Shown here piece by piece: positions 1-64,000 of a DNA stretch of 64,000 nucleotides. The stretch is from an uncultured Bacilli bacterium. Lineage in GTDB: Bacteria; Bacillota_I; Bacilli_A; RF39; UBA660. The translations under genes were made by a program, and so were the position numbers. The stretch spans positions 35,527 through 99,526 of the forward strand of contig CANQSL010000001.1 in the NCBI GenBank assembly GCA_947626515.1, in the 5' to 3' direction. Every line of letters begins with the position of its first letter. Within the stretch, counting starts at the first letter, position 1. The notes below the pieces were generated by a model. It was not told the origin of the DNA, made no database searches, and saw only the letters and a list, made by a program, of their open reading frames with translations.

Positions 1-72
1 AAACATCGTATTGTCTTCACATAAAGACACCATTAAATTAACTAAAAAAAGATAGTTCTTTTTTTTAATTTA

Positions 73-101
73 TGGACTTAAGGACTAGTATTTTGTATAA
101 T
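73..101 (+). promoter_or_regulatory. Putative sigma-A promoter for addB (-35 TGGACT, 17 nt spacer, extended -10 TGtTATAAT)
   Basis: tgtataat at 94-101, -35-like hexamer 73-78, RBS ttggtggt before the ATG at 117. Confidence 0.35.
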
Positions 102-116
102 TAAATTGGTGGTATT

Positions 117-2459
117 ATGCTAAATTTAATAGAAGATAATTCAATTCTTATCATACCAAATAATATAAAAGAAGAAGTAATAAAAAATATAAGAAATCAA
201 AATAAAAATTTAAATATAAAAATATTCTCTTTAGAAGAATTTATTAATAATTTAACATTTACTTACAATGAAGAAACTATTTTTAGATTAATGCAACAAG
301 AAAACGTTAATTATAATATTGCTTCTATATATTTAAATAATATAAAATATGTAGATAAACATTTTAATATCCCTAAATTAGATAAACTTTATAACATAAA
401 AAAAGGCATAGATGATTATTTAATAAAAGACACCTTATTTAAAAAGCTTATTAAAAACAAAAAAATAATTATATATGGATATGATTATATAACAAAATAT
501 CAAGAATACGTTTTAAATGACCTAGAAAATGTAAAAATAATAAAAAAAGTATATAATAATAATAAACATAAAGTATATAGAATAGATACTTTAGAAAATG
601 AAGTTATTTTTGTTGCAGAAAAAATATCACAACTAATAGATGAAGGGGTAAATATCAATAATATTTTTTTAACTAACATAAATGACTCTTATTATACAAC
701 TATAAAACGAATTTTTGATATGTACAATATTCCAGTAAACTTAAATGAAAAGAAGAGTATATATAAAACACACATTGGAACATACTTTATTAATAACCTA
801 TCAAATGATATAGATAAATTATTAAATGATATAAAAAATAAATTTGATTTGAATAATATAAAAAATTATGAGATATATAGTAAAATAATAAATGTATTAA
901 ATAATTTTTACTTTACTAATAATTATATAGAAATAAAAGAAAATATTATTAACGTAATGAAAAAAACTTATATAACCAACAATATATATAAGAATGCAGT
1001 AAATGAAATAGATATAAAAGATAATATGATAGATGATAGTTCTTATGTATTTTTATTAGGATTTAATTTAAATAAATTCCCAATAATTATAAAAGATGAA
1101 GATTATATAGAGGATAATATTAAACCAAGTATATTAGAAACTTCAACCTATATGAATAAATTAAATAATGAATTATATTATAAAATAATATCTAATATAA
1201 AAAATTTAACTATAACTTATAAAGAAAAACATTTAAATGAAGTTTTTTACCCAAGTTTATTAATAGATGAATATAATATGGAAGTCTTAGAAACTAATAT
1301 GGATTACAGTAACTATTCTAATGTTATAAATAAAATTAAATTAACAAAAATGTTAGACAATTTAATTAAATTTAATATAAAGGATGATAAACTTAATTTA
1401 TTATATTCTAATTATAATATAGATTATATGATTTATGATAATAAAGTAACTCCGTTAGATTCAAATTTATTAAATAAATATTTAAATAACAACTTAGTTT
1501 TAAGCTACTCAAGTATGGATAATTTTTATCATTGCTCTTTTAAATTTTTTATATCTAATATATTAAAATTAGATATATTTAATACAACTATACAAACATT
1601 TATAGGAAATCTCTATCACTTTGTCCTTAGCAAATGTTTTAACGAAGATTTTGAATTTTATGAAACAGTAAAATTCTTTTTAGAAAATAACGATCACCCT
1701 AATGATGCTAAATCCTTATATTTTTTAAATAAAGTAATAGAGGAATTAGAATTTGTTATAAAAGATATAAAATACCAACACTCTTTAGGTAATATAGATG
1801 AAATTTTATTTGAAAAAAAAGTTTGTGTGGAAATACCAGGAGTTATTAACACAACATTTAAAGGATTTATTGATAAAATAATAAGACACAATAATAATAT
1901 TATGATAATTGACTATAAAACTTATGACATAGATATTAAATTGAACTTAATAAATTACGGATTATCACTACAGTTACCAATATACTTATATCTTGCTAAA
2001 AATTTAAATAAAAATTATAAAGTAATAGGTTTTTATTTACAACAAATATTATTCAATAATTTTAATAAAGATAAAAATAAAACGGTTGATGAGCAAAAAA
2101 AAGATAAATTAAAATTAAAAGGATATAGTTTAGGTAATGAAATATTATTAAGTGAATTTGATAAAACTTTAAATAGTAGTGAACTAATACACGGAATGAA
2201 AATCACTAATAAAGGATTTGGAGCTTATTCCAATGTATTAACTGAAAAAGAAATTAACAAAATAATATCTATCACAGAAAATAAAATAAAAAGTTGTATA
2301 GAAGATATTAGCGCTGGCATAATAGAAATTAATCCTAAAATAATAGATGGAAAAGAAATAGGCTGTACATATTGTAAGTTTAAAGATATATGCTATAAAA
2401 CTAACAAAGATAATGTTTATTTAGATAAAATAGATAATTTAGATTTTTTAGAGGAATAG
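117..2459 (+). CDS. addB: AddB/RexB-type helicase-nuclease subunit B (short form)
   Basis: C-terminal PD-(D/E)XK-like motif (IDYKTYDID) plus four Cys (FYHC...GCTYCKFKDIC) typical of the AddB iron-sulfur nuclease domain. Immediately upstream of addA. Only 780 aa and no Walker A seen. Confidence 0.7.
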   Translation: MLNLIEDNSILIIPNNIKEEVIKNIRNQNKNLNIKIFSLEEFINNLTFTYNEETIFRLMQQENVNYNIASIYLNNIKYVDKHFNIPKLDKLYNIKKGIDDYLIKDTLFKKLIKNKKIIIYGYDYITKYQEYVLNDLENVKIIKKVYNNNKHKVYRIDTLENEVIFVAEKISQLIDEGVNINNIFLTNINDSYYTTIKRIFDMYNIPVNLNEKKSIYKTHIGTYFINNLSNDIDKLLNDIKNKFDLNNIKNYEIYSKIINVLNNFYFTNNYIEIKENIINVMKKTYITNNIYKNAVNEIDIKDNMIDDSSYVFLLGFNLNKFPIIIKDEDYIEDNIKPSILETSTYMNKLNNELYYKIISNIKNLTITYKEKHLNEVFYPSLLIDEYNMEVLETNMDYSNYSNVINKIKLTKMLDNLIKFNIKDDKLNLLYSNYNIDYMIYDNKVTPLDSNLLNKYLNNNLVLSYSSMDNFYHCSFKFFISNILKLDIFNTTIQTFIGNLYHFVLSKCFNEDFEFYETVKFFLENNDHPNDAKSLYFLNKVIEELEFVIKDIKYQHSLGNIDEILFEKKVCVEIPGVINTTFKGFIDKIIRHNNNIMIIDYKTYDIDIKLNLINYGLSLQLPIYLYLAKNLNKNYKVIGFYLQQILFNNFNKDKNKTVDEQKKDKLKLKGYSLGNEILLSEFDKTLNSSELIHGMKITNKGFGAYSNVLTEKEINKIISITENKIKSCIEDISAGIIEINPKIIDGKEIGCTYCKFKDICYKTNKDNVYLDKIDNLDFLEE

Positions 2460-2462
2460 TTT

Positions 2463-2819
2463 ATGAATAGACTTTTAAATATAGTTAGAATTATTGTTTC
2501 AATAATTCTATGTATAATACTAATAGTATTATTTCTTAATTTAGCAAATGTTACCACTCAATTATTTTTAACGCCATTTTTATTAGCAGCACTTGCAACA
2601 TTAGGATTATCAATATCAATATACAAAGAAAATGATTTGTTAATAGTCTTCTTTCAAAAATGTTATATAATCTCATTTCTTTTATATTGGTTTGGATTGT
2701 TAATCCTAGGGTGTTATACTGCTTTGAAAGACAAACAAATGGGAATGTTATTATTTTCAATACCATTTTGGATAGCAGGAATATTTATAATAAAGAAATA
2801 TTTTTTTGATAAAAAATAA
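2463..2819 (+). CDS. Small polytopic membrane protein (about 4 TM) inserted between addB and addA
   Basis: 118-aa hydrophobic ORF, same strand, tightly packed between the two nuclease-helicase genes. Confidence 0.4.
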   Translation: MNRLLNIVRIIVSIILCIILIVLFLNLANVTTQLFLTPFLLAALATLGLSISIYKENDLLIVFFQKCYIISFLLYWFGLLILGCYTALKDKQMGMLLFSIPFWIAGIFIIKKYFFDKK

Positions 2820-2834
2820 AAGGAGGTTATCAAT

Positions 2835-5800
2835 ATGCCTAAATGGACTGATGAACAAGAGTTAGCAATAAAAGAAAGTGGAAAAAATATATTAGTATCC
2901 GCTGGTGCTGGAAGCGGTAAAACTGCTGTATTAACAGAAAGAGTTATTAGAAAGTTAAAAAATGGCACAAGCATTAAAAATTTATTAATATTAACATTTA
3001 CTAACAATGCTGCATATGAGATGAAATCCAGGATTAAAGATGCTATAAAAAAAGCAATACCTACTAACCCAAAGATAAGACAAGAATTGGATTATATTGA
3101 CAATGCATACATAACAACATTTGATGCCTTTTCATTAAGTATAGTAAAAAAATACCACTATGTACTAAATATAGGTAAGGATATAGGCATAATAGATTCT
3201 AGTATAATTGACTTAAAAAAAGATGAAATATTAGAAAATATATTTTTAGAATTATATAAAACAAAAGATAGTAAATTTTTAAAATTAGTAGATTTAATAT
3301 GTACTAAAGATGATAAAGTTTTAAAAGAATATATATTAAAAATAAATAATAAATTAGATTTATTAATTGATAAAGAACGATATTTAAACAATTATATTAA
3401 TAATTATTATAATATAAACAATATAAATAATATTATTGATGATTATGTTAAATTATTAAAAGAAAAAATAAATATAATTAAAGAATATTTAGATAACTTA
3501 TCTAGTGAAGTAGATACTAAATATATAAATGAGTATACAGATACACTAACTCCATTATTTATATCGGATACATATGAGGACATAAAAACTAATTCAAATA
3601 TAACTTTAAAACAATTAAGAGGAGCAACTGAATTAGGAAAAACTTTAAAAAAAGAAATGAATGAGTTGATTAAAGAAGTAAATAACATGTGTTATTATTC
3701 TAAAGATTTGCTTACAAAAAAAATATTAAGTACTAAAGAATACGTAGAACCTATCATTACTATTATAGACAAATTAAATAAAAATATACAAAACTATAAA
3801 CATAGCATAAATAAATATGAATTTAATGATATAAGTATTATGGCAATAAATATTGTAGAAAATAATCCCTATATAAAAGAAGAATTAACTAATAGTTTTG
3901 AAGAAATCTGTGTTGATGAATATCAAGATACTTCTGATATTCAAGAATACTTTATTAATCTAATAAGTAACCACAATGTATATATGGTTGGAGATATAAA
4001 ACAGAGCATATATAGATTTAGAAATGCCAATCCAGTAATATTTAAAGAAAAATATGAAATATTTTCTAAAGAAATAGAAGGAATTAAAATAGATTTAAAT
4101 AAAAATTTTAGATCAAGAAGTGAAGTATTAGATAATATAAATTTAATATTTAATTTAATAATGGATAAATTTATTGGCGGAGCTGACTATAAACTAAGTC
4201 ATAATATGATATTTGGAAATGAAGCATATATAACTGATGGAAAAACTAATCAAAATTATAATTTAGAAATATTAAATTATGAATACGATAAATTATATAC
4301 AAAAGATGAAATAGAAGCTTTTATTATTGCAAAAGATATAAAAGACAAAATTGAAAATAACTATCAAATTTATGATAAAGACTCGAAAAGTTTAAGAAAT
4401 TTAGAATATAAAGATATAGTTATATTAATGGATAGAGGAACATCTTTTGATTTATATAAAAAAATATTAGAGTATTTTAATATACCTACTACATTACAAA
4501 AAGATGAAAATATAGTCAAAAATACGGTATTAGTGATTATTAAAAATTTAATTAGTCTAATAATAAAAATTAAAGAAAGCATATTTGATCAAGAATTTAA
4601 ATATTTATTTACATCTATAAGTAGAAGTTATATAGAAAGAATAAATGATAATGAACTATTAAATATATTTTATGAGAATAAATTTAAAGATACAGAACTA
4701 TACAAAAAATGTTTACTAATAAGTATTAATATAGATAATATGACTAATAAAGATTTACTAGATAGTATTGTAGAAAACTTTGATATATTTAACAAATTTA
4801 TAACTAATGGTGACATAGAAAATAAAAGAATTATATTAGATTATCTATATAGTATATTTAATGACTTAAACGAAATTGGTTATGATATATATGACTTAGA
4901 AAATTATTTTAATAACATTATAGAAAATGATAAACAATTAAAAATAAATATTACAGATAATACTAATAATACCGTTACAATAACAAATATTCACAAATCC
5001 AAAGGACTAGAATACAATATATGTTACTTTAGTGGATATGATAGAGAATTTAACAAAATGGAATTAAAAGATAAAATAATATATGATAATAAATATGGAA
5101 TTATTTTGCCTGTATATGATGATGGTTTAGAAGATTTAATAACAAAAGATATAATTAAAAATAACTATATTAAAGAAGATATATCTGAAAAAATACGTTT
5201 ATTTTATGTTGCATTAACAAGAGCTAGAGAAAAAATGATAATAGTTACTGATTTAAATAAAGAAACGTTTTCTAAAAAGGATTATAACGACGTTATAATA
5301 AATAGAATAAGACTAAAATATAAAAGTTTTAAAGATATATTATTATCTATAAAAAAAGAATTAACTCCATTCATAAAAAATATAGATATTAATTCTTTAA
5401 ACATAACGAATGAATATAAAAATATTAAATCCATTAATTTGGAGAATTTTATTGATAAAACTGATAAAGTAATTAATATTAAAAAAATTAATGTTGATAA
5501 AAGTCAAGTTATTAACAAACATTTTAGCAAAGTAACCAATAATATTATAAATAAAGAAACTAGAAATAATATGGACTTAGGATTATATATACATGAATTA
5601 TTTGAAACAATAGATTTTAATAATATAGATTTATCAGATATTGATAATAAATATAAAATATATGTTGAAAATTTTATAAATAGTTCATTATTAAAAAATA
5701 TCAGTAGTGCTAAAATTTATAAAGAATATGAATTTATATATGAAGAAGATAATTTAAAATATCATGGTATTATAGATTTAATGCTAGAATATAAAGATTA

Positions 5801-5960
5801 TATTAATATAATAGATTATAAATTAATGTATACAGAAAGCGAAGAATATATAAAACAATTAACAGGCTATAAAAATTATATTGAAAACTCATTTAATAAA
5901 AAAGTTAATTTATATTTATATAGTATAATGAATAACGAATTTAAAGAAATACAAGAATAA
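2835..5960 (+). CDS. addA: AddA/RexA ATP-dependent helicase-nuclease subunit A (UvrD family)
   Basis: Walker A SAGAGSGKTAVL, UvrD-like motifs (DEYQDTS, FRSR), C-terminal nuclease motif IIDLMLEYKDYINIIDYK. Strong RBS aaaggagg 7 nt before the ATG. Confidence 0.85.
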   Translation: MPKWTDEQELAIKESGKNILVSAGAGSGKTAVLTERVIRKLKNGTSIKNLLILTFTNNAAYEMKSRIKDAIKKAIPTNPKIRQELDYIDNAYITTFDAFSLSIVKKYHYVLNIGKDIGIIDSSIIDLKKDEILENIFLELYKTKDSKFLKLVDLICTKDDKVLKEYILKINNKLDLLIDKERYLNNYINNYYNINNINNIIDDYVKLLKEKINIIKEYLDNLSSEVDTKYINEYTDTLTPLFISDTYEDIKTNSNITLKQLRGATELGKTLKKEMNELIKEVNNMCYYSKDLLTKKILSTKEYVEPIITIIDKLNKNIQNYKHSINKYEFNDISIMAINIVENNPYIKEELTNSFEEICVDEYQDTSDIQEYFINLISNHNVYMVGDIKQSIYRFRNANPVIFKEKYEIFSKEIEGIKIDLNKNFRSRSEVLDNINLIFNLIMDKFIGGADYKLSHNMIFGNEAYITDGKTNQNYNLEILNYEYDKLYTKDEIEAFIIAKDIKDKIENNYQIYDKDSKSLRNLEYKDIVILMDRGTSFDLYKKILEYFNIPTTLQKDENIVKNTVLVIIKNLISLIIKIKESIFDQEFKYLFTSISRSYIERINDNELLNIFYENKFKDTELYKKCLLISINIDNMTNKDLLDSIVENFDIFNKFITNGDIENKRIILDYLYSIFNDLNEIGYDIYDLENYFNNIIENDKQLKINITDNTNNTVTITNIHKSKGLEYNICYFSGYDREFNKMELKDKIIYDNKYGIILPVYDDGLEDLITKDIIKNNYIKEDISEKIRLFYVALTRAREKMIIVTDLNKETFSKKDYNDVIINRIRLKYKSFKDILLSIKKELTPFIKNIDINSLNITNEYKNIKSINLENFIDKTDKVINIKKINVDKSQVINKHFSKVTNNIINKETRNNMDLGLYIHELFETIDFNNIDLSDIDNKYKIYVENFINSSLLKNISSAKIYKEYEFIYEEDNLKYHGIIDLMLEYKDYINIIDYKLMYTESEEYIKQLTGYKNYIENSFNKKVNLYLYSIMNNEFKEIQE

Positions 5961-6023
5961 GCACTCTTGTATTTTTATTTTTAAAAAATAAGGAAATGCA
6001 AAAAATAATATAATATAATTTAT

Positions 6024-7445
6024 ATGAATGATTTATTTTATATTGATGGATATTATTTAGATGAATATCAAATTAATTGTATTAAAAATATGAATAATTT
6101 ATTAATTATAGCTGGTGCTGGAAGCGGTAAAACTAGTACCATTTTAGGAAAAGTAAAATATTTAATAAGTATAGGATATAAAGAAAGTGATATATTATGT
6201 ATTAGTTTAACTAACGAAGCAACTAATGGTCTAAAAAATAAACTTTTAAAAATTAATTTGAATGTTACTTGTATGACATTTCATAAGTTAGGTTTATCTA
6301 TATTAAAAAAAATATATCCTAAAGTTAATATATGTAAAGAAGATTATTTAAAATATATAGTAGATGAATACTTTTTAAGTATAGTTAAATATTCTTACAG
6401 AAAATATTTATTATATATGGAATTTAAAACTTTTAAATACAATGATATTATTAATTCTAAAAAATTTTTGTTATATAAAAGAAATATTATGACATTTATT
6501 AATTTATTAAAAAATAAAGACCAAAGCTATGAAAAAATATTTGATTTATATAAAAGCAGCTATAATAAAATAATATATTTATTTATATTAGAAATATATA
6601 GAATATATGATATAGAGTGTTTTAGTACAAATTCCTTTGATTTCAATGATATGATAAACATCTCTGCAAAATTAGTGAAAGAAAAGAAAATTATATTAAA
6701 TTTTAAATACATCATTATTGATGAATTTCAAGATTCAAGTATTATTAAATTTAATTTAATAAATAACATTATTGAAAACAATCACGCAAAATTAATGTGC
6801 GTTGGTGATGATTATCAAAGTATATATAGATTTGCTGGAAGTGATATAAATTTATTTCTTAACTTTACTAAACACTTTAAAAATAGTGAAATAATGTACT
6901 TAAAAAACACTTATAGAAATTCTAAGGAGATTTTATATATAAGTACTAAATTTATATGTAAAAATAAATATCAAATCCCTAAAGATTTATTTAGCGAAAA
7001 AAGTAATAGTAAACCAATAAAACTATATTTTTCTAAAAATAAAACAAAAGCATTAAAATATATTTTAAAATTAATTGGTAATGACTATATGATTATAGGA
7101 AGAAATAATATAGATATAAAATATTATGTTGATAAATATACAGATATTAACAAAATAAAATATTTTACTGCACATAAATCAAAGGGCTTAGAAAGTGAAA
7201 ACATTGTACTTATTAATATAAGCGACGATATAATGGGCTTTCCTTCTAAAATTAAAAATACAAAAATAATAAATAAATTATTTGATAAAGAACTTTATAA
7301 ATATGATGAAGAAAGAAGATTATTTTACGTTGCTATTACTAGAACAAAAAATAATGTTTATATTATTTTAGATAAAAATAACATGTCTATATTTATAAAA
7401 GAGTTAATAAAAGACTTCAAAAAATATATTGAAGTCATTAATTAG
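6024..7445 (+). CDS. Short UvrD/PcrA-family DNA helicase
   Basis: Walker A IIAGAGSGKTSTI, DEFQDSS motif and C-terminal RRLFYVAITRTKNNVYI motif. Only 473 aa. Confidence 0.6.
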   Translation: MNDLFYIDGYYLDEYQINCIKNMNNLLIIAGAGSGKTSTILGKVKYLISIGYKESDILCISLTNEATNGLKNKLLKINLNVTCMTFHKLGLSILKKIYPKVNICKEDYLKYIVDEYFLSIVKYSYRKYLLYMEFKTFKYNDIINSKKFLLYKRNIMTFINLLKNKDQSYEKIFDLYKSSYNKIIYLFILEIYRIYDIECFSTNSFDFNDMINISAKLVKEKKIILNFKYIIIDEFQDSSIIKFNLINNIIENNHAKLMCVGDDYQSIYRFAGSDINLFLNFTKHFKNSEIMYLKNTYRNSKEILYISTKFICKNKYQIPKDLFSEKSNSKPIKLYFSKNKTKALKYILKLIGNDYMIIGRNNIDIKYYVDKYTDINKIKYFTAHKSKGLESENIVLINISDDIMGFPSKIKNTKIINKLFDKELYKYDEERRLFYVAITRTKNNVYIILDKNNMSIFIKELIKDFKKYIEVIN

Positions 7446-8520
7446 TACCTAATAATTTAGCATGAATGACCATTTTAATCTCATGCGTATAACAAGTTGA
7501 AAGTGTCAAAATTTTACTATTTTCGTCTACATCTGTATCAAATTGATACTCACTTCTAGATTTTATCATCTCTAAAAAATCTTTATAATCTTCATCTGAC
7601 TCAAAGTTTGTTGTTAAATAATCTGTAGTTGTTGGAATTTTATAAATACTAAATATTTCCCAATTGCTATTTTGATTCTCTGTTGATATTTTTATAATAA
7701 AGTCTTTTTGATTATACCAACTTTGTTGAAAAACACTTTTTAAAGATCCAAACATTGTTCCATTATATAAACCATGAGCATATATTATAGTATTTTGTGA
7801 TAAGTTATTTATATCGTTTCTATAGTCCATAAAAACCCATCCACCACCATTATATGACTTATCGAACGAATGACTTAAATAGTAATCATTATCATTTGCT
7901 TTTACAAATGGATAATTAACTTTTGTATTAGGCACCTGTAGCCATCCTACTGTTTCATTGTTAATTTCCTTTAATTTATCAAAATTTACATCTATATATG
8001 AATATTCTCTATATTTATAATAATCGCTACTTTCGTCAACCTGAGTAGACATAACTTTTTCATACTCTTCTGAAGATGCAACCACATTTACAACATCAGC
8101 TATATCATATATATTATCAATATTTTTATTAGTCTTTTTATAATTAACTAAATCAACTCCAATTTCATATGATAAAAAAATTATAAAAATTGTTGTTATA
8201 ACAGATAAGGCTCTTAAAAAATTTTTTTCTAATTGTATAAAAATTTTGTTTTTATTTTTCTTAAGTCTAGGTAGCTCAATTAAAATTGTATTTTCAAGAT
8301 TAGGAATTTCCATTTCATTTGATACTTGAGATTTTAACATTGGCATTTCTATTACTTGAGTTTCATCATTTTCAACAGTAAAAGATAATTTCTTTAATTT
8401 AGGGAGTTCTAATATAATTGTATGATCTAAATCTTGAATCTTTTCTTTATATGATTCAATTAAAATTTGTTCTTTTAACTTAGGAATTTCTATTGTTTTT
8501 TCTAAAGATTCTTTATTCAT
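7438..8520 (-). CDS. srtB: Class B sortase with N-terminal cytoplasmic repeat extension
   Basis: Catalytic TLSTCY motif, IIYAHG His motif and SrtB-like VGWLQVPNTKVNYPFV...YYLSHSF region. One TM segment precedes the catalytic domain. The ORF track starts at a TTG (8538); the ATG at 8520 has a GAAAGGAAA RBS. Overlaps the 3' end of the convergent helicase ORF. Confidence 0.7.
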   Translation of the reverse strand: MNKESLEKTIEIPKLKEQILIESYKEKIQDLDHTIILELPKLKKLSFTVENDETQVIEMPMLKSQVSNEMEIPNLENTILIELPRLKKNKNKIFIQLEKNFLRALSVITTIFIIFLSYEIGVDLVNYKKTNKNIDNIYDIADVVNVVASSEEYEKVMSTQVDESSDYYKYREYSYIDVNFDKLKEINNETVGWLQVPNTKVNYPFVKANDNDYYLSHSFDKSYNGGGWVFMDYRNDINNLSQNTIIYAHGLYNGTMFGSLKSVFQQSWYNQKDFIIKISTENQNSNWEIFSIYKIPTTTDYLTTNFESDEDYKDFLEMIKSRSEYQFDTDVDENSKILTLSTCYTHEIKMVIHAKLLGTN

Positions 8521-8572
8521 ACATATATTTCCTTTCAATTTTATTATACATTATTCTTTATTACTAAATTTT

Positions 8573-8606
8573 AAAAAAAGTAAATTTTTAGTAAAATTTA
8601 CTTTTT
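8573..8606 (-). terminator. 12-bp inverted repeat (AAAGTAAATTTT / AAAATTTACTTT) between the surface-protein gene and srtB; likely attenuator or partial terminator
   Basis: Perfect 12-bp stem with 4-nt loop, flanked by T/A runs. Confidence 0.45.
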
Positions 8607-8608
8607 AT

Positions 8609-10273
8609 TTACATATTATTAAGTTTGTTTTTTATTTTTTTAATTTTATTTATAACTACTAATAAAGTTATGCAAAGTGTTAATAATAAACCTATATTTA
8701 AATAAAGATTATCAAATGTTTGAGGATTTTTATCAATTGTATTATCTTTACCCTTGTTTGAATTATTATTTGTTGAACTAACTTTTTTTGTTGTAGGTTT
8801 TTTTGTTGTAGTTGCTGATGAATTTTTATTGGATAAATAAATTAGTTTGTTGCCATATTTTTTTGATGTATTTTCTATTATACCAAATTCACCTAATTTA
8901 TTTGTTGAAACAACAACATTTTTAGATCCATCATATTTAGTAGGATACACTGCTATATCATTATCTATAATTACAATAGCAGCACCCTTTAAATTTGTAT
9001 AATTACTTAAAGAAGTGTTCATATAACTTGTATCAAAATATACTTCATACGTATTATTATTAATATTTACTGGGCTTTCGTACTCATTTAATAATTGTAT
9101 TTTATAAATTCCATAATCATATACGTTTTCTTTTGATAATGCTTCTATTTTATTTTTGTCACTAGTATTTTTTATTTGATGATCAACATTTAAATAATAA
9201 TTTGACCTCAAAGCATTATTACTTTTTACAACTATTTCATTTCCTAAAAGAATATTTCCATATCTAAGTAAATATTTTTCACTAAAATTATAATTATAAT
9301 CAACATCAGATAATACCAAATCTCCATCTTCATTAAATCCCTTATATAATTTAGAGGTAAATGTATTATAGTAATCTTTTTTTGTAAAAGAATTGTATTC
9401 TACTTTTTGTTGCATTTTTGGAGATTTGCTAGATAAATCAATAATTTGTTTCAATGAAGACGCTATTTCAGTTTTATTTAAAGTATCTTTATTAAATAAA
9501 TTTGTAAATGATTCAAATATATTATCATTATTCCATACATCTTCCGTTACAGTACCATCTTTAAAATATTTATTTGGATAACTGGATTTTAAAACTTTAT
9601 ACCTCTCTGCTCCAGATGAAACATACTCATTTGCATATTGATCTGCTAAAGCTTTTGAGTCTCCATATGTCACTTCTCTTATTGTATTAGTATCACTATC
9701 TCTTGTTACAAGTATTCCACTTATATTTTTGCCATTTTTATTTTTATAAGATAATCTCATGTTATTATATACTAAACTATAATTATGAGAACCTAAGGTT
9801 GAATCCATATCGATAAATTTATAACCATAATTTGAATTTATTATATTTTTAACAATTAAAGCACCATTTTTATTAGCAGTAACATTTATCTTACTTTCAT
9901 CTAATTCTTTATACAAGTAATTTACGATTACATCTTTAGTAACCGTTATGTTTATATCTTTTTTCCCTATTTGAGCAATTAAATCATATGTTCCTTCCTC
10001 TATTTCTAGTCTATTTTCTTCTTCAACTAATAAAACGTCATTATTATGAGATTCTCCTGCCCCTTCAAATCCTGCATTAGAATACACAAAACAATATTTA
10101 GAAACATTTTCTTCTATTTCTTCATCTGTTTCTAATTTTCTTACAGTTTCTATAAATGGAGATTTACAAACTAAAAATTTAAATTCTTCTTTAGTTGCTG
10201 CTTTAACAGTAACACTAGAAAACAGTATTGAAATAGCACTCAATCCTATACAAAACTTATCTATTTTTCTCAT
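8609..10273 (-). CDS. Secreted cell-wall-anchored surface protein (sortase B substrate candidate)
   Basis: N-terminal signal peptide (MRKIDKFCIGLSAISILFSSVTVKA). C-terminal NPQTF motif followed by a hydrophobic segment and a KKIKNK tail, i.e. an SrtB-type (NPQTN-like) sorting signal. Thr/Lys-rich stalk before the motif. Directly upstream of srtB. Confidence 0.65.
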   Translation of the reverse strand: MRKIDKFCIGLSAISILFSSVTVKAATKEEFKFLVCKSPFIETVRKLETDEEIEENVSKYCFVYSNAGFEGAGESHNNDVLLVEEENRLEIEEGTYDLIAQIGKKDINITVTKDVIVNYLYKELDESKINVTANKNGALIVKNIINSNYGYKFIDMDSTLGSHNYSLVYNNMRLSYKNKNGKNISGILVTRDSDTNTIREVTYGDSKALADQYANEYVSSGAERYKVLKSSYPNKYFKDGTVTEDVWNNDNIFESFTNLFNKDTLNKTEIASSLKQIIDLSSKSPKMQQKVEYNSFTKKDYYNTFTSKLYKGFNEDGDLVLSDVDYNYNFSEKYLLRYGNILLGNEIVVKSNNALRSNYYLNVDHQIKNTSDKNKIEALSKENVYDYGIYKIQLLNEYESPVNINNNTYEVYFDTSYMNTSLSNYTNLKGAAIVIIDNDIAVYPTKYDGSKNVVVSTNKLGEFGIIENTSKKYGNKLIYLSNKNSSATTTKKPTTKKVSSTNNNSNKGKDNTIDKNPQTFDNLYLNIGLLLTLCITLLVVINKIKKIKNKLNNM

Positions 10274-10404
10274 ACTACAATTACCTACCTTAATTATAGT
10301 TAATCATACTAAAAAAAAAATTACAATAAATTTGTAATTTCAAAGAAAAAAATATGTAAACTTTTTAACAATTTAAAAAGACATAAAAATAGAATCAAAT
10401 ATTG

Positions 10405-11577
10405 TTAATTTAGTCTTAAATATTTTATATCATCCATTTTAAGCGTTTGCCTTTTATCTATTATTTCTAAACATTTATTAATCCTTTCAATTAAACTTGG
10501 TAGTGGCAATTCTCCCTTTATACATTTAAGCATTTCAAATATTCTTCTCTCAGCTAAATTTACTGATTCCATATTAAAGTCAGAATTATCAAAACTAATG
10601 ATTTTTTCACTTAAATTTTTTGTTATTTTTGCTTGTGCAGAATTAGCAAAATCAGAAACAATCATTTCTCCACTATTATTCATTTGTGAAGTCAACAACA
10701 AAGTATTTGCAGTTTCCAATAATATTGGATTACTAGTCAAATCAACTTTAACTCCTTTTCTTGAATAAAAGTTAGCACGAATACCTTTTTTTCTACTAAC
10801 ATCAAGTCGATATGTACCATTAACTTTACCATTTTTCTTATGAGTTTCTATTAAAATTGAACCAACTTCTAAATTATCGTTTGAATTCAAAGATGCTTCA
10901 AAAGATACTGAAGCATTGTTTTGACTATCACTTTTGTCATACTCCTTTACGATTTTTACTAAACGCATTCCTGTATTTAAATCTCGAATTATCTCAATAT
11001 CATTAAACTTTTCTATTAATATATTATTTTTAAATGATACTTTAAAATAATCGTTTTTATATCTTTGCTTTAAATCACTAGTCAATCGACTATTTATAAT
11101 TGATATATCAAAATCATTCGATAATATATCAAATGTTATATCATAAGTAATTCTTGTTGGATGTTGCATAGTTTGTTTTTGACCAATTTTGTCAGATTTA
11201 GAAAACTTAATAATACCATTATTATTAAAAGAAAAAGCTCTTGCAGATTTACGTGAATTCATATCAATCCAGTCAATTCGTCCAAACTCACATTCATATT
11301 TCTTACCACAATCATCTTCTAATATTACTCTTCTAAGTGGCAAGCCGTTTCTCTTTTCTGGATAATATACATTTTCCAACTTATATTGATCATAATATTT
11401 TTTTTCAATATCTTGAACAACATATCTTTCTGTATTATATAAAGGTATACTATATGCATCTAAGCATTGTTCCCACCAAGAAGCATTCCAAGCACCAACA
11501 AATTCTTCTACTTTTTGCATTTCATCTAATACTTTTTCAACAGCAATTAATTGAGTTTCTTCATCTAAATTTTCCAT
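10405..11577 (-). CDS. Hypothetical protein (about 390 aa), no recognisable domain
   Basis: Long ORF. The ATG (MENLDEE) is preceded by a GGGGGA RBS. The track start at 11595 is an upstream TTG. Confidence 0.4.
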   Translation of the reverse strand: MENLDEETQLIAVEKVLDEMQKVEEFVGAWNASWWEQCLDAYSIPLYNTERYVVQDIEKKYYDQYKLENVYYPEKRNGLPLRRVILEDDCGKKYECEFGRIDWIDMNSRKSARAFSFNNNGIIKFSKSDKIGQKQTMQHPTRITYDITFDILSNDFDISIINSRLTSDLKQRYKNDYFKVSFKNNILIEKFNDIEIIRDLNTGMRLVKIVKEYDKSDSQNNASVSFEASLNSNDNLEVGSILIETHKKNGKVNGTYRLDVSRKKGIRANFYSRKGVKVDLTSNPILLETANTLLLTSQMNNSGEMIVSDFANSAQAKITKNLSEKIISFDNSDFNMESVNLAERRIFEMLKCIKGELPLPSLIERINKCLEIIDKRQTLKMDDIKYLRLN

Positions 11578-11895
11578 ATATATTCCCCCTATCAAAAAAA
11601 TTTTTATATGCTTAAAATTATAATTTTTTTGTTGTTTTTTTCTCCTCTTCTATTAGAATTTCCTCTACTTTAGTTCCAACCAATATTTGAACTTTATTAC
11701 ATTTAGTACAAACTCTTTTAGCATACATTTGAGGACCAACAATTTTTACATCATCTGTAAATATAGTTTCTTCATATTCTGAAGGAATACCATAACTTCT
11801 AATCCAAAGACTATATTCATGATCGCATTTATTTATCCGACTTTTATTTCACGTCTAAAGTAATTATAAAGAAAGAAAAAAATAATGTCAATTTT

Positions 11896-12147
11896 TTACA
11901 TTTTTTTATTCTTTTTAACTAAATTTATAATTGTTAATACTGGATATATAAAAAAAGCTTCAGATAAAATTAAATAAGGTACAGCTATAAGTAGAAATAA
12001 TCCCCATTGATCCCTATGCACAATAGCATCTATAAATAAAATTAAAAATATTATTCCTAAAATTAAACTAACAGTAAATGCTGTTATTTTTATAATTTTC
12101 TTCATTAATATCCTCCTATAAAATAATCTTATCGTCTTCACAATCAT
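11896..12147 (-). CDS. Small 2-TM membrane protein
   Basis: 83-aa hydrophobic ORF on the same strand as its neighbours. Confidence 0.3.
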   Translation of the reverse strand: MIVKTIRLFYRRILMKKIIKITAFTVSLILGIIFLILFIDAIVHRDQWGLFLLIAVPYLILSEAFFIYPVLTIINLVKKNKKM

Positions 12148-12249
12148 AAATAGTAAAAATATGTAAGAAAAACAAATAAATCTAAAACTTTTTTATTAAT
12201 TAAAATATAGAAAATATTTCACTTTTATCTATTGTTGAAAAGTAAAATA

Positions 12250-12780
12250 TTATTTAATATAGTCTTTATTTTCTTTTGCAAGTTTAATTATATCTTCTAT
12301 AAAATCATTTTTTGAACTTGTATACATTTTTCTATTATCTGAATAAATAGATGCTAATTTTATTTTTAAATTTTTATAATCTTCACACGCTTTTTTATAT
12401 TTATTTAAGTAATCCCTAAATAATATAGTGTTTTTATATCTTTTACTATCTATTTCCATTACATGAATAAAGTGAGTTCTATTATCTATAGAACCCTTTC
12501 TAATTAAAATCTCATCATCTACAGAATCTTCTTTAATAGAATACGGTTCTTTTTCAAAGTTTTGTTTTACTTTATTAAAATCATTTAAACTGTTAACTGC
12601 AACTGCAATATCTATAATAGGTTTTGCACATAATCCAACTATACTAGTAGAACCAATATGTTCTATTTTTATTGCTACATTACCAAATAAATTTTCTAAA
12701 TTAATTTTTTCTTCTTCAAACATATTTTTCCAATTTGCATTATATTCTTCTAATTTAACAGTTCCAACTTTTAGTCCCAT
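12250..12780 (-). CDS. GrpB-family (nucleotidyltransferase-fold, UPF0157) protein
   Basis: HIGSTSI...KPIIDI motif characteristic of GrpB/DUF-type nucleotidyltransferase-like proteins. Confidence 0.6.
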   Translation of the reverse strand: MGLKVGTVKLEEYNANWKNMFEEEKINLENLFGNVAIKIEHIGSTSIVGLCAKPIIDIAVAVNSLNDFNKVKQNFEKEPYSIKEDSVDDEILIRKGSIDNRTHFIHVMEIDSKRYKNTILFRDYLNKYKKACEDYKNLKIKLASIYSDNRKMYTSSKNDFIEDIIKLAKENKDYIK

Positions 12781-12873
12781 ACAACCTCCTTTTTCAACCT
12801 TATTTATAAATTAATTTCTTAATTTATAACTTTCTTAAAAATATGTAGTATTATATCAAAATTATATCTATAT

Positions 12874-13713
12874 TTAAATATATTTAATATTATCTATAAT
12901 TGTTAAATTAGGCATTCTTTTAATAAGTGTTTTCTTTAACTCTGTTTTTTCTTTACCAAAATGAGCAAAAGGGTGATTACTTTCATCTACAAAACTTTCA
13001 CTAGTTAAGCCAAAATCTTCTAATAATAAATCATGAATTCGTCTTGTTATTTCTATTTCTCTTTTATCTTCATCACTTAATTCTTTTTTACTATCCAATT
13101 GTTTAAATCGTTCTTCGTATTCTTGTATTTTTCTTGCATGATCGAATTCCCAAGTTGTACCAGGCCCACCTACAATACCAGGACGAGATGGATACGGATT
13201 TCGTTGATCATATAATCTCTCTAATATTCTCATTACTCTATCTAATTCGGCTTCTCTCAATTCTTTACTTTCAAATGTTTGAAATAATGAAACATCCCCA
13301 ATATTCAATGTCTTAAAACCACTTGGAACTTTAGGAGTATTCCAACCACTAGAATGAATTTCTTTGTAATCAAAATCAAATAATTCTACGCTTCTATCAC
13401 TTAATTCAGTTGATACACTCAACCTTTCCAATACATCATTATTTCCAGATAAAATGAATTTATCATTTTGTTGATTAAATAAGTTTTGAACTCTATTGTA
13501 GATGTTATAAATTGCTATTTTTTTATATACTTCTAATTCAGCAAGTGCCTTTCTATCAGAATCACTAATATACTCTCTTATAACAGAAAATTCTAATTCT
13601 ATTAAAGAATTCAAATAATTTAGCATAGGTTCTGTAAGTATTCCTCTATATTCTTTTAAAGATTCTAATAATTCTTCTTTTGTTTTTATTCTATTTGTAG
13701 TTATAAATTCCAT
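12874..13713 (-). CDS. Hypothetical protein (about 279 aa) with locally elevated GC
   Basis: ORF with GGGAGGA RBS before the ATG (MEFITT). Segments such as ccaggcccacctacaataccaggacgagatgg are far more GC-rich than the window average. Confidence 0.4.
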   Translation of the reverse strand: MEFITTNRIKTKEELLESLKEYRGILTEPMLNYLNSLIELEFSVIREYISDSDRKALAELEVYKKIAIYNIYNRVQNLFNQQNDKFILSGNNDVLERLSVSTELSDRSVELFDFDYKEIHSSGWNTPKVPSGFKTLNIGDVSLFQTFESKELREAELDRVMRILERLYDQRNPYPSRPGIVGGPGTTWEFDHARKIQEYEERFKQLDSKKELSDEDKREIEITRRIHDLLLEDFGLTSESFVDESNHPFAHFGKEKTELKKTLIKRMPNLTIIDNIKYI

Positions 13714-13901
13714 CAATTATCCTCCCGATTACTATATATTATAGCATTCATATTTTTTGATGTAAATTAAAAAAGTTTTAATAATATTGCAAAAATAAAA
13801 AGAAAAAAGGAAGAGCATTAATCTCTCCCAAAATATAGATAATCAAACTAAAAGTTTGTTTAATACCACTATGGTGCCCTAAAGGAAGAAGTACAACAAC
13901 T

Positions 13902-14585
13902 TTAATGATTACAAACATCTATAAAATATTTAAATATATTATTCATATTTTCATCAATTTTATATAAACTTTCTGGATGAAATCTTACACCCATATAGAA
14001 TTTTTTGCATTTGGATTCCACTACTTCAGCATAGCCGTCTTCACAAGTTGCTACTTTTTCTAATAAGGGATAACTATGAACTGCTTTTTTATGCCTCGAA
14101 TTTACTTTTATTTCTTTATGCTTAATAATATTATAAAATTTTGAAGATGGATTTATATATATATTATGGACATATTTTTCTGTTATTTGATTATGTTTTT
14201 TAGGATTAGAAATTTTATATGTCGTACCACCCAATGCTCTAACTATGACGTTTTGCCCACAACAAATACCTAAAGTTGGAATATCATGATCATAACAATA
14301 TTTTGCTACTATCATCTCGTAGTTATCACATGCTCCTCCACCTTGAAATATAATTCCATCACATAGATTAATTTGTGTGATTAATGAATCATATTCTTCT
14401 TGTGATAGATTATTAACCCAATTATCTTCTACATCTAACTTTTCATCTCTTGGTAACAAGATGCCAATCGCTATTGCTCCATTATCGAATACAGATTGCT
14501 TGATTTCATCCCTTATGTACATGTCAGGCCTTATAGAATCTTTATTATAGTGTTTTGAAACTATACCTATTATAACTTTTTTCAT
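13902..14585 (-). CDS. Class I glutamine amidotransferase-like / peptidase C26 (gamma-glutamyl hydrolase-like) protein
   Basis: Catalytic Cys context GICCGQNV and His context GVRFHPE typical of C26/GATase1. Confidence 0.6.
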   Translation of the reverse strand: MKKVIIGIVSKHYNKDSIRPDMYIRDEIKQSVFDNGAIAIGILLPRDEKLDVEDNWVNNLSQEEYDSLITQINLCDGIIFQGGGACDNYEMIVAKYCYDHDIPTLGICCGQNVIVRALGGTTYKISNPKKHNQITEKYVHNIYINPSSKFYNIIKHKEIKVNSRHKKAVHSYPLLEKVATCEDGYAEVVESKCKKFYMGVRFHPESLYKIDENMNNIFKYFIDVCNH

Positions 14586-14685
14586 TTATTGTACCCACTT
14601 TCTTTGTATTATTAAATATTATCGCATATTGTTTTTGTCAATATACAAGTGTGTTTCCTAGTGTGTTTCAAATTTAAAGAGTATT

Positions 14686-14708
14686 AAAAAAGTCCTATTT
14701 TAAGGACG
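14686..14708 (-). terminator. Putative rho-independent terminator downstream of ssrA
   Basis: On the - strand GTCCT-taaaat-AGGAC followed by TTTTTT, 13 nt after the tmRNA CCA end. Confidence 0.4.
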
Positions 14709-14720
14709 TTAATTTTTAAA

Positions 14721-15076
14721 TGGTGGAGCCGAGCAGAATTGAACTGCTGTCCAAAATACTTTCTTACTTAGCGTCTACAAGTTTAGTTAGAGCTATATAT
14801 TCATTAATAAAAAAGAGTCTAACATCTATTTATTAATATAGTTTAATAAAATTCAATAATTATTCTAAACAAAATAATTATTATATCTTATATATATGAA
14901 CCTTAATTTAATCTATAAGCAAAAAAAATTAAAGTGCGCCATTGCCAAATTAGGCAAATGCTAAAGCGCTATTTGTATTATAATTTTTGTCAGTTAATTT
15001 TAAACTGTTGCCACTTAGGATTGGCCACCACTTGCAACTAAATAGAAATATATTCTGTCGAAACCATTACGACCCC
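14721..15076 (-). ncRNA. ssrA: tmRNA (SsrA), about 356 nt
   Basis: On the - strand the 5' end GGGGUCGUAAUGGUUUCGACAG closely matches the Bacillus-type tmRNA start GGGGACGUUACGGAUUCGACAG. 5' GGGGUCG pairs with the 3' acceptor CGGCUCCACCA. The 3' end GGACAGCAGUUCAAUUCUGCUCGGCUCCACCA has a T-arm (AGCAG/UUCAAUU/CUGCU) and ends in CCA. An internal reading frame ends ...NSALAFA-UAA (tag-peptide-like). Confidence 0.8.
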
Positions 15077-15103
15077 GTGTCAACAAATATAACACAAAAT
15101 TAA

Positions 15104-15406
15104 TTAATCATCAACTATTTTTATTATTAATTCACCATTCTTAGTATATAAATATTTTTCTCTTGCATACTTTGCAGCATAATTTGGATCTTGCAATTTA
15201 ACAACATCTGATTCTAATATTTCCTTCTCAGATAATAAATTATTATATTTTTCTTCTAACTCTTTTTTAATTTTCTTATTAGCTAAAATTTGATTCCAAT
15301 AATTAAAGGTAATATAACCCATATATCCTATCAAACAAACAAATACTAAAAATAAAACAAACATTCTTCTCTTAGCAAACTTATTTTTTTTCATATTTGT
15401 CACCAT
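15104..15406 (-). CDS. divIC: Septum-formation initiator DivIC/FtsB-family protein
   Basis: N-terminal TM plus coiled-coil (LEEKYNNLLSEKEILESDVVKLQD). Lies in the conserved yabP-yabQ-divIC arrangement. Confidence 0.65.
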   Translation of the reverse strand: MVTNMKKNKFAKRRMFVLFLVFVCLIGYMGYITFNYWNQILANKKIKKELEEKYNNLLSEKEILESDVVKLQDPNYAAKYAREKYLYTKNGELIIKIVDD

Positions 15407-15441
15407 AATAAATATAGCATAAAATTTTTAATAATCAATAT

Positions 15442-15663
15442 TTATTTATATATAAATATGTAAATAAATGTAAATATGATAATTAAATAATTATAATAAT
15501 TAAATACGCCTAAAAAGAAAATATAATATAAATAAAAATATATAATAAATAAAATTAATAATATAAAAGATTTATATATATTTTTTATTTTTAATCTTTT
15601 TAAAATATAAAAAAATATTATCCAATAAAATAAGGTTAAACATATATTAATAAGATTTTTCAT
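15442..15663 (-). CDS. yabQ: YabQ-like spore-cortex membrane protein (short)
   Basis: Small polytopic ORF overlapping the yabP stop, conserved position. Confidence 0.4.
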   Translation of the reverse strand: MKNLINICLTLFYWIIFFYILKRLKIKNIYKSFILLILFIIYFYLYYIFFLGVFNYYNYLIIIFTFIYIFIYK

Positions 15664-15947
15664 TTAAATAATTTGCTAAAGAATCCTTGTTCTTTGTCTC
15701 CATCAATACCTTCCAAATATTGAACATTATTTATTTTGCCTTTTATGCAAATATTTCCTTCATTAGTATCCAATTTAATAAGTTCCAATCCACTACCTTT
15801 TATCAAAATATTGCCCATAACAGATTGAATTGAAAATTCATTTTCGTTAAAACTATTTACCTTTTTTGTGCCAGTAATAAATATATTACTTCTCTCTAAG
15901 ATTTTAACACTATGACTTATTACATTACTATCAAAATTTGATTCCAT
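15660..15947 (-). CDS. yabP: Sporulation protein YabP
   Basis: YabP-family sequence (FITGTKKVNSFNENEFSIQSVMGNILIKGSGL) in conserved position upstream of yabQ. Confidence 0.7.
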   Translation of the reverse strand: MESNFDSNVISHSVKILERSNIFITGTKKVNSFNENEFSIQSVMGNILIKGSGLELIKLDTNEGNICIKGKINNVQYLEGIDGDKEQGFFSKLFK

Positions 15948-15989
15948 ATAATCACCTACATAATTATATGCAATTAAAAAAATTATATT

Positions 15990-16009
15990 AAAAAAACCAC
16001 AATGTGGTT
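15990..16009 (-). terminator. Weak hairpin plus T-run after spoVG
   Basis: CCAC-aat-GTGG followed by a 6-7 T run on the - strand. Confidence 0.3.
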
Positions 16010-16286
16010 ATTCTTCAACAGTTTCTTCTGCTTTATTATATTCTTCGATTATAGCATCTTCAAACATTTTTCTTGCATCAGAATTAATTGGATGAGCTAT
16101 ATCTCTATAATCTCCAGTTGCTGTTTTTCTACTTGGCATTGCTATAAACAATCCATTATCACCTTCGATAATTCTTATATCATGAACTGCAAAAGAATCA
16201 TCGATTAAAACAGATGCTTTTCCTTTCATTCTAGAGCCTTCTTTTTCAACTTTTTTTACATTTACTGATGTTATTTTCATTAACAT
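16008..16286 (-). CDS. spoVG: Septation protein SpoVG
   Basis: High similarity to SpoVG (VHDIRIIEGDNGLFIAMPSRKT...DIAHPINSDAR). GAAAGGAG RBS before MLMKITS, whereas the track start at 16352 is upstream. Confidence 0.85.
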   Translation of the reverse strand: MLMKITSVNVKKVEKEGSRMKGKASVLIDDSFAVHDIRIIEGDNGLFIAMPSRKTATGDYRDIAHPINSDARKMFEDAIIEEYNKAEETVEE

Positions 16287-16357
16287 GCACACTCCTTTCA
16301 AGTTACTTTTGAACTCTATAACCATTGTAAACCAATTTATCAATAAAATCAATACTT

Positions 16358-17131
16358 TTATCTTGGATATCCCACATACATCATTCCATTTGATTTAAGC
16401 CCACCTATTCCATCTTTACCATACTTTGTTTTATTTAACAAATTTAATAAATTTATCTCTTTATTTTTTTCCGTTAAAGCTATATTTACCGCTATTATGG
16501 CAGGATCTAAAGCGTGTATATTTATTCTTTTAGGGCTTGATGCAAAATTTGCACCTGATTTAATTAAAGCCTCATAATCGCTTTGGCAAGCTCCTGCAAT
16601 TATAACCAACTTTTCATGGCTTTTTTCATATTCTCTTGCTGCATAAACTGCATTAACAAAATTTTTAGAATTTTTATAATTATTTATATTTGATTTATCA
16701 CTATTTTTATATATTGAATCATGCCCTGTAATTATTAAAATATCTGGATTATATTTTTTCAATAATTTGACAATATTAGTAGGAATTTCACTTTCTTTTA
16801 TGTGTTCTCCTATAGCAAAAACGTTTGCTTTGTTATAGAAACTCAAACATCTTGATAGATAATCTTTATCTCCATCTATATGTAGTATTTTGGCTGGTAA
16901 ATAAAAATATTCATTTCTATCTAAATTATCTCTTTCTACTATCTTTTCTAAAAGAGTATCGTCTTCATTTTTATATTTACATAATAATAAATCATCTTTT
17001 AAAGAATCAGCATATAATCTTATATCAACTCCCTTTAATATATATAGGGTTTCATTTATATCAATAATTTTAAATATTGTATCGTTATTATAACTTTTTC
17101 TTGTAACATAATCACCTATTTTAAAATTCAT
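16358..17131 (-). CDS. yabG: Sporulation-specific protease YabG
   Basis: YabG-family N-terminus (MNFKIGDYVTRKSYNNDTIFKI) and conserved neighbourhood (ksgA...yabG...spoVG). Confidence 0.7.
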   Translation of the reverse strand: MNFKIGDYVTRKSYNNDTIFKIIDINETLYILKGVDIRLYADSLKDDLLLCKYKNEDDTLLEKIVERDNLDRNEYFYLPAKILHIDGDKDYLSRCLSFYNKANVFAIGEHIKESEIPTNIVKLLKKYNPDILIITGHDSIYKNSDKSNINNYKNSKNFVNAVYAAREYEKSHEKLVIIAGACQSDYEALIKSGANFASSPKRINIHALDPAIIAVNIALTEKNKEINLLNLLNKTKYGKDGIGGLKSNGMMYVGYPR

Positions 17132-17175
17132 TATATCACCATTTAATTATATTATTTAACTTGAAAATAATACTA

Positions 17176-18672
17176 TTAAACGCAGAATTTGTTAACTCTA
17201 TTCATATTAACTTTAAAAATAATATATGTTTCTTTTGGAGAATATTCACTCTGATATACAAAAGACAAATATCCATTATTTATTATTTCCCAATAAGAGT
17301 TACATCCACCGCCACTACAAAGTAAATAAATATTTTTATCCTTTATAAATTTAGTGGAAACTAAATTTTTTATTTTATTTCCATAAAATGTCTTATATTC
17401 ATAATTCCAACTAACATATGAAAATTCATCATCTATATCAAGTCCATAAAAATATAAATTTTTAGAATCATCAATATATGGTAAAATTGCAGCAGTATTC
17501 GGCATATTTTGTGCTAATATAATGCTATTATCCTCTAAATAGTAATTAATAAAATCTGCTGTTTCATGTGAACTTGAAAATAATGAATTATAATCTGATT
17601 TCATCATTTCATATATCCCATTTGAATACATAATTACTAAACATAAAGCTACAATTCCCATAATTCCCCCATATATTCTTTTAAACCAACTTCTCTTATT
17701 TTTTTCTCTTTGTATCCAAAAAATAAACATAAATATAAATATTAAAGAATCAGTTCTTTGTTGGGAAATTGCATATATATAATGATAAACATATATTTGG
17801 AACAAAATACTTAAGTATAATATTGGCATATTCTTTCTATAAAATATAGTCTCATATAATATAAAAAGTGTAAGCAATACTAATAGTGCAATATTATAGC
17901 CCAAATCACCATGACCAAAAACATAATAAGCTATATTACTTGTCCAATAAAATACATCTACTTTTCTATCTAAATGTACTAAATTGTTTTTGGCACCGCC
18001 AAGACCAATTGGAATAACAAATAATAGTAACCCCACAATAGCAAGAATTAAACAAAATAATATTTTCTTTTTTTCTGATTTTGTATTTGTTTTTCTTCTA
18101 GTTATAACTTCATTCCAAAAGAATTGTAAGTATAGAATTCCAACCATACCAAGCATTATTATATGAGTCCATGCTAACATTAAAATTGATAACACATATG
18201 GTAAAGGTTTTTCATGCCTATTTTTATAATTTATCGCAATTAATGTAATGGCTAAAGGTATTAAACAATAATTTCTTGCTATAGCAGAATATGTGTACAT
18301 AAATGGAGAAGAAAAAATTATTACCAATTTTGTAAACATATTAAATGGAGCCTTTTTTAAAATTAAAAGTGCTGTAAACCACATAATTAAATAACTTATT
18401 AAATTCATTGTAAAATATGGAAATCCTAATTTTGCAAACGGTGATAAAATTAAACTCCATAAACAAGGATGCGCCTCATAATACATTTGTTTTATCATTC
18501 CAAAAATGCTTAAATCCCTGCCTATTAACCAAGCTTGTGCCTCGTCTCGCCAAGGTTCATGAGTATTTAAATATTTCATACTAATCATAGTATAAATAGA
18601 AAGAATTAATATATTAAATTTATTTTTCCAAATTATATTCCATATTTTTTTTAGATAATTCATAAATACCAC
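17176..18672 (-). CDS. Polytopic membrane protein, putative GT-C-fold glycosyltransferase (ArnT/PMT-like)
   Basis: About 12 predicted TM helices. Early loop motif HEPWRDEAQAW resembles the DE-containing first loop of GT-C transferases. Last gene of a three-gene operon. Confidence 0.4.
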   Translation of the reverse strand: MVFMNYLKKIWNIIWKNKFNILILSIYTMISMKYLNTHEPWRDEAQAWLIGRDLSIFGMIKQMYYEAHPCLWSLILSPFAKLGFPYFTMNLISYLIMWFTALLILKKAPFNMFTKLVIIFSSPFMYTYSAIARNYCLIPLAITLIAINYKNRHEKPLPYVLSILMLAWTHIIMLGMVGILYLQFFWNEVITRRKTNTKSEKKKILFCLILAIVGLLLFVIPIGLGGAKNNLVHLDRKVDVFYWTSNIAYYVFGHGDLGYNIALLVLLTLFILYETIFYRKNMPILYLSILFQIYVYHYIYAISQQRTDSLIFIFMFIFWIQREKNKRSWFKRIYGGIMGIVALCLVIMYSNGIYEMMKSDYNSLFSSSHETADFINYYLEDNSIILAQNMPNTAAILPYIDDSKNLYFYGLDIDDEFSYVSWNYEYKTFYGNKIKNLVSTKFIKDKNIYLLCSGGGCNSYWEIINNGYLSFVYQSEYSPKETYIIFKVNMNRVNKFCV

Positions 18673-18703
18673 CTATAATGCATAAAAAAAGATTATTTTT
18701 ATA

Positions 18704-20284
18704 TTATTTGCTTTTTTCTTCGTGATAATCTTTTTCTGTATTTACATTCCATATTTCTTTTTTATCAGATGACTTATTATTAATAATATTCTTAGCTGTC
18801 TCTATACCAGTTAGCATAGAATGATCCATGTTATTATATCTATGTTGTCCGTTTCTTCCAACGCAATATAAATTATTAAATTTATTTAAATAATCAATAA
18901 CTTTATCTATTTTTGAATACGTTCCAAAATATGCTGGATAAGCTTTTGGAATTTTAATTCTAATTGATTTTTCTACAACATCTTTGCTACTAATTATTTT
19001 TAACTTTAAGGCTTCTTCAATAGAAAAGTTTATGAATTCTTCGTCTGACATATTCCAATATTCATCTTTTTCGCTACAAAAATATTCTAATGTAAATAAG
19101 ACTTTATTTTTAATTTCTTCTTTACTTTTAAATAAGTATGGAGACCAATTATTAAAAATCTGAATTCTTCCCATTTTAACATCAGGTTCTTGAACATATA
19201 TCCATGAGTCTGGAATAATATTATTTAGTGTTTTTACATTTGTAGTATTTTCTAAATATAGTTTATCTACTAATAATCCTACTGACATAAATTCTCTATA
19301 AGGAAGTTTTGTTGCTATATTATAAATATTCTTAGGAATATCTATTCCTTTTGCATTTTCAAATAAATATTTTATTGGCATTGACGAAACACAGATATCG
19401 GTCTTAATACGAATTTTCTCATTATCTTTAAGGTATGTAACATTAGATATTTTATTTCCTTTAAATTTAATTTCCTTTACATCAGCATTAAGAATTATTT
19501 CTCCACCCATTTCTTTTATTTTATTTGCCATTTCTTCATATACTTGTCCAGAACCCAATTTAGGATATATAAATTGTTCTATTAAAGAAGTTTCTGTATT
19601 TTTATTGTCTTTCTTTTTAAATAATCGTTTAAACATATCTTTAATAACGGCTGTTATTGATAACCCTTTAACTCTTTGTGAGCCCCAATCTGCTGAGATT
19701 TTACTTGGATGAATTCCCCAAACTTTTTCTGTATAACTTTCAAAAAACATACTATATAATACTTTCCCAAATCTATTAATATAAAAGTTTTCCAAACTTG
19801 TTTCAGGCAATTTATGAATACAAGACTTTAAATAACTAAATCCTGCCTTCATCAAAGTAAAAAAACCCATATTTTTTATTGTAGTCATATTTAAACTAAC
19901 TGGATAATCATAAAACTTTCTTCCATAAAAAATTCTTGTAATTCTATTTTTTATAAGCATTGTTTTATCTTCTTTTTCTGGATCTGGACCACCTTCAACG
20001 TATGGTTTATCAACATTTAATAACTTATCGTCGTAAGCGGGTTTCCCCTGCAATGGCAAACAATCAAGCCATATCTTTTCTACCTCATCATTTTTTGTAA
20101 AAAATCTATGTATACCTGTATCTATTTTATATCCATCAAATTCAACTGTTTTAGAAATTCCTCCAATAATACTGTCTTTTTCTAAAATTGTTACATTATA
20201 TTTATCACTATTTTTTAATAAATAATATGCCGTTGTCAATCCTGCCGGACCGGCACCAACTATTATTACATTTTTTTTATTCAT
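18704..20284 (-). CDS. FAD-dependent oxidoreductase, UDP-galactopyranose-mutase-like
   Basis: N-terminal Rossmann motif VIIVGAGPAGLTTAY. Segments GGISKT...DTGIHRFF and FFESYTEKVWGIHPSKIS parallel Glf (GGNSYD...GPHIFH, FFKGYTIKQWGMQPSELP). Confidence 0.55.
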   Translation of the reverse strand: MNKKNVIIVGAGPAGLTTAYYLLKNSDKYNVTILEKDSIIGGISKTVEFDGYKIDTGIHRFFTKNDEVEKIWLDCLPLQGKPAYDDKLLNVDKPYVEGGPDPEKEDKTMLIKNRITRIFYGRKFYDYPVSLNMTTIKNMGFFTLMKAGFSYLKSCIHKLPETSLENFYINRFGKVLYSMFFESYTEKVWGIHPSKISADWGSQRVKGLSITAVIKDMFKRLFKKKDNKNTETSLIEQFIYPKLGSGQVYEEMANKIKEMGGEIILNADVKEIKFKGNKISNVTYLKDNEKIRIKTDICVSSMPIKYLFENAKGIDIPKNIYNIATKLPYREFMSVGLLVDKLYLENTTNVKTLNNIIPDSWIYVQEPDVKMGRIQIFNNWSPYLFKSKEEIKNKVLFTLEYFCSEKDEYWNMSDEEFINFSIEEALKLKIISSKDVVEKSIRIKIPKAYPAYFGTYSKIDKVIDYLNKFNNLYCVGRNGQHRYNNMDHSMLTGIETAKNIINNKSSDKKEIWNVNTEKDYHEEKSK

Positions 20285-21342
20285 AACTTCATTCCTTTAC
20301 TACTTTTATTTATACAAAAACTTATCGAATCCATTCCATATACTTCTTTAATATAACTTTCTAATGTATTTTGAGTTTTTGCATTTTCACATACTAATAA
20401 CAAACTTCCATCCCCTCCTGAACCTATACTTTTTCCTCCATATGTTAGACATTGAACGAATCCATCACTTAATAATAAGTGCAAAGCAGGAGCTTTAAAT
20501 TCTTTACAAGCTACTTTTGCTTTATCCAAAAGAAGCTGCGCTTCACTTAAACATTTGCCAAATATCTTTAAATCACCTAACTCCAAACAAGAAATAGCTT
20601 TTTCAACCAATTCAACATTTTTATTTCCAATTATATCTAATAATAATTTATCTTTTTCTTTTTTTGCAATAGGCAATGCCCTATTAAAAGAACTCATGAT
20701 TATTCTAGTATCTTTATTGCTGTTTAAATCTACAATTAAGACATATAAATCTTTTTCTAATAATACTGGTGTAGAAACAACATTTTCTTCATAAAATGTT
20801 AAACTTGAACAGTTATTATTCATTATGCTATTTTGATCTAATTTTCCACATTTTGAACCAGCTAAATGTTCTCCATAGTAAGCTATATTTTTTAAATCAT
20901 CATCTGATAAATTTAACTCATACAAACTGTTGTATGCCTTGGCAACTGTTAAACATATTGCCGCAGATGATGAAAGCCCTTTTTTAATAGGTAAATCCAT
21001 CTTTGTAATAAAAATATGTATTCCACCAATCTTATATCCACTATTTTTAAGATATAATACTGTTCCACAAATGTATGCTACAAAACTGCCTTTTTCTATT
21101 TCACTTTTTAATTTTTCCTCTATTAAATCAACCTCAAAATATATATCTTTAAACTCATATATTAATTTATTACTTTTTTTTGATTTTGAATAAATACCTT
21201 TATCAATTGTGCAGGCAATTGCTCTTCCAGGAGGTAATTCAGGATTTTGACTTAAATAAGGACTAACAAGGTCGCTTAATTCTCCTATTAAGCCGATTCT
21301 TCCTGGAACAAATAATTCTATTTCTTCTATATCAACCACCAC
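20281..21342 (-). CDS. GHMP-family sugar kinase (not IspE)
   Basis: N-terminal VPGRIGLIGE (galactokinase/GHMP motif 1) and PIKKGLSSSAAICLT (GHMP ATP-binding motif). 4-nt ATGA overlap with the downstream flavoprotein gene. Confidence 0.6.
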   Translation of the reverse strand: MVVDIEEIELFVPGRIGLIGELSDLVSPYLSQNPELPPGRAIACTIDKGIYSKSKKSNKLIYEFKDIYFEVDLIEEKLKSEIEKGSFVAYICGTVLYLKNSGYKIGGIHIFITKMDLPIKKGLSSSAAICLTVAKAYNSLYELNLSDDDLKNIAYYGEHLAGSKCGKLDQNSIMNNNCSSLTFYEENVVSTPVLLEKDLYVLIVDLNSNKDTRIIMSSFNRALPIAKKEKDKLLLDIIGNKNVELVEKAISCLELGDLKIFGKCLSEAQLLLDKAKVACKEFKAPALHLLLSDGFVQCLTYGGKSIGSGGDGSLLLVCENAKTQNTLESYIKEVYGMDSISFCINKSSKGMKL

Positions 21343-21396
21343 CTAACTACTACCATAAATAAATTATAACAAAAAAAAAGAAAAAATTATATAAAA

Positions 21397-22188
21397 TTAT
21401 GACAATTTATTAGCTATTTCTACAAAAATCTCATATTTTATATCTTCAGCTCTATCATTAAGTGATAAAGAATACTTTTTTAATATTCCATCTATAATAT
21501 TCAAATCATAATTTTTTAAATTATTTCTTAAATTTTTTCTTTTAAATTTAAATGAATCAGTTATTAATTTTCTAAAAACAAAAAAATCCTTTACATATAA
21601 TAAATTTTGTTTTTTTCTAAATTTTATTAAAGCACTATCAACCTTTGGAATAGGATAAAAACATTTCTTATCTACAAAAGATAAATATTCTATATCAAAA
21701 TAATAATTCAAATAAACTGTAATAGCACCATATTCTTTTGTAGAAGGTTTAGAGCATAGTCTTTTACCTAATTCATTTTGTACCATAATTATTGAAATAT
21801 CTGGAATTGTTTCACTTTCTATAAATTTTTGCAATATTGGAGTTGAAATATAATAAGGTATATTAGCTATAAAATAAATGTGATTATATCCTTTTAAATA
21901 TTCTTTTAAATTTACACTTAAAAAATCTTCATACACTATTTCTAACTTTGGATTATTAATTTTTTCAAGAATTGGAGCCAAAGTCTTATCAATCTCAAAA
22001 GACAAAACTTTTATATTTTTCTCTAATAATCTTTTAGTTAAAATACCAGATCCTGCTCCCACTTCCACTATTATTCCATCATTTGCTACTTCAAAATTAT
22101 TTATTATAGTATTTAAAACCTCAGTATCTTGCAAAAAATTTTGTCCAAAACGCTTTTTATAATTTATTTTTTCCACTATTACCTCCAT
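21397..22188 (-). CDS. rsmA: 16S rRNA (adenine1518/1519-N6)-dimethyltransferase
   Basis: FGQNFLQD and VEVGAGSGILT motifs. Confidence 0.85.
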   Translation of the reverse strand: MEVIVEKINYKKRFGQNFLQDTEVLNTIINNFEVANDGIIVEVGAGSGILTKRLLEKNIKVLSFEIDKTLAPILEKINNPKLEIVYEDFLSVNLKEYLKGYNHIYFIANIPYYISTPILQKFIESETIPDISIIMVQNELGKRLCSKPSTKEYGAITVYLNYYFDIEYLSFVDKKCFYPIPKVDSALIKFRKKQNLLYVKDFFVFRKLITDSFKFKRKNLRNNLKNYDLNIIDGILKKYSLSLNDRAEDIKYEIFVEIANKLS

Positions 22189-22206
22189 TAAAAAATCAAG
22201 ATGTTT

Positions 22207-22728
22207 CTATCTTGACCATCCAAATCGTAAGATATCATAACTAATATATTTCCTGCCTATATTCTTAAATGCATACTCTTCATCACTGACTAATAAATCT
22301 AAATTAGTTCCTGTAACACCTCTATCTAAAACTATTGCTGTAACTGTATTATCATTTAGTTTATATCTAACTATACTGCCACAAGCTAAATTAGTTGATG
22401 ATGCAACAATTCCTACTGTACCATAATCGTTATCAAAATAAGTCGTTGTTCCGTCAAGCACATTTTGACCAGTACATCCCAATGTTCCTCCACATAAAGG
22501 ACAATCAGCAGCATAACCAGTTAAATATCCAACATATGTATCTAAAGGATAATTTAAATCTTGTAATTTAATCTGCTCTATCTTATAAGCCATTGCAGTT
22601 AAATCTAATACTTTATTTGTATTGTCATTCAATACTATCCCATTATCTTTTTCAATATTTACTTTAGTGATACAAACCATTGCAACAATAATAATCATAA
22701 ATTTTACTATTTTTCCAACTATTTTCAA
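22207..22728 (-). CDS. 3D-domain (MltA-like) cell-wall protein, YabE-like
   Basis: N-terminal TM/signal sequence. C-terminal 3D-domain-like segment (AADCPLCGG...IVLDRGV) in the conserved position between tatD and ksgA. Confidence 0.5.
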   Translation of the reverse strand: MKIVGKIVKFMIIIVAMVCITKVNIEKDNGIVLNDNTNKVLDLTAMAYKIEQIKLQDLNYPLDTYVGYLTGYAADCPLCGGTLGCTGQNVLDGTTTYFDNDYGTVGIVASSTNLACGSIVRYKLNDNTVTAIVLDRGVTGTNLDLLVSDEEYAFKNIGRKYISYDILRFGWSR

Positions 22729-22804
22729 TTTATCACCTTCATAGTTATAAATATAACATTATATTGTAGTTTTGTCAAAAATATACCAACAATTGGTATT
22801 TTTA

Positions 22805-23557
22805 CTAATTAAATATAGTTTTTAGATTTTCAATGCTTTTATTTATAATTATATTTCTATCAATATCCAAATAATTAGATACATAATCAATAATTTCATT
22901 TATATGTAAAGGACTATTTTTTTCTCCTCTATAAGGAACAGGAGTAAGATAAGGACTATCTGTTTCAAATACTACATTATCTACTCCAATTTGTTTATAA
23001 ACTTCTATTAATTTACAATTCTTAAAAGTGATAACACCATTAATTCCCAATTTAAAACCCATTTTAATATATTCTTTTGCAGTTTCTACACTACCATTAA
23101 AACAGTGTATTATCCCTTTAACTTTATATAATTTTAATATATCTATAACATCTTTTGTTGATTCTCTTGAATGAATTATTACTGGCAAATTATATTTTTC
23201 AGCCAATTTTAGTTGAGCTTTAAATAGTTCTTTTTGTTGTTCTTTATTGAAATCTTCATAATGATAATCTAATCCAATTTCTCCTATACCTAAAAATTTA
23301 TTATTATTTAAATTTTGTTCTATTAATTTTGTGACATCACTTAGTTCTTTATAATCTGATTCAGGATGAACTCCCAACACAAAATACATATTTTCATATA
23401 ATTTAGATAATTTTATAATCTCTAATGAACTTTTATACCCTACTGCATTATTTATCACAAAAATATTTGACTTTTTTAAACTATTCATCAATTCAGAAAT
23501 ATTATCATAATATTCACTATAAATATGACAATGACTATCTATGATCATATATATCAC
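22805..23557 (-). CDS. tatD: TatD-family metal-dependent DNase (YabD)
   Basis: IIDSHCHIY and GEIGLDYHY motifs. Confidence 0.85.
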   Translation of the reverse strand: MIYMIIDSHCHIYSEYYDNISELMNSLKKSNIFVINNAVGYKSSLEIIKLSKLYENMYFVLGVHPESDYKELSDVTKLIEQNLNNNKFLGIGEIGLDYHYEDFNKEQQKELFKAQLKLAEKYNLPVIIHSRESTKDVIDILKLYKVKGIIHCFNGSVETAKEYIKMGFKLGINGVITFKNCKLIEVYKQIGVDNVVFETDSPYLTPVPYRGEKNSPLHINEIIDYVSNYLDIDRNIIINKSIENLKTIFN

Positions 23558-23602
23558 TCCAAAATTATTATAACTTAAAAAACAGCATATTTCTATGCTA
23601 TT

Positions 23603-24088
23603 TCATTCCATTAAACTAATTATAATATTTTTAATTAAAGATACTATTTCATTATCGACTAAATTATTATTACTAATAATAAACATAAATCCTACTGTAT
23701 TACTATCAACAATTAATGGTATATTAGATAAATAACAAGATATATACTTTTCTTCAAATAAAATTCCTTCAAACTTTCCATTATTAATATTTTCTATTTT
23801 AGGTTTTACTAAATCTTTATAACAATAATTTTCACTTGTTGAACTTATTATTTTCATTTTATCTAATATAACAATATCAAAATCTATAATTTTTTTTGCT
23901 AATTTTAATATATTATCTATATTAGTTTTATAAGATTCTATACCTATACTTTTTTTTATAATTATTGATTCATTATCCATATATAATTCTAATTCATCAA
24001 AATTCTTTACTTTAAAACTATCTCTTATTTCTTTTGGTATAACAATTCTTCCAAGTTCATCAATTCTTTTTTTAAACACATAACTCAA
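23603..24088 (-). CDS. spoVT: SpoVT/AbrB-family transcriptional regulator (SpoVT-like)
   Basis: AbrB swapped-hairpin N-terminus (RIDELGRIVIPKEIR) plus a C-terminal domain of about 110 aa. Directly downstream of mfd, as in Bacillus. Confidence 0.6.
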   Translation of the reverse strand: MSYVFKKRIDELGRIVIPKEIRDSFKVKNFDELELYMDNESIIIKKSIGIESYKTNIDNILKLAKKIIDFDIVILDKMKIISSTSENYCYKDLVKPKIENINNGKFEGILFEEKYISCYLSNIPLIVDSNTVGFMFIISNNNLVDNEIVSLIKNIIISLME

Positions 24089-24122
24089 AGGATATCACCA
24101 ATAATAGTATGTTTACATTTCA

Positions 24123-27100
24123 CTATTTTATGCAATCTTTTATTAATAAAATTAGGTCCAATAAATCTTTTACATAATCACCTTTTCTATTAATTATATT
24201 TAATGATATAATTAGTCTTTTTCTTACGTATTTTAATTTAAATTTCGGATTTATATTATATATTTGTAAAAATAATTTTTCGCCATCTAATTTACTTGAT
24301 ATTTCTTCAGAAAATTCTATTTCAACAAAATTATTTAGATACCTTATATTTTCAATTTTTAAACTATTAGATTCATATTGGAACCACTCTTCATACATAT
24401 AATTTATAATATCACTGCTAATTTTCCCAAATCTATCCTCTATTTCGTTTTTTATTCTATTAAAACTTTCTTCAGAATTAATTTCATTTATAAGTTTATG
24501 AATTTCTATTCTAAGTGATTCATCATCTACATATTCCTTTGATATCGAAGTACTTACTTCTAATAAAGGCTTTTCACTATCGTTTTTTTCTTCTACTTGA
24601 TTACCTTTCAATTTATTTATTTCATCGTTAATCATATCCATATATAAATCAATTCCAACAGCTTCTATAAAACCTGATTGACTACTACCCAATAGTTCTC
24701 CTGCTCCCCTTATTGATAAATCTCTCATTGCAACTTTGTAGCCACTTCCAAGTTCAGTAAATTCTTTTATTGTTTTCAATCTCTTAATTGCAATGTCATT
24801 TAAGAATTTTGTTTTATCATACATCATATATGCATAAGCTATTCTATCGCTTCTTCCAACTCTACCTCTTATTTGATATAGTTGGCTAAGGCCAAATATA
24901 TCCGCATTTTTTATTATCAATGTGTTTACATTTGGAATATCTATACCAGTTTCTATTATAGTCGTACAAATTAATACATTATATTTTCCATCTACAAAAT
25001 CTTCTATAATTCCATTTAAAGTGTCTTTTTCCATTTTTCCATATGCTATACAAGGTTTAGACTCTGGAACTAACCTACAAATCAAATCATACTCATTTTG
25101 TAGTTGTTCTATATTATTATTAAGTAAATAGACTTGTCCATCTCTAGAAAGTTCTTTATATATAGCTTCTTTTAATAAATAATTATTATCCTCTATTACG
25201 TAAGTTTGAACTGGATATCTATTTACTGGAGGAGTATCTATTATTGATAGATCTTTCACTCCACTCATAGACATCTTTAAAGTTCTAGGAATCGGAGTAG
25301 CTGATAATGTAAGTATATTTACATTTTTCTTTAAACTTTTTAATTTTTCTTTTTGCGCTACACCAAATCGTTGTTCTTCGTCTATAATCAAAAGTCCTAA
25401 ATGTTTATATTTAATTGTCTCATTAAATAATTTGTGAGTCCCAATTACTATATCAACTGTTCCTTTTTCCAATTTATCCTTTATTTGATTAAATTCTTTA
25501 ATTGATGTAAATCTATTTAAAAGTTCTATATTTACTCCAAAATGTCTAAATCTTTTTTTACAAGCTTCATATTGTTGCTTAGATAAAATTGTCGTTGGAC
25601 ACAAATATACAACTTGTCTATTATTTAACACTGTTCTAAACATAGCTCTCATAGCTACTTCAGTCTTTCCAAATCCAACATCCCCACAAAGAAGTCTATC
25701 CATAGGTTTCTTTTGTGATAAATCATCAAGTATTTCTTTTATACATTTTGATTGATCTTTTGTCTCTGTATATTCAAATTCATTAGCAAAAATCTCTTCT
25801 TCTGGAAATGATAAATATCTTTCTCCTTCTTCAAGCTCTCTTTCAGCATATAATTTTATTAAATCTTCTGAAATATCTTTTATCTTGTTTCTTACTTTAT
25901 ATTTTGTTTTCTCCCAACTTGTTCCTCCCAAAACAGATAGTTTAGGTACATTTATGTCTTCATCACTGTATTTATAAATTGTCTCTATTTTTTGAGCAGG
26001 TATATAAAGCTTATCTTTTCCTGCATATTTAATTAATAAATAATCTTTTTTAATACCTTTATTTTCTAATGTAACTAAACCTTGATATTGCCCAATTCCA
26101 TGGGAAATATGAACTACGTAATCTCCTTGTTTAAGATCCTCAAAACCTTTTATTTTTCTTCCTATATTATAATGATTTAAAAAAGATACACTTCTTTTTG
26201 CATTTTCAATATCATATTCTGATATAACTATATAATTTTCAAATATAAATCCTTTTGATATACCTTTTTTAAATAAATTTACTCTATTTGGCAAATAAGT
26301 ATTAAAAGAAATTAAATTTCCAAATAATGATAATATTTTTTTTATTAGTATTTCATTTTCAATCATAAAAATAATAATATTTCTATTTATTTGATCATTT
26401 ATATAAATCTTTAAGTTATTAAAATTATTATTAAAATTAACTATATCTCTAGATTGATATTTTTTTACTTTTTTATCTATAGCATTATCAACCAAAGTAT
26501 TTATATATATTTTATTTTTGATTTTATCTATATTAAAAATATCAAAATAATTATTATCAATTAATTTAAATTCTTCTTTAGAATTCTTAAATTCATTATA
26601 TGAAGATAATATTTTATCATAATCAATTAAAAAAACTTGAGGATTATTCAATCTATTATATATAATCTCTTTAGTATTATTTTTATTTGTATCATTAAAA
26701 CTATATATAACGACTTCATCTAAGCTTTCTTTCGAAATTTGAGTTTCCAAATCAAAGATTCTTATAGATTCTAAATCAGACCCAAAAAATTCCAATCTAA
26801 TTGGATTGTCATAATTAATAGAAAATAGATCTATAATAAAGCTTCTAACTGCATATTCTCCCGTAGATGTAACTAAATTCGTCTTGTTATAAGAATTATC
26901 CTCTAGAAATTGAATTATATCTTCTCTTTTTATATTTTTATTAATAGTTAATGTATTTGGCTTACTATCAATATATTTTAAATATCCAGTTAAATTAGTA
27001 ACTATTATTTTTTTTGCACTATCTATTTTATTTAATGTATCTATCCTTGCAATTTTTAAATCCGGTGAAGATGATATTGCAAGCACGGTTGCAAATTCAT

Positions 27101-27314
27101 CCATTGGAAATAACAATACATTGGGATTCATTTGAGATAAGTCCTTAAATATCAAATTGGCATTATATAAAGACTCTGTTACCACCAAAACATTTTTTTC
27201 ATTATTTAAAAAATAATTCAAAATATATTCATTAATAAGAGATGAAGTTAGGCCACTAATAGTTATATTATCTTCATATATAAAGTAATCTTTAAACATA
27301 ATATCACATTCCAT
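24123..27314 (-). CDS. mfd: Transcription-repair coupling factor
   Basis: Walker A GDVGFGKTEVAMRA and the DEEQRFGV motif. Conserved pth-mfd order. Confidence 0.9.
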   Translation of the reverse strand: MECDIMFKDYFIYEDNITISGLTSSLINEYILNYFLNNEKNVLVVTESLYNANLIFKDLSQMNPNVLLFPMDEFATVLAISSSPDLKIARIDTLNKIDSAKKIIVTNLTGYLKYIDSKPNTLTINKNIKREDIIQFLEDNSYNKTNLVTSTGEYAVRSFIIDLFSINYDNPIRLEFFGSDLESIRIFDLETQISKESLDEVVIYSFNDTNKNNTKEIIYNRLNNPQVFLIDYDKILSSYNEFKNSKEEFKLIDNNYFDIFNIDKIKNKIYINTLVDNAIDKKVKKYQSRDIVNFNNNFNNLKIYINDQINRNIIIFMIENEILIKKILSLFGNLISFNTYLPNRVNLFKKGISKGFIFENYIVISEYDIENAKRSVSFLNHYNIGRKIKGFEDLKQGDYVVHISHGIGQYQGLVTLENKGIKKDYLLIKYAGKDKLYIPAQKIETIYKYSDEDINVPKLSVLGGTSWEKTKYKVRNKIKDISEDLIKLYAERELEEGERYLSFPEEEIFANEFEYTETKDQSKCIKEILDDLSQKKPMDRLLCGDVGFGKTEVAMRAMFRTVLNNRQVVYLCPTTILSKQQYEACKKRFRHFGVNIELLNRFTSIKEFNQIKDKLEKGTVDIVIGTHKLFNETIKYKHLGLLIIDEEQRFGVAQKEKLKSLKKNVNILTLSATPIPRTLKMSMSGVKDLSIIDTPPVNRYPVQTYVIEDNNYLLKEAIYKELSRDGQVYLLNNNIEQLQNEYDLICRLVPESKPCIAYGKMEKDTLNGIIEDFVDGKYNVLICTTIIETGIDIPNVNTLIIKNADIFGLSQLYQIRGRVGRSDRIAYAYMMYDKTKFLNDIAIKRLKTIKEFTELGSGYKVAMRDLSIRGAGELLGSSQSGFIEAVGIDLYMDMINDEINKLKGNQVEEKNDSEKPLLEVSTSISKEYVDDESLRIEIHKLINEINSEESFNRIKNEIEDRFGKISSDIINYMYEEWFQYESNSLKIENIRYLNNFVEIEFSEEISSKLDGEKLFLQIYNINPKFKLKYVRKRLIISLNIINRKGDYVKDLLDLILLIKDCIK

Positions 27315-27846
27315 TGTATTTGTTCATAACATATTTATAATCATATTTTATAAAATCATCTATTGCTGATAAAAGTAATTCATAATTAATACTTTCTAAT
27401 TCTTTATTAGAAAATTTACCTAATACAAAGTCAATAGTATCATTTATATTATTAGTTCTAATCCCAATTTTCATTCTAAAAAATTCTTTTGAATTTAAAT
27501 TATTAATAATTGACTTAATACCATTATGTCCACCTGAGCTACTATTGAATTTAAATTTAAATTTACCAATATCTATATCTAGATCATCTTGAATAACCAT
27601 AATGTCTTCTAATTTAAATTTATAAAAATCCACAAATTTTTTCACTGAAATACCTGAATTATTCATATATGTTTGTGGCTTTAAAAAAATTACTTTTTCT
27701 TTATCATTATATTCATAATATAATCCATCAAATTTTGATTTATATTTAATATTACCTAAATATGTATCAATAATTTTGAAACCAATATTATGCCTAGTGT
27801 TTTCATATTCCTTCCCAGGATTGCCTAATCCTATTATTAATTTCAT
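27304..27846 (-). CDS. pth: Peptidyl-tRNA hydrolase
   Basis: MKLIIGLGNPGKEY...TRHNIGF signature. Confidence 0.9.
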   Translation of the reverse strand: MKLIIGLGNPGKEYENTRHNIGFKIIDTYLGNIKYKSKFDGLYYEYNDKEKVIFLKPQTYMNNSGISVKKFVDFYKFKLEDIMVIQDDLDIDIGKFKFKFNSSSGGHNGIKSIINNLNSKEFFRMKIGIRTNNINDTIDFVLGKFSNKELESINYELLLSAIDDFIKYDYKYVMNKYNGM

Positions 27847-28523
27847 ATTTCCTCCAAATATTTATCTATATATAAAGGCTTTAATACTCTTAAATCATCT
27901 TTGCAATTTAACTTTCCTTCAATTAAAAGAAAACAAGATTCACTATTTAGACTATTATAAACAAACTGAAGTCTTCTTAATCCAAAATTATATTTTTTAA
28001 ATAATTCTAATATTTCGGTAAACCTTTCACATCTATGTACTAAACATAAAGATCCACTATATTTTAAAATATTAGAAGCTACTCTAATAACATCTTCTAA
28101 TTTTACAGCTATTTCATGCCTTGCTATAGCTTTAGACATGTTTTCATTTATTAAAGATTGATTGTTGATTTTAAAATAAGGCGGATTGCATGTAACTATA
28201 TCCATTTTTTCATTTAACTCTAAATTTAATATATTTTCATTTATTAAAGTAATATTTTTAATATTGTTATAGTCAATCGTTTTTTTTGCTAAATCAAATA
28301 TTTCTTTTTGCAATTCTACACCATAAATATTTTTTTTAAATTTAGTTGATAAAATTAATGGTATTGGAGCATTTCCTGTACATAAGTCCATTATATTTCT
28401 ACATTTATCAGTAATATTTACAAACTCTGCTAATAAAACTGAATCTATTGAAAATTTAAAAGAATCTTCGTTTTGAAAAATTTTAAGATCATAATGTAAT
28501 AAATCATTTAACATCAAAATCAA
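27843..28523 (-). CDS. Class I SAM-dependent N6-adenine methyltransferase (YabB/TrmN6-like)
   Basis: NPPYF catalytic motif and SAM-binding DLCTGNAPIPL. Confidence 0.6.
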   Translation of the reverse strand: MILMLNDLLHYDLKIFQNEDSFKFSIDSVLLAEFVNITDKCRNIMDLCTGNAPIPLILSTKFKKNIYGVELQKEIFDLAKKTIDYNNIKNITLINENILNLELNEKMDIVTCNPPYFKINNQSLINENMSKAIARHEIAVKLEDVIRVASNILKYSGSLCLVHRCERFTEILELFKKYNFGLRRLQFVYNSLNSESCFLLIEGKLNCKDDLRVLKPLYIDKYLEEI

Positions 28524-29295
28524 CTTCTTTTATTTCATCGTTAATATTAACGTATACTTTTTTTCTTAAAATATCTAAATTTGCTACTTTGCCTTTTTTC
28601 CCATCAACTTTAATATCATCATTTATTTTTGGAAGTTTCTCTCTTAATTCCGTGTATCCTTCATCTTCATATGCCAAGCAACATAATAATCTGCCACAAC
28701 AACCATTAATTTTGGTTGGGTTTAATGCAATATTTTGATTTTTAGCCATATTAATAGTAATTCCCTGTATATCGTTTTTAAAGGTTTTACAACAAAGAGG
28801 TAATCCACAAACTCCAATTCCACCTATTTCTTTTGCTTTATCGCGCACACCAATTTGATGCAAATCAATATGAGTTTTATATTTAGCTGCTAAATATTTT
28901 ACTAAATTTCTAAAATCAATTCTTTCATCAGCTACAAAATTAATAGTTAATTGTTTTTTATCAAAAGTATAATTAGCATCTACTATAGTCATCGGTATCT
29001 TATCTTTTTCTATCTTTTTTTTTGTTTCTTCAACTACTATTTTTGAATCTTTCAGATTATTCAAATATGTATTATAATCCTTATCATCCGCTTTTTTTAA
29101 AACTGTTTTTAACTCACTTTTTATATTAACTTTACTCTCGTCAATATTATTATCAACAACTATCCCTAATTGTAATCCTTGTTCTGTGTTTACAATAACT
29201 TTATCATTGATATTAATATCGAACTCTTCATTCAAAAAATAATACTGTTTGCCATTTTTTTTAAAACAAATGCTTATAATACTCATTTTATTCAC
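28504..29295 (-). CDS. ricT: PSP1-domain protein YaaT/RicT
   Basis: Cys-rich PSP1 C-terminus (GVCGLPLCCKTF, GCCGRLLCCLAYE). Confidence 0.7.
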   Translation of the reverse strand: MNKMSIISICFKKNGKQYYFLNEEFDININDKVIVNTEQGLQLGIVVDNNIDESKVNIKSELKTVLKKADDKDYNTYLNNLKDSKIVVEETKKKIEKDKIPMTIVDANYTFDKKQLTINFVADERIDFRNLVKYLAAKYKTHIDLHQIGVRDKAKEIGGIGVCGLPLCCKTFKNDIQGITINMAKNQNIALNPTKINGCCGRLLCCLAYEDEGYTELREKLPKINDDIKVDGKKGKVANLDILRKKVYVNINDEIKEVDFDVK

Positions 29296-30004
29296 TTCCT
29301 AAAAGTATGTAATCTATAACATAATCTACATTTACGTTTTTATTTAACAAAGAAATCGCATAATTCAATTTTTTTATTATTATAACATCATTTTCCAATA
29401 TATTTCTATATAAATATTCTAAATATGTTTCAAATATAGTTATTATTTCATTTCTATCATAATTTTGAAAAATTTTTTTAACTTTAAATAAATCTTTTTG
29501 GGTATAGTCGTTTAAAAATTTCTCCATAAAATCAATATATTCTGAATTTATTATTGAAGTATCATCATAATATAAATTAATGATTTGTGATCTACTTTTA
29601 ATTGTAGAAAGAACCGAATCTAGATTTGTAGTAATAAAAAAAGCAATTACTCCTTCTAAAGGTTCTTCTAAAAACTTCAAAATTATATTTGCAGAAATAG
29701 ACGTCAATTTATGAGCTTCTTCTATTAAATAAACTCTGTTTTTATTCAAATATGACTTTGTTTTAAAAAATGTTTTTAAACTTTCTATCCTCTCTTTAGA
29801 AATTTTACTTTCATTATTTTTTTCAATGGTAATAAAGTCCATTTTAATTAAGTCTAAATTTTGAGTATTAAATATTCCTTTTATCAATGTAACTACATCT
29901 TCTCTACATTTTTCAAAGTTATTTGTATAAAAAATAAAAGAATGAGAATTAGTCTTATTTTTAAACTCATCTAAAATATTTTCTAATCTTTTATTTTCAA
30001 ACAT
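29288..30004 (-). CDS. holB: DNA polymerase III delta-prime-like subunit (short, degenerate)
   Basis: Position between yaaT and upstream genes. AAA+-like fold hints (HSFIFY, LIEEAHKLT). Only 238 aa. Confidence 0.45.
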   Translation of the reverse strand: MFENKRLENILDEFKNKTNSHSFIFYTNNFEKCREDVVTLIKGIFNTQNLDLIKMDFITIEKNNESKISKERIESLKTFFKTKSYLNKNRVYLIEEAHKLTSISANIILKFLEEPLEGVIAFFITTNLDSVLSTIKSRSQIINLYYDDTSIINSEYIDFMEKFLNDYTQKDLFKVKKIFQNYDRNEIITIFETYLEYLYRNILENDVIIIKKLNYAISLLNKNVNVDYVIDYILLGSE

Positions 30005-30218
30005 CTTACCACCTACTTAAAAAAAGCAATAACATTATTCCTGGTAATTTAAAAATATAAACAATAACTAAAGTAAATATATTTATTGGAATATTGTAAC
30101 CCAATTTAGATAAAAATATATTTACAGTAAATAAATATATTGTTGTAAATATTAATTTTTTTATAATATGTTTTAATTTCAAATATAATCACCTAGTAAA
30201 ATATTATGCAGAATCTTT

Positions 30219-30815
30219 CTAAATATCTTTTCTATCTTTTAATGCCCTATCCAAAGTAATAGAATCTAAATAATCTATTTCTACTCCCATTGGAATACCA
30301 TAAGAAAGTCTCGAAACTTTTGTATTATGTCCTTCTAATATTTTTTTTAAATAAAGCGTAGTTGTTTCTCCTTCTATAGATGGTTTTAATGCAATTATTA
30401 CTTCTTTATCTCCATTTATTGAATCAATTCTTTTAATTAAACTATCAATATTCAGATCATCAGGAGTTATACCATCAATTGGAGAAATAACCCCGTTTAG
30501 CACATGATATTTTCCATCATAATTACCAGTTTTTTCAAAAGTAACAACACTTTTATATTCTTCTACAACACAAATAAGATTATCGTTTCTATTTTTATTA
30601 GAGCAAATTGAACATTCTTCTGTTTCACTAATATATCCACAATTTTTACATCGTGTTATTTTCTGTTTTAATTCTAAAATCGAATTGGATAATTGCTCGA
30701 CTTCTTCCAAAGGTTTTTCAATCAGTTGCAATGCCATTCTTTCAGCTGACTTCTCCCCCATACCGTCAAACTTTTTTAGATGATCTATAACATTTAATAA
30801 TGCATTAGGATACAT
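30219..30815 (-). CDS. recR: Recombination protein RecR
   Basis: HhH (GMGEKSAERMA), C4 zinc finger (CKNCGY...CSIC) and Toprim. Confidence 0.9.
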   Translation of the reverse strand: MYPNALLNVIDHLKKFDGMGEKSAERMALQLIEKPLEEVEQLSNSILELKQKITRCKNCGYISETEECSICSNKNRNDNLICVVEEYKSVVTFEKTGNYDGKYHVLNGVISPIDGITPDDLNIDSLIKRIDSINGDKEVIIALKPSIEGETTTLYLKKILEGHNTKVSRLSYGIPMGVEIDYLDSITLDRALKDRKDI

Positions 30816-31108
30816 TAAAGTAAACCACCTAAAGATTTTCCATACATTCCTAATTTTTTCTCAACATCTTTTTCTATTTGTTTATGTGCATCAGAAATTG
30901 CAATCTTTAACATATCTTCTAAACATTCTAAATCCTCTGAATCCATTGTTGTTTTATTTTTTAATGTAACTTTTTTTATTTCTTTATTTCCAAAAACTTC
31001 TACATCTACCCATTCACTTTCTCCAGTATAAATTGTTTTATAAATTTCTTCTTGCTTTTTTTGAATGTCCTTTTGCATTCTTTGAACTTGTGCCATTAAA
31101 TTATTCAT
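30815..31108 (-). CDS. ybaB: Nucleoid-associated protein YbaB/EbfC
   Basis: MNNLMAQVQRMQKDIQ N-terminus, conserved dnaX-ybaB-recR order. Confidence 0.85.
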   Translation of the reverse strand: MNNLMAQVQRMQKDIQKKQEEIYKTIYTGESEWVDVEVFGNKEIKKVTLKNKTTMDSEDLECLEDMLKIAISDAHKQIEKDVEKKLGMYGKSLGGLL

Positions 31109-31119
31109 ATTTTTTTCTC

Positions 31120-32724
31120 CTATCTAATTTCTATTATATCACTGCCAAAAATTTCTGTAGCCAAATTTTGACCAGCATTATTAACACTTTTATTTTCTTC
31201 TGTTTTTTCTTCTATATATTCAAAATTTCTAACTTTATTTTTTATAAATCTATCTTTTTCTTCTAACCACTCTTTTTTGGTTAAAGCAATAAATTTGTAA
31301 TTAGAATTATATAAAGTATTATACTCTCTTTCTATCTCTTCTTTTTTTGAATTAAATAATAAAGCTTCATTTTCATTCTCTGTTGAAAATAAAATATTTG
31401 TCTCCGATACTACTTCTATATTCATATTTTCAACATTTCCTAAAATACTAAAATTTTTATTTATTGTAAGATTTTCAATAAATTTTTTCCAATTTTCCAT
31501 AATTTCATTTTTTAATTGTTTCGATGCTTTATAAAAACTATTATTAATTCTTATCTTTTTTATTTCTATTAAATCACTTTGATCTTCCATTTCTGGAATT
31601 TCATTTAAGATATCTTCGTCTTTAGCCTCAATATTATCAGTTTTTTTGATATCCATTATTATTTCTTGTTTTTTATGTTCATTGGAAAATATTTCCCGGG
31701 AAATATTTTCTTCTTTATTATTACTATTAAAAGCAATTAATTCTACTTTGATTATTGTGTATGGATTAACTATAGAATTTGTTTGCAATAAAACTCCATT
31801 CAAAGAATTTATTAGTTTTTTTAAAATTTGAGAATTGGTGCTTTTTTCTACTAGCATTTTATCTAATAAAAATTCTATAAAGTAATTTATAAAATTTAAT
31901 GGTGTAACTCCACTTTTATTTATTTCATCTATTATTTTATTTATTTCGTATTTGTCGTTAGCTATTACTTTATCATATAGCAATGCCATTGTATTATTAG
32001 ATAAAATGCCAAAACACTTTTCGACTAAATCAACACTTACTTTTGTATTAAATTTAGACACTTGATCCAAATAACTTAGAGCATCTCTTAAACATCCATC
32101 AGAATATTTTATTAATTCATTTAAAGCCTCATCTTCAATTTTTATTTTTTCTAATGATGCTATTTTTTTTAGATGTTCAAACATAATTTCAGATGGTATT
32201 TTTGAAAAATCAAATCTTTGACATCTTGACATTACTGTTTCTGGAACTTTATTTATATCAGTTGTTGCCATAATAAAAACAACATGGCTTGGAGGTTCTT
32301 CTAAGGTTTTTAAAAAAGCATTCCATGCACTGTTTGATAACATGTGTACTTCATCTATAATATATATTTTATATTTTGAGTTATATGGAGCAACTTTAAC
32401 ACTATCTCTCAAAGCTCTAATTTCTTCAACGCCATTATTGCTAGCAGCATCTATTTCTATTATATCTGCAGATTCATTATACTCTAAACATCTTTCACAT
32501 TTATCACACGAAATTCCATTTGAATTGTCCAAGCAATTTAAAGTCTTTGCAAAAATTTTAGCAGTACTTGTTTTTCCTGTTCCTCTTGGACCAGTAAATA
32601 TATATGCATGGGCTATTTTATTCAATTTAATTGAATTAGTTAATATTTCTTTAATATTATCTTGGCCAATTAATTCATTAAAATTTTTTGGTCTATATTT
32701 TCTATAAAATACTTTATAATCCAT
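31120..32724 (-). CDS. dnaX: DNA polymerase III subunit tau/gamma
   Basis: Walker A GPRGTGKTS, zinc module CDKCERC and the YRPKNF start region. GGAGGG RBS before MDYKVF, whereas the track start is further upstream. Confidence 0.9.
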   Translation of the reverse strand: MDYKVFYRKYRPKNFNELIGQDNIKEILTNSIKLNKIAHAYIFTGPRGTGKTSTAKIFAKTLNCLDNSNGISCDKCERCLEYNESADIIEIDAASNNGVEEIRALRDSVKVAPYNSKYKIYIIDEVHMLSNSAWNAFLKTLEEPPSHVVFIMATTDINKVPETVMSRCQRFDFSKIPSEIMFEHLKKIASLEKIKIEDEALNELIKYSDGCLRDALSYLDQVSKFNTKVSVDLVEKCFGILSNNTMALLYDKVIANDKYEINKIIDEINKSGVTPLNFINYFIEFLLDKMLVEKSTNSQILKKLINSLNGVLLQTNSIVNPYTIIKVELIAFNSNNKEENISREIFSNEHKKQEIIMDIKKTDNIEAKDEDILNEIPEMEDQSDLIEIKKIRINNSFYKASKQLKNEIMENWKKFIENLTINKNFSILGNVENMNIEVVSETNILFSTENENEALLFNSKKEEIEREYNTLYNSNYKFIALTKKEWLEEKDRFIKNKVRNFEYIEEKTEENKSVNNAGQNLATEIFGSDIIEIR

Positions 32725-32776
32725 ATAATAACCCTCCGTATTAATTGTATCAAATGGATTTAAAGTAGTCCACATT

Positions 32777-33190
32777 TTATCTTATTTTATTAAATATTTT
32801 TGACATATTTTTTTGAAATTTTTCTTTATTTATATCATACATTTGTTCGTATATTGTTTTATTGTATTTATTTGTTATATTGCCTTTCTTTAAAATATAA
32901 TATACTTTTTTTATTCTAGCTTCTGAGATAGCTTCTTTGCACATATCGCACGGTTCCAACGTAACGTACATTTCACAGTCTGATAAATTCCATCTTTTTA
33001 ATTTTTTAAAGCTTTTTAGTAAACACAATATTTCTGCATGATATAATGAATTTCTTTTTATATTTTTTTGATTATATGCTTTTGCAATAATTTTGTTACT
33101 TTTTAAAATTAAAGCACTCACTGGTATTTCATTTTTTTTATAAGCTTTATTTGATAATTTGAATAATTCTTTTGATATTTTTGTATTCAT
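32777..33190 (-). CDS. tadA: tRNA-specific adenosine deaminase
   Basis: HAEILC and LEPCDMC deaminase zinc motifs. Real start probably MNTKISKELF. Confidence 0.8.
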   Translation of the reverse strand: MNTKISKELFKLSNKAYKKNEIPVSALILKSNKIIAKAYNQKNIKRNSLYHAEILCLLKSFKKLKRWNLSDCEMYVTLEPCDMCKEAISEARIKKVYYILKKGNITNKYNKTIYEQMYDINKEKFQKNMSKIFNKIR

Positions 33191-33318
33191 AATTTCTCCA
33201 TAAAAAAAGTGCACATTAATATTATTTAATATGGCTGCTACGTTCCCGTCCTGACCAGGTAATAAAAATATTAATTGCACGATATAATATTATCATTTTT
33301 TTTAAACTATATCAAGTT

Positions 33319-33426
33319 AATGTTTCACGTGAAACATTCTGAATACTAATTATTAAAAAACAATGTTTCACGTGAAACATTGTTCTAATCGTTTTATGCT
33401 TTTTATATGTTTCACGTGAAACATAT
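33319..33426. promoter_or_regulatory. Three perfect 20-22 bp palindromes (AATGTTTCACGTGAAACATT; CAATGTTTCACGTGAAACATTG; ATATGTTTCACGTGAAACATAT) phased about 43-44 bp apart
   Basis: Read directly from sequence at 33319-33338, 33361-33382 and 33405-33426. They lie in the intergenic region between the gyrA stop and the tadA-dnaX operon start. Confidence 0.6.
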
Positions 33427-33428
33427 AA

Positions 33429-35891
33429 TTAGCTATCTTTGCTTTCAGAATCTTCTTCATTTGCAATTAAATCATTTTTAGTTACAAGACTTATAGTTGA
33501 TACTTCTTGTTTTTCTTTTAAATTAATTAATTTGATTCCTTGAGTAACTCTGCCTAATTGACTAATTTGATCAATTGGAAGCCTAATTACCATTCCTGAA
33601 TTAGTGATTATCATAAGATCACTATCTGGAATAGTAATTTTAAATGATGCAATAGAACCATTTTTATCTGTAATATTTAAAGCTTTAACACCTTTTCCAC
33701 CTCTTTTAGTAGTTCTATACTCGCTTATCAAAGTTTTCTTACCATAACCTTTTTTAGTTACTATAAGGATATTATCATTTAAAGTACCAATCTCAATTCC
33801 TGTACACGTAGCTCCTTCACTTAAATTAATACCTCTAACTCCAGATGCAGTTCTTCCCATTACTCTTATTTCATTTTCATTAAACACTACCATTCTTCCA
33901 TCAGAAGAGCCCATTAAAATATAATCTTCTCCTAAAGACTTTTTAACACCTATTAATTCATCATTATCTCTCAACGTTATACAAATTTTACCTGTTGCTC
34001 TAATATTATTAAAATCTTCAATTAAAGTACGTTTACTAAATCCTTTTTTCGTTCCAAAGATTAAATATTTAGCTTTATCATCCTTACTTATCTTTATAAC
34101 AGAATTTATAAATTCATCTTTTTCGATAGGCAATAAATTAATTATTGGCAATCCTTTTGCTTGTTTGCTAAATTCAGGGATTTCGTATCCTTTTATACGA
34201 TAAACTTTACCTTTATTACTAAAGAATAAAACATAATCATGTGTTGAAATATCAATCATTTGTTCTACAAAATCCTCTTCGTTAGTTGACATTCCCTTTA
34301 CACCTACCCCACCTCTATTTTGAGACTTATAAGTATCAAGTGCTAATCTTTTTATATAACCTTTATTAGTTAAAGTAACTATTACTTCTTCTTCAGGTAT
34401 TAAAGATTCATCTTCTATATATTCTATTGCGGTCATATCGATTTTAGTTCTACGATCATCAGCATATTTATCCTTTATTTCTAACAATTCATCTTTTATT
34501 ATTGCTAATATTTTATCTCTAGATGCTAAAATAGATTTATACTCTTCTATTTTTTGCAATAACTCTTTTAATTCTTCTTCTATTTTTGCTCTCTCTAAAC
34601 CTGTTAATCTACGAAGTTTTAATTCTAATATCGCATCAGCTTGAATATCCGTTAATCCGTATTTAGATATCAATTTTTGTTTTGCAATAATATCAGTTTC
34701 AGATTCTCTAATTATTTTTATAAAATCATCTAAATTATCTAAAGCGATTTTGTACCCTTCTAAAATATGTACTCTTTTTTCTGCTTTATCTAATTCAAAT
34801 CTCGTTCTTCTAATAATAATTTCTTCTTGATAATTAATATATTTTACAATAATATCTTTTAAACCTAATGTTTTAGGAACTTTATTATCAATCATTAAGA
34901 ATATTATTCCATATGTTGTTTGAAATTGAGTGTGTTTATACAAATTGTTTAAAACAACTTGTGGATTAGCATCTTTTTTTAAAGTTATTGTAATCTTTAC
35001 TCCATTTTTTAAATCTGTATGATAATCTGAAATACCATCTATTATTTTGTTATGAACTAACTCAGCAACTTTAGTTTTCAAGTCAGATACATTTACTCCA
35101 TATGGTACTTCATCAACAATAATATAATTTCTTCCATTTTTTTCTTCAATAGTTGCCTTACTTCTTATAGTTATTGTTCCTCTACCAGTTTCATATGCTT
35201 TTTTTATACCATTATTTCCTAAAATTATACCTCCTGTTGGAAAATCTGGTCCTTTTATATACTGCATAAGTCCTAACGTATCTATTTCAGGATTATCTAT
35301 ATAAGCAACACAACCATCAATTACTTCTCCTAAATTATGAGGGGGAATGTTTGTAGCCATTCCTACAGCTATTCCCATAGTACCATTTACTAAAATATTA
35401 GGAAATCTTGAAGGTAAAATCTCTGGTTCCCTTTCAGATTCATCAAAATTTGGTTTAAAATCTACAGTATCTTTATTAATGTCTCTTAATAACTCTAAAG
35501 ATATTTTTGATAATCTAGACTCAGTATAACGCATAGCTGCTGCGCCAGATCCTGCTATATTTCCAAAATTTCCATGACCATCTACTAAACAGTTTCTATA
35601 GCTAAAGTCTTGGGCCATTCTAACCATTGCCTCATATATACTAGAATCACCATGAGGATGATATTTACCCATAACATCTCCGACTATACGAGCAGATTTT
35701 TTATGAGGTTTATCTGGAGTGTAGCCTGATTCATTCATTGACCATAAAATTCTTCTATGAACAGGTTTTAAACCGTCTCTCAAATCTGGTAATGCTCTTG
35801 AAACAATTACACTCATGGAATATTCAATAAACGAAGAATTAATTTCATCTACTATATTGTTTTCTTCTAATCTATCTCTACTATTATTCAT
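33429..35891 (-). CDS. gyrA: DNA gyrase subunit A
   Basis: AMRYTE active-site Tyr region, GyrA box and beta-pinwheel C-terminal domain. Confidence 0.95.
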
Positions 35892-35899
35892 AATACCTC

Positions 35900-38903
<3,004 letters not shown>

Positions 38904-39009
38904 TTAAACCCCTCTTTTTTCTAATATAATAAATAAATAGGTATTCAAATACTCCCATACCTATTTACATTATATCACAAAAAAATGTGATTTAAAATGA
39001 TTTTTAACA

Positions 39010-39471
39010 TTATTTAGCTTTTCTTTTTTGAAAAATTGATTCTAATCTATGAGATTTTAAAATTTGATTATTTAATACACAAAACGATGTATTAATTTCC
39101 AATTTTTCACCATTATCAAATAGTATTATTGAAGAATTTTTATTAAAGTCATAATAATAATCTTCAATATTATTTAAAGAAATCCACATACAATTTTTTA
39201 ATCTTGGACTTGTAGTTGGAAAAAATATTATATTATTATCTTCTTGAACAACTATTGGGGCTTTATAACTAATACCAGTTAATGACATTGTTCCTTTTTG
39301 CCTTCCTTCTATAGAACTTCCATAATACCTACAACTTTCATCCATAATATTCTTGGGTGAATTATTAATAATTATTGAACAATCTTTTTCTATAACTTTG
39401 GACTTTTTTTCACCTATAGGTATTATTGCTAATGTTTCTTTAGATATTTCATAATCTTTCAACCTATTCAC
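39010..39471 (-). CDS. ComK-family protein (competence transcription factor-like)
   Basis: Aligns by eye with B. subtilis ComK: IIPIGEKKSKVIEKDCSII / CRYYGSSIEGRQKGT / YKAPIVVQEDNNIIFFPTTSPRLKNCMWIS versus VLPEEIDGKICSKIIEKDCVFYV / CRFFGSSYAGRKAGT / HKPPIMVDPSNQIFLFPTLSSTRPQCGWIS. Confidence 0.6.
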   Translation of the reverse strand: MNRLKDYEISKETLAIIPIGEKKSKVIEKDCSIIINNSPKNIMDESCRYYGSSIEGRQKGTMSLTGISYKAPIVVQEDNNIIFFPTTSPRLKNCMWISLNNIEDYYYDFNKNSSIILFDNGEKLEINTSFCVLNNQILKSHRLESIFQKRKAK

Positions 39472-39596
39472 CTCCCTCGAGAAACCCTTATATCATTTAT
39501 TAATTGCAAAAAATGTAGAATTAAGGTAGAATTTAACAATTTTTTTATTTTTTATAGAAAATTAATAAATAATACAAAAAAAGAACAAAATGTTCC

Positions 39597-40715
39597 TTAA
39601 TAAGTTTTTATTGGCAAGATCAATTGAATCAAGCTTTCGTCCTTTATTGATTTTAAAATTATTGGAGATGAATCATTATTTAATAAAATCAATAATTCTT
39701 CTTCCTCAAAAGTTTTTAAAGCATCCATCATATATTTTGAACTAAATGAAATTGCTATATTTTTTTCTGAATTTTTTGTAATCGTAATTCTATCTTCTAC
39801 TTTTCCTATTTCAGAGGCATAACTAGAAATATTTAAATCATTGTCATTTGTTTCCATTCTTACTATGTTTTTATCTTTACTTTGTGTAAGAAGAGCTGCT
39901 CTATCAATACTTGAATAGAATTCATTTAAATTTGTATTAATTATAATATCAAAATCATTAGGAATCAAATTAGAAGTATTTGGATATGTTCCATTTAATA
40001 AACTAGATTGAAATAAAATATTTCTATATTTAAATAATATTTTGTTACTAAATATATGGATTTCAACATCTTCATTTTCTGTTAATATTTTATCTAGTTC
40101 ATTAATGTTTTTTCCTGGAATGACAATGTTAATATCTTCATCATATTCTTGTTCTAATTTTATTGTTTTTTTTGCTAATCTATAAGAATCAGTTGCCACA
40201 ACTTCAATTTCATCCTTGTTTACCTTCATATTTATTCCAGTAAGTAATGGTCTAGATTCTTGAAGTGATACAGCAAATATAGTTTGTCTTACCATATTTT
40301 TTATAATATCACTTTTTATAATTATAGGATTATTTGTTTCTTCTAAATTTATTTGTGGATAATCTTCAGTATTTAAACAATTTAAATTATATTGACTACT
40401 ATCAGTATATATTCTTATTTTTAATCCATCTATTACTTCAATATTAATTTCTGATGATGGCATTTTTCTAACTATATCTAATATATATTTGCTTTGTATA
40501 ATTATCGTCCCTGTTTCTTCTATATTAATAATGTCTTTACTTGAAATATATGATTTAATAGTTAAATCACTATCACTTGCAGTTAAATATAATCCCTCTT
40601 CTGTTAATTCAAATTTTATACCATTTAATATTGGAATAATATTACGTGGGTTAATAGCTTTTACAACGTTTACTAAACTTTCTAATAAAATATTTTTATC
40701 AATTTTAAATTTCAT
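39597..40715 (-). CDS. dnaN: DNA polymerase III beta sliding clamp
   Basis: Three-domain clamp sequence (MKFKIDKNILLESL...), position downstream of dnaA. Confidence 0.9.
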   Translation of the reverse strand: MKFKIDKNILLESLVNVVKAINPRNIIPILNGIKFELTEEGLYLTASDSDLTIKSYISSKDIINIEETGTIIIQSKYILDIVRKMPSSEINIEVIDGLKIRIYTDSSQYNLNCLNTEDYPQINLEETNNPIIIKSDIIKNMVRQTIFAVSLQESRPLLTGINMKVNKDEIEVVATDSYRLAKKTIKLEQEYDEDINIVIPGKNINELDKILTENEDVEIHIFSNKILFKYRNILFQSSLLNGTYPNTSNLIPNDFDIIINTNLNEFYSSIDRAALLTQSKDKNIVRMETNDNDLNISSYASEIGKVEDRITITKNSEKNIAISFSSKYMMDALKTFEEEELLILLNNDSSPIILKSIKDESLIQLILPIKTY

Positions 40716-40834
40716 ATAAATCCTTCTTTCTTTTTTATTATTATTTTTATTATATATGTTTATTATGTTTATAACTTCATTTTCTCTTTTAAATCCTAGA
40801 AATTGTTATGTTTAAATCTTATAATTTATTAACA

Positions 40835-42178
40835 TTAAGTAATCTTTGCTTTAATTTCTTTTATTTGATTTTGTAATTCTTCATTATTTATCAAATCTTT
40901 AGTAACTTTTTCGATAGCATGTAATATAGTGGAATGATCTCTATTTCCAAATTCTAAACCAATTCTAGTTGTTGTTTCTTCTGTAGTATTCCTACAAATA
41001 TATATCGCTATTTGTCTAGCATTATTAATGTTTGCAGTTCTTTTCTTACTCTTTAAGCTTTCAACGGTTATATCGAAATAATCTGCGACGGCTTTTTGAA
41101 TTTTCCCAATATTATTTGTTGAATAAACTGAATTTCCTAAGTAATCTTTTAAGGCTTCAGTAGCAAATTCTAGGTTTATTTCTTTTGGATTATACATAGC
41201 TACATAAGCATAAAGTCTATTTATTGCGCCCTCTAAATGTCTTACATCACTTTCGCAATTATTGGCAATATATTCTATTACTTCATTTTTTACTAACTTT
41301 GCAACTTCATGTCCAGACATTTTATCTTTAAGAATCTTACATCTTAATTCAAAGTCTGGAGGAAAAATATTTGCGGTTAATCCCCATCTAAATCGAGTTA
41401 CGAGTCTATCTTCTAATAATTTTAAATCATCTGGAGATCTATCTGAACTGATGACTATTTGTTTATGAGAATCATATAGTGTATTAAACGTGTGGAAAAA
41501 TTCTTGTTGTGTTTTTTCAGCACCACCCAAAAATTGTATATCATCGATTATTAATACGTCTATATTTCTATATTTATCTTTAAAATGTTGAACAACATCA
41601 AAATTATCTGTCTCTTTTTTATTTATACCTATAAAATCGGAAATAAAAGTTTCGCTGGTTGTATATAATACATTTTTATCTGAATGTTCCACAATATAAT
41701 TACCTATAGCGTGCATTAAATGTGTTTTTCCGAGTCCACTTTTTCCATGTAAGAATAAAGGATTATATACTTTGCCTGGCTGTTCTGCTACAGCAACCGC
41801 TGCCGTTTGAGCAAGTCTATTAGTATCACCTATAACATAATTTTCAAACGTATATTGAGGTTTTAAATTAGTTTGAAAAGTTTCTTTTTTTTCTACTTTA
41901 TTGACAGTTATGTTTTGAGTATCACTTATAATATCTTCTTCTACTACAAATGAAATATCATAGGTTTTTCCTGTCAATGTTTTCAATATGCTTTCTATTT
42001 CATCATAATAATTGTTATTTAGAAAGTCTTTATGAAAGGTCATTGGGACAATAATTGTTATAGAATTATCTGTCATTGAGGCTATTTTAGTATCTTTAAA
42101 CCAAGTATCAAATGAAACACTAGAAATTTTTGATTTAATAACTTCTAAAAAAGTATTCCAAGAGAACTCTTCATTCAT
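40835..42178 (-). CDS. dnaA: Chromosomal replication initiator DnaA
   Basis: AAA+ motifs GKSGLGKTHLMHAIGN and LIIDDIQFL, plus the C-terminal DNA-binding domain. GGGGTGG RBS before MNEEFSW. Confidence 0.9.
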   Translation of the reverse strand: MNEEFSWNTFLEVIKSKISSVSFDTWFKDTKIASMTDNSITIIVPMTFHKDFLNNNYYDEIESILKTLTGKTYDISFVVEEDIISDTQNITVNKVEKKETFQTNLKPQYTFENYVIGDTNRLAQTAAVAVAEQPGKVYNPLFLHGKSGLGKTHLMHAIGNYIVEHSDKNVLYTTSETFISDFIGINKKETDNFDVVQHFKDKYRNIDVLIIDDIQFLGGAEKTQQEFFHTFNTLYDSHKQIVISSDRSPDDLKLLEDRLVTRFRWGLTANIFPPDFELRCKILKDKMSGHEVAKLVKNEVIEYIANNCESDVRHLEGAINRLYAYVAMYNPKEINLEFATEALKDYLGNSVYSTNNIGKIQKAVADYFDITVESLKSKKRTANINNARQIAIYICRNTTEETTTRIGLEFGNRDHSTILHAIEKVTKDLINNEELQNQIKEIKAKIT

Positions 42179-42196
42179 AAAACCACCCCGCTCCAT

Positions 42197-42499
42197 AGAA
42201 TTTTAATTACTAAGAATATTTTAAACCACTTTTGTTAAAAAAGAAAGTATCAAATTTATAAAAACTTGATTTCAACAAGATATTAACATAGTTTTAAACA
42301 AGAAAAGTCCCTAACATACAGACAAAAACATAGTTATTAACAATTTCCACAATTTATTATTAACAGTAAAAAAAATTATTAACAAATACACGTTAATAAC
42401 TTTTTTTTAGAATAATAATTAAATTTTTGATTTTTAATTGACTTAGTTAAAAAAATATAATACAATAAAAAAGCTTAAAGAAGAGGTGGAGGTGCAATT
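42197..42499. promoter_or_regulatory. Putative oriC / dnaA-rpmH intergenic region with clustered DnaA-box-like 9-mers
   Basis: Four copies of TTATTAAC(A) (42334, 42357, 42376, inverted at 42392) plus ATTTCCACA at 42343 (8/9 match to TTATCCACA). Lies in the canonical rpmH/dnaA divergent position. Another TTATTAACA sits 3' of dnaA at 40826. Confidence 0.5.
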
Positions 42500-42622
42500 A
42501 TGAAGAGAACATATCAGCCAAATAATCGTAAGAAAAAGAAAAAACATGGTTTTTTTGCTCGTAAAAAAACTAATATATTAAATTCTAGAAGAAAAAAAGG
42601 TCGTAAAAAATTATGTAAATAA
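42500..42622 (+). CDS. rpmH: 50S ribosomal protein L34
   Basis: [24 protein letters not shown]...GRKKL with RBS aagaggtggagg. 40 aa. Confidence 0.85.
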
Positions 42623-42623
42623 G

Positions 42624-42642
42624 CCACAATATGTGGTTTTTT
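42624..42642 (+). terminator. Hairpin plus U-tract between rpmH and rnpA
   Basis: CCACA-ata-TGTGG followed by TTTTTT. Confidence 0.45.
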
Positions 42643-42646
42643 ATCT

Positions 42647-42991
42647 ATGAGGAAATTTATGAAAAAAAAAGATACAATAAAATCTCAACGAGAATTTTCA
42701 AATATAATAAAAAATTCAGAGTTTTTTAAAACAAATGAATTTACTATATATTATAAGGAAAATAATTTGAATAAAAAGAGATTTGGAATAGCTGTTAGTT
42801 CTAAATTAGGAAATGCTGTTGTAAGAAATAGATTAAAAAGACAAACAAGAGAAATTATTAACAAATTAAATTATTTATTTAAAAATAATCAAGATTATAT
42901 TATAATGATAAGGAAAGGAAGTTTATCTACTTCATTTAGTATCAGATTAAAAAATTTAGAAGATAAACTAAATAATTATTATGAAAATTAA
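42647..42991 (+). CDS. rnpA: RNase P protein component
   Basis: Basic 114-aa protein with an RNR-like motif (VRNRLKRQTREI) in the conserved position after rpmH. Confidence 0.8.
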   Translation: MRKFMKKKDTIKSQREFSNIIKNSEFFKTNEFTIYYKENNLNKKRFGIAVSSKLGNAVVRNRLKRQTREIINKLNYLFKNNQDYIIMIRKGSLSTSFSIRLKNLEDKLNNYYEN

Positions 42992-43913
42992 AAAAATATT
43001 AGTTTTATTAGTTTTATTTTTAACACTAACGACTGGGTGTACAAAATATTTAACTGATGATGATAACAAAAGAATAATAAATGAAAGTACGGGACAAAAT
43101 CTTACTTCTAATATAATATGTAAGCCAACTGAAAAAGAATTGCTTAAAATTTATGAAAAGTATAGCGATAATATGGAAGTTAAATTGAAAGATTTACCGT
43201 ATTGTAAAGATTTAAAAGTATTTAGTACAAAAAATTATAGCGGATTATGGGTATATTTCTTTGTAACTCCAATAGCATGGTTAATAGTCAAATTAGGATT
43301 ACTTGTAAAAAATTATGGTATTTCTGTAATGTTAATAGGATTAGCATTGAGAATAGTGTTAATGCCATTTACTTTAAAAACAATAAAGCAATCTGAAAAT
43401 ATGAAAAAAGCTCAACCAGAATTGGATAGACTAGAAAGAAAATATAGAGATAAAACAGATTCAAATTCAATGATGCAAAAAAGTCAAGAAACTATGTTGA
43501 TATACAAAAAGTACAATATAAATCCAGTTGGAGGCTGTTTAGTTTCATTTATTCAATTACCACTTTTCTTTGCATTCTTAGAAGCAATAAATAGAGTTCC
43601 AGCAATTTTTGAAGAAAATTTATTTACATTACAGTTAGGTACAACACCTTTAATAGGAATTAAATCTGGAAATTATTGGTATATATTATTAATTATTATA
43701 ATTATTATTACAACTTATTTTTCATTTAAATTTAGTATGGCAAATACAGGAAATTCAGAACAGCAGCAGCAAATGCAATTTATGACAAAGTTCATGTTAG
43801 TCTTCATATCTATTGCATCTTTGAGTTTGCCAACTGCAATTGCATTGTATTGGGTTGTTACAAATGGATTTAGTGTAATTCAAACATTGATTGTAAAAAA
43901 AAGGAGTAAGTAA
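42981..43913 (+). CDS. yidC: Membrane protein insertase YidC/SpoIIIJ (lipoprotein type)
   Basis: Lipobox LTTGC, five TM segments and a conserved C-terminal basic tail (KKRSK). Confidence 0.85.
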   Translation: MKIKKILVLLVLFLTLTTGCTKYLTDDDNKRIINESTGQNLTSNIICKPTEKELLKIYEKYSDNMEVKLKDLPYCKDLKVFSTKNYSGLWVYFFVTPIAWLIVKLGLLVKNYGISVMLIGLALRIVLMPFTLKTIKQSENMKKAQPELDRLERKYRDKTDSNSMMQKSQETMLIYKKYNINPVGGCLVSFIQLPLFFAFLEAINRVPAIFEENLFTLQLGTTPLIGIKSGNYWYILLIIIIIITTYFSFKFSMANTGNSEQQQQMQFMTKFMLVFISIASLSLPTAIALYWVVTNGFSVIQTLIVKKRSK

Positions 43914-43916
43914 ATT

Positions 43917-44549
43917 ATGGAAGTAAGTGTATTTGAAGGAAAAAATTTAGAAGAATTAATTGAGAATAGTTTAAATGAATTAAACTTAACTGAAAAAGAT
44001 GTAATAATTAATTCAGAGGAAGTAAAAGCAGGACTTCTAAAAAAGAGTTCTTATAAAGTTAATATATATAAGTTAACTGATATAGCTAATTATGTTAAAG
44101 ATTATTTAAAAAATATAATTTCTTTAATGGGAATAGAAATTACATTAGAATCAAAAATAAGAGATGAGCAGATATATATTAAAATGTATAGTGAAAACAA
44201 TTCATTATTAATTGGAAAAGAAGGAAAAAATCTATCTTCCTTAACATTAATAGTTAAACAAATGTTAAATACTAAATATAATATAGCTCCACATTTAGTA
44301 TTAGATGTAGAAAATTATAAGGAACATAAAGAAAAAAGAATAGAAAGACTTGCTAAACAAATTGCAAGAGATGTTGCAAAAACAAAATTAGATGTTAAAT
44401 TAGACAATATGAATTCTTATGAAAGAAGAATTGTACATAATATTTTATCTAATAATAAATATGTTTATACAATTAGTGAAGGTGAAGAACCAAATAGACA
44501 TGTTATAGTAAAATATAAAAATGATGAAAAAATAGAAAATGCTGAATAA
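43917..44549 (+). CDS. khpB: Jag/KhpB (KH plus R3H RNA-binding) protein
   Basis: R3H region (MNSYERRIVHNILSNNKYVYTISEGEEPNRHVIV) after yidC. Confidence 0.8.
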   Translation: MEVSVFEGKNLEELIENSLNELNLTEKDVIINSEEVKAGLLKKSSYKVNIYKLTDIANYVKDYLKNIISLMGIEITLESKIRDEQIYIKMYSENNSLLIGKEGKNLSSLTLIVKQMLNTKYNIAPHLVLDVENYKEHKEKRIERLAKQIARDVAKTKLDVKLDNMNSYERRIVHNILSNNKYVYTISEGEEPNRHVIVKYKNDEKIENAE

Positions 44550-44662
44550 GCATTTTTTTAATAAAATTATTTCCCGGGAAATAATTTTATATAACATAGA
44601 ATAAATTAATTTACTTTTAAACTTAAATCTACTATAATACATTTTGTGAAGTGGTGATATAA

Positions 44663-46018
44663 ATGGATGATACAATTTGTGCAATATCAACTACATTAGG
44701 TGTTGGAGCAATATCTATAGTAAGAATTAGTGGCAAAGAATCAATAAATATTGTAGATAAAATATTTGAAGGAAAAAATCTACATAATGTTGAAAGTCAT
44801 ACAATTCATTATGGTTATATAGTGGATAATAAAAATAAAATAGATGAAGTATTAGTAACTGTTATGAAAGCTCCAAAAACATATACAAAAGAAGATATTA
44901 TAGAAATAAATTGTCATGGTGGAATAGCGACAACAAATAAAATATTAGAACTCTTATTATTAAATGGATGCAGATTAGCAGAACCAGGTGAGTTTACAAA
45001 AAGAGCGTTCTTGAATGGAAGAATAGATTTAATTGAGGCTGAATCTGTAGGAGATTTAATAAATTCTGAGACTGATAAAAAAAGAAAATTATCTTTAAAT
45101 GGAGTAACTGGAAGTATTAGCAATTTAATAAATAAAATTAGAAAAGCTTTGCTTAATATAAATGCAAATATAGAAGTTAATATCGATTATCCAGAATATG
45201 AGGATATAGAAGTTTTAACTAATAAAGAAATTAAACCAAAGATATTAAAAGTAATGGAAGACTTAGATAAATTATTAAAAGAATCTGAGAATGGAAAGAT
45301 TATCAAAAATGGAATTAATGTTGCATTGGTAGGAAAGCCAAATGTAGGGAAAAGTAGTTTATTAAATACATTATTAGAAGAAGAAAAAGCGATAGTAACT
45401 GACATAGCTGGTACAACGAGAGATATAGTAGAAGGAAAAATTGTATTAAATGGTATTGTATTAAACTTAATTGATACAGCTGGGATAAGAGATACTGAAG
45501 ATATAATAGAAAAAATAGGTGTAAATAAGAGTCAAAAAATAATAGAAAAATCCGATTTGGTTATATTAGTATTAAATTATAACGAAAAAATAACACAGAA
45601 AGAATTAGATTTAATAAATCAATTAAGAAATAAAAATTTAATAGTTTATATAAATAAAACAGATTTACAAAAAGAAATTGATATAAATGAAATAAAATGT
45701 GAAAATATTGTATTAGGTAATACATTGGATATAAAAAATTTAGAAGAATTAAAAAATAAAATAATAGAGTTATTTAATTTAGAACAAATAGAAACAAGTG
45801 ATTTTACTTATTTATCAAATTCAAGACAAATTTCTTTAGTTCGTAATGCAAAAAAATCACTTGAAAATGTACTAATTGGAATAGACAATGGAATTGAAGT
45901 AGATATGTTATTGATTGACATAAAAGAATGTATAGATTATTTAGGAGAAATAATAGGTGCGACATATAAAGAAGAATTATTAGATGAAATATTTAAAAAT
46001 TTTTGTTTAGGAAAGTAG
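44663..46018 (+). CDS. mnmE: tRNA modification GTPase MnmE
   Basis: G-domain motifs GKPNVGKSSL, DTAGIR and NKTD, plus the C-terminal CLGK. Confidence 0.9.
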   Translation: MDDTICAISTTLGVGAISIVRISGKESINIVDKIFEGKNLHNVESHTIHYGYIVDNKNKIDEVLVTVMKAPKTYTKEDIIEINCHGGIATTNKILELLLLNGCRLAEPGEFTKRAFLNGRIDLIEAESVGDLINSETDKKRKLSLNGVTGSISNLINKIRKALLNINANIEVNIDYPEYEDIEVLTNKEIKPKILKVMEDLDKLLKESENGKIIKNGINVALVGKPNVGKSSLLNTLLEEEKAIVTDIAGTTRDIVEGKIVLNGIVLNLIDTAGIRDTEDIIEKIGVNKSQKIIEKSDLVILVLNYNEKITQKELDLINQLRNKNLIVYINKTDLQKEIDINEIKCENIVLGNTLDIKNLEELKNKIIELFNLEQIETSDFTYLSNSRQISLVRNAKKSLENVLIGIDNGIEVDMLLIDIKECIDYLGEIIGATYKEELLDEIFKNFCLGK

Positions 46019-46026
46019 GTGATACA

Positions 46027-47904
46027 GTGTTTTTTGATATTATTGTAGTTGGTGGTGGACATGCTGGATGTGAAGCTAGTCATGCGACCAGTAAAATGGG
46101 ATTTAAGACAGCATTAATTACTTCAAATATAAAAAATATAGCAGATATGCCATGCAATCCTTCAATAGGTGGAACTGCTAAGGGAATAATTGTAAGGGAT
46201 ATAGATGCATTAGGCGGTCTAATGGGAATAATAGCAGATAAAAGTCATATCCAAATAAAGATGTTAAATAATGGTAAAGGTCCTGCTGTTAGATCTTTAA
46301 GAGCGCAAGCAGATAAAGTTACTTATCCTAAAAATATGCTAAAAGCATTAAAAAGTACTGAAAATTTAAAAATAATTGAAGGAATGGTTGAAGATATCAT
46401 TATTGAAAATAATAAGGTAAAAGGAATTAAATTAGAAAATGAAAAAATCATAAATTGTAATGCACTAATACTTACTACAGGCACTTATTTAAAAAGTAAA
46501 ATATTAATAGGGGATTCAAGTAAATTTGAGGGGCCACACGGAGAACGAAGATCAAATTTTTTAAGTGATAAATTAAAACAATTAGGATTTGATATTATTA
46601 GATTAAAAACAGGAACACCACAAAGATTAGATAGAAAAACAATAGATTTTTCTAAATTAAAAGAGGAAACTGGTGACGATACATATTGGGCATTTAATTG
46701 TGAAAATGAATTTTTTTATGACAAAAATAAACAAGAAAAATGCTATTTAGTCTATACAAATGAAACAACACATAAAATAATAAATGAAAATTTGGCTAAA
46801 AGTGCTATGTATGGCGGATATGCAGAAGGAATAGGTCCAAGATATTGTCCGTCTATTGAAGATAAAATAGTAAGATTTAAAGACAAAGAGAGGCATCAAT
46901 TATTTTTAGAACCGGAGAGTGTATATTATGATGATATTTATTTGCAAGGTTTTTCTACAAGCATGCCTAAAGATGTACAAGAAAAAATGGTACATAGTTT
47001 AAAAGGATTAGAAAACGCAAAAATATTAAAATATGCTTATGCGATAGAGTATGATGCGATTAATCCGTTACAATTAAAACCGTCTTTAGAAACTAAAATA
47101 ATAGAAAATTTATTTACTGCAGGACAAATTAATGGTACAAGTGGATATGAAGAGGCAGCGGGTCAAGGTATAATAGCGGGAATAAATGCTGGAAGAAAAT
47201 TACAAAATAAAGAACCTCTAATTTTAAAAAGAAATGAATCGTATATTGGAGTATTAATAGATGATTTAGTAACTAAGGGTACTAAAGAACCATATAGAAT
47301 GCTTACAAGCCGTGCTGAATTTAGGTTGCTTTTAAGGCATGATAATGCTGATTTGCGATTAAGAAAATATGGTTACGAAGTTGGCCTTATTAATGAAGAA
47401 AAATATCACAAATTAAAAGAAAAAGAAAAGAATATAGATAAACTATTAAATGAACTAAAAGAAGAAAAAATAACAAAAAAGAATATTACACAAAATATAT
47501 TAAATAAAATAAATAAAGATGATAATTTTAATACTAGTATCAGTTTATATGATTTTTTAAAGAGACCAGAAATAAATATGGAATTATTATTGAATGAAAA
47601 TATAATAGAAAAAAAATATACTAATGAAATATACCAACAAGTAGAAATATTAATTAAATATGAAGGATACATAAAAAAAGAATTAAAAGAAGTAGAAAAA
47701 TTGTTAAAATTAGAATCTAAGAAAATACCTAAAGATATAGATTATGATAAGATTTCAAATCTTGCAAGTGAAGCAAAACAAAAATTAAAAGAAATAAGAC
47801 CATTGACACTTGCACAAGCCGCTAGAATTAGTGGAGTAAATCCTTCGGATTTATCTATACTTGCAATATATTTAAAAAAGGAATATGGTAAAGATGAACT
47901 TTGA
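46027..47904 (+). CDS. mnmG: tRNA uridine 5-carboxymethylaminomethyl modification enzyme MnmG
   Basis: FAD motif DIIVVGGGHAGCEA. Probable GTG start at 46027 with an aGGTGa RBS, whereas the track start at 46003 is a TTG overlapping mnmE. Confidence 0.9.
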   Translation: MFFDIIVVGGGHAGCEASHATSKMGFKTALITSNIKNIADMPCNPSIGGTAKGIIVRDIDALGGLMGIIADKSHIQIKMLNNGKGPAVRSLRAQADKVTYPKNMLKALKSTENLKIIEGMVEDIIIENNKVKGIKLENEKIINCNALILTTGTYLKSKILIGDSSKFEGPHGERRSNFLSDKLKQLGFDIIRLKTGTPQRLDRKTIDFSKLKEETGDDTYWAFNCENEFFYDKNKQEKCYLVYTNETTHKIINENLAKSAMYGGYAEGIGPRYCPSIEDKIVRFKDKERHQLFLEPESVYYDDIYLQGFSTSMPKDVQEKMVHSLKGLENAKILKYAYAIEYDAINPLQLKPSLETKIIENLFTAGQINGTSGYEEAAGQGIIAGINAGRKLQNKEPLILKRNESYIGVLIDDLVTKGTKEPYRMLTSRAEFRLLLRHDNADLRLRKYGYEVGLINEEKYHKLKEKEKNIDKLLNELKEEKITKKNITQNILNKINKDDNFNTSISLYDFLKRPEINMELLLNENIIEKKYTNEIYQQVEILIKYEGYIKKELKEVEKLLKLESKKIPKDIDYDKISNLASEAKQKLKEIRPLTLAQAARISGVNPSDLSILAIYLKKEYGKDEL

Positions 47905-48598
47905 TGAATTTTATGAAGATTTAAGTAAAATAAATATTATTTTATCCAATGAACAAAAAGAACTATTAAAGATTTATTATGAATTTTTAATAGAATATAA
48001 TGCCCATACAAATTTAACTAGTATTACAAATGCAGAAGAAGTATATTATAAACATTTTTATGATTCTATATTATTATCTCAAGTATATGATTTAAAAAAG
48101 TGTAATTATTTACTAGATATAGGCACAGGTGCAGGATTTCCAGGGGTAGTATTAAAAATTTTATATCCAAATATAAAGTTAACATTATTAGATTCTAATA
48201 ACAAAAAAACAACTTTTTTAGCAGAATTAAATAAAAAATTACAATTAGATAATATAGAAATAACAAATGAAAGAGCAGAAGACTTTATTAAAAATAGAAG
48301 AGAATATTATGATATAGTAACAGCACGTGCTGTTAAAAATTTGCCAGTATTAATAGAATTATCTATTCCTTATGTTAAAGTTGATGGATATTTTATTGCA
48401 ATGAAATCAAATTTTGAGGATGAACTAAATAATAGTTTAAAAGGAATAAATATACTTGGTGGGAAATATGAAAAAACATATGAATTTTCTTTGCCAAAGA
48501 ATTACGGGCTAAGAAATTTAATAAAAATAAAAAAGGTAGAAAAAACGAATATAAAATATCCAAGAAATTACAATAAAATAATAAAAATGCCACTATAA
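47885..48598 (+). CDS. rsmG: 16S rRNA m7G527 methyltransferase RsmG
   Basis: SAM motif LLDIGTGAGFPG, conserved mnmG-rsmG order. Confidence 0.85.
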   Translation: MVKMNFDEFYEDLSKINIILSNEQKELLKIYYEFLIEYNAHTNLTSITNAEEVYYKHFYDSILLSQVYDLKKCNYLLDIGTGAGFPGVVLKILYPNIKLTLLDSNNKKTTFLAELNKKLQLDNIEITNERAEDFIKNRREYYDIVTARAVKNLPVLIELSIPYVKVDGYFIAMKSNFEDELNNSLKGINILGGKYEKTYEFSLPKNYGLRNLIKIKKVEKTNIKYPRNYNKIIKMPL

Positions 48599-48715
48599 AA
48601 GACTTTATTATATTAAAAATAATAAGTTTTTTTAATTTATATAATTTGGGAAATATTTTTCTTGAAAAAATAATGAAAATAAAGTATTATTAAATAAAGA
48701 ATAGGAGTAGGGGAA

Positions 48716-49765
48716 ATGAATGTAGAATCACAAGTACAATATATAAATGTTGAGAACATTATACCTAATAGATTTCAACCAAGACTTACATTTGATGAAA
48801 ATGCTTTAAGAGACTTAGCAAGTTCAATAAAAGAACATGGAATAATTCAACCTTTGGTGTTGAGAAAATTATCTGAAGACAAATTTGAGATTATAGCAGG
48901 AGAGAGAAGATATAAAGCAGCTCAAATTGCAGGATTAGAAAATGTTCCCGCTATTATTGCAAATTTAGATGACAATGCTTCTGCAGAAGTTGCATTAGTT
49001 GAAAATTTGCAAAGGAAAGATTTATCTCCAATAGAAAAAGCTAAATCTTATGAAAAGCTTTTAAATAGAGGAAATACTCAAGAAGAACTTGCAAAAAAAA
49101 TGGGTGTTTCTCAATCTTCAATTGCAAATACTATAAGATTATTAAACTTAGAACCAGAAACTCAAGATGCTTTGATGAAAGAAAAAATATCTGAAAGACA
49201 TGCTAGAAGCTTATTGCAAATAAAAGATCATGATAAACAGATTGAAATGTTAAATAAAATTATAAATGAAAGATTAACTGTTAGGCAGTTAGATGAACAA
49301 ATAAAAAAAATGAATGATGCACCAGAAATGGAAAGTTTTTCACTAACAGAAGCAATTGATAATCTTCCAGAAATGGAAACTTTTAGTATTGAAGATAAAC
49401 CAGTTTTAGAATCAGAGAATATAGAAGATTCAAAAGAAGTTGTAGCAATTGATGAAACTGAAGATTTACAAGATGCTATTAATGATTTAGATATTTCTAA
49501 ATTAATTGAGAATGCTCAAAAAGATTTAAAAAATAAATATGAAATATACGATATTCCAACTGCTGAAGAAGCTTCTAATGATGACGAAAAGAAAGAAGAT
49601 ATAAATATAGATAATTCTCTAAAAATTGAGAATGGAAATTTAGATTCAGTTATAAATGCAATAAAAGAATTAGAAGAAAAAATATCTCAAGCGGGCTTTA
49701 AAATTGATACAGAAGACTACGATTTTGAAGATTTATATCAAATAATAATAAAAATTGAAAAATAA
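48716..49765 (+). CDS. parB: ParB/Spo0J (or Noc)-family partition protein with acidic C-terminal extension
   Basis: ParB box IIAGERRYKAAQIAGLENVPAII and an HTH (ELAKKMGVSQSSIANTI). No adjacent parA. Confidence 0.75.
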   Translation: MNVESQVQYINVENIIPNRFQPRLTFDENALRDLASSIKEHGIIQPLVLRKLSEDKFEIIAGERRYKAAQIAGLENVPAIIANLDDNASAEVALVENLQRKDLSPIEKAKSYEKLLNRGNTQEELAKKMGVSQSSIANTIRLLNLEPETQDALMKEKISERHARSLLQIKDHDKQIEMLNKIINERLTVRQLDEQIKKMNDAPEMESFSLTEAIDNLPEMETFSIEDKPVLESENIEDSKEVVAIDETEDLQDAINDLDISKLIENAQKDLKNKYEIYDIPTAEEASNDDEKKEDINIDNSLKIENGNLDSVINAIKELEEKISQAGFKIDTEDYDFEDLYQIIIKIEK

Positions 49766-49796
49766 CTTTCAATTTTTTGTTGGAAAAAAATATTTT

Positions 49797-51716
49797 TTAT
49801 TCACTAGGTTCTGTACCTTTTAAAAAGTAAAATAATGCACCTTTTCCATTATCAACATACTCTCCAGTTACGGGGTCTAAATATACAGCTTCAACATTTT
49901 GTGGTTTTTTATACCAAGATGAGTCTTTATCTTTAAGATATCCTTCTACAGAATCTACCCATATACTTTTAGTTATTTTTGAATAAGTTGATTCAACATT
50001 TAAATTATTATCATTACCTGTCCAAACTAAACATAGAATATCTGGATTATATCCAACTAGCCAATAATCATTATCTGTTGTACCACTTTTTAATGCATAT
50101 TTTCTAGTTAATTTATCAGCAATAGAAAGGACAGTTGGAGAATTATAACTTATAAATTTAGAATTGTATGTATTAGACATCATCTCATTTAAAATATATA
50201 AATAATTTGTATTTAAAACTAAATCTTTTGTTTGTTTGTGTTGATAGAGTATATTACCATTTAAATCTTCAATTTTTTCTATAAAATATATATCATTTTT
50301 ATAACCTCCGCTTGCTAAAGTATTATAAGCGTTAGCGTAATCTAATAAATTTATTTCTGTAGCGCCTAAAGCTAAAGAAGGTAAAGCTTCTAATTTTTCT
50401 TTTAAACCTACTAATTTCATAGTATCAACTAATTTATCTTCACCCAAAAATAAATGTGTTTTTACAGCAAAAATATTATCTGAATAAGCAAGTGCAGCGG
50501 ACATTGTTATTTCCTTATTTGCATATCTTTTTGCATAATTAGTTGGAGAATAGGTTTTATTGTTAGAAAAAACAAAGGTAGTTTCTTCACTTAGAAATTT
50601 GGATGCACTAGTTAAGTTATTTTCTAAAGCAGTGTAATATAGAAAGGGCTTTATAGTTGAACCCACTTGTCTTTTTGCCATAATAGCTCTATTATATTGA
50701 CTGGTTTTATAGTCTTTTCCTCCAGCTAAAGCTATTATTTTTCCTGAAGTTGGTTCAATCATTATACTAGCTACTTGCGTATCGTCATCTTTCATATTGT
50801 TTATAATGGATTCTTCTAATTTAGTTTGAGCAGAAATATCTAAATTAGTATATATTTTTAATCCTCCGGAATCAATTAGACTTTCAGGAATACCATTTAG
50901 AGTTTCTAGTTCGTCTATTACGGCGTCTTGATAATACATTAAAGTCTGTAGATTATTAGTTGTGCTTTTCCCATAAATTTCTAATTTGTTCTTAAATAAA
51001 TTGTTATATGTTTCACGGTCTATTTTTTTGTTATTTAGCATGCTTAATGCAACAATTTTTGCTCTTTCTATAGATTCGTCATAATTTGATATAGGGTTAT
51101 AATTATTTGGAGATTTCGGAATACCTGCTAAAATAATAGCCTCTTCTAAAGATAAATCGCTAGCTTTTTTATTAAAATAATATTGACTAGCTTCACTAAT
51201 TCCAAAACAACCTTGTCCAAAGTTTATAGTATTTATATATCCTTCTAATATTTCATTTTTATCATAATGTGTTTCGAGCTTTATTGTAAGAAATGCTTCT
51301 TGGATTTTTCTTGACCAAGTTTGATCAAATGTTAAATACATATTTTTAATATATTGTTGACTTATTGTACTTCCACCTTGTGTTATATGTCCATTTTTAA
51401 TATTTAAATACATAGATTTCGCTATTCGAGGTATATCAAATCCTAAATGATTGAAAAAATGTTTATCTTCTGTACTTATAACTGCATCTAAATAGTATTG
51501 ACTAACATCATTTAAATTTACCCATTCACTATTTCCAGAACCTTGATATACTAATTTATTATTATTGTCATAAATGTATAATGAGTTAGACGATTTTAAA
51601 TCTATACCAGGAGATAAATATGCATAAACATATAAGCCTCCAATGCATACAATAAAAGTGATTATAATAAAAATAAGTGATTTAAACAAAAATATAATCT
51701 TTTTCAAAATACTCAC
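49797..51716 (-). CDS. Class A penicillin-binding protein (transglycosylase/transpeptidase)
   Basis: GT51 motif QGGSTISQQY and transpeptidase motifs STIKP, SDN and KSGTT. N-terminal TM anchor. Confidence 0.8.
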   Translation of the reverse strand: MSILKKIIFLFKSLIFIIITFIVCIGGLYVYAYLSPGIDLKSSNSLYIYDNNNKLVYQGSGNSEWVNLNDVSQYYLDAVISTEDKHFFNHLGFDIPRIAKSMYLNIKNGHITQGGSTISQQYIKNMYLTFDQTWSRKIQEAFLTIKLETHYDKNEILEGYINTINFGQGCFGISEASQYYFNKKASDLSLEEAIILAGIPKSPNNYNPISNYDESIERAKIVALSMLNNKKIDRETYNNLFKNKLEIYGKSTTNNLQTLMYYQDAVIDELETLNGIPESLIDSGGLKIYTNLDISAQTKLEESIINNMKDDDTQVASIMIEPTSGKIIALAGGKDYKTSQYNRAIMAKRQVGSTIKPFLYYTALENNLTSASKFLSEETTFVFSNNKTYSPTNYAKRYANKEITMSAALAYSDNIFAVKTHLFLGEDKLVDTMKLVGLKEKLEALPSLALGATEINLLDYANAYNTLASGGYKNDIYFIEKIEDLNGNILYQHKQTKDLVLNTNYLYILNEMMSNTYNSKFISYNSPTVLSIADKLTRKYALKSGTTDNDYWLVGYNPDILCLVWTGNDNNLNVESTYSKITKSIWVDSVEGYLKDKDSSWYKKPQNVEAVYLDPVTGEYVDNGKGALFYFLKGTEPSE

Positions 51717-51791
51717 CTAAAAATATTATGTAAAAAAAAACTATAATTATAAGTGCAAATATGATAGAATGTTACATAAAAGGAAGTCATT

Positions 51792-52127
51792 ATGGTTAAT
51801 ATTAAATTTTTATTAGAGAAAAATAAAGATACAATTATTTATGAAGAAATTTTAGGGATATATCAAAATAATAAATTAATGTTTAATTTAAACAATGATA
51901 AATATACTATAACTAAAGAAAAATTTATTAAAGAAACAAAAGATAATAAAATTGTATTTGACTTTTTAAAACGGGAAGCAATGATAGTATTAAAAGAAAA
52001 TAATATGAATTTATATGTAAGCATAGAAATTAAGAAGTTTGTATTTGAAAATAGTTATATAGAAATAATATATAGAATAGAAACAGAAGATGATACTTAT
52101 AATTGCATAAAAATAGAATATAAATAA
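51792..52127 (+). CDS. Small hypothetical protein, possibly DUF1934/YwiB-like (precedes rpoE as in Bacillus)
   Basis: Position upstream of rpoE; no motif assignable. Confidence 0.3.
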   Translation: MVNIKFLLEKNKDTIIYEEILGIYQNNKLMFNLNNDKYTITKEKFIKETKDNKIVFDFLKREAMIVLKENNMNLYVSIEIKKFVFENSYIEIIYRIETEDDTYNCIKIEYK

Positions 52128-52206
52128 AGTAGTTGACAATAATATATGTTGTGATAAAATTATATTTGTTTTAAATACCTATTTAGTATTTAATGTGGAG
52201 GTTATT

Positions 52207-52635
52207 ATGAAATCAATAAAATTAACAGATGAAGAGTTAGCAACTATGTCATATGATGATGTTGCGTATATGATACTTGAAAATAACAAGAAAAAAATGA
52301 AGATACAAGATTTATTTAAAGAAGTTATTAAAACAATGCATTTGGACGATAGTGCATTTGAAAATCATTTAGCAGACTTCTTCGAACTTTTATCAACGGA
52401 CAAAAAATTTATAATGCTTGAAAATGGATATTGGGATTTAAAAATCAATCATTCTACTAAAATAGTAATAGATGATGACGATGAAGATGAAATAATAGAA
52501 GAAGAAACAGAAGATGAAGAAACAGAAGATGAAGATATAAATTATGATGAAGAAGTAATAGATGATGATGATACTGAAGATGAATTAAAAGATTTAGTAA
52601 TTATGGACGAATCAGAAGAAAGTGAACCTGCATAA
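52207..52635 (+). CDS. rpoE: DNA-directed RNA polymerase subunit delta
   Basis: N-terminal HARE-HTH-like domain ([19 protein letters not shown]) followed by a long Asp/Glu-rich tail. GTGGAGG RBS. Confidence 0.75.
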
Positions 52636-52646
52636 GAGGAGAACTT

Positions 52647-53717
52647 ATGATAGAAAGATTAAATATTATAAAAAAAAGGTATGATGAAATATCGCAAGAA
52701 CTGACAAATCCGGATATAATCAACGACTATGCAAAAATGAAACAGTTATCTATAGAAAAAAGCAATATAGAACCTACCGTAAATGCATATGAAGAATTAA
52801 TAGGTATTAATGACGAATTAGATGGATTAAATGAAATGCTAAATGATGAAGAGATGGCATCAATAGCAAGAGAAGAAATAGCTGCATTAGAAAAAAGAAA
52901 AGAAGATTTACTTAAGGAAATAGAGATTTTATTGATTCCAAAAGATGAAAATGATGGCAAAGATATAATAATGGAAATAAGAGGAGCAGCTGGTGGAGAT
53001 GAGGCAAATATTTTTGCTGGAGATTTATTTAGGATGTATTCAAAATATGCAGAGAAAAATAATTGGAAAATTGAAGTAAGCAATGCAGAAGAAGGAACTT
53101 CTGGAGGATATTCACAAATTGAGTTTTCTATAAAGGGAGAAAATGTATATAGTAAATTAAAATTTGAAAGTGGTTCACATAGAGTTCAAAGAGTACCAGC
53201 AACTGAAACACAAGGAAGAGTTCATACATCTACTGCAACGGTATTAGTAATGCCAGAAGCCGATGAATTTGATTTTGAATTAGATATGAATGAAGTAAGG
53301 ATTGATATAACGCGTTCTAGTGGATGTGGTGGTCAAGGAGTAAATACTACTGATTCAGCTGTAAGATTAACTCATATTCCTACAGGTATTATAGTTTATT
53401 CTCAAACTGAAAGAAGTCAAATAAAAAACAAAGAAAAAGCAATTAAAATATTAAAAACTCGTCTTTATGATAAAAAATTAAAAGAATTAGAAGAAGCAGA
53501 GGGAGCAGAAAGAAGACAGAAAATAGGAACAGGAGATCGTTCAGAAAAAATAAGGACATATAATTATCCTCAAAATAGAGTAACTGATCACCGAATTAAT
53601 TTTAGTGTAATGAATTTGGATAAAGTTATGGAAGGTAATATTGATGACATAATTGAAGCTTTAATAACTGAAGATCAAAGGTTGAAATTAGAAGGAAATA
53701 ATGAACAAACCAAATAA
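52647..53717 (+). CDS. prfA: Peptide chain release factor 1
   Basis: GGQ motif ([19 protein letters not shown]) and a PxT-region equivalent. Confidence 0.9.
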
Positions 53718-54435
53718 TATTACTCAAAATGATTGGAATTTACTTACAGAAAAATATAAAGTTATACATAAGATAGAAAAAAAATTAAATAAGAACTATC
53801 CAGTACAATATTTAATTGGAAATGTTGATTTTTATGGCTATTCCATTTTAGTAAATAAGAATGTATTAATCCCAAGATTTGAAACTGAAACTTTAATAGA
53901 AAAAACAATAAGTTATATAAAAAAATATAAATTAGAAAAATCTAATGTTTTGGAATTAGGAACTGGAAGTGGATGTATATCAATAGTATTAAAAAAAGAA
54001 ATTCCTTCTTTAAATATTGAAGCGTTAGAGATAAGTTCAAAAGCCTTAAAAGTAGCTAAAAAAAATGCTGTAATTAATAAAGTAACAATAAATTTTATAA
54101 AAAAAGATTTATTTAAATTTAAACCAAAAAATAAATATGATATTTTGATATCAAATCCTCCATATGTTAAATATGATGATATAGTTAGTGAAAATATTAA
54201 ATATGAACCAAAAAAAGCTATATATGCAAGTGATAATGGTTTAAAATATTATAAATTTATTTTGCCTTACTATAAAAAATTTATGAATAAAAAAAGTATT
54301 TTAGCTTTTGAAATTGGATATAAGGATGGAGAAATATTAAAAAAATTAGCTGTTAAAGAATTTATAAAATCTAAAGTAATTATAGAAAAAGATTTATCTG
54401 GTAAAGATAGATATCTATTTATTATTAATGAATAA
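53701..54435 (+). CDS. prmC: Release-factor glutamine N5-methyltransferase PrmC/HemK
   Basis: NPPYV catalytic motif and SAM motif [12 protein letters not shown]. Overlaps the prfA end. Confidence 0.85.
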
Positions 54436-54444
54436 AACAAAATA

Positions 54445-54482
54445 ACACAACCCATATATATTATGAAAGGTTGTGTTTTTTA
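54445..54482 (+). terminator. Rho-independent terminator after prmC
   Basis: ACACAACC...GGTTGTGT stem followed by TTTTTT. The annotated spoIIR GTG start lies within the 3' stem. Confidence 0.45.
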
Positions 54483-54991
54483 TAAAAAAAATATTGATAA
54501 TACTAAGTATAATAATTTTAATTTGTATAAGTAATAAAGAATCTGAGAATATAATTATACCAGATGAAGCTATAAGAGTTAGAATAATAGCTAATAGCAA
54601 TAGTTTAGAAGATCAATTAGAAAAACTTAACGTAAAAAATAGCATAGAAAAAGAGTTATATTCTAGCGTGAATAAAGTTAATAATATTAGTGAAGCAAGG
54701 GCTAATGTGAATGATGTTATAGGAAATTTAAAAAAACAAATTAATAAAATTTATAGTAAAGATTATGATATCAACTATGGATTAAATTACTTTCCTCAAA
54801 AAGAACTTTATGGAATAAAATATAAGGAGGGAATGTATGAATCTTTAGTTATAACTTTAGGTGAAGGAAAAGGGGAAAATTGGTGGTGCGTTTTATTTCC
54901 TCCATTATGTACTATCAATGTAATAGATAATAATAATGCTAATATAGAGTATAAATCAAAAGTTTTAGAAATATTAAATGAATATAAATAA
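54473..54991 (+). CDS. spoIIR: Stage II sporulation protein R
   Basis: Signal peptide plus the IRVRIIANSNSLEDQ motif (SpoIIR signature IRLHVVANSDS-like). Confidence 0.65.
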   Translation: MFFIKKILIILSIIILICISNKESENIIIPDEAIRVRIIANSNSLEDQLEKLNVKNSIEKELYSSVNKVNNISEARANVNDVIGNLKKQINKIYSKDYDINYGLNYFPQKELYGIKYKEGMYESLVITLGEGKGENWWCVLFPPLCTINVIDNNNANIEYKSKVLEILNEYK

Positions 54992-55012
54992 TAATATTAT
55001 GTAGGTGATCAA

Positions 55013-55558
55013 ATGAGCGAACTACTAATATTATTTTTTATTGGATTAAGCTTAAGTATAGATACATTTTCTGTTTCAACTTGCATTGGAATATATAATT
55101 TATCTTTAAAAAAGATTTTTAATACAAGTTTAACTGTTGCAATATTTCATTTTATAATGCCTTTAATAGGAGTAATAATATCGTCTTATTTAGAAAAAAT
55201 TTTAAATATAGATTTAGATTTTATATTAGGTATTATATTAATTTTAATAGCATTGCAAATGTTTATAGAATATATAAATCCTTCTAATAAAGATATTAAG
55301 TTAAATATTTGGGGAACTATAATTTTTGCAATAGGCGTTTCTTTAGATAGTTTCTCAGTGGGATTAGGGTTAAAAGCTATAACATATAATTACTTTTTAT
55401 CTTCTACAATTTTTTCTATTTGTAGTTTTACATTGACATTCATTGGATTGTCAATAGGCAAATATCTAAATAAAGTATTTAAAAAATATTCATATTTAAT
55501 TGGAGCTTTATTTTTGTTAATACTGGGTATAATATTCATTATAAAATTTATAGTCTAA
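55013..55558 (+). CDS. MntP/YtaF-family (DUF204) membrane protein
   Basis: Twin motifs SLSIDTFSVS and SLDSFSVGLGL mirror MntP SMDAFAAS / SLDAMAVGVGL. Six TM segments. Confidence 0.55.
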   Translation: MSELLILFFIGLSLSIDTFSVSTCIGIYNLSLKKIFNTSLTVAIFHFIMPLIGVIISSYLEKILNIDLDFILGIILILIALQMFIEYINPSNKDIKLNIWGTIIFAIGVSLDSFSVGLGLKAITYNYFLSSTIFSICSFTLTFIGLSIGKYLNKVFKKYSYLIGALFLLILGIIFIIKFIV

Positions 55559-55619
55559 TCTCGTTTAAGTTGATTAAAATTAATATATAATTTATAATTT
55601 AAATAAAGAGGTGAGTATT

Positions 55620-56873
55620 TTGAAGAAGCTTATTATTGAAGGCAAGAAAGAACTTACTGGAACTATTAAAATTGGGGGCGCAAAAAATAGTGTTGTTGCT
55701 CTTCTTCCAGCAGCAATATTATCTAATGGGAAATCAGTTATTTACAATGTGCCAAATATTAGTGATGTAGATAAACTTAATGAAATGTTAAAATCATTAG
55801 GAGCAGATATAAAATATGAAAATGATGTTATAGAAATTGATACAAAAAATCTTAAAAATCAGGCAATATCTAAAGAACATTCCTCTAGTATAAGAGCATC
55901 ATATTATTTTATGGGGGCATTATTAAGTAAGTATCATAGAGCTGTCATTTCTTATCCTGGAGGATGTACTATTGGGAGTAGGCCAATTGATTTCCATATA
56001 AATGGATTTAAAAAAATGGGAGCAACAGTTAAAATTAGAGATAATACATATACGATAACTGCAAAAAAATTGCATGGTGCTGACATATATTTAGATTTTG
56101 CAAGTGTAGGTGCAACGATAAATATAATGTTGGCTGCAGTATTAGCTGATGGCAAAACTCATATATGGAATGCTGCAAGAGAGCCAGAAATAGTTAATGT
56201 AGCCTCATTTCTAAATTCAATGGGAGCAAAGATTAAAGGAGCGGGAACTAATTCTATAACTATTGAGGGAGTAAAAGAATTAAATAACGGAATAGTAGAA
56301 GTTATTCCTGATAGGATAGAAGCTGGCACATATTTGATGATTGGAATTTTACTAGGCAAAGATTTAATTATTGATGGTGTTATAAAAGAACATTTAGAAT
56401 CTGTAATAACTAAATTAAAAGAAACTGGAGCTGAATTTACAATAAAGGGTTCTAAAATTTATGTTTCAAAAGCTAAGCATTTAACCGCAGTTAATTTAAA
56501 AACATTAGTATATCCAGGATTTCCTACCGATTTAGGACAGCCAATGAGTACTTTACTAACTCAATGTGAAGGAGAATCTCTTTTTGAAGAAACTATTTAT
56601 GAAAACAGAATGAGACACGTAAAACATTTAAATGATATGGGAGCGAAAATTCATTTATTTGACAATTCAGCAATTATTACTGGAAAAACAGAGTTATATG
56701 GCGAAGAGGTTATAGCAACAGATTTACGAGCAGGCGCTGCAATGTTAGTTGCAGGAATGATTGCAGAAGGAACAACGACGATTTCAAATATAGAACATAT
56801 ATTAAGAGGATATGAAAATGTTGTAGATAAATTGACAAAAGTTGGAGCAAAAATAGAATTAGTCGACGATTAA
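55620..56873 (+). CDS. murA: UDP-N-acetylglucosamine 1-carboxyvinyltransferase
   Basis: KIGGAKNSVVALLPAAIL and the Cys-loop region. TTG start at 55620 with an AAAGAGGTG RBS, whereas the track start is GTG at 55611. Confidence 0.9.
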   Translation: MKKLIIEGKKELTGTIKIGGAKNSVVALLPAAILSNGKSVIYNVPNISDVDKLNEMLKSLGADIKYENDVIEIDTKNLKNQAISKEHSSSIRASYYFMGALLSKYHRAVISYPGGCTIGSRPIDFHINGFKKMGATVKIRDNTYTITAKKLHGADIYLDFASVGATINIMLAAVLADGKTHIWNAAREPEIVNVASFLNSMGAKIKGAGTNSITIEGVKELNNGIVEVIPDRIEAGTYLMIGILLGKDLIIDGVIKEHLESVITKLKETGAEFTIKGSKIYVSKAKHLTAVNLKTLVYPGFPTDLGQPMSTLLTQCEGESLFEETIYENRMRHVKHLNDMGAKIHLFDNSAIITGKTELYGEEVIATDLRAGAAMLVAGMIAEGTTTISNIEHILRGYENVVDKLTKVGAKIELVDD

Positions 56874-56881
56874 ACTTTTTC

Positions 56882-56909
56882 TTGCATAAAAAATACTATA
56901 TGTTATAAT
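56882..56909 (+). promoter_or_regulatory. Putative sigma-A promoter for rpmE (TTGCAT, 16 nt spacer, TGtTATAAT)
   Basis: -35 at 56882-56887, extended -10 at 56901-56909. Confidence 0.45.
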
Positions 56910-56965
56910 ATTGAAGTACGAATTTCTATAGTTAATTATTTAACTATGGCGGAAGGAGAAAAAAT

Positions 56966-57172
56966 ATGAAAAAAGGAATTCATCCAGAAACTGTAGATTG
57001 TACATTTAAATGTGCATGTGGTGCAACATTTACAGCAAAGTCAAATAAGGAAGTTCACAATGTTGAAATATGTAGTGAATGTCATCCATTTTATACAGGA
57101 AAACAAGGAAAAGCTAAAAGAAGCACTAATATAGAAAAATTTAATAAAAAATTTAATTTACAAAGTAAATAG
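56966..57172 (+). CDS. rpmE: 50S ribosomal protein L31 (zinc-binding type A)
   Basis: MKKGIHPE start and the CxxC...CxxC zinc ribbon. Confidence 0.9.
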   Translation: MKKGIHPETVDCTFKCACGATFTAKSNKEVHNVEICSECHPFYTGKQGKAKRSTNIEKFNKKFNLQSK

Positions 57173-57181
57173 TTATTATGA

Positions 57182-57218
57182 AAAGATGAAAAAATTTATA
57201 AAATTTCATCTTTTTATA
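57182..57218 (+). terminator. Rho-independent terminator after rpmE
   Basis: AAAGATGAAA / TTTCATCTTT 10-bp stem followed by a T-run. Confidence 0.5.
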
Positions 57219-57312
57219 TTGTAAATAACTTATAGCTGTCAAGTTTAAATAATTAATTGTAGATTTCTTGACAATAAAAAAGATATTTAATATCCTAATA
57301 TAGGAGGATATT

Positions 57313-57522
57313 ATGAATTTAAATGTTAATATAAAGGATGAAAATTTATTGCCTCAAAGTTTAATTTTATTATTAGAAGAAAAAGGAATTATAACTGTTG
57401 GAAAATTAATAGTTGCAGACATAAATAATTTATTTCATGATGATAAAATAAAAAAGAGAATTAATGCAGAAAACCTAGATTATGATAAAATAGACTGGAT
57501 ATATGGTACAAAAAAGATGTAA
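57313..57522 (+). CDS. Small protein resembling an RNA polymerase alpha C-terminal (HhH) domain
   Basis: LPQSLILLLEEKGIITVGKLIVADINNLF parallels the alpha-CTD segment [31 protein letters not shown]. Good RBS ataggagg. Confidence 0.3.
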   Translation: MNLNVNIKDENLLPQSLILLLEEKGIITVGKLIVADINNLFHDDKIKKRINAENLDYDKIDWIYGTKKM

Positions 57523-57544
57523 TTAATTTAACATAGCGTTTTAT

Positions 57545-57568
57545 GTAGTTTAAATAACTACTTTTTTT
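57545..57568 (+). terminator. Rho-independent terminator
   Basis: GTAGTT-taaat-AACTAC followed by TTTTTTT. Confidence 0.55.
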
Positions 57569-57610
57569 ATATAATATATGATATACTCTAATTAGAATTG
57601 AGGTTAAAAT

Positions 57611-58054
57611 ATGAATATAGCTATAGCGACAGATCATACTGGAGTTGAGATTAAAAAAAGATTAATAAAAGTTTTAGAAAAAGAATATAATATTATAGAC
57701 ATGAGTGAAGAGAATTATCCAACTGATGATTATCCTACGTTTGCTTTCAAAGTAGCAGAATACGTAAGGGATAATGATGGAACTTTTGGAATTTTGTTAT
57801 GTGGAACCGGCATAGGAATGAGTATTGCAGCTAATAAAGTAAAAGGCATTAGATGTGCATTAGTATCAAATGAAAATGAAGCTATTTTATCGAGAGAACA
57901 TAATAATGCAAATATAATTGCTATTAGTTTTAAAGAAAATTTTGAAGATATAGTAAAATATATCAAAAGTTTTTTAACCACTAAATTTTCAAATGAAGAA
58001 AGACACATAAGAAGAATTAATTTAATAAGAGAATATGAAGGTGAGAATAATTGA
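57611..58054 (+). CDS. rpiB: Ribose-5-phosphate isomerase B
   Basis: RpiB/LacAB signature (IAIATDHTG, LLCGTGIGMSIAANKVKGIRCA). Confidence 0.85.
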   Translation: MNIAIATDHTGVEIKKRLIKVLEKEYNIIDMSEENYPTDDYPTFAFKVAEYVRDNDGTFGILLCGTGIGMSIAANKVKGIRCALVSNENEAILSREHNNANIIAISFKENFEDIVKYIKSFLTTKFSNEERHIRRINLIREYEGENN

Positions 58055-58248
58055 ATGCAAAAGTATACATATATATAATTACTACTTTACTTTCAGCTTA
58101 TACACTTACTGGGATTAATTTTAATCAGTTTTTTAAAAAAAATAAATATGTTGAGGCTAGAATATTTATTATACTATTAAGTCTTATTATGGGATATTTG
58201 CTTACTAGTTTTATAGTAGATTTTCTAGCAATAAGTAAAATATTATAA
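58051..58248 (+). CDS. Small 2-TM membrane protein (uncertain)
   Basis: 65-aa hydrophobic ORF overlapping the rpiB stop. Confidence 0.2.
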   Translation: MNAKVYIYIITTLLSAYTLTGINFNQFFKKNKYVEARIFIILLSLIMGYLLTSFIVDFLAISKIL

Positions 58249-58280
58249 AAAAACAGATATGTTTATATGTAGTAACCTTA

Positions 58281-59162
58281 TTGTTAATCCCAATATTTGT
58301 TATAAGTATAATATATAATGAAAATATTTTAAATAAGATATCAGATGAGTTAAAAGAAGAAAATAAAGAGCAAGAGATATTTGTATCTGTAGATAAAAAT
58401 GGAAGTATCCAGAATATTAAATTAGAAGATTATATAATAGGTGTAGTAGCTGGAGAAATGCCAGCAAGTTTTGAAGAGGAAGCTTTAAAAGCTCAAGCAG
58501 TAGCATCAAGAACATATGTTATTTATAAAATGAGTAATAGTCAAAATAAACCAATTTCTTCAACAACAGATGATCAGGTATATTTAACTACTGAAGAGAT
58601 GCAAGAAAAGTGGAAAGATGATTATAATTATTACTTTAATAAAATAAAGGATATAGTTAATAGTACTAAAAACTTAATAATGACAAAAGATAAAAAAGTG
58701 TTTAAAGCATACTATTTTTCTATGAGTAACGGTTATACAGAAGATTCAAAGGCAGTATTTGGAGAAAATACGATAAATAGTGTAGTTTCTCCATGGGATA
58801 ATGACTCTTTAAAAAACTTTGTTGTAACAAAATCTATTAAAGAAACTGAATTACTACAGCTTATAAATGAAAATCAAATAAAAAGTATAAAAATACTTTC
58901 TAAAGATAGTTCTGGAAGAGTAGATAAGCTAGAAATAAATGATAAGATTTATTCAGGAATTGAATTTAGAAAACTTTTAAATTTAAGATCAACAGATTTT
59001 GAAATAGAAAAAGATAAAGATACATATTTAATAACTACTAAGGGGTATGGGCATGGGGTAGGAATGAGTCAATATGGTGCAAATGGTATGGCTAAAGAAA
59101 ATTATTCTTATAAAGAAATATTAGAGTATTATTATCAAAATATAGAAATAACATCAATTTAG
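58281..59162 (+). CDS. spoIID: Stage II sporulation protein D (SpoIID/LytB domain)
   Basis: Signature motifs (YIIGVVAGEMPASF, ALKAQAVASRTY, GYGHGVGMSQYGANGMA). Non-ATG (TTG) start, so the exact start is uncertain. Confidence 0.75.
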   Translation: MLIPIFVISIIYNENILNKISDELKEENKEQEIFVSVDKNGSIQNIKLEDYIIGVVAGEMPASFEEEALKAQAVASRTYVIYKMSNSQNKPISSTTDDQVYLTTEEMQEKWKDDYNYYFNKIKDIVNSTKNLIMTKDKKVFKAYYFSMSNGYTEDSKAVFGENTINSVVSPWDNDSLKNFVVTKSIKETELLQLINENQIKSIKILSKDSSGRVDKLEINDKIYSGIEFRKLLNLRSTDFEIEKDKDTYLITTKGYGHGVGMSQYGANGMAKENYSYKEILEYYYQNIEITSI

Positions 59163-59208
59163 TATAATTTCTTTTTTTTTGTCCATAATTTTATTAGGAA
59201 GGTGAAAT

Positions 59209-59853
59209 ATGAAGGCAAAAAAATTGAGATTAAAAGGATGGGTATCAACACTTATTTATTTATCAGTAATTACAGCAGTATTTATTAGTATGATATTTGT
59301 AAGCAATGTGCTAGAAAGCAAATATGGTGAATCATCTAATTTATCATATATATTTAAAGAATTTATAGATACAGATGTTCCAGTAATTAATTATTCAAAT
59401 GATTCTGTAATAAAACCATTTGATAAAGATAATATATCTATAGACATTGACTTTTATGATAAAGATTCATCAGAACAAGAGCAAGAAAAATCTTTAATTT
59501 TATATGAAAATACATATATGCCTAATTCAGGAATACTTTATACATCAAGTGAACAATTTGATATATTGTGTACATTAGATGGCAAAGTAACAAATATAAA
59601 AAAAGATGATCTATTGGGAAATGTAATAGAAATTACTCATTCAAATAGTTTAGTTACAACATATTATAGTGTTGATAATATGAAAGTTACTGTTGGCCAA
59701 ACTTTAAATCAAGGAGATATAATTGCTACTAGCGGTAAAAATAATATTAGTTCTACTAGCAATAATATGTTATTATTTGAAGTTAGCTTAAATGGAGTTA
59801 ATATAAATCCAGAGAACTATTATAAAACTAGCATAGAAGACTTAAATAAATAA
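59209..59853 (+). CDS. SpoIIQ-like M23/LytM-domain protein with a degenerate active site
   Basis: N-terminal TM. C-terminal LytM fold (GNVIEITHSNSLVTTYYSV...GQTLNQGDIIATSG) in which the HxH motif position reads LLFEV instead of HLHFE. Confidence 0.5.
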   Translation: MKAKKLRLKGWVSTLIYLSVITAVFISMIFVSNVLESKYGESSNLSYIFKEFIDTDVPVINYSNDSVIKPFDKDNISIDIDFYDKDSSEQEQEKSLILYENTYMPNSGILYTSSEQFDILCTLDGKVTNIKKDDLLGNVIEITHSNSLVTTYYSVDNMKVTVGQTLNQGDIIATSGKNNISSTSNNMLLFEVSLNGVNINPENYYKTSIEDLNK

Positions 59854-59967
59854 GTCTTTTTAATTTAAGGAGGAATATTTATAAAAAATATATTTATTAA
59901 AATTTTAAATGATGAAATTTGGGTATATAAAGATAAAAAAATATATAAAGAAGAATTATGTGGTTTA

Positions 59968-60432
59968 ATGAAAAATAATTTTATAATAGACAATGGCAAA
60001 TTAAGTGATTGTTTAAAAAATATTATAAAAAAATTAAAATTGAATAATAGTATTATTCAAAATAAAATACATATAATAATAAATAAATTATATTGTGAAA
60101 GTAATAAATATATAATTAAAAATATATTATATAATTTTGGATTAAATAATTATGTATATACATATGAAGAAGACTTGTATAAAGATTTAAATGGTTCAAT
60201 ACTATCAATATGGAAAAATAATGGTATTTTGTATAATGCAACTAAAGAAGAATTTGTAGAATTATGTGATATAGAAAAAATAAAAGAAGCAAATATCTTA
60301 ATTACAGAAACAAAAGATATAATTGATTATATCAAATCTATTAATAAGAATATCATAATATATGAAGATATTAAACATCCCATTTTTTCTTTATTGGAAA
60401 ATACTAATTATGTAAATAAATCGTCTAAATAA
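59968..60432 (+). CDS. Hypothetical protein
   Basis: 154-aa ORF with no recognisable motif. Confidence 0.25.
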   Translation: MKNNFIIDNGKLSDCLKNIIKKLKLNNSIIQNKIHIIINKLYCESNKYIIKNILYNFGLNNYVYTYEEDLYKDLNGSILSIWKNNGILYNATKEEFVELCDIEKIKEANILITETKDIIDYIKSINKNIIIYEDIKHPIFSLLENTNYVNKSSK

Positions 60433-60484
60433 TTGACTTTAAATGATAATAGGACATAAAATGAATGTATATAAGGATGGTTTT

Positions 60485-60619
60485 ATGAAGAAAATTATAT
60501 TTAAAGGTTGCGGAACAGCTATTGCAACTCCTTTTAATAAAGAAGGTATAAATTTTTCAGAATTTTTTAAATTATTAGAAAATCAAATAAATAAATTTAA
60601 GAAAAAGTATACAAACTAA
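60485..60619 (+). pseudogene. dapA: 5' remnant of a 4-hydroxy-tetrahydrodipicolinate synthase (dapA) gene
   Basis: The 44-aa ORF MKKIIFKGCGTAIATPFNKEGINFSEFFKLLENQI matches the DapA N-terminus (IFKGSGVAIITPF...D...L..LIE.QI) and then stops. Confidence 0.45.
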
Positions 60620-60707
60620 AAAAGATAATGTAAAACATTGTCTTTTTTAAATGAATTGTTTTTTTTATACTAAAATATTATAATAAAATAAGAAAGAAAG
60701 TGATTGT

Positions 60708-63700
60708 ATGTATACGATAAAAGATGGCAATACTGCATGTGCAGATATTGCTTATATGTTCAGCGAATTAAATGTAATTTATCCTATTACTCCATCTAGT
60801 CCTATGGCTTCTAGATGTGATGAATTAAAAAATCAAAAAAAGAAAAATTTTTATGGTGAAATAACAGACGTTATTGAAATGCAAAGTGAAGCTGGTGTAG
60901 CCGGTGCACTCCATGGTGCATTAATTACAGGAACACTTGCAAGTACTTTTACTTCAAGTCAAGGTCTTTTATTAATGATTCCTAATATGTATAAAATTGC
61001 AGGAGAAATGTTGCCATGCGTCATACATGTTGCATCTCGCTCACTAGCAACTCATGCATTAAGTATACAAGGAGATCATCAAGATATTTATGCTGCTAGA
61101 CAAACTGGTTTTTGTATGTTGGCATCATCTAGTGTTCAAGAAGCACAAGATATGGCTTGCGTTGCTCACTTATCTAGTATAAAATCTTCTGCTCCTTTTT
61201 TACATTTTTTTGATGGTTTTAGAACAAGCCATGAATTAAATAAAATTTTAGATATAGATAAAGAAAAATTAAAATCTTTGATACCTTATGACAAAATATT
61301 TGAATTTAAAAAATCTGCTTTAAATCCAAATAATATAATAACAATGGGAACTGCTCAAAACGAAGATATATATTTTCAGTGTACAGAGGCAAGGAATAAA
61401 ATGTATGACAATATTCCTGACATTGTTGAAAATTATATGGATGAAATAAACGAAATAATGAATACTAATTATAAACCATTTAACTATTATGGCTCACATA
61501 GTGCAAAAAACATTATTGTTGCAATGGGATCGGTTACAAAAACAATAAAAAGTGTTGTAGAAAAATTAGAAAATGTTGGCTTAATAGAAGTCCATTTATA
61601 TAGACCTTTTAGTGTTAAACATTTAATCAAAGTATTACCTAATACAGTAAAAAATATAGCAGTATTAGATAGAACTAATGAATCAGGTAGTATTGGAGAA
61701 CCCTTATATTTAGACATATTATCAGCACTTAAAGATTATAATATAAATATTGTTGGAGGAAGATACGGCTTATCTGGTAAAAATACTACGCCAAATGATA
61801 TTTATGACGTATATAAAATGTTAGAATTAAACTTAAAAAATAATTTTACTATAGGAATAAATGATAATTTAAATAATACAAATTTGGAACATTATGAATA
61901 TAAAAATGAAATAGATTGTGATGAAATAAAGATTATTGGCTATGGATCAGATGGCTCAGTAGGAGCATCAAAAAGTTTAATAAAGATATTGGGCAAAAAT
62001 AACTTCGCACAAGGATATTTTGAATACGATTCTAAAAAAAGTGGAGGTTTAACTGTTTCTCATTTGAGATTTAGTTCTAATAAAATAGAAGCTCCTTATT
62101 ACTTAGAAAAGCCAAAATTAGTAGTTATTACAAAAGATACATATTTGAATAAATACGAGTTAATAAATAATATTGAAGAAAATGGCGAGATTATTATTAA
62201 TACGGATAAAGATGACAATATTTTAAACAGATTAATGCTTAATAAAACAAAAGAAATAATTAATACTAGAAAGATAAAAGTATATAAAATAGATGCGAAT
62301 AAAATTGCAAATGAATATGGCATAAATGGCAAAATTGGTATAATAATAGAAGCAATTATATTAGAAAAATTAAATATAGAAAATTTTAAAGAAATATTAA
62401 TTGAAGATATAAAATCAAAATTTGAAACTAAAGGACAAAGTATAGTAGATGCAAATATTAATACAATAAATAAAATTTTATTAAAAACAGTTATAATAAA
62501 CAATGAAATAAATATTGAAATTGACAAAAAAGATATATTAGCTAAAATAAATTGTGGAAAAGGTAACATGTTATCAACAAAAGATATTGTAGGATATAGA
62601 ACGGGTAGAATAACAGGAGGAAATACGTTTTTGGAAAAAAGAGGAGTGTCATTGCTCACTGCACATTGGATTAAAGAAAATTGTATTGAATGTGGTATGT
62701 GTTCCATTGTATGTCCTCATGCAGTAATAAGACCGATATTAAGTTCTAACAATAATATAGAGTCAATTAAAGATATGTCTAGCAGTAATAATTTTTCTAT
62801 ATTAATAAGTCAAAAAGATTGTACAGGGTGTGGATTATGTACAAAAATATGTCCAGGTAAAATGGGTAAGAAAGCATTAGAATTAAACAAGGTTAGTGAG
62901 CAATCAAAAGAAGAAATAGAAATATTTAATAATCATGATAATAATCATACTTTACCGATAAATACAATAAAAGGAAGTCAATATGAAAAATCATTATTTT
63001 CATTTTCAGGAGCTTGTGCTGGATGCGGAGAAACTCCATATATAAAATTATTAACACAACTATTTGGACATAAATTAGTTATTGCAAATGCTACAGGGTG
63101 TTCAAGTATTTATGGAGCATCATTTCCAAGCACTCCTTATAGCATTCCTTGGGCAAATAGTTTATTTGAAGATAATGCTGAATTTGCTTATGGCATGTTT
63201 AAATCGTACAAACAAAAAAGAATGCAAATAGAAAAAATACTAGAGAGAGACTACAAAGATTTATATAATAAATGGATTAGCAATCCAAATGATTTTAAAA
63301 TAACGTCTGTTATCAAAAATGATTTGGAAACTAAAAATTTTAATCCAAATTTAATAGATTATGTTGAAGCAAGAAGTGTATGGGCAATAGGTGGGGATGG
63401 TTGGGCATATGATATCGGATTTGGTGGAATAGATCATATTTTGTCATCTAATGAAAATATAAATATATTAGTACTTGATACTGAAGTTTATTCAAATACG
63501 GGTGGTCAATCTTCTAAATCAACAAAAGAGGGTGCAATAGCAAAATTTGCAATGGAGGGTAAATCAACACAAAAAAAAGATTTATTTAAACTTGCAATAA
63601 CATACGATAATGTCTATGTCGCATCTGTATGTTTAAAGGCAAATCCTATGCAAACAATTAAAGCGTTTATGGAAGCGGAGCAACATGATGGACCTTCAAT

Positions 63701-63989
63701 AATAATTGCTTATGCACCATGCATTGAACATGGAATTGCAGGAGGATTAACTAATTCTATAGAGACAGAAAAATTATCTGTAGAATGTGGATACAATATT
63801 TTAATGAGATATAATAACAACAAATTATATATAGATTCAAGTGAGCCAAATTTCAATAAATATGAAGAGTTTTTATCAAAAGAAATAAGGTATAATTCAA
63901 TAAAATCTAAAGAAAAAAGAAATACATTATTAGAAAATCAAAAACAAAATGCAATTGATAGATATAACTATTTTAAAAAATTAATATAA
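60708..63989 (+). CDS. nifJ: Pyruvate:ferredoxin (flavodoxin) oxidoreductase
   Basis: PFOR N-terminus (CADIAYMFSELNVIYPITPSSPMA), two 4Fe-4S ferredoxin motifs (CIECGMCSIVCP, CTGCGLCTKICP) and a TPP-binding region (GGDGWAYDIG). Confidence 0.9.
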   Translation: MYTIKDGNTACADIAYMFSELNVIYPITPSSPMASRCDELKNQKKKNFYGEITDVIEMQSEAGVAGALHGALITGTLASTFTSSQGLLLMIPNMYKIAGEMLPCVIHVASRSLATHALSIQGDHQDIYAARQTGFCMLASSSVQEAQDMACVAHLSSIKSSAPFLHFFDGFRTSHELNKILDIDKEKLKSLIPYDKIFEFKKSALNPNNIITMGTAQNEDIYFQCTEARNKMYDNIPDIVENYMDEINEIMNTNYKPFNYYGSHSAKNIIVAMGSVTKTIKSVVEKLENVGLIEVHLYRPFSVKHLIKVLPNTVKNIAVLDRTNESGSIGEPLYLDILSALKDYNINIVGGRYGLSGKNTTPNDIYDVYKMLELNLKNNFTIGINDNLNNTNLEHYEYKNEIDCDEIKIIGYGSDGSVGASKSLIKILGKNNFAQGYFEYDSKKSGGLTVSHLRFSSNKIEAPYYLEKPKLVVITKDTYLNKYELINNIEENGEIIINTDKDDNILNRLMLNKTKEIINTRKIKVYKIDANKIANEYGINGKIGIIIEAIILEKLNIENFKEILIEDIKSKFETKGQSIVDANINTINKILLKTVIINNEINIEIDKKDILAKINCGKGNMLSTKDIVGYRTGRITGGNTFLEKRGVSLLTAHWIKENCIECGMCSIVCPHAVIRPILSSNNNIESIKDMSSSNNFSILISQKDCTGCGLCTKICPGKMGKKALELNKVSEQSKEEIEIFNNHDNNHTLPINTIKGSQYEKSLFSFSGACAGCGETPYIKLLTQLFGHKLVIANATGCSSIYGASFPSTPYSIPWANSLFEDNAEFAYGMFKSYKQKRMQIEKILERDYKDLYNKWISNPNDFKITSVIKNDLETKNFNPNLIDYVEARSVWAIGGDGWAYDIGFGGIDHILSSNENINILVLDTEVYSNTGGQSSKSTKEGAIAKFAMEGKSTQKKDLFKLAITYDNVYVASVCLKANPMQTIKAFMEAEQHDGPSIIIAYAPCIEHGIAGGLTNSIETEKLSVECGYNILMRYNNNKLYIDSSEPNFNKYEEFLSKEIRYNSIKSKEKRNTLLENQKQNAIDRYNYFKKLI

Positions 63990-64000
63990 AAAAAGAAGTT

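Follow-up and report, generated by a model that had tools for sequence, protein, structure and literature searches.

Three probable parS sites in tandem downstream of gyrA in an uncultured member of Bacilli and a Noc-type ParB paralog predicted to read a different motif

Immediately downstream of gyrA, in the origin region of an uncultured member of Bacilli, lies a run of three palindromes, which raises the questions of what these sites are and which protein reads them. We investigated these questions in a 64-kb stretch of the genome (the window) and in related loci from metagenomes. Three matches to the parS sequence TGTTTCACGTGAAACA, each identical at 16/16 positions, are present at 33321-33336 (site 1), 33364-33379 (site 2) and 33408-33423 (site 3). 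Their start-to-start distances are 43 and 44 bp and together they span 103 bp of a single intergenic spacer, with site 2 at the center of a perfect palindrome of 26 bp (33359-33384) and site 3 beginning 5 nt past the gyrA stop codon. No further match with three or fewer mismatches exists anywhere in the window, and at the same threshold dinucleotide-preserving shuffles of the window gave a mean of 0.21 matches, with none of 100 reaching three. The palindromes thus match the parS consensus exactly, as the initial annotation had stated for their core. The unit common to all three is an 18-mer, ATGTTTCACGTGAAACAT. The stretches between the sites are mutually unrelated, and a repeat search returns only a 20-nt repeat family; hence no larger unit has recently been duplicated in tandem to give the copies.

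The sites occupy the 142-bp gap between the gyrA stop (33429) and ffs, the gene for the small SRP RNA. The three neighboring genes are on the minus strand: gyrA (33429-35891; NCBIfam gyrA model, 1141 bits) forms the upstream flank, ffs (33200-33286; Rfam RF00169, 55.7 bits, with the gathering score at 40) the downstream flank, and a tadA-like deaminase gene (32777-33190), with an ATG start preceded by GGAGAAATT, follows ffs. The deaminase scores 72.8 bits with the TadA model, which is below the cut-off of 150, and its name therefore rests on family membership and synteny. Accordingly, the gyrA-tadA spacer had been named correctly in the initial annotation, but an RNA gene intervenes between the palindromes and tadA. 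The cumulative GC skew of this AT-rich window (G+C ~23%) has its minimum at ~42.2 kb, where dnaA (40835-42196, minus strand) diverges from the plus-strand genes rnpA-yidC-jag-mnmE-mnmG-rsmG. Leftward from there the order is dnaA, dnaN, a ComK-like gene, recF, gyrB, gyrA, the palindromes, ffs, the tadA-like gene, dnaX, ybaB, recR, bofA and holB. The sites lie ~8.8 kb from both the dnaA start and the skew minimum, in agreement with the earlier placement about 9 kb from dnaA on the gyrA side. A scan for DnaA boxes (TTATCCACA, at most one mismatch) returned no informative cluster in the window, and the origin is therefore placed by GC skew and gene order.

The window also encodes SpoIIR, SpoIID, SpoVG, YabP, YabG and BofA along with the RNA polymerase delta subunit, which points to a spore-forming member of Bacilli. 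Several other features of the window deserve mention in their own right. The ComK-family gene (39010-39471, minus strand; Pfam E = 8e-43) is situated in the recF/dnaN interval, inside the core origin cluster, and a gene of this family is found at the same position in the relatives L201-L206. A tmRNA gene is present at 14721-15076 (minus strand), with the tag peptide DKNYNTNSALAFA. Over the first ~8 kb (1-8000) the GC skew flips to positive and the genes flip to the plus strand, against the leading-strand bias of the remaining left replichore. The region, which encodes AddB/AddA-like nuclease-helicases along with a second UvrD-type helicase, may have been inverted or inserted as a block.

A GyrA-based scan of metagenome contigs from gut and rumen recovered 80 loci, in which we counted as parS-like any site with at most two mismatches and used tadA and dnaX as landmarks of the spacer; the same consensus with the same tolerance is the working definition of parS in the field (PMC10197239). 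Where GyrA identity is 65-79% (64 loci), parS-like sites are found only downstream of gyrA; where it drops to 52-54%, none are seen downstream of this gene. The gyrA-tadA spacer carries such sites in 40 of the 43 related loci that hold both the end of gyrA and tadA. Its length ranges from 268 to 1660 bp and its complement of sites from zero to nine, the number of sites tracking the length of the spacer (r = 0.71 across the 43 loci). Altogether, 175 sites were counted in 37.6 kb of spacer against nine in 507.5 kb elsewhere, which amounts to a ~260-fold higher density in the spacer, and all nine outside sites are just past the tadA start, mostly in the tadA-dnaX interval. The ffs gene borders the array on its tadA side or, as in L178, lies within it.

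Nearly all variation among these sites falls at consensus position 5/12, which is the N of the classical consensus TGTTNCACGTGAAACA. The four T/C variants at this position, TGTTTCACGTGAAACA (103 copies), TGTTCCACGTGGAACA (61), TGTTCCACGTGAAACA (21) and TGTTTCACGTGGAACA (12), account for 197 of 222 sites. This is a ParB-like substitution pattern. In 151 of 159 sites the 16-mer is preceded by A and followed by T, making the conserved unit of this lineage an 18-mer, and these nearly constant flanks, together with the unrelated spacers, indicate selection on the site itself. The site is kept letter for letter while copy number, spacing and spacer sequence change, as expected where selection acts on a site that binds protein. 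Their sequence, location and conservation thus place the sites almost certainly in the chromosomal parS class. The array can nevertheless be lost or moved, as indicated by four loci without sites. Two of these, L167 and L177, are syntenic (gyrA-ffs-tadA) with spacers of 268 and 385 bp that contain neither parS nor Noc-binding sites (NBS). The other two, L122 and L123, are among the closest relatives by GyrA and have no sites downstream of gyrA, which is explained by a break of synteny after this gene; in L123 gyrA is followed by a long ORF, which by eye we take to be a P-type ATPase, running off the contig end.

The closest syntenic relative, L121, shows a further pattern. In its region 8730-9700 six parS copies share the extended flank ATGTTTCACGTGAAACAT(0-3 nt)TGTTGAWAAC, the tail of which is the reverse complement of the DnaA-box-like TTATCAACA. 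This flank was not found at the three sites of the window. It could reflect duplication of a unit or be an additional binding site.

The close packing of the three sites had been regarded as unusual, parS sites being normally dispersed. A search for two perfect parS sites 31-61 bp apart, covering one genome per species, argues otherwise. Tandem pairs were found at no fewer than 120 loci (species), and among the 120 loci listed 24 have three sites in a row and two have four, giving 26 with three or four. These loci come from Actinobacteria, Firmicutes, Proteobacteria, Bacteroidetes, Chloroflexi and others, with triplet spacings such as 39/39 in Collinsella, 41/42 in Streptococcus and 44/44 in a Streptomyces. 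The majority adjoin parAB or rsmG: among the 120 listed, a ParB ORF is present at 64 loci, ParA at 68 and rsmG at 56; only two are near gyrA. Thus, the tight tandem architecture is common and it is the gyrA-tadA address that is specific to this lineage. Nor does the description of the sites as phased hold for the lineage, since no helical periodicity was seen among its adjacent-site spacings (Rayleigh p ~0.5 at 10-11 bp). These extend from 28 to ~280 bp and cluster narrowly at 37-47 bp and more broadly at 100-170 bp. The cross-phylum tandem set gives a weak periodicity signal, confounded by many near-identical Collinsella loci.

Which protein, then, reads these sites? The initial annotation had matched them to the ParB gene at 48716 (48716-49765, plus strand), whose product has ParB_N and HTH_ParB domains. 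This gene lies directly after rsmG, the place of noc in B. subtilis, and the best NCBIfam model for its product is nucleoid_noc (TIGR04285), with a score of 273.5 bits that stays under the cut-off of 315 because, owing to an insert, only positions 1-200 of the 255 in the profile align. In HMMER alignments to proteins of solved structure it scores 204, 203 and 175 bits with Noc of Geobacillus and B. subtilis (7NG0, 7NFU, 7OL9) and 171 and 166 bits with Spo0J (1VZ0, 6SDK). Residues equivalent to 173, 179, 184 and 201 of Caulobacter ParB set the specificity for parS versus NBS, and those of Noc are QKKR (Jalal et al. 2020, PMC7383237). In the aligned specificity region the 48716 protein reads ...GVSQSSIANTIRLLNL...ISERHAR, compared with GKGQSTIANKLRLLKL...ITERHAR in Noc and GKSRPHIANHLRLLTL...LSMGHGR in Spo0J. 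It has Q and R at the equivalents of R173 and G201, and its four specificity residues are QTNR, with T in the position of K179 and hence no permissive K/R at either 179 or 184. Of its 117 parsed orthologs, 107 have QKNR, six QKKR and two QTNR.

The protein belongs to a large subfamily whose members, 227-785 aa long, fall into at least 150 clusters at 50% identity that score above classical Noc against it. QKNR is found in 106 of the 147 parsed representatives of this subfamily and Q..R in all 147. The N-terminal amphipathic membrane-targeting helix was not found in the 48716 protein, in which 8 residues precede the ParB-N domain: it aligns from residue 5-6, as against residue 26-29 of the full-length Noc chains, and its stop-to-stop ORF has room for only six extra codons. 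Short N-termini are seen throughout the parsed subfamily, with 16 residues before PNRFQPR in 96 of the 117 parsed orthologs. The 48716 protein additionally has an acidic insert of ~100 aa.

A search of the window for NBS with at most two mismatches recovered two perfect copies of the 16-bp TATTTCCCGGGAAATA, where 0.21 are expected. One (31690-31705) is inside dnaX, ~1070 nt into the coding sequence, at a position kept in many relatives, and the other (44568-44583) is in the jag-mnmE gap, where it is kept in all seven relatives examined (L201, L203-L208). In the gyrA-tadA spacer of relatives NBS are ~15-fold enriched (21 in 32 kb versus 18 in 423 kb) and often interleaved with parS. For instance, L148 (8480-8760) has three to four repeats of a perfect 82-bp tandem unit with one NBS and one AGTTTCACGTGAAACT, L141 (8560-8850) has a 135-bp unit, and in L121 (8440-9830) three NBS are followed by seven parS, with a fourth NBS among the latter. 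We hence predict, from these sequence comparisons, that the 48716 protein is of the Noc type and reads the NBS at 31690 and 44568 rather than parS. The proposed match between the sites and the 48716 gene is consequently not supported, given the Q and R at the R173 and G201 equivalents, the higher scores with Noc than with Spo0J and the two perfect NBS.

A canonical ParB, with R173 and G201, was sought by phmmer with B. subtilis Spo0J and Soj as queries against all ORFs of the window and of the 80 gyrA loci; the Spo0J query is consistent with PDB 6SDK as aligned here. Neither a canonical ParB nor a second ParB-family ORF nor a ParA/Soj with a deviant Walker A motif was detected in the 64-kb window, and no canonical ParB or ParA/Soj was detected in the gyrA loci of the 64 relatives or the noc loci of eight relatives (~1 Mb of origin regions). 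The only ParB matches among the 80 gyrA loci came from four distant ones with 52-54% GyrA identity. In the noc neighborhood of relatives rsmG-noc is followed by a convergent gene for PBP1A, and soj-spo0J is not present. Likewise, an exhaustive search of representatives with the 48716 protein gave 150 hits, of which all the parsed ones are of the Noc type with Q..R. As the 48716 protein, the sole member of the ParB family in view, is of the Noc type, the ParB that binds the sites should lie outside the window. The separate conservation of two motifs, parS and NBS, implies two binding specificities, and the reader of parS is thus most likely a canonical ParB encoded elsewhere in the genome. In Staphylococcus aureus spo0J is likewise encoded elsewhere.

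These observations have to be weighed against other explanations of the palindromes. The 48716 protein could itself bind them as the single partition protein of the genome, since it is the only ParB-family gene in the 64 kb around the origin and no second one was seen in the origin region of any relative examined. [quoted passage not shown] With the perfect NBS of the window, their conserved positions in relatives and the two specificities implied by two distinct motifs, we regard this explanation as quite improbable.

Alternatively, the palindromes might act primarily as hairpins of the gyrA mRNA, that is as terminators or stabilizers of its 3'-end, rather than as protein-binding DNA. All three fold stably on the gyrA strand (-14.3 kcal/mol for site 3, -13.5 for site 2 and -8.9 for the remaining one), the fold of site 2 having a z of -3.9 with none of 200 shuffles as stable. 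Site 3 has no U-tract; site 2 is followed by UUUUUU and constitutes a terminator-like element (33352-33384, minus strand, in the sense of gyrA) in which the hairpin precedes UUUUUUAAUAAUU. Among relatives, six or more T in eight follow one or more of the sites on the sense strand in 17 of 40 arrays, but a sense-strand T-tract is seen at only 23 of the 175 sites, so that termination is at most a secondary use of some copies. Moreover, complementarity would be sufficient for a hairpin, yet the 16-18-mer is kept exactly across 65-79% GyrA identity; as terminators, neither arrays of up to nine copies across 1.6 kb nor sites lying past ffs and tadA would make sense; and a simple consensus scan listed no terminator at the sites. 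A primary role in RNA is accordingly very improbable, though site 2 may also serve gyrA as an intrinsic terminator, a short distance ahead of the ffs promoter. That promoter (33315-33287, minus strand), predicted as TTGATA-17-TGaTAATAT with an extended -10 and correctly placed for ffs, bears on a third explanation, in which the CACGTG-centered palindromes are operators through which an unrelated transcription factor regulates ffs or gyrA: site 1 ends 5 bp upstream of its -35 hexamer. Against this, no other promoter in the 64 kb has a copy nearby, the sites of relatives are scattered over spacers of up to 1.6 kb with no fixed distance to ffs, and the identity to pan-bacterial parS is 16/16 with the same tolerated variable position. 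We consider operators very improbable as well.

The three palindromes are thus very probably chromosomal parS sites that make up an origin-proximal, centromere-like locus read by a canonical ParB encoded outside the window. The ParB-loading role suggested at the outset appears by far the best reading in light of the exact match, the origin proximity and the comparative data. Each 16-18-bp palindrome would serve as a nucleation point for a dimer of canonical ParB/Spo0J, which would close into a clamp in a CTP-dependent manner, spread onto flanking DNA and recruit the SMC condensin to the origin region, along with ParA, if the genome encodes one (the general ParB-CTP clamp, spreading and SMC mechanism is reviewed in PMC7333895). 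Three adjacent nucleation sites would give a higher loading rate at a single locus, and the resulting complex would occupy the stretch between the point at which gyrA transcription ends and the start of ffs, a very active RNA gene. On this model the gyrA-tadA spacer would be the conserved home of parS arrays in the lineage, with copy number expanding and contracting between species, and the window would hold a compact three-site version.

In several respects this locus resembles the parS-Spo0J system of B. subtilis and other Firmicutes, with which it shares the 16-bp palindrome, the origin-proximal placement and the tolerated variable position. The gene order of the window, dnaA-dnaN-recF-gyrB-gyrA...tadA-dnaX-ybaB-recR on one side and rnpA-yidC-jag-mnmE-mnmG-rsmG-noc on the other, is also B. 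subtilis-like. However, the parS sites of B. subtilis are dispersed singly, whereas the window packs three into one spacer, the conserved site of this lineage is an 18-mer, and the soj-spo0J pair that follows noc in B. subtilis is not at that position in the window or its relatives. Streptococcus pneumoniae and Staphylococcus aureus do without ParA, relying solely on ParB-parS and SMC (PMC7333895), and the window is like them in having no ParA near its origin within the 64 kb seen. Tandem parS triplets at 41-42 bp in two Streptococcus metagenome-assembled genomes (L042, L075) are comparable to that of the window. In Caulobacter, Myxococcus, Streptomyces, Corynebacterium and gut commensals parS sites are likewise clustered, with several in a small origin-proximal zone, and Hi-C work on gut bacteria found several parS within one 5-kb bin (PMC10197239). 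Copy number varies by species in these systems too, which fits the idea of a self-reinforcing expansion near an original site (PMC7333895). Relative to them the cluster in the window is far tighter, and it is tied to gyrA-tadA, not to parAB/rsmG.

We also considered the sopC-type plasmid centromere. In the sopC locus of the F plasmid a 43-bp unit occurs in 12 direct copies, and each copy includes a 16-bp inverted repeat to which SopB binds (PMC3177203); the 16-bp inverted repeats of the window at a pitch of 43-44 bp are reminiscent of it. However, the whole 43-bp unit is repeated in sopC, whereas the sites of the window share only 18-20 bp with unrelated spacers between them, and both the motif and the branch of the protein family differ. 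We therefore treat this as a resemblance and not as membership of that class. The 48716 protein, for its part, is akin to the Noc/NBS system in its Q173/R201-type residues, its location after rsmG, its Noc-like C-terminal sequence and the perfect NBS. It departs from classical Noc in the absence of the membrane helix, the long acidic insert, the T in place of K179 and the score under the NCBIfam cut-off. The relatives of the window further differ from the Noc/NBS system in co-clustering NBS with parS.

For annotation, the gyrA-ffs spacer should be described as a centromere-like parS locus and the 48716 gene should be called Noc-type, not ParB. The parS class and its clustering are already known, and what merits a specialist look are the composite arrays of parS and NBS seen across the lineage and the subfamily of helix-less Noc proteins. 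As a speculative proposal, which we consider unlikely though less so than the alternatives weighed above, the gyrA-tadA spacer might be an evolvable composite centromere, with the helix-less Noc redeployed as a second origin-organizing clamp beside ParB; in a more extreme version the lineage may be without a canonical ParB, parS being read by something else. Why parS sites multiply and cluster is listed as an open question in a review of these systems (PMC7333895), and the lineage bears on it as a natural series of zero to nine parS copies in one fixed spacer. The co-clustering of NBS with parS, along with the helix-less Noc subfamily, offers leads for work on the CTP switch of the ParB family.
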